Both the position numbers and the translations under genes were made by a program. From positions 1 through 26,284 of the forward strand of contig JBDRBU010000041.1 in NCBI GenBank assembly GCA_043822305.1: a stretch of DNA of 26,284 nt, in the 5' to 3' direction. Shown here one piece after another: positions 1-26,284 of this stretch (the stretch's first letter is position 1; each line of letters opens with the position of its first letter). The notes beneath the pieces are model-generated. The model was not told the origin of the DNA and searched no databases. It was given only the letters and a program-made list of their open reading frames with translations. This DNA is from Candidatus Firestoneibacteriota bacterium (GTDB lineage: Bacteria; Oederibacteriota; D2-FULL-39-29; JBDRBU01).

Positions 1-141
1 AAATAGAAATTTATAATAAATTAGGACTAAATTCAAATCCTTTAGATGTTAAAAAGTTTTCAGTGAGATCAAAAACATAGTGATAAAAAGTTGTAACTTC
101 AATGATACCAGAGCTATTTTTTTTAAACTGCGGAAGTTGGG
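1..141 (+). mobile_element. Probable right end of an IS1634-family insertion sequence (transposase C-terminal stub 3..80 plus terminal IR)
   Basis: The + frame from base 3 reads IEIYNKLGLNSNPLDVKKFSVRSKT* (stop at 78-80), resembling the 'EIY..LG...P' tail of IS1634 transposases. AACTGCGGAAGTTGGG ends at 141 and resembles IS1634-type ends. Family call is from recall, not a search. Confidence 0.5.
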
Positions 142-380
142 CCGACATATCTTCTCTTCTCCATAAGAAAATTTAAACCTGATTATTAAAACAATTATTA
201 TTAAATTTATAAAAATTTGTCTGACTAAAACTTGTATTTTTAGTATTATAAAGCATATCTTATTTAAAAGTAATATAATTAAAATTTTTGAAGGACAAGT
301 ATGAAAAAAATAGAAGTAAAAGAAGCAAATATAGAGAAAAGATACGAAGCATTTATAACAGGTCAACCATTATGAATCTC

Positions 381-1007
381 CTACATTTTCATCCAGGAAT
401 TTGTTGAAGGGTCGTTGTACATCTTAAACTGGTAATACATTTTTAGTCTTTTTTTCCCTTTAAGTAAATCATTTATTAATTCATTAAAACAAATTGATAA
501 ATCTTTTTTTTGCTCCAGTAAAACATTTAATTTGCTTTTGCACTTTTCTATATGCTCACTTGGACAATCCAGCCTTTTTGTTTGTTCGGCCATATGATAA
601 ATCTTTAAGGCCAGGATGGAAAGTCTATCGACAATAGCCCCTGGTGTTTCAGAATTTAAAGGTGTTTTCATATGGATCTTAACATTAAACTTTGTTAAGC
701 CATCCAAGATATATTTATCTATTTCTTCTACTTTATTTGCTCTATATTGATTTGTCCCATCAATAGTATGTTTTATACTTGCTATTATGGAAGAAGATAA
801 ACTTTTTGCCCTGGCCTTATCTTCCTCATGCCATAAAAAACAGTTACTAATAACTATATCAGAAATTAATTTATTAAACAGCTCTTTTTCTTTATTTAAA
901 AATCCTAAAGCATAATCTAATGTTTTGATTTTCTTTTCATCCCTGTGCCATCTGGATAAAACTTTATTATAGATTTTAAATAATCCTTCTGAATTAATTA
1001 GTTTCAT
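381..1007 (-). CDS. DUF4254 domain-containing protein
   Basis: 208 aa with motifs LWHEEDKAR, NQYRANKVEEID, PLNSETPGAIVDRLSILALKIYHM and YYQFKMYNDP typical of DUF4254. Confidence 0.85.
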   Translation of the reverse strand: MKLINSEGLFKIYNKVLSRWHRDEKKIKTLDYALGFLNKEKELFNKLISDIVISNCFLWHEEDKARAKSLSSSIIASIKHTIDGTNQYRANKVEEIDKYILDGLTKFNVKIHMKTPLNSETPGAIVDRLSILALKIYHMAEQTKRLDCPSEHIEKCKSKLNVLLEQKKDLSICFNELINDLLKGKKRLKMYYQFKMYNDPSTNSWMKM

Positions 1008-1039
1008 AGTATAATATTACCACAAAAATATTAAAATTT

Positions 1040-3130
1040 CTAATACTTTTTTTCAAACCAGCCATGACCATATGAATAAATTATTTTTGCATTAGAATCC
1101 CTTACATCTTTCCATAATGTCTTTTTTTCTTCTCGGCCATACACTATTTTATCTTTTTGTAAACTGAAAATTTCATCTTTGTAAACTCCAGTAACTGCAT
1201 CATTTGAGATGAATATATTAAAATTATTATCAACTTTAATATTAAGACGACCGAAGGAAGTCCCCGTGGAATAAAAATCTTTTTTTTCATTCATTTTAAG
1301 TTTTTTATCAAATTTTATCTTTGTTAAAAACTCCTCCCAATCAGAAGAGTACAGCAAATAGTTTATTTTATTTATTCCATTTTTATAAAGGGATGGTAAA
1401 ACCATCCTCTCAACTTCATAATCAGAACTTTTACCCAGACAATATATCAGGTTAAATCTATTTTTATAATTTAAAATTTTAACTTTCGCATTTTTAAGGC
1501 TTAGAAAACTTATCTCTACCTTTTCCTTATTGAAAAATATGTTAGGCCAGATTACAACATTTAAGATAAACACACTTATTAGTAAATATTTTGGATATTT
1601 TCCAATTATACTTTTAAAATTAAAAATTAATACTATGACCACATAATATATTAATATAGTAAAAAATGTAGGTGGTTCCATCCTTATTATAGAAAAAGAA
1701 AATTCAGAAAAAAATTTAACTATTTTTAACATAAATGTTAGTGAAAAGAAATTTATAAAACCTATAACCTTTGCTAAAAACAAGCTAAAGAATCCAAAGC
1801 ATACTTGAATAAAACCTAAAACAGTAGAAAGCCAAACAAAAGGAGCAATGAGAAGATTTGCAAAAAAAGATATTATGGAAATATAATAAAAGTAAAACGC
1901 GAGTACGGGCAGGACAAATATCTGGGCAGAAAATGTGACAGAAATTATATCTACAAGTAATCTGGGCAAAAAGTGAAGTATTTTTTCAAATTTCGGAGTT
2001 AAATAAATTATACCAAAAGTTGCAACATATGAAAGCTGAAATCCTATATCAAATAAATCAAAAGGAAAAAATATTAAAACAATTAAAGCAGAAAAACCTA
2101 ATATATTTAAAATATCAGTATCTCTTTCTAAAATCAAGGCCATGAGTATAATGACAGCAATTATAGTTGCTCGAGTAACTGAAGGAGAAGCTCCACTTAT
2201 AAAACAAAATAAAATTACAAAAACAATACTCGAACCTTCACAAATTTTTTTGGGTAATTTAAATAATTTTAATATAAAAAAGAAAGTGACTACAACTAAT
2301 CCGACATTAAATCCAGAGACCGCTAATATGTGAAATGTGCCGGTATCACGGAATTCCCTTTGAATACCAGATGGAAGCGCATCCTCTTCTCCTATTAAAA
2401 CTCCTTGAAGCAGTGCAGATTGCAAACTATCCTTAGGAAAAGAATCTTCTATTATTTTTAACATCTTATGTTTCAATAAAACCGCAGATGAAATAAACAA
2501 ATTCTTAGTTCCCTCTCCTATTTTCTCTATAACATCACCTTCAGCTGGTTTAATACTACCTAGAGCAAATATTTTTTTTCTTTCTAAGTATTTTTTATAA
2601 TTAAATTCTCCAGGATTTTTTGATTCTTTGGGAAAATTTATCCTTGTGCGAATTTTTAATCTATCCCCGTAATTCAGTTCCTCATAATTTATTTCGTTAT
2701 ATAAAACTAATTTAACAAGTCCAGATACTTTTTCTTCCGCTTTTGATGATATAACCTTTTCTAATTTTAAAATTAACTCGGCCGTCTTATTCTCTTTTAC
2801 GATTTTAACATCTTTGACCAATATCCCCACAACAAAAACTTTCCTGCCTTTATATTTTTCTACCTGATATTTTATATGATCTAATGGAAAAGTCTTGGTC
2901 TGAATATTGCAAAGTAAAATAGAAATAAAGAAAGATAAGGTTAACCAGAAAATAAGATTTGGAAGTTTTTTGAAAAGATATAAGGCCATAATAAAAATTA
3001 AAAATAATACAATAAACACATAAGAGATATTTAAAAAAGATGAAATAACTATACCCAGGATATAAAAAATTGCAATAAATATTAAAGGCCTATTTAAAAA
3101 TTGTTTATGGCAAGTTTCATAATATGACAT
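1040..3130 (-). CDS. comEC: ComEC/Rec2 DNA-uptake membrane protein (OB/DUF4131 plus Competence domain; eroded C-terminal metallo-beta-lactamase-like region)
   Basis: 696 aa, many hydrophobic segments, with NPGEFNYKKYL, GTFHILAVSGFNVG, GASPSVTRA and GFQLSYVAT motifs. Exact start is uncertain. Confidence 0.92.
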   Translation of the reverse strand: MSYYETCHKQFLNRPLIFIAIFYILGIVISSFLNISYVFIVLFLIFIMALYLFKKLPNLIFWLTLSFFISILLCNIQTKTFPLDHIKYQVEKYKGRKVFVVGILVKDVKIVKENKTAELILKLEKVISSKAEEKVSGLVKLVLYNEINYEELNYGDRLKIRTRINFPKESKNPGEFNYKKYLERKKIFALGSIKPAEGDVIEKIGEGTKNLFISSAVLLKHKMLKIIEDSFPKDSLQSALLQGVLIGEEDALPSGIQREFRDTGTFHILAVSGFNVGLVVVTFFFILKLFKLPKKICEGSSIVFVILFCFISGASPSVTRATIIAVIILMALILERDTDILNILGFSALIVLIFFPFDLFDIGFQLSYVATFGIIYLTPKFEKILHFLPRLLVDIISVTFSAQIFVLPVLAFYFYYISIISFFANLLIAPFVWLSTVLGFIQVCFGFFSLFLAKVIGFINFFSLTFMLKIVKFFSEFSFSIIRMEPPTFFTILIYYVVIVLIFNFKSIIGKYPKYLLISVFILNVVIWPNIFFNKEKVEISFLSLKNAKVKILNYKNRFNLIYCLGKSSDYEVERMVLPSLYKNGINKINYLLYSSDWEEFLTKIKFDKKLKMNEKKDFYSTGTSFGRLNIKVDNNFNIFISNDAVTGVYKDEIFSLQKDKIVYGREEKKTLWKDVRDSNAKIIYSYGHGWFEKKY
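1246..1269. repeat. 24-bp GC-rich dispersed repeat inside comEC
   Basis: GACGACCGAAGGAAGTCCCCGTGG is the exact reverse complement of 19914-19937. It is read as STGTSFGR in ComEC. Confidence 0.9.
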
Positions 3131-3163
3131 TATAATTCTAATCTCGTATGCTTTATTTTTTCC

Positions 3164-3187
3164 CTCGGGGTCAGGAACGACCCCGAG
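3164..3187. repeat. REP-like palindrome (9-bp stem)
   Basis: CTCGGGGTC-AGGAAC-GACCCCGAG. A related, interrupted copy lies at 14974-15019. Confidence 0.75.
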
Positions 3188-3195
3188 TACCGTCG

Positions 3196-3287
3196 ATAGT
3201 TGCCCGCATTAGGCGGGCAGACTATGACTTTCCATAATGTAAATAACAATGTTAGGAATAGTTGCCCGCATTAGGCGGGCAGACTAT
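3196..3287 (-). repeat. Composite hairpin repeat element: two identical 30-bp bulged hairpins flanking a conserved AT-rich core
   Basis: ATAGTTGCCCGCATTAGGCGGGCAGACTAT at 3196-3225 and 3258-3287. The core TGACTTTCCATAATGTAAATAA (3225-3246) recurs at 21458-21479 and, inverted, at 5608-5627. Confidence 0.85.
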
Positions 3288-4492
3288 GCCCCGTATTTCT
3301 CAAGTTTTCTAGAGTAAGCAAGCATCATCGGTATGGCTTCTATTGAAAAGAATTGTCCTAATCCTCCTTTTTTACAGTTTCTTTCATTAAAGGATTCAAA
3401 TTCATCAGGTATTAAATACTTAGAAATAAGTAAAAATGGATTTGGATGCCAGCTGTGTGATTTCAATAAGGCCGGAGTACAGTGGTCACCGGTTATAACC
3501 ATACAATCAAAATTTAATTTATCTAATCTTGGTATCTGCTTATCAACTTCTTCAATGACCTTTACTTTATTTTCAAAATTCCCGTCTTCTCCATAACTAT
3601 CTGTTTTTTTAATATGAAGATAAAAAAAGTCAAATTTGTTGTGATTTGCCTCTAATGTATCAAATTCGCTTTCTATGGTATCTCCTGTAGATAAAATTTC
3701 CATACCAACAAGTTTTGCCAAACCTTTATACATAGGATAGTTTGCTATACATGCTGGTTTCAATTTAAAGACCTCAATCATAGAAGGGATAGTTGGATAT
3801 TTTGCTATACCTCTTAAAAGTAAAGTATTTGCCTTTGGTTCATCTTTTAAAACTTTATTTATTTCAATGATAAGTTTATTCAGTACTTCAGCACTCTTTT
3901 TTGCACTTTCTTTTAATGCCTTAACTGGATGTGGAGATAACCCTTCTTTCTGCGGGTCTGTTTCAGTCAAACTATCATCAAGTCCCACTCCCTCTAATAT
4001 AACTACAAATCTATGCTCTCGACCACTTTTTATAATGACATTAATATCGTCTATTTTTTTTATAGAAGACTGCAATTTATTAGTTAATTCAATATTCTTT
4101 TCTGTTGGAATTCTCCCTGCTCGTCTATCAGTAATAATACCGCTTTTATCCATTGTGGCAAAATTTGCTCTTGCAGCTAAATGTTTTTCTGTCATTGGAA
4201 AATCTATGCCTAATGCTTCTAATACACCTCTACCTATTTGATATTTTATTGGGTCATACCCGAACAAGGCTAAATGAGATGGCCCACTACCTGGAGTTAT
4301 TCCTCTGGCAATGGGATGCGACAATCCTAACATTCCTCTTTTGGCTAAATCATCAATATTTGGCTTTCTCGCTGTTTCTAATTCTGTTTTACCCGGAGGT
4401 GGATAAGGTAAACCTCCGACACCATCTATGACCAAAAGCAAAATCTTTGAATCAGTCTTTATTGAAAGTGATTTTATCATATTTAAATCCAT
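3284..4492 (-). CDS. apgM: 2,3-bisphosphoglycerate-independent phosphoglycerate mutase (ApgM type)
   Basis: 402 aa with LLVIDGVGG, TPGSGPSHLALFGYDP, GRGVLEALG, DRRAGRI, HIKKTDSYGEDG and ITGDHCTP...HSWHP. Confidence 0.93.
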   Translation of the reverse strand: MDLNMIKSLSIKTDSKILLLVIDGVGGLPYPPPGKTELETARKPNIDDLAKRGMLGLSHPIARGITPGSGPSHLALFGYDPIKYQIGRGVLEALGIDFPMTEKHLAARANFATMDKSGIITDRRAGRIPTEKNIELTNKLQSSIKKIDDINVIIKSGREHRFVVILEGVGLDDSLTETDPQKEGLSPHPVKALKESAKKSAEVLNKLIIEINKVLKDEPKANTLLLRGIAKYPTIPSMIEVFKLKPACIANYPMYKGLAKLVGMEILSTGDTIESEFDTLEANHNKFDFFYLHIKKTDSYGEDGNFENKVKVIEEVDKQIPRLDKLNFDCMVITGDHCTPALLKSHSWHPNPFLLISKYLIPDEFESFNERNCKKGGLGQFFSIEAIPMMLAYSRKLEKYGA

Positions 4493-4508
4493 TTTTACAA
4501 ACTCCTCC

Positions 4509-5462
4509 TTATCTGTTTTTTATAAGCATATCTATTCTGTAATTCTCTATTGTATCTTCATAACCAATATATTTTATGCGGTCTTCAGGAAGTATTAATG
4601 AATCTGTTAAATACTTGGCAACTACTTTTGATTGTTCTGTGGCCATAGTGGAATTTTCCCCATATACTTCTACTTTTATAGATAAATTAAAATTCTCTTT
4701 AAGTATATCTAACGATTCTTTTAACAAAACAATATTTTCGTCAATTAATTTAGTTTTTTCTTTCTCAACATTAAACAATTTTTTTCTGGTTATACTTATA
4801 AATAGCCCATTTTCTTCCTGGTGAATCAAAGAATGAATAACAAATGGCGCACCGATTAAGGTTCTAGGATTCCCGGCTTCATCTGTAAAATTAACCAAAT
4901 AAGAATATGCATTACCAACTTTTACAACTTTGTCTTCCTGATTTCTCCCACTCCATTCAATTGATGAAGGAGGAACACCCTTACCTTCAAACTTTTTAAA
5001 AACTTTGCCTTTTGAATCTGTAACAATTAGTTCCCATGCTGCTACTTTAATGCCTAATACATTTAAAGAAAAATTGGCTATTGGCTCTTTTATCATGGCT
5101 ATTAAATAAGGATTTGCGGTTCCACCTGTCATTAAGAATTTCGGGACAGATTCCTGTAAATTAACAAGATTTGGACTTTTTTCCAAAAACTTTCTTTCAG
5201 TTTCTATAGTCGGCAGTACTATTTCGTTTAAATCCATTTTTAATTCTAAATACGGTTTTTCACTCTTTACTTTTAACTTATCCTCACCTGTAATTGTTAT
5301 ATCCTCTAACTTACCCGATTCAGATGGCTTAGAAAATGGTTTCTCTGATGTGGTTTGCGGTTGTGGAAGTTGTATCTGCTGGGCCTGGATGCAGGTTAAA
5401 GATAAAACAAATAAAAGCACAGGAGTCAGACCTTGACCTTTGACACTTCTAGGCTTTAACAT
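4509..5462 (-). CDS. Exported protein with FlgD-type Ig domain and degenerate OmpA/MotB-like C-terminal domain (317 aa)
   Basis: Start moved to the ATG at 5462, which follows AAGGAG (5471-5476). Signal-like VLLFVLSLTCIQA. WELIVTDSKGKVFKKFEGKGVPPSSIEWSGRN is FlgD-Ig-like. The C-terminus VAKYL...RIKYIGY...NYRIDMLI is OmpA-like. Confidence 0.65.
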   Translation of the reverse strand: MLKPRSVKGQGLTPVLLFVLSLTCIQAQQIQLPQPQTTSEKPFSKPSESGKLEDITITGEDKLKVKSEKPYLELKMDLNEIVLPTIETERKFLEKSPNLVNLQESVPKFLMTGGTANPYLIAMIKEPIANFSLNVLGIKVAAWELIVTDSKGKVFKKFEGKGVPPSSIEWSGRNQEDKVVKVGNAYSYLVNFTDEAGNPRTLIGAPFVIHSLIHQEENGLFISITRKKLFNVEKEKTKLIDENIVLLKESLDILKENFNLSIKVEVYGENSTMATEQSKVVAKYLTDSLILPEDRIKYIGYEDTIENYRIDMLIKNR

Positions 5463-5535
5463 ATTTTTTTCTCCTTTTATTTTTAATTTATATTCCTCGC
5501 TTATGGTCTGGTCAATAAAATTGACCAACCATTCC

Positions 5536-5627
5536 TACTCTGATTGCTTTGCAATCAAGTATTCCTAATATATTGATTTTACATTAAAGTAAGTCATAAC
5601 ATTATTCATTTACATTATGGGAAGTCA
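5536..5627 (+). repeat. Inverted copy of the composite hairpin element
   Basis: TACTC-TGATTGC-TTT-GCAATCA-AGTAT-TCCTAA followed by ATTTACATTATGGGAAGTCA (5608-5627). Same architecture as the minus strand of 3225-3287 and 21458-21556. Confidence 0.8.
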
Positions 5628-6944
5628 TTGTAATTTAAATCTGAATGTTATTATTCCCCACTGGTCCTCTTGTAAGACATTTTTCAGCAGTGGTTCAAAC
5701 TGCCATTGTTTTAGTACGGTCATAACAAGTTTATCAAGTTCAGTATATCCAGAAGTTGTCTCGATAGTCATCTCATCCCTAACAAATCCATCACGCGAAA
5801 CTAAAAATCTTATTGAAACATCTGCTTCTATTCCTTTTTCTTTCATCCATTCAGGATACTTTGGCATATAAAAAGCTATTCTTCCCCTATCCTTTAATGG
5901 GCCTGACAATTCAAACACAGGTTTCTTTACATTTTCCATGGCAACTTTTTCTGTTGATTGTGATTCAGATGTCTTTTTAATAACAAAAGCATCTTTCCTC
6001 TCCATCTTTTTTAAGGTTTCATCTTTATCAATATTAATTCCTCCACCTCCTTCACTATAACCAATCTTTGGTTTTTCTCCACCACCTCCAGCACCACTTG
6101 AAGCAACACGAGTTGGAACCTTCTCTACTAATTTTTCTTCTAAGGCCAGGAGCTCTCTTATTTTTTTTCTTTCTTCTTTTGTCCCCATTATCTCTTTTAT
6201 TTTAACATCAGACGGGGCTTTACTATTTAATTTTATTCCTAAATCATCTCCGGCAAACCCTGCTTTCTTTTGTTCTTTAATCGGCTCTTTCCTCTCAATT
6301 AACAAATCCTGTGGGGTTAAATTTTTTATCGTTTCGTTTTCAATCTTTTCACGCTCTCTATCACTTAAAACATCTTTAACTTTCATCTCTCTTTTTAAAC
6401 CTACCTCATTTTCAAATTGAAGAGGACTTCCGCTTTCTCTTTGTAATTCTCCCTTGTCAACAATTTGTCTTTCCTGTTCTATTAATTCTTTTATTTTATT
6501 TGCATCTCCCTTGGTTAATTTCATTAGATCTGCTAATTTTTGATCTTTTTCTTTATTTAACTCTTCAAACTTTAATGCATCCTGTTTTCTTCTTAAGGGA
6601 TCCTCCTTTTCCACAAGTTTTCTTTCTATATCCATTGCTTTTTCTAATTCTTTTTTTACAACTTCTATAGGTTTTTCTTCTTTTTTTACCACAGGAAAAT
6701 CCGGCTTTTTAAAAGTAGGCAGTGCCATCTTTACAAACTCCCAAATATTTTTTGGTTTCTCGGCTGGCGGACCAGGAGGTGTACCTGGCATAACCGGCTC
6801 AATAAAATTTATATTGGCAATGACCTTCAGTTCCTTTCTGTGCTTAATAGTAAAAAATCCAAACAATCCTAAGATCATAACATGAAATATAAAAGATATA
6901 AGGAATGATGCCATAATTCTTCTATCTTCGTAGAAGATATTCAC
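5625..6944 (-). CDS. tonB: TonB family energy transducer with long charged linker (439 aa)
   Basis: Start moved to the GTG at 6944 behind AAGGAG. N-terminal TM helix with S-x3-H (ISFIFHVMILG). C-terminal TonB_C: PKYPEWMKEKGIEADVSIRFLVSRDG...SGYTELD...WQFEP...FRFKL. Confidence 0.85.
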   Translation of the reverse strand: MNIFYEDRRIMASFLISFIFHVMILGLFGFFTIKHRKELKVIANINFIEPVMPGTPPGPPAEKPKNIWEFVKMALPTFKKPDFPVVKKEEKPIEVVKKELEKAMDIERKLVEKEDPLRRKQDALKFEELNKEKDQKLADLMKLTKGDANKIKELIEQERQIVDKGELQRESGSPLQFENEVGLKREMKVKDVLSDREREKIENETIKNLTPQDLLIERKEPIKEQKKAGFAGDDLGIKLNSKAPSDVKIKEIMGTKEERKKIRELLALEEKLVEKVPTRVASSGAGGGGEKPKIGYSEGGGGINIDKDETLKKMERKDAFVIKKTSESQSTEKVAMENVKKPVFELSGPLKDRGRIAFYMPKYPEWMKEKGIEADVSIRFLVSRDGFVRDEMTIETTSGYTELDKLVMTVLKQWQFEPLLKNVLQEDQWGIITFRFKLQ

Positions 6945-6948
6945 AAAC

Positions 6949-7362
6949 TTATCTCCTTTTTTGTTCAGTAGCAATAGTAATCTTTTTTGCTCCTGCTTTT
7001 TTGGATATACTCATTGCTTCTTCAATTGTCCCATACAAAGCATTTTGGTCTGCTCTTATTATCACAAATCTATCTTTACTTCCCTTTATTTTTGTAAGCA
7101 ACCTCTCGGCCACTACCTCTTTAGATGGTAAAGTTTCTTCATTAAGTGCCCATTCGTTTTTCTCACTAATTGTTATAGTAATATTTTCTTTTTCTTCTCC
7201 TTCTAATGTTGTTGCTTTTGGAAGTATTACTTTAAGTATTGGCTGTATCATTAAAGGTGCGGTTACCATAAATATAATAACCAGCACTAAACATACATCA
7301 ACTAATGGAGTAACGTTTATTCCTGTTATTATTTCTTCTTCGGAACTAACTGACATGGCCAT
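6949..7362 (-). CDS. exbD: ExbD/TolR biopolymer transport protein
   Basis: 137 aa with [22 protein letters not shown] and VIIRADQNALYG. AAGGAG RBS upstream. Confidence 0.92.
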   Translation of the reverse strand: MAMSVSSEEEIITGINVTPLVDVCLVLVIIFMVTAPLMIQPILKVILPKATTLEGEEKENITITISEKNEWALNEETLPSKEVVAERLLTKIKGSKDRFVIIRADQNALYGTIEEAMSISKKAGAKKITIATEQKRR

Positions 7363-7426
7363 AATTTTCTCCTTAAATATTCACTCAACCCCGTTACTTT
7401 ATATTTTAGCAATTCCTGCTTGTCAA

Positions 7427-7610
7427 GTAGGGCACCCCTTAGGGTTGCGTTTTTTTTCGCAAGGCTATACCCCTACGGGTATAACAATTATTGTTTACAC
7501 TAATGTTAGTTAAAGCCTTGCCCTACTCCATTCACCATAACGGTATTCAGTAAGGATTTACAGCAAACCTAAAGGTTTGCCCTACTGTAGTCTATTGTCT
7601 ACAGTCTATC
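7427..7610. repeat. Cluster of GTAG-type REP-like palindromes with a nested insertion and short heptamer repeats
   Basis: GTAGGGCACCCCTTAGGGTTGC (7427-7448); GCAAGGCTA...TAAAGCCTTGCCCTAC (7459-7526, interrupted); GCAAACCTAAAGGTTTGCCCTAC (7563-7585); then AGTCTAT-TGTCTAC-AGTCTAT. Confidence 0.75.
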
Positions 7611-7613
7611 CTT

Positions 7614-8837
7614 TTACTTTATTTCCATCTGAATAGTGGTCCCCGGTAAAGAGGTTTCTATTTGAACACTATCACTCCCGGTATCTACCTCTCCCAACTT
7701 ATTTTCAAGCAGAAGTTCAACACTATATTTACCATCAGGGACATAACTTCCATTATCATCCTTCCCATTCCAGATAATACTTGAAGGTGGTTGTTGTTTT
7801 TTCCCTTCAAATCTTCTGACTTTAGTTCCAGTCTTATCTTTTATACTTAACTCCCATCTCCTTATTCCAAACTTACTTCCTCCCTTAAGTTTTATCTCTA
7901 CTTCTTTTTTAGTTCCAACCGGGGAAAACATCTTTGGGTTAGTCTCTACTTCAACTGTAAATACACTAAATACCCAGGTAAAAGAAACACGGTGTGAAAG
8001 TCCCAGACTTTGTGATGCTATTGCATAATCCAAACCATATCCTTTATAAGAAAGTCCTATTCCTGCTGTCACTTCTGTTTCATCTAGACCACCCCTTATT
8101 CCTATAAAAGGATAAAGCCAGTATTCCAGACCTACATGGAACTTAAAGGCCGAAGTAAGAGTTTTTTCTATATCATTGGTTAAGGATAAATTGCTATCAA
8201 GAAGCTTTAAGGCTACGCCAAATCTAAAGTTTAAGGGATAAGTATCCATCTCGTCTTTTAACTTGATTCTGGGTGCAATAATATTTTGAATATTCCCTCC
8301 CAGATTTAAAAATTCAAACGGTTTGTAAAGGAAACCTATATCTACTCCTGCACCCACTCCTTCGTAAGATAAAATTTGCTGATAAACCACCTTAAATGTA
8401 GAACCTAAAGATAAATCTTTAAGAATGTTCATACCATATGAAAGAAGAACAGCAGCTTCAAGATCATAAAAAGAACCTATAATTTCACCATACTGATTAA
8501 TCTCTTCGAAGCCGGTAGAACTTAAAATCACTACTCCTAATCCTATTCCTCCCAGATTTTTAAGAGGCTGAGCATATGAAATAAAATCATAATTTGTGCT
8601 TTCAAAAAGAAAAGCATGTAACCCTGTTATCTCTTCTGTTAATAAATAAGATAAACCCGCTGGATTCCAATAAGTACTCGTAGAATCTTCAGCCAGTCCA
8701 ACAAAAGCTTTTCCCATGCCTAATGAACGTGCCCCGGCTCCCCAATTTAAAAATGTACCGGGAAGTCCAGCATATGTTCCAGCATATGCATTACTTATAA
8801 CAAATATAGCCACAATAAAGATACATATTTTTTTCAT
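7614..8837 (-). CDS. PorV/PorQ (FadL-like, UPF0164) outer-membrane beta-barrel with C-terminal FlgD-type Ig domain
   Basis: Signal peptide MKKICIFIVAIFVISNAYA. Family motif GAGARSLGMGKAFVGLAEDSTSTYWNPAGL. Amphipathic strands end at HRVSFTWVF, then WELSIKDKTGTKVRRFEG...IIWNGKDDNGSYVPDGKY. Confidence 0.8.
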   Translation of the reverse strand: MKKICIFIVAIFVISNAYAGTYAGLPGTFLNWGAGARSLGMGKAFVGLAEDSTSTYWNPAGLSYLLTEEITGLHAFLFESTNYDFISYAQPLKNLGGIGLGVVILSSTGFEEINQYGEIIGSFYDLEAAVLLSYGMNILKDLSLGSTFKVVYQQILSYEGVGAGVDIGFLYKPFEFLNLGGNIQNIIAPRIKLKDEMDTYPLNFRFGVALKLLDSNLSLTNDIEKTLTSAFKFHVGLEYWLYPFIGIRGGLDETEVTAGIGLSYKGYGLDYAIASQSLGLSHRVSFTWVFSVFTVEVETNPKMFSPVGTKKEVEIKLKGGSKFGIRRWELSIKDKTGTKVRRFEGKKQQPPSSIIWNGKDDNGSYVPDGKYSVELLLENKLGEVDTGSDSVQIETSLPGTTIQMEIK

Positions 8838-11800
8838 TTAACTACCCCTATCTTACGTTTTAAGACAGTAGTCCCACTACTCGCTTTAACCATAATATAA
8901 CATATATAACCACCATTAGCCACTATCTCACCAGACCCGTTAGCCCCATCCCAAAAAACCAAATTGGTACCTTGCATTCCTCCAAGTTCTCCTATTAAAA
9001 ACTCCTGCCGCCAAACCAGATGACCAAAAAGGTCATGTATCTTTAAATCTACATTAGCATCCTCATCTAAATAATATTCAATAGTAGTTTTCTCCCTACC
9101 AGCCGCAAAAGGGTTAGGATAATTAGTTGATGTACTTGTAATCATAGTACTCGTCATATAAAAAGTTGCACTCTTTATCGGCTCAATATTTCCACCTGTA
9201 TCAACACTGTAAAAATAAATAGTGTGTTTCCCTACCCTGACCTTATCAAATTGAGTATTATTTATATTAAAGGGCCCTTCATAAAGCACAAAATTCGGAG
9301 TATTGTCTATTTTGTAATAAATCTTTGCCACAGGCAATCCATTACCTGGTGTTGTTTTAAACTTAAGAATACTATTCTCCTTTACATAAATTACTCCTCT
9401 CCTGTTAAAACCAAGAAATTCTATTTCAACTGAAGTAGTTGACGGAGTTAAATCAACCTTTATTTCTAAATCATATGTCACATTTTCTGTTTTTAATCTT
9501 ATAATATTTTCCCCGGCTATACTACCAGAAGTTAAAGCACCTGTTATCTGTCCATCATTATTTGTTAAACCGAATCCTGTTATAATCGTTCCTCCACTAT
9601 TTTGTGTTATCTCAGCCGTTACCCACTGATTAACAAGAGGAGAGTCATTCTCATCAGATACACTAACTAAAATAGTTGCTGACCAGCCGGCTCCCTTAAT
9701 TGTCGAAGGATCAGAGACAGCATATATTTTCATTCCCGGCTTTGATCTAACAGAAAATTGGTTTGACACTCCAGATATACTACTTTCTATCACAGTAATC
9801 TTTGTAGTTTCCACACAAAATAAAGTGGTGGTTAACGGCGTCGTGGCTAGGCCATTAGTAAAATTTACAGAAGTAGTGTAAGCTGGCGATCCACCTAATC
9901 CACTTAACGGACCACTATAAAATAATGTTTTAACTCCACTATATTCAGTAGCCACATTACCACTACCATCTCTGGCCACAAGTGTAGTCATATTAAACGG
10001 TATCCCAACATAGACAACATCTGGTAGACTTAGACTAAAGTAAGAAACAGAAGATGAACCTACGGTTATTAAATTGGAATCTCCAGAGACAGAACCTTCA
10101 ACTATATGAATTTGGATAGTTTCTGCAACTACAAGAGTTGTAGCCAAAATTGTCGTTGCGACCCCATTAGCAAAATTTACCGAATTTGTATACGTTGGTG
10201 TTCCAGAAGGACCACTATAAGTAAGTGTTTTTAAGCCGACATACGCTTTGGCTATATTTCCATAAATATCCTTAGCCGTTATGCTTGTTATGTTAAAAGG
10301 AACTCCAGCCGTCACTGGCGTAGGTGATATTATCACAAATGAAGTAGCACTACTAGAGTTTACTGTTATTAAAGGTGAAGTCCCGGTTATTGTTGTTGTG
10401 GCCGTAATAGTTGGAGTCTCTCCTGCATTGGTTAAGATAAAACCAGATACAGTTGAAACTCCATTAGTAAATATCTGGTTGCCATCAGTTGGCTTTGTCG
10501 GTGGTGTATTATTTGGTGAATTTGTTGCTGGCCATGTCCAGGTAACAAACTTAAAACCTGTATAACTAATAGCAGTATTTCCCTCATTATCCCTTGCTGT
10601 TAATGTGACCGAAAATGAAATACCTGCTGTTTCTATCCCATTATTCTGTATGACTACATTAAAATTAGTTGCAGAATTTGGAGCAACATTAATACTGTTA
10701 GAATCTCCTGAAATTCCTACTTCAGTTATATGTATAGCTACTGACTCCACTTTAACTAATATAGTAGTTAAAATAGTGGTAGATGCTCCAGCAGTAAAAT
10801 TAACTGATGTTGTGTATGTCGGTGGATTGCCAAACGGACTATTTCCTGGTCCACTGTAAACAAGAGCCTTTGGACCCGAATAACTTGTGGCCAGGTTACT
10901 ATATGCATCATAAACCGTAATAGGATTAATAATAAAAGAAATACCAACAGTAACATTGGGCGGTGCAGTAAAACTAAAGGTTGAAGGAGTACCATGGAGA
11001 ACTATTATCGGAGACGATATTCCATTAACAGAACCAGATGTGGCCACAATAGTAGGTGTTTCTCCACTATCCACCAAAATAAATCCAGATTTCGTTGTTA
11101 ATCCAGAGACAAATGTGCAATCACCATCAGCCGGTTTTGTTGGTGGAGTATTATTTGGTGAATTTGTTGCTGTCCATGTCCAGGTAACAGAAGTAGTTCC
11201 TGTAAATGTCGAAGTATTAGCATAAACATCTAATGCCATTAAATTTACTGAAAATGATACACCTGCTGTCTCTGTCCCGCTAAGCTGGGTAGTTACTACA
11301 AAACTATTCATTGTTGGATGACCATTAACTGTAATAGGAAAGGAAGTTCCATTCAATAATCCACCAGTAGCCGTTATTGTTGGTGTTTCTCCTGCATTCG
11401 TTAAGGTCCAACCTGGGACAGTTGAAACTCCATCAGTAAATGTCTGATTACCATCCGATGGTTTCGTTGGTGGTGTATTATTTGGTGAATTTGTTGCTGT
11501 CCATGTCCAGACTATACTTTTGCTTCCAGTATAACCGGCAACAGGATTTCCATATGCATCACATTCTGATAATACGACTGAAAATGTAACACCAGCTATT
11601 TCTACCCCATTATGTTCCGTAACAACAGAAAATTTAGATACAACGTTTGGATTAACAGTTATTAAATTAGATGTCCCACTCACAGTAATTTGTGTTACAT
11701 TTATGTTTACTGCCTCTGCTCTGACTAATGTCGTTGGTATATTAATGACTACTCCATTTGTAAAATTAACGGGTGTTGTGTATGTTGGTGAATTCCCAAA

Positions 11801-14800
11801 CGGACTGTTACCCGGTCCGCTATAGGAAAGATTCTTAGAACCATTATAAGTTGTAGCAATATTCCCAAATGTATCTTTTGCTGTTATATTCGTTATATTA
11901 AATGAAACTCCAGCCGTCACTGGTGTAGGTGATGTTATTGTAAACGAGGTAGCATTACCAGGATTTACTGTTATTAAAGGAGATGTCCCATTTATTAAAC
12001 TATCAGAAGCACTAATAGTTGGTGTTTCTGATGCATTGGTTAAAGTAAAGCCAGGAACATTTACAATCCCATTGGTAAAATTCTGGTTTCCGTTCGCTGG
12101 CTTAATTGGAAGATGGCCATATGGTGAATTAGTTGCTGTCCATGTCCAGGTTATACTATGAACACCTGCATATCCAGTAGCAGTATTTCCATAAATATCT
12201 TTTGCTCTTAATGTCACATAAAATGATATTCCTGCTGTTTCTATGTTATTATGTTCTGTCGTAACTGCAAAACTGTTTCCGGTACCAGCATTAACTGTTA
12301 TTAAATTTGAATCTCCGGCTATTAAACCTTCCACTATGTGTATGGCCACTATTTCTACCATAACTAATGTTGTAGAAATAATTGAAGCAACTCCATTTGC
12401 AAAATTAACCGGATTTGTATAGGATGGATTTCCAAACTCAGGACCATTACCAGGGCCACTCCAGACAAGAGTCTTTGAACCACTGTAACTTGTAATAGTA
12501 TTCCCATAAATATCACAGCATGTAATTGTGGTCATATCAAATGGAATACCAGCATAAACAGATACAGGTGCAACAATACTAAAATTATTTGCAGAATTTG
12601 GATTAACTGTAACGCTATTAGAGGTACCACTCACAGTAATTTGTGTTACATTTATATTTACTACTTCTGCCTTCACTAATGTAGTTGGTATATTAGTCGC
12701 CACTCCACTTGTAAAAGTAACCGAGGTCGTGTATGTTGGTAAATTTCCAAACGGACTATTTCCCGGTCCACCGTAAACAAGAGTTTTTACACCATTATAG
12801 CCGATAACTATATTTCCATATGAATCTTTTGCTGTTATATCCGTTATATTAAATGAAATCCCCGCTGTTACTGGTGTGGGTGATGTTATTGTAAATGAGG
12901 TAGCATTAGCAGGATTTACTGTTATTAAAGGGGATGTCCCTGTTATTGTTGTTGTTGCTGTAATAGTTGGAGTCTCTCCTGTATTCGTCAGGGTAAATCC
13001 TAGTACAGTTGCAACTCCATTTGTAAATGTCTGATTACCATCTGATGGTTTCGTTGGTGGTGTATTATTTGGTGAATTTGTTGCTGTCCATGTCCAGGTA
13101 ACAAATTTAGAACCTGTATAACTAATAGCAACATTCCCGTAAGCATCTTTTGCAGTTAATGTCACTGAAAACGAATTACCCGCTGTTTCTATATTATTAT
13201 TTTGTGTTACCACAGTAAAACTGGATGCTGTATTAGAATTTACTGTTATTGGACCTGAAGTCCCGATGTTAGAACCATCCGAAGCAGAAATAGTAGGAGT
13301 CTGCGATGCATTGGTTAAGGTAAATCCTGGGACAGTTGCAACTCCATTAGTAAATGTCTGATTACCATCTGATGGTTTCGTTGGTGGTGTATTATTTGGT
13401 GAATTTGTTGCTGTCCATGTCCAGGTTATACTGTGGGTACCTGTATAAGCGGGAGTAGTATTTCCATATATATCCTTTGCCGTTAATGTCACTGAAAATG
13501 GACTACCAGCTGTTTCTACATTACCATTCTGTGTTACTACTTGAAAATTATTAGTAGAATTTGGGTCAACTATAATACTATTGGAATCGCCACTCACTGT
13601 GGACTGTGTTATATGAATAGATACTGTTTCTACTTTTACTAATGTAGTAGAAATATTTGTCGCTACTCCGCTTACAAAATTAACTGGATTAGAATAAGTA
13701 GGAGTGTTGCCATATAGACTGTTACCGGGCCCACTATAGGCAAGAGTCTTAGAACCATTATAAGTTGGAGAGATATTTCCATACAGATCTTTTGCTATTA
13801 TATTTGTTATACTAAATGAACTTCCTGCTGTTACTGGCGTGGGTGATGTTATCGTAAATGAGTTAGCACTTGCAGAATTTACAGTTATTGCATTTGAAAT
13901 ACCACCGATAGATCCATCTGAAGCAGAAATAGTTGGAGTTTCTCCTGTATTGGTTAAGATAAAACCTAGTCTAGTTGAAACTCCATTAGTAAATGTTTGG
14001 TCGCCATTTGCAGGCTTTGTTGGTGATGTATTATTTGGTGAATCCGTTGCTGTCCAAGTCCAGGTTATACTGTGGGTTCCTGTATAAGTTGGAGTAATAT
14101 TACCACATATATCTTTTGCTATTAGTGTAACTGAGAATGAAATACCTGCGGTCTCTACATTACCATTTTGTGTGGATACTGTAAAATTATTAGAGGAACT
14201 TACATTCACAATTATTGCATTTGAAGTCCCAATTATTGCTCCATTTTGTGCTGTAATAGTAGGAGTTTGTCCAGCGTTTGTTAATGTAAACCCCGGTATA
14301 GTTGAAACTCCATTAGTAAATGTCTGGTCGCCATTTGCAGGCTTTGTTGGTGATGTATTATTTGGTGAATCCGTTGCTGTCCAAGTCCAGGTTATACTGT
14401 GGGTTCCTGTATAAGTTGGAGTAGTATTACCATATATATCTGTTGCCGTCAATGTCACTGAAAATGAACTACCTACGGTTTCAGTACCATTATGTTCTGT
14501 CTCAACTCTAAATCTTGAAGTATTACCAGGATTAACAGTAATTGTAGCAGAGGTTCCATTTACGGTGCCAGCTGTTGCAGAAATAGTAGGAGTTTGTCCT
14601 GCATTCGTTAAGGTCCAGCCTGGTACAGTTACAACTCCACTAATAAATGTCTGGTTACCATTTGCTGGTTTCGTTGGTGGTGTATTATTTGGTGAATTCG
14701 TTGCCGTCCATGTCCAAGTTATACTATGGGTACCTGTATAACTTGTATCAGTTTGTTCAGAAATATCTTTAGCCGTCAATGTTACTGAAAATGCTATACC

Positions 14801-14929
14801 TACAGTTTCAGTTCCACCATTCTGGGTTACAACTGTAAAATGAGTGGCAGGCCCACCATATGATAAACCAACAAAAAGAAACATTATAGCCAAAACAGTC
14901 TTTTTATTTAATCTATCCTTGCAAAACAT
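8834..14929 (-). CDS. Large secreted/surface protein: 16 Thr-rich Ig-like repeats, a Big-1-like and another Ig-like domain, and a C-terminal T9SS-CTD/FlgD-like domain
   Basis: 2031 aa with an N-terminal signal-like segment. Repeats of about 100-110 aa carry AKDxYGN motifs. The C-terminus reads NYPNPF...TTIEYYL...VDLKIHDLFGHLV...WDGANGSGEIVANGGYICYI...KRKIGVVK. Its stop overlaps the next start (ATGA). Confidence 0.85.
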   Translation of the reverse strand: MFCKDRLNKKTVLAIMFLFVGLSYGGPATHFTVVTQNGGTETVGIAFSVTLTAKDISEQTDTSYTGTHSITWTWTATNSPNNTPPTKPANGNQTFISGVVTVPGWTLTNAGQTPTISATAGTVNGTSATITVNPGNTSRFRVETEHNGTETVGSSFSVTLTATDIYGNTTPTYTGTHSITWTWTATDSPNNTSPTKPANGDQTFTNGVSTIPGFTLTNAGQTPTITAQNGAIIGTSNAIIVNVSSSNNFTVSTQNGNVETAGISFSVTLIAKDICGNITPTYTGTHSITWTWTATDSPNNTSPTKPANGDQTFTNGVSTRLGFILTNTGETPTISASDGSIGGISNAITVNSASANSFTITSPTPVTAGSSFSITNIIAKDLYGNISPTYNGSKTLAYSGPGNSLYGNTPTYSNPVNFVSGVATNISTTLVKVETVSIHITQSTVSGDSNSIIVDPNSTNNFQVVTQNGNVETAGSPFSVTLTAKDIYGNTTPAYTGTHSITWTWTATNSPNNTPPTKPSDGNQTFTNGVATVPGFTLTNASQTPTISASDGSNIGTSGPITVNSNTASSFTVVTQNNNIETAGNSFSVTLTAKDAYGNVAISYTGSKFVTWTWTATNSPNNTPPTKPSDGNQTFTNGVATVLGFTLTNTGETPTITATTTITGTSPLITVNPANATSFTITSPTPVTAGISFNITDITAKDSYGNIVIGYNGVKTLVYGGPGNSPFGNLPTYTTSVTFTSGVATNIPTTLVKAEVVNINVTQITVSGTSNSVTVNPNSANNFSIVAPVSVYAGIPFDMTTITCCDIYGNTITSYSGSKTLVWSGPGNGPEFGNPSYTNPVNFANGVASIISTTLVMVEIVAIHIVEGLIAGDSNLITVNAGTGNSFAVTTEHNNIETAGISFYVTLRAKDIYGNTATGYAGVHSITWTWTATNSPYGHLPIKPANGNQNFTNGIVNVPGFTLTNASETPTISASDSLINGTSPLITVNPGNATSFTITSPTPVTAGVSFNITNITAKDTFGNIATTYNGSKNLSYSGPGNSPFGNSPTYTTPVNFTNGVVINIPTTLVRAEAVNINVTQITVSGTSNLITVNPNVVSKFSVVTEHNGVEIAGVTFSVVLSECDAYGNPVAGYTGSKSIVWTWTATNSPNNTPPTKPSDGNQTFTDGVSTVPGWTLTNAGETPTITATGGLLNGTSFPITVNGHPTMNSFVVTTQLSGTETAGVSFSVNLMALDVYANTSTFTGTTSVTWTWTATNSPNNTPPTKPADGDCTFVSGLTTKSGFILVDSGETPTIVATSGSVNGISSPIIVLHGTPSTFSFTAPPNVTVGISFIINPITVYDAYSNLATSYSGPKALVYSGPGNSPFGNPPTYTTSVNFTAGASTTILTTILVKVESVAIHITEVGISGDSNSINVAPNSATNFNVVIQNNGIETAGISFSVTLTARDNEGNTAISYTGFKFVTWTWPATNSPNNTPPTKPTDGNQIFTNGVSTVSGFILTNAGETPTITATTTITGTSPLITVNSSSATSFVIISPTPVTAGVPFNITSITAKDIYGNIAKAYVGLKTLTYSGPSGTPTYTNSVNFANGVATTILATTLVVAETIQIHIVEGSVSGDSNLITVGSSSVSYFSLSLPDVVYVGIPFNMTTLVARDGSGNVATEYSGVKTLFYSGPLSGLGGSPAYTTSVNFTNGLATTPLTTTLFCVETTKITVIESSISGVSNQFSVRSKPGMKIYAVSDPSTIKGAGWSATILVSVSDENDSPLVNQWVTAEITQNSGGTIITGFGLTNNDGQITGALTSGSIAGENIIRLKTENVTYDLEIKVDLTPSTTSVEIEFLGFNRRGVIYVKENSILKFKTTPGNGLPVAKIYYKIDNTPNFVLYEGPFNINNTQFDKVRVGKHTIYFYSVDTGGNIEPIKSATFYMTSTMITSTSTNYPNPFAAGREKTTIEYYLDEDANVDLKIHDLFGHLVWRQEFLIGELGGMQGTNLVFWDGANGSGEIVANGGYICYIMVKASSGTTVLKRKIGVVK

Positions 14930-14973
14930 CTTAACTACCCTATTTAGTTCCTTTATTAGGTCCCTTTATAGAA

Positions 14974-15019
14974 TCGGGGTCGTCCCACGGGGACTTCCTT
15001 TGGTTGTCCCTGACCACGA
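14974..15019. repeat. REP-like palindrome interrupted by one copy of the 24-bp repeat
   Basis: TCGGGGTCGT[CCCACGGGGACTTCCTTTGGTTGT]CCCTGACCACGA. Removing the bracketed 24 bp (14984-15007) gives a 20/22 match to the reverse complement of 3165-3186. Confidence 0.8.
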
Positions 15020-15036
15020 CATACCTTATGGTCGTA

Positions 15037-15453
15037 TCATTTCTCTTGTATTTTTTTTAATATAGATAATTTTTCTGCACCATTTTGTTTTGCAATATCA
15101 AGAACATCAACAACTTCAAAACATCTGTTTTCTTTATCGGCCACAAGTGTAACCATTTTATCTTTACTCTTAAATATTGCTTGTTGTAATTCTATGCCAA
15201 GATTTCCCCTTTTCACTTCTCTCCCGTTAATAATAATTTTACCTTCTTTAGTTAAAATGACATTTACATTTTCGCTTTGCGTTACCTTTCCTGTCTCAGC
15301 CCCAGAAGAAGATTGGCTTACCCTGATACCGGCTTGCATAATAAAATTTGCTGTTACCATAAATATAATAACCAAAACCAGACAAACATCAACTAATGGG
15401 GTAACATTTATATCTGTTATTGCGCTTTCTTCTTCACTGGTTTTTACGGCCAT
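15037..15453 (-). CDS. exbD: ExbD/TolR biopolymer transport protein (second paralog, 138 aa)
   Basis: Start moved to the ATG at 15453 (GGAG just upstream; MAVKTSEEE parallels MAMSVSSEEE of the paralog). Contains [21 protein letters not shown] and VTLVADK...[13 protein letters not shown]. Confidence 0.9.
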
Positions 15454-15949
15454 GTTTTTCTCCTGGCGAATTCTGCCATTCTCTTGATAAGGCAACTGCT
15501 CCTGTTCTAACCATCTCTTTAATGCCAAAGGGTCTAACGAGTTCTAAAAATGCGTTTATCTTGTCAAAGGTTCCAGTGATTTCTACGGTAAAGGTTTTAG
15601 AACTGATATCTATTATCTTCCCTCTAAAAACATCTACTATCTGTATTACCTCTGGACGACTTACCGAATTAATATTAACTTTTATTAAGGCTAATTCTCT
15701 GTTTATAAATTTCTCTTTGGTCATATCAATAACTTTAATAACATCAATTAATTTATTTAACTGTTTACTCACTTGTTCTAAAATTATATCGTCTCCGCTA
15801 ACGACAATAGTTATACGGGAAATCGAAGAATCCTCTGTTTCGCCTACTGTTAAACTTTCTATATTAAACCCCCTGCTTGAAAAAAGTCCACTAATACGAG
15901 ATAAAACCCCAGACTTATTTTCAACTAAGACTGATATAGTATGTCTCAT
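15434..15949 (-). CDS. ilvN: Acetolactate synthase small (regulatory) subunit
   Basis: [60 protein letters not shown] and EMVRTG. Confidence 0.96.
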
Positions 15950-15974
15950 AATTTAATCCCCCTTTGGGTCCCTT

Positions 15975-16033
15975 GGGGTCAAACTTTTATTTTTCATTTA
16001 TCATCTCTGACTGAATTTTGAAGGTTTGGCCCC
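15975..16033. repeat. Imperfect inverted repeat between ilvB and ilvN
   Basis: GGGGTCAAACTTT (15975-15987) and AAGGTTTGGCCCC (16021-16033), 11/13 complementary, enclosing an AT-rich spacer. Confidence 0.5.
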
Positions 16034-16045
16034 TTTTTTCTTTTT

Positions 16046-17731
16046 TTAGGCTAATTCTATATCTTTATAATCTATTGTTTCAGTAATATCGGCACCTGGT
16101 GGAATTATTGGAAAAACATTTTCTTCTCTCTCAATTTTAAAATCGATTATAGTGGGTCTGTCTAATATCTTTAATGATTTTTCTAATGTAGGTTTTACTT
16201 CTTCCTCCTTTGTAACCCTGAATCCAGCGGCACCATATGCTTCGGCAAGCTTAACAAAGTCTGGCTGTTTTGATATATCACAACCTGAATATCTCTTTCC
16301 ATAAAATAACTGTTGCCATTGTCTGGGTAACCCCAGATAGCCATTATTTAGGATGGCAACTTTAACTGGTAGTTTATGCTCAACGGCTACAATTAATTCC
16401 TGGATATTCATTTGAATACTCCCATCTCCAGCGATATCAAAAACTATTTTATCTGGCTTTCCAAACTGAGCTCCAATGGCCGCCGGAAATCCATATCCCA
16501 TCGTTCCAAGACCTCCAGAAGAAAGAAGCGACCTTGGATAGTTAAATTTATAAAACTGTGCTGTCCACATTTGATTCTGTCCAACTTCTGTCGTAATAAT
16601 AGCATCTCCTTTTACAACTTCATAGATTTGTTCAACAACGAACTGTGGTTTTAATTTTCCCTTTCGGCTATAAGTTAACGGGTATTTCTTTTGCCATTCC
16701 CTGATTTGCTTCCACCAACCAGGATTCTTCTTAGATGCTATTTCTTTGTTTAATTCTGTTAAAATATTCTTTGCATCACCTACTATGGGTATATCTACCG
16801 CAACATTTTTACTAATAGATGCTGGGTCTATATCAATATGAATGATTTTAGAATTAACCGCAAATTTATCTAATTTCCCGGTAACTCTATCATCAAATCT
16901 TGCACCAACGGCAATTATTAAATCTGCTTCACACATTGCATAATTAGAAGTTCTTGTTCCATGCATCCCAATCATACCCAGAAACTGGGAATGCATGCCA
17001 GGGAACCCTCCCAGTCCAAGTAATGTAAGTCCAACGGGAGCATCAATTTTTTCTGCAAGTAATTTTAACTCTTTACAGGCATTAGAAATTATAACTCCAC
17101 CACCGGCATATATCATTGGTTTTTTGCATTGTTTTATGGCTTCAGCTGCTTTTTTTATTTGAACTGGATGCCCTTTATATGTTGGCTTATAACTTCTTAT
17201 ATTAACTGTTTCTGGATAATTAAATTCACATTCACCTTTACTTATATCAACTGGAACATCTATGACTACAGGACCAGGTCTTCCAGTTCTGGCAATATAA
17301 AATGCTTCTTTAACAATTCTTGTTAAGTCATTTATATTCTTTACTAAATAATTATGTTTTGTAATAGGTCTTGTTATTCCTATTGTATCTGCTTCTTGAA
17401 AGGCATCACTCCCAATAAGACTTGTCGTAACTTGCCCAGTAATTGCGACCATAGGAACAGAATCCATATAAGCCGTAGCAATACCCGTTATTAAATTCGT
17501 AGCCCCAGGACCTGATGTGGCCAGACATACTCCAACTTTCCCGGTTGCTCTTGCAAATCCATCGGCCATATGTGCTGCCCCCTGCTCATGCCTTGTTAAT
17601 ATTAATTTAACTGGACTTTCGTATAATGCATCAAAAATTGGAAGAACAACTCCGCCGGGTAATCCAAATATGATTTCTACTCCTTCTTTATGTAAAGATT
17701 CAATTAATATTTCAGCACCTTTTTTCTTCAT
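16046..17731 (-). CDS. ilvB: Acetolactate synthase large subunit, biosynthetic type
   Basis: 561 aa with [49 protein letters not shown] and the GDGS...LNN TPP motif. Confidence 0.96.
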
Positions 17732-17733
17732 AA

Positions 17734-19404
17734 TTAAGTTTCCTCCCTCTTAAAAACTGCACCCAGACTTGATGAAGATACCATTTTTGCATATCTACCC
17801 AGATATCCAGTTTTTATTTTAGGCTCAGGTTTTTTCCATTTTGCAAGTCTTTCTTTTATTTCTTCTTTGGATAATCGGACATTTAATTTTCTTTTTGGTA
17901 TATCAATCTCAATAATATCTCCATCTTTTAATATGGCTAGAGGACCTCCATCTGCTGCTTCAGGGCATATATGCCCTACAGCCGCTCCACGAGTTCCACC
18001 CGAAAACCTCCCATCAGTTATTAAAGCCACATCTTTGATTTTCATCCCAGAAATAGCAGCTGTTAAACTTAACATCTCCTGCATCCCCGGACCGCCTTTT
18101 GGACCTTCATATCGGACAACAATCACATCTCCTTTTTTTATTTTTCCACTAAGTACTGCTTTTATAGTTTCGCCTTCTGAATTAAAAACCTTGGCCGGAC
18201 CACTATGCCTCATCATTTCGGGGATAACGGCTGATTGTTTTACAACAGCACCATCCTCGGCTATGTTGCCATATAATATGGCCAGTCCTCCTTCTTTTCT
18301 ATAAGCATTATCCCAGTCTCTTATCACCTCTGGACTTTTTACTTTAGAATCAGAAATATTTTCTTTAATCATCTTACCGGTAACAGTAAGACAGTTTAAA
18401 TTTACCCTATCATTATCTGCTAAAACTTTAAGCATGGCAGAAACACCGCCCGCAAAATATAAATCCTCCATAAAATGTACTCCACCCGGGCTTAACGAAC
18501 AAATATAACGAGTCTTTGCGCTAATATCTTCAAACTTTTTTAAATTCAAATTTATACCTGATTCATACGCTAAGGCCAGTAAATGTAATATTGTATTTGT
18601 CGAGCCGCCAAAGGCCATATCTATAGTAATTGCATTTTCAAATGCCTTTAAAGTCAATATATCAAGTGGTTTTATATCTTTTTTAATAAGTTCCAAAATT
18701 TTTATACCTGTATATTTTGCTAATCGTATTCTTTCCGCATAAACAGCCGGTATAGTGCCCTGACCAGGTAATCCTAGGCCAATGGCTTCGGTAATACAAT
18801 TCATAGAGTTTGCGGTAAACATACCCGCACAACTTCCACATCCTGGGCAGGCAACATCCTCCATTTTGTTTAACTCTTTTAAGGTTAAATCTCCTGCTTT
18901 AACTTTCCCAATTCCTTCAAACATCCCTTTCACTAAATCAGTTTTTATTCCCTCATAAATACCGGCCAGCATAGGTCCACCACTAATAAATATAGAAGGA
19001 ATATTTAGTCTGGCTGATGCCATGAGCATACCCGGAATGATTTTATCACAGTTGGCCACAAAGACTAATCCATCAAATGGATGGGCCATAACTTCACATT
19101 CAATAGAATCAGCAATAATTTCCCTGCTTGGAAGTGAGTACTTCATCCCATTATGACTCATCGTTATTCCATCACAAATACCAATAACTCCAAACTCAAT
19201 TGGAGTTCCACCCGCCATTCTTACTCCTGATTTTACCGCTTCTACAATTTTATTCAAATGAATATGCCCGGGAATAATCTCGTTAAAAGAGTTAACTATC
19301 CCTATCATCGGTTGATTAATTTCTTCATTTATATATCCCATGGCCTTAAAAAGGGATCTATGTGGTGCCTTTTCTAAACCTTTTTTCATGACATCACTTC
19401 GCAT
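17734..19404 (-). CDS. ilvD: Dihydroxy-acid dehydratase (556 aa)
   Basis: Start moved to the ATG at 19404 behind GGAGG. Motifs [48 protein letters not shown] and TDGRFSGG. Confidence 0.96.
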
Positions 19405-19451
19405 TTTTCCTCCAAGCAATTATATCCTAAAATCTTCTTAAAAGCAACAAA

Positions 19452-20690
19452 TTAAATAGGGACAGACACCATATTCTTTGCTTCATCATAAATTATCCTG
19501 ACCGGAATATTTTTCTTTTTTGATATCCTCTTACAATCATTAAATTCAGGCGAGATACTTATTATCCTACCTTTTAATTTGCCAATCTTTGTTTTAACCA
19601 TTCCCCATTTTGTTTTTATGTATTTAAATTCTTTGATTAATTTAAATCTTTTTGCATAATAATATCTTACTCCAAAAGTTGTTGTTTCATTTAAAATATC
19701 TTCTATAATTTTATTCTGGTCTTCTTTTTCACATAACACTGTTAATTTAATTGCTGGTCTGTTCTTTTTCATATGAATATTAGTTAAAGATACATCAAGA
19801 GCATTAGATTTAAATAGTTTTTCTATTAAACTATCATAAAATAATGGGGACATATCATCTATATTTGTTTCAACAACAGCAATTTCGTCCCACAGGGACT
19901 TCCTTCGGTCGTCCCACGGGGACTTCCTTCGGTCGTCAGATTCTGCTTCTTCATTATTTAAACTTCCAATTAAAACTCTTAGTACATTTGGGTGCTGACC
20001 AAAATCAATACTACCCGCACTATATCCTATATTTTCTACAACAAATTTATTTTTCTGAAATTTATCTTTTCTATCTACAAGATAAGATAAAATACTTGCA
20101 CCGGTTGGAGTAGCTGTCTCAAAAGGAATATCACTAAAATATACGGGAAGTCCTTTAAGAAGTTCTAATGTTGCTGGGGCTGGATTTGGCAAAACCCCAT
20201 GAGAACAGACTATCTTGCAATTTCCACCCAGATTAATTGGCGAAACAAATACTTTATAAATGTTCAATTCTTTTAAGCAAATTAAAGTTCCAACAATGTC
20301 TACTATTGTGTCAATTCCACCTATCTCATGAAAATAAATTTCATTTATCTTTTCTCCATGAATCTTGCTTTCAATTTTAGCTAAGTTACAAAAAATATCT
20401 TTTGCTTTTCTTTTTATCTCGTTGTCTAATAAACTTTTTTCTATGATTTTTACAATATCTGAATATCTTCGGTGAGTATGTTTTTTCTCGTTTTTAGCTA
20501 CAACATCTACTTTTACCGCGTTAATAATCCCTCTTTTAACCTTTTTTATCTTTAAATTAAAATCTCTTAATTTTAATTTTTTAAGTTCTTGGTTTAACGT
20601 TTCAAATGAAACTCCGGCATCAATAAGTGCACCCAGAATCATATCCCCGGAAATTCCGGAGAAGCAGTCAAAATAAAGTATTTTTTTCAA
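19452..20690 (-). CDS. larC: Nickel pincer cofactor biosynthesis protein LarC, with an in-frame 16-aa repeat-derived insertion
   Basis: TTG start behind GGAGG. Motifs YFDCFSGISGDMILGALID, FHEIGGIDTIVDIVG, HGVLPNPAPAT, TPTGA, ETNIDD, MKKNRP, ETTTFGVR and PEFNDC. Confidence 0.93.
   Translation of the reverse strand: MKKILYFDCFSGISGDMILGALIDAGVSFETLNQELKKLKLRDFNLKIKKVKRGIINAVKVDVVAKNEKKHTHRRYSDIVKIIEKSLLDNEIKRKAKDIFCNLAKIESKIHGEKINEIYFHEIGGIDTIVDIVGTLICLKELNIYKVFVSPINLGGNCKIVCSHGVLPNPAPATLELLKGLPVYFSDIPFETATPTGASILSYLVDRKDKFQKNKFVVENIGYSAGSIDFGQHPNVLRVLIGSLNNEEAESDDRRKSPWDDRRKSLWDEIAVVETNIDDMSPLFYDSLIEKLFKSNALDVSLTNIHMKKNRPAIKLTVLCEKEDQNKIIEDILNETTTFGVRYYYAKRFKLIKEFKYIKTKWGMVKTKIGKLKGRIISISPEFNDCKRISKKKNIPVRIIYDEAKNMVSVPI
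19885..19937. repeat. Tandem 2.2 x 24-bp GC-rich repeat inside larC
   Basis: TCGTCCCACAGGGACTTCCTTCGG / TCGTCCCACGGGGACTTCCTTCGG / TCGTC. Read as DDRRKSPW-DDRRKSLW in LarC. Confidence 0.95.
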
Positions 20691-21446
20691 TTAACCTCCT
20701 CTTAAAAATTTATCCAGTATTTCTTTCAACCCATCAACATTAACCTTGGTGTTAAAGCAAGGACCATGCTGTCTTATATTAATAATCCCAACCATATAAA
20801 AAGGAGATATATCCATCAGGCCACTAATCAGTTCTCTCTCGCAAGCAACGGCCATAGCGATCCTTGGTTTAAACTTCATTATGGCCTCTCTGGCTTGTTC
20901 TCCACCGGTAACAACTATTGTTCTAACATTAGTATTTTTTATAACACTATTTATCTTTACTATATCACATTTTCCACATCCTTTACAATTCTTTATATCA
21001 AGCCTTACATCATTTTTGCACTCATTATTTTGCATACATCTTGGAAGTAAAATTAGTATTTTATCTGCCGATACTTTAATCTTTTTAGATTTTATTAAAC
21101 AATTATTTAATTCTATGTAAGAACTTTCAGTATTTTCTTTTTTTATGCTAAAAATTTTTCCCAAGAGGAAAGCAATTGGAAATAATAATTTCATTAAGAA
21201 ATTATTCATGACTAATGAAGTAAAATTTTTTCTAATGATTATAGATAAAATATTTAGAAGTAAATTGGCCCCAATTAATAATAAAAAAACGAGCAAAAGA
21301 TATTCAATAACTATATTAGGGCTTTTAAGAATATATTTCCAGACAACAAATATGAAAAATGCAAGAAGGATATAAGAACCAAGTAAAAGTTCTACAATTA
21401 CCCTTTTTTTGGGCCTAATCTCTTTAAAAATATCTATTTTTTTCAT
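20691..21446 (-). CDS. DUF116 domain-containing membrane protein
   Basis: N-terminal TM segments, then ILLPRCMQ, CKGCGKCDI, VVTGG, AVACERELISG and GPCFNT. Confidence 0.88.
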   Translation of the reverse strand: MKKIDIFKEIRPKKRVIVELLLGSYILLAFFIFVVWKYILKSPNIVIEYLLLVFLLLIGANLLLNILSIIIRKNFTSLVMNNFLMKLLFPIAFLLGKIFSIKKENTESSYIELNNCLIKSKKIKVSADKILILLPRCMQNNECKNDVRLDIKNCKGCGKCDIVKINSVIKNTNVRTIVVTGGEQAREAIMKFKPRIAMAVACERELISGLMDISPFYMVGIINIRQHGPCFNTKVNVDGLKEILDKFLRGG

Positions 21447-21457
21447 TCAAATCACTT

Positions 21458-21556
21458 TGACTTTCCATAATGTAAATAAATAATACTTGTCCTGTGCCTG
21501 AACCTTGCGAATGGTACAGGATTAGGAATAGTTGTTCGCCAAAGCGAACAGACTAT
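21458..21556 (-). repeat. Copy of the composite hairpin element with an extra internal hairpin
   Basis: TGACTTTCCATAATGTAAATAA (21458-21479), internal TCCTGTGCC...GGTACAGGA (21490-21521), then TTAGGA-ATAGTTGTTCGCCAAAGCGAACAGACTAT ending at 21556. Confidence 0.85.
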
Positions 21557-21557
21557 T

Positions 21558-22079
21558 TTATTTGTGATATTTTATTAAAGACTTCACCTTGTAATCTTTT
21601 AACTTTTTTGCTCCATTCAGAAATACAAGTTCTATAAGAAAATACAAATGAACAACCTCTCCTCCGCATTTTTCTACTAACTTAACCACTGCTTCTGCTG
21701 TTCCACCCGTAGCCAGGACATCGTCAACTATAAGAACTTTATCTCCTTTTTTAATAGCATCCTCATGCATCTCCACTGTATCTGTCCCATATTCCAAAGT
21801 ATATGTTTCTTTTACAGTTTTCCTTGGCAATTTGCCGGGCTTTCTAACAGGGACAAAACCTACTTTTAAACCCATAGAAACAGGGACACCCAAAAGAAAC
21901 CCACGGGATTCCATGGCCACAACTTTATTTATCCCTTTATCTTTACAAAAATTTACACAATTATCTATAACCGTACTTACTGCTTCTGGATTTATAAGAA
22001 GGGGGGTAATATCTTTAAAAACTATTCCTTTTTTGGGAAAGTCAACTACATCAACGATCAATTCAGCAATCTCTTTCAT
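21558..22079 (-). CDS. apt: Adenine phosphoribosyltransferase
   Basis: DFPKKGIVFKDITPLL, ESRGF, RKPGKLP, YTLEYG and VLIVDDVLATGGT. Confidence 0.97.
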   Translation of the reverse strand: MKEIAELIVDVVDFPKKGIVFKDITPLLINPEAVSTVIDNCVNFCKDKGINKVVAMESRGFLLGVPVSMGLKVGFVPVRKPGKLPRKTVKETYTLEYGTDTVEMHEDAIKKGDKVLIVDDVLATGGTAEAVVKLVEKCGGEVVHLYFLIELVFLNGAKKLKDYKVKSLIKYHK

Positions 22080-22098
22080 CTTAAACCTCCTGATTTTG

Positions 22099-22143
22099 TC
22101 CCCCTTTAATTCCCCCTTAATAAAGGGGGTTAGGGGGTTGTTT
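22099..22143. repeat. CCCCCTT...AAGGGGG palindromic repeat, copy 1 (possible terminator or mRNA stabiliser)
   Basis: TCCCCCTTTAATTCCCCCTTAATAAAGGGGGTTAGGGGGTTGTTT, immediately after the DUF47 stop codon. Confidence 0.75.
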
Positions 22144-22144
22144 T

Positions 22145-22747
22145 TTACGCCATCTTCACCACAATATCACCAATAACATTTGCTGATTCATCGCACCTAT
22201 CAGCCGCATTACTTAAATGTCTATATACTTCTCTCATCTTTAGCATATAAATAATATCTTTTCCCTTAAATAAATCAACCAAGGCATCTCTATATATATA
22301 CTCCATTTGATTTTCAAAACTTTTTGCTCGGACAGCATGCTCATTGGCTATATTTGGATTTTTTTCTAATCTTAAAACAGCATCATTGATTTCTTTCGTG
22401 CCACTTGCAAGTATTTCAGCCATTTTTTGCAAATAAAAGTCTGGCTTTATCTCAAATACTTCCATCTCGTCAACTGTGCTTTTTCCATAATCTATTATAT
22501 CATCAATATCAAGAGAAAGCGCAAATATATCTTCTCTGTCAATTGGAGTAACAAATGTTTTGTTTAATTCATCTATTAATATTCTTCTAACTTCATCCGA
22601 GTGCTTTTCCAAATCTCTAACATTTTTTGCATTCATTTCACTCGGGTCCTTTAGATACTCCTGTAAGGCTTGTATCCCTTGTAGTGTTGAACTTGCTTGA
22701 TTGATTAGAATTTGAAAAAAATTACATTTACTTTTTCTAAAAAACAT
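22145..22747 (-). CDS. DUF47 family phosphate transport regulator (PhoU-like)
   Basis: EKHSDEVRR...LNKTFVTPIDREDIFAL...DDIID, EVYRHLSNAADRC. Adjacent to a PiT gene. Confidence 0.92.
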   Translation of the reverse strand: MFFRKSKCNFFQILINQASSTLQGIQALQEYLKDPSEMNAKNVRDLEKHSDEVRRILIDELNKTFVTPIDREDIFALSLDIDDIIDYGKSTVDEMEVFEIKPDFYLQKMAEILASGTKEINDAVLRLEKNPNIANEHAVRAKSFENQMEYIYRDALVDLFKGKDIIYMLKMREVYRHLSNAADRCDESANVIGDIVVKMA

Positions 22748-22767
22748 ATCTTCCTCCTTATTTTACG

Positions 22768-22801
22768 ATTCCCCCTTACCAAAGGGGGTTAGGGGTTGTT
22801 T
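22768..22801. repeat. CCCCCTT...AAGGGGG palindromic repeat, copy 2
   Basis: ATTCCCCCTTACCAAAGGGGGTTAGGGGTTGTTT, near-identical to 22109-22143. Confidence 0.75.
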
Positions 22802-22807
22802 AAATAA

Positions 22808-23788
22808 TTACCGTATCAAATTAATCATCTTATACGATAAACCAGCGATTATTGCTGATAATGGTAAAGTTAAAACCCAGGCAAGTAAAATATCCGTAAC
22901 TACTGTCCATCGAACTTTACTTAAACTTATGCTGGATCCAACTCCAACAACAGAAGAACTTACAATATGCGTAGTGCTAACCGGTCCACCAATAAGAGCC
23001 GCGGCTAAAATTACAAGACTGGAAGAAAACTGAACACTAAATCCATGCATAGGTCTTATTTTAAATATTTTAGTCCCTACTGTTTTTGCTATCTTTAAAC
23101 CACCTGAGGCTATACCTAAGGCTAAAGCAATAGCACAAATAAATATAACCCATGTGGGCACAACAAAATTATTCTGAATTTTTAACATGACCAATCCCAT
23201 GGTAATTATTCCCATGGTTTTTTGAGCATCATTCCCGCCATGGCTTAAAGCTAAAAAGGTTGAACTAACTACCTGTAAAGATTTAAAAACATTATTAATT
23301 TTCGGTGTAGCCTTTACTGTTAATTTGTGTAAAATTTTTGTAAACACAAACCCAATTAAAAATCCTATTATAGGTGAACTAAACAGGATTAAAACTACTT
23401 TTAATATTCCATTTAAATTAATCTTTCCTATTCCAGAAGAAATGCAAACAGCACCAACAAGCCCTCCGATTAAAGCATGCGAAGAACTTGAAGGAAGTCC
23501 AAAAGACCATGTTATTAAATTCCATATTATAGCACCACTTAAAGCAGCTAATATTACTTTAAGGTTAATACAACCCGGAACTATTATATCATTTCCTATG
23601 GTTTTTGCCACAGCAGTTCCTAATAAAAATGGCCCTATTAGTTCGGCAACTGAGGCTAAGACTAATGCAGATTGAACAGATATTGCTCTTGAAGAAACAA
23701 TGGTAGCAATTATATTTGAACTATCATGAAAACCATTTAGATAGTCAAAAATTAACGCAACTATTATTAAAATTATTAATGCTTCCAT
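22808..23788 (-). CDS. pit: Inorganic phosphate transporter, PiT family
   Basis: NGFHDSSN, GLPSSSSHALIGG, HGGNDAQKTMG and GPVSTTH signature motifs. Confidence 0.94.
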   Translation of the reverse strand: MEALIILIIVALIFDYLNGFHDSSNIIATIVSSRAISVQSALVLASVAELIGPFLLGTAVAKTIGNDIIVPGCINLKVILAALSGAIIWNLITWSFGLPSSSSHALIGGLVGAVCISSGIGKINLNGILKVVLILFSSPIIGFLIGFVFTKILHKLTVKATPKINNVFKSLQVVSSTFLALSHGGNDAQKTMGIITMGLVMLKIQNNFVVPTWVIFICAIALALGIASGGLKIAKTVGTKIFKIRPMHGFSVQFSSSLVILAAALIGGPVSTTHIVSSSVVGVGSSISLSKVRWTVVTDILLAWVLTLPLSAIIAGLSYKMINLIR

Positions 23789-23804
23789 ATGATAGTCGCA
23801 GGCT

Positions 23805-24824
23805 TTAAAGCGTTAGTGCCGGATTAGCATTTAATGTCCAATCACTAAACTCGTTTCTTAAAAATTTATAATACCCAATAAGTGCAATCATAACTCCATT
23901 ATCAGTGCAAAAAATCGGACTTGGGTAATAAATATCCATCTCTTCTTTTTCGCCTCGCTCCTTAAATTCTTTTTTTAGTGCTTTGTTAACAATAACCCCT
24001 CCACCTAAGACTATCCTTTTTATATCTAATTTTTTGGCAACATCAATAGTTTTATTAAGTAAAGCAGAAATAGCTGCATTTTGAAAACCAGCACATAAAT
24101 CATTTTGCCGGACATTTTTATTTTCCTGTAAAAAATTCAAAACTGCTGTTTTTAATCCACTAAAACTAAAATCTAAACTACCGTCTTTCATAATTGCTTC
24201 GGGAAATTTATAACTTTTTTTTGAATCTTTTGCTAATTTTTCTATATAAGGACCACCAGGATACCCTAAGCCAAGCAACTTAGCAATTTTATCAAATGCT
24301 TCACCACAGGCATCGTCTCTGGTTTTTCCTAATATTTCATAATGACCAAAATCATTTACTTTAACCAATTCAGTGTGACCACCCGAAACGATTAAACCAA
24401 TAAAAGGAAATTTTATTTTTGGATTTTCCAAAAAAGAAGAAAATACATGCCCTTCCAAGTGATTAACTCCTATTAAAGGAATGTTTCTTACATAAGATAT
24501 GGATTTGGCTACTTCAATCCCTGTGAGAAGACAGCCAACCAAACCAGGCCCATATGTAACGGCCACTGCATTTATATCATTTAAAGTAAGATTTGCCTCT
24601 TCTAATGCTTTAGTTATTTCAGCATAGATAACTTCCAGATGACTTCTTGATGCAAGTTCTGGAACAACTCCTCCAAACTCTTTGTGAATATTTATTTGTG
24701 ATGAAACAATATTTGATAAGACTTTCTTCCCATCACAAATTATTCCTAGGCCAGTATCATCACAAGAAGTTTCTATCCCTAAAATTATTCTTCTATTTTT
24801 CGACACTAATCTTTTCAACTCCAC
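23805..24824 (-). CDS. tsaD: tRNA N6-adenosine threonylcarbamoyltransferase
   Basis: ILGIETSCDDT, GGVVPELASRSH, NHLEGH, VSGGHT, DDACGEAFDK, FSFSGLKT and CTDNGVMI. The start is uncertain (GTG/TTG options overlapping the serS end). Confidence 0.96.
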   Translation of the reverse strand: MELKRLVSKNRRIILGIETSCDDTGLGIICDGKKVLSNIVSSQINIHKEFGGVVPELASRSHLEVIYAEITKALEEANLTLNDINAVAVTYGPGLVGCLLTGIEVAKSISYVRNIPLIGVNHLEGHVFSSFLENPKIKFPFIGLIVSGGHTELVKVNDFGHYEILGKTRDDACGEAFDKIAKLLGLGYPGGPYIEKLAKDSKKSYKFPEAIMKDGSLDFSFSGLKTAVLNFLQENKNVRQNDLCAGFQNAAISALLNKTIDVAKKLDIKRIVLGGGVIVNKALKKEFKERGEKEEMDIYYPSPIFCTDNGVMIALIGYYKFLRNEFSDWTLNANPALTL

Positions 24825-26064
24825 CTAAGTAAGGTCTTAAAACTTCAGGAATATATACATCTCCATTTGCCATCTGATAATTCTCCAATATCGCGGCTAA
24901 TGTTCTTCCAACGGCAAGACCTGAACCATTTAAGGTATGCACAAACTCTAATTTTCCTTTTCTTTTAAATTTAATATTCGCCCGTCTGGCCTGAAAATCT
25001 GTACAATTACTACAAGAAGATATTTCTTTAAAAGCATTAAGCCCTGGCATCCATACTTCTAAATCGTATGTTTTTGCAGAAGCAAATCCTAAATCTCCAG
25101 TGCATAACATTATAACCCTGTAATGTAAGTTTAATTTTTTCAATATTTCTTCTGCTTCAAGAACCATTGTTTCAATCTCATTAAAAGATTTTTCCGGGTG
25201 GGTAAATTGAAATATTTCCACTTTATCAAACTGATGTTGTCTGATTAAACCTCTTACATCTTTACCATATGAACCTGCTTCTCTTCTAAAACAAGCACTA
25301 TATGAAACATAATAAAGCGGGAGTTTGGCTTCTTCTAAAACCTCATCTTTATGCATATTCAATAAAGTTACCTCTGCAGTTGGAATTAGATATAAATCAT
25401 CGTCTTTACATTTATAAAGTTCTTCAGCAAATCTTGGAAGTTGTCCACTTCCTTGCATGCTTTTTGAATTAACAAGATATGGCGAAGAAATTTCAGTATA
25501 GCCATTTTTTATATGAATATCTAACATAAAATTAATAAGAGCTCTTTCTAACATGGCACCCATTTTTTTATAGATTGAAAAACGAGAAGATGACAATTTA
25601 ACTGCTCTTTCAAAATCAATAATTTCTAATGTTTCTCCTATGTCCCAGTGCGGTAAAGGGTTAAAAGAAAACTCCGGTGGCTGGCCTACTCTTTTAACTT
25701 CTATATTGCCTGTTGGGTCCTTACCAACCGGAACATCTTTATCTGGAATATTTGGTATTAATAAAAGAAGAGCCTTAAACTTTTCTTCAATTTCGGGCAG
25801 GTATTTATCTATCTCGTTGATTTCTTTGTTTAATTCTGTCACTTCTATTATTTTATCTTTAGCATCTTTTTTTTCTTTTTTAAGAATTGCGATTTCATCT
25901 GTTATTTTATTTTTCTTTGCTTTTAATTTTTCTATTTCCTGTATCTTGTTTTTCCTCTGGTTATCTAAACTTAAAATTTCTTCTAAGTTTAAATCTGTAT
26001 TTCTGTCTTTTAACGCTTTTTTAATTAAATCAGTATTTTCCCTTAAGATTTTTAAATCTAACAT
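24793..26064 (-). CDS. serS: Serine--tRNA ligase
   Basis: N-terminal coiled coil, LIPTAEV, FRREAGSYG, GLIRQHQFDKVE, EISSCSNCTDFQARR and HTLNGSGLAVGRT. AAGGAG RBS upstream. Confidence 0.98.
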   Translation of the reverse strand: MLDLKILRENTDLIKKALKDRNTDLNLEEILSLDNQRKNKIQEIEKLKAKKNKITDEIAILKKEKKDAKDKIIEVTELNKEINEIDKYLPEIEEKFKALLLLIPNIPDKDVPVGKDPTGNIEVKRVGQPPEFSFNPLPHWDIGETLEIIDFERAVKLSSSRFSIYKKMGAMLERALINFMLDIHIKNGYTEISSPYLVNSKSMQGSGQLPRFAEELYKCKDDDLYLIPTAEVTLLNMHKDEVLEEAKLPLYYVSYSACFRREAGSYGKDVRGLIRQHQFDKVEIFQFTHPEKSFNEIETMVLEAEEILKKLNLHYRVIMLCTGDLGFASAKTYDLEVWMPGLNAFKEISSCSNCTDFQARRANIKFKRKGKLEFVHTLNGSGLAVGRTLAAILENYQMANGDVYIPEVLRPYLGGVEKISVEK

Positions 26065-26100
26065 TGTTGACTCTCCTTAGTGTAAAATACAATATTGGTC

Positions 26101-26126
26101 ATACTTGATTGCGAAGCAATCAGAGT
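26101..26126 (-). repeat. Hairpin-only copy of the composite element
   Basis: ATACTTGATTGCGAAGCAATCAGAGT is the reverse complement of 5537-5562 with a single loop mismatch. Confidence 0.8.
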
Positions 26127-26144
26127 TACTCTCTTCCCCCTTTA

Positions 26145-26284
26145 GAGGCTGTCCCACAACCTCCATCTTTTTACCATTTAACACCTTATTTTTAACTTTT
26201 ACCAATTTCACCTCCCATTCTACGCCCTTCTTTGGGCAAAAATTCCTTCCATCTATAATTCGATTACCTCACTATTCCATTCTT
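26145..26284. mobile_element. Probable end of an IS1182-family insertion sequence running off the window
   Basis: GAGGCTGTCCCACAAC at 26145-26160 resembles IS1182-type terminal IRs (recalled, not searched). It is followed by strand-skewed non-coding sequence to the window edge. No transposase is visible. Confidence 0.45.

Follow-up and report, generated by a model that had tools for sequence, protein, structure and literature searches.

A 24-bp dispersed element inserted in frame into bacterial genes and into hairpin repeats of several phyla

The larC gene of a Candidatus Firestoneibacteriota genome (19452..20690, - strand; nickel insertion protein, PF01969) carries a 16-residue insert just ahead of its C-terminal domain, encoded by two adjacent copies of a short repeat. 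This raises the question of whether the repeat is a mobile element and, if so, how so small a DNA could move. The window considered here is the whole stretch of DNA analysed, 26,284 nt long, and is one contig of a 125-contig, 2.15-Mb genome assembly with a genome GC of 31.6%. The first-pass annotation, made from the letters of the window, had noticed a 24-mer twice in larC and once each in comEC and an intergenic region. Searching at up to 3 mismatches, we recovered these four places, and none in 100 dinucleotide shuffles; in the phase of that annotation, the matches were exact at 1246-1269 (-), 22/24 at 14985-15008 (+), 23/24 at 19890-19913 (+) and exact at 19914-19937 (+). The identity of 22/24 given for the intergenic copy was right, and its position, 14984-15007, was off by one. 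The peptides had been read correctly (DDRRKSPWDDRRKSLWD in LarC, STGTSFGR in ComEC), and Pfam confirmed both genes.

Filled and empty sites

The physical unit starts 2 bases further left than the annotated phase, as set out below. In larC, one copy with the loop-1 allele ACA (19888..19911, +, on the strand opposite to the gene) encodes DRRKSLWD, absent from homologues, and a copy with the allele ACG stands head-to-tail with it (19912..19935, +) and encodes DRRKSPWD. The comEC copy (1248..1271, -) has a C>T change at position 2, lies on the same strand as its host gene (1040..3130, -; PF03772 and PF13567) and reads STGTSFGR. The fourth copy (14983..15006, +; two changes) occupies the loop of a REP-like hairpin of the host, between exbD and a gene for a 2031-aa protein. 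This hairpin, GGGGTCG/TCCCTGACC (14976..15017, +; here and below a slash marks the insertion point), is split by the element into halves at 14976-14982 and 15007-15017, and an empty copy at 3167..3184 (-) provides an internal control.

A search of the whole assembly on both strands, which the first-pass annotation had proposed, gave 15 copies, coding and intergenic, at up to 5 mismatches (13 at up to 2 mismatches, 4 exact), spread over 9 contigs. Nine are in frame within 8 genes, five lie in the loop of the host hairpin and one is otherwise intergenic. The in-frame carriers are LarC (2 copies), ComEC, a GGDEF protein, Fpg, a GT87 glycosyltransferase and PheT, together with two proteins that have the copy at an end, in the last codons of Dxs and in the tail of a MATE transporter. 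Both element orientations were found within genes of this genome. Across these genes and the ORFs of two other carriers (G090 and G070), the element is read in at least four frames, and the peptide varies with the frame. The Dxs copy (G000:C48, near 19960-19990, -) sits in a short overlap zone with the next gene and is preceded by TTTTTGGTCG, which is like the end of another copy. Near 4765 (-) on contig C123 of the same genome, a degenerate host hairpin holds the element's right module only, as a decayed or truncated copy would.

We aligned LarC with 20 homologues, 15 from the 120 listed and 5 from relatives, and the 16 residues were missing from all 20. The nearest homologue among those listed, P0002 (73% identity), reads KAES/DEIAVVETNIDD; its gene has GAA TCT GAT GAA where the window has GAA TCT GA(48 bp)C GAA, which makes it shorter by exactly 48 bp; the difference left at the junction is synonymous. 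The prediction that cutting 48 bp from larC restores ES-DEIAVVETNIDD thus agrees with the nearest homologue. The site had also been placed in an inter-domain linker, and the solved C-terminal domain 6bwo_A indeed aligns starting at LarC residue 268, the first after the insert. Among the 101 of 120 listed proteins that matched the anchors, this linker has a modal length of 18 residues and reaches at least 30 in 7 other proteins, and so it tolerates length. ComEC differs from its sole other match, P0122 (72% over the alignment), by exactly STGTSFGR, an 8-residue indel at FY/LNIK. The comparison with nearest homologues that had been suggested for LarC and ComEC therefore returned clean indels of 16 and 8 residues, and Fpg likewise has 8 extra residues, cleanly, relative to the 2 homologues found in 5 genomes. 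PheT was rejected as a clean 8-residue indel, having about 10 extra residues at the available divergence. A cultured Neisseriaceae strain has a further in-frame copy within an ABC-F gene (L250, G076:C17:65032-65055); this copy too was rejected as a clean indel, the proteins of 4 relatives being without about 9 residues at the site.

In the source genome the host hairpin, GGGGTCG/TCYCTGACCCC, exists as 48 empty and 5 filled copies. These filled and empty repeats, with the protein indels, bear out the annotated view of a non-autonomous, dispersed and inserted element, as opposed to ancestral sequence or an artefact. The two loop alleles of the larC pair each occur as single copies elsewhere in the genome. 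The pair fits two successive insertions, and one duplication plus one mutation could also have produced it. One public read run shared 6% of words, and its contigs did not extend over the larC and 14983 sites.

Boundaries, targets and reading frame

Because of two observations, the single register of xanthomonad insertions and a comparison of flanks at 127 outside sites, the unit is written Y-CCC-NNN-GGGA-Y-TY-CC-NNN-GG-TC-R, as fixed by filled and empty sites. The xanthomonad insert sits in CCCTCTC/CC-NNN-GGGAGAGGG, whose empty form occurs 2-94 times in each of 5/5 genomes; the sole possible register there is T-CCC...GGTC-G, with no base common to either flank. The 127 outside sites come from at least 123 GTDB stretches matched by an exact 23-base pattern. 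Flanking bases were shared with both ends of the element at 80 sites, with the left end only at 18, with the right only at 9 and with neither at 20. The 80 sites share a 2-base RY with both ends, and the other 47 are without even a 2-base duplication. In the source genome TCGTC stands on both sides at 7/14 sites, which accounts for the earlier reading that the inserts are bounded by a TCGTC direct repeat. That reading did not survive the remaining own sites or the 20 outside sites with no shared base; TCGTC is a preferred target, not a duplication.

Genes are not the main home of the element. Four repeat-like target classes hold 86/127 outside sites: a Rhodocyclaceae repeat (50), the xanthomonad hairpin (15), G/TAG (11) and CG/TC (10). 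The Rhodocyclaceae repeat, which starts AAGTCGGCGCYGGCG, is present as 184-305 empty copies in 5/5 genomes (G061, G065, G073, G081, G084); 2 of these five genomes are without a Y1_Tnp match. The usual insertion point is YG/Y or YC/C, with no obligatory target duplication. This target loosely resembles the element's own end-to-start junction, and each insertion therefore makes a new target; tandem arrays of two to five units, often of mixed variants, were found. Within the source genome, the host hairpin accounts for 5/14 own sites but only about 53/1293 TCGTC words (binomial p = 2e-4). Five other repeat families of this genome, ACAACCCCCTAACCCCCTTT (about 61-65 copies), CAACCCCCTTGATCCCCC (24), GTAGTCGCAGGCTTTAGCCTGC (about 31-38), GGTGCGTGGGTAAACCC (11) and CGGCTTTCACTGAC (23), were not seen to be interrupted by the 24-mer under the split patterns used. 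Elsewhere, two near-identical repeat cassettes with the element (L306 and L307, G093:C5) lie inside one ORF of more than 1000 codons, which, judged by eye from its sequence, may be a UvrA.

The exact 23-base pattern spans several phyla, mostly inside other hairpin repeats. The 80 matches listed include Beta- and Gammaproteobacteria (Sulfuritalea, Methyloversatilis, Paraburkholderia, Kingella, Dyella, Lysobacter, Xanthomonas, Pseudoxanthomonas), as well as Chloroflexi, Elusimicrobia, Pedobacter and a deltaproteobacterial MAG. Of the genomes behind the listed matches, 48 hold 1-54 copies each, and named cultured strains, including complete chromosomes, are among the carriers. Close to the host the element is rare, in 1/60 relatives and in 2/98 other genomes of the phylum, none of the same order, many of these genomes being incomplete MAGs. 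There was no exact match in IMG/VR viral contigs; the matches in a phage collection spanned just 18-24 bases with E no lower than 1, which we took as chance, and the 2 plasmid matches were both Caballeronia megaplasmids. Near-identity across phyla, combined with absence from kin, points to horizontal spread.

With the left arm relaxed, the same right module was found behind other hairpins, in units of about 23, 25, 26, 27 and 35 bases. The 24-bp element is thus one of a wider family whose members keep the right module, A-Y-T-Y-CC-NNN-GG-TC-R, constant and vary in the length of the left hairpin. Head-to-tail arrays of 35-base units ending in this module were seen in two related-phylum carriers (L436 and L437 of G042; L282 and L272 of G022). 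The length family allowed a comparison of reading-frame effects in a subset of copies from two AT-rich MAGs (G090 and G070), with ORFs of at least 150 codons as a crude proxy for genes. Long ORFs contained 13/29 copies of 24 bases and 0/28 of 25 bases (Fisher p = 4e-5); after removal of the element the 25-base count became 2/28 (Fisher p = 0.002), many of the 25-base copies sitting in repeat arrays. The element can therefore move at lengths that are not a multiple of three, whereas staying in a gene requires one, and the 3n length is a survival filter, in line with the annotated idea that a frame-neutral length lets the element persist in genes.

The companion idea, that the element is built to be stop-free, was rejected. 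Stops are indeed absent from all six frames of the unit, of its 8 common variants and of the dimers of these, but 36% of base-shuffled sequences are likewise stop-free, which makes the property weak evidence. Nor does the frame bias call for selection: the DRRKSPW frame is used by 6/9 coding copies, and within coding DNA 49% of TCGTC words already stand in it, so the distribution of the target words is sufficient. The added peptides would be tolerated passengers in linkers and termini. The element repeatedly gives rise to short in-frame additions to proteins (DRRKSPWD, PTGTSFGR, ATEGSPRG, PRGLPSV and the like), which would otherwise be annotated as lineage-specific loops.

Fold and proposed movement

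Pairing between bases 12 and 24 was scored at 220 distinct sites, a sample biased to C:G by the first search: C:G occurred at 185, T:A at 30, T:G at 3 and C:A at 2. At 21 of the 30 T:A copies the left flank was G and not A, so base 24 belongs to the element. C:G and T:A types were both present within each of four genomes (G093, G075, G090, G070), and pair 2:10 swapped between A-T and G-C in one genome. Over 66 distinct 24-base variants (68 less one likely chance match and one 23-base form), the structure ((((...))))(..((...))..) paired 96.1% of cells, which 0/500 shuffles reached; slid controls were lower. The set held 14 double changes, 12 at 12:24 and 2 at 2:10. Most stem bases were set by the search patterns, which builds in part of the stem conservation, and relatedness among copies raises the pair counts; for this reason we count only 12:24 and, weakly, 2:10 as evidence. 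Sequence variation was concentrated in the two 3-nt loops. Position 1 was C at 73/220 sites, breaking pair 1:11, and tended to match the right flank.

The circular minimum free energy (MFE) fold is the same dumbbell, at about 0 kcal/mol, marginal by standard energies. The mini hairpin GTCCC-ACG-GGGAC, already picked out in the first-pass annotation, is the MFE fold. Since the two hairpins abut, bases 24 and 1 would lie side by side, implying a nicked dumbbell in the chromosome, or a closed dumbbell if excised, with both ends juxtaposed. The second loop is C-GAA-G on the purine-rich strand, where GGA, GCA, GTA and AAA variants also occur; the pyrimidine-rich strand has C-TTCG-G, with variants TCCG, TGCG and TACG. 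The common T14C variant would turn the internal loop of the purine strand into tandem G-A pairs, which are stable. According to PMC3201870, d(GNA) gives very stable three-base loops in DNA.

Which gene might move such a unit? The source genome encodes one IS200-type TnpA and five longer Y1 proteins, and a seventh match to the Y1_Tnp Pfam profile is sub-threshold; the element was within 1.5 kb of 0/7 of these loci, including the 6 above the Pfam cut-off. An all-against-all comparison of 2088 ORFs from 111 loci (L241-L351), with the top clusters judged by eye, revealed housekeeping and repeat-derived clusters only and no recurring mobility gene. Six own Y1 proteins matched one of the 111 loci, more than 1 kb from the element. 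The RAYT or other mobility gene flanked by the motif, for which the first-pass annotation had proposed to look, was thus seen neither at the own Y1 loci nor at the 111 loci. Y1_Tnp genes were found in 38/50 carriers and 18/25 element-free relatives (p = 0.78), and gave no match in G073, which has 54 copies, or in G075, a comparison limited by MAG incompleteness and weak profile scores. Y1 and RAYT genes do not track the element, and these tests speak against a cognate RAYT.

The element inserts precisely as 24 bp, reuses hairpin repeats and its own junction, and is patchily present in several phyla. On balance we think it probable that this is a non-autonomous micro-element of the SDR (small dispersed repeat) kind that moves by single-strand cut-and-join of a dumbbell. 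One strand, probably the purine-rich one with its C-GNA-G loop and purine-purine internal loop, would fold into two stacked hairpins (1-4 with 8-11; 12 with 24; 15-16 with 20-21). The nicked dumbbell would put the first and last bases side by side, so that a single cut-and-join step could free the 24 nt as a closed circle while sealing the donor; run in reverse, the step would place the circle in single-stranded or extruded hairpin DNA. We keep this model because it explains the precision, the absence of duplication, the self-targeting, the hairpin targets and the end-to-end pair. Against it, neither an excised circle nor an empty allele turned up, and no event was caught at read level. The likeliest chemistry, which we suggest tentatively, would be that of an HUH/Y1-type single-strand transesterase acting in trans. 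More doubtful is the bolder proposal that the closed 24-nt single-stranded dumbbell is the complete unit of horizontal spread, with no gene of its own and no cognate transposase: a widespread enzyme would recognise the invariant 14-base module, and the dumbbell would parasitise hairpin repeats and cross phyla essentially unchanged. If that were true, the dumbbell would be leaving tags of 8 residues in essential proteins, PheT and Dxs among them; mobile DNA would gain a new minimal class, and the SDRs would be accounted for as well.

Other routes have to be weighed against cut-and-join. It is unlikely that a small circle integrates by conservative site-specific recombination, through a tyrosine recombinase or an IS110-type enzyme, over a short shared core (RY, or as long as TCGTC or GGTCGTCCC), the mechanistic counterpart of the annotated direct repeat. 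Such a core would equally account for the RY ambiguity at 80/127 outside sites and TCGTC at 7/14 own sites, and it draws further support from the enrichment of the host hairpin, which shares GGTCG/TCCC with the element junction, and from position 1, which follows the target in the Rhodocyclaceae repeat. It has to contend with the 20/127 sites that share no base with either end and the 27 that share with only one, with A24 copies behind G at 21/30 sites, and with 111 loci at which no recombinase gene recurs nearby; moreover, two recombinase arms and a core would hardly fit into 24 bases. Less probable again is RNA copying, in which the reverse transcriptase of the host or of an intron would introduce a transcript with a cUNCGg-type loop into nicked hairpins, by reverse transcription or reverse splicing. 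The C-TTCG-G loop of the pyrimidine-rich strand and its variants presumably belong to the UNCG tetraloop family, which favours this route; read on the other strand, these variants are GNA loops, and they are thus as compatible with DNA as with RNA. The stem of a UNCG loop here would be a single pair, Rfam gave only one weak match beside the element (E = 3.4), and both orientations are present in genes, all of which tell against an RNA.

We give slightly less weight still to there being no dedicated enzyme, with a type IA topoisomerase, gyrase or minicircle-templated nick repair capturing and releasing the dumbbell at breaks in hairpin repeats. The entry of the element into several unrelated repeat families in distant phyla, the lack of a neighbouring mobility gene, the untracked Y1 genes and the empty IMG/VR search speak for such host activities; these leave unexplained why only 2/98 other genomes of the phylum are carriers, unless arrival is limiting, and the right module, invariant across length variants, looks like a specific binding site. 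That the element is ancestral protein sequence, a product of local slippage or an artefact of assembly or adapters is very improbable and largely refuted. The genome is a 125-contig assembly, and the larC tandem, taken by itself, might have arisen by slippage duplication and one later mutation; against this stand natural-looking variants among the copies, the element's presence in named cultured strains and complete chromosomes, homologues without its residues, and the occurrence of both larC loop alleles as single copies elsewhere in the genome.

Relation to known repeat classes

The nearest precedent is the SDR class of cyanobacteria, which is closer than the Rickettsia palindromic elements (RPEs, about 150 bp) that the first-pass annotation had named. 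Elhai is said to have described this class in 2008, with lengths of 21-27 nt, self-nesting of SDR1 and SDR4, and a secondary structure common to SDR4, SDR5 and SDR6. How elements of 21-27 bases move has been an open question since that year. SDR1-8 are small dispersed repeats of Nostocaceae in PMC4390886, PMC5861425 and PMC13756078, the last of which gives SDR5 as 21 nt and in 2026 still calls its function unknown. For comparison, we searched two N. punctiforme plasmids for GCG-N21-ATCGC and obtained 24 matches; about 6 loci share one sequence, which has two 3-pair hairpins with GTA/GCA loops and which we infer to be SDR5. Like the SDRs, our element is a dispersed repeat of matching size (24 bp) with precise insertion evident from filled and empty sites, and it enters other repeats and itself, as SDRs reportedly do in part. 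It also resembles SDR5 in precise insertion into a palindromic target after CG, and the N. punctiforme repeat in having two hairpins with 3-base loops. It differs in its targets (YG/Y and YC/C, not the HIP1 site GCG/ATCGC) and in sequence, which was compared with the recovered SDR5-like repeat and is unrelated to it; end-to-end 12:24 pairing is a feature of the present element. It thus works like the cyanobacterial SDRs while being, as judged against the SDR5-like repeat, of another sequence family. Within the SDR kind it is new in crossing phyla, and its sequences carry evidence for a putative dumbbell intermediate.

Membership of the REP, MITE and RPE classes was rejected, as the element is without their defining features. 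It shares with REP/REPIN sequences and their RAYTs a short, GC-rich, hairpin-forming, non-autonomous nature, and some REPs lie in frame in genes (PMC3733652, PMC3116915 and PMC6006769). Unlike them, it is a two-hairpin unit and not a single palindrome tagged with GTAG/CGTC, forms head-to-tail arrays instead of inverted doublets, flanks no RAYT gene, and enters REP-like repeats (G/TAG, CG/TC) rather than being one; CGTC at some sites is the target plus the element's first bases. MITEs differ in that the ends of the element are not inverted repeats and 47/127 sites are without even a 2-base duplication. Like our element, IS200/IS605 elements are not known to duplicate their target on insertion. 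Their enzymes bind 20-25-nt hairpins and move single-stranded circles (PMC6006769), and small hairpins are common to IS608, ISDra2 and our element, whose own putative single-stranded circle is suggested by the 12:24 co-variation. In contrast to them, the element has no tnpA and no separate left and right ends with guide tetranucleotides, its target is a loose 2-4 bases, and the whole of it is the size of one IS end. RPEs, described in Rickettsia at about 105-150 bp (PMC10969869 and PMC3184786), are similarly inserted in frame into unrelated housekeeping genes, but the element is 24 bp long and cross-phylum, and its peptides depend on the frame, of which at least four are used.

No prior description of this element family was found in the open-access article text searched, and six peptide strings had 0 matches in 4 text supplements of PMC3733652. 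The element is among the smallest mobile DNAs seen. Its exact boundaries, a co-variation-supported fold that predicts a 24-nt circle, and cultured carriers (Dyella, Lysobacter, Pseudoxanthomonas, Paraburkholderia, Caballeronia) together make the question of its movement testable at the bench; if an enzyme were found, a scarless 24-base insertion system would be a possible tool.

Within the window, the genes at 8834-14929, 7614-8837, 5625-7362 and 15037-15453 (all -) look like a surface-protein and outer-membrane energy cluster. Its products are the 2031-aa protein, which is Thr/Asn-rich, internally repeated and without a Pfam match, a protein with UPF0164 and FlgD_ig domains, one with a TonB C-terminal domain, and those of two ExbD genes.
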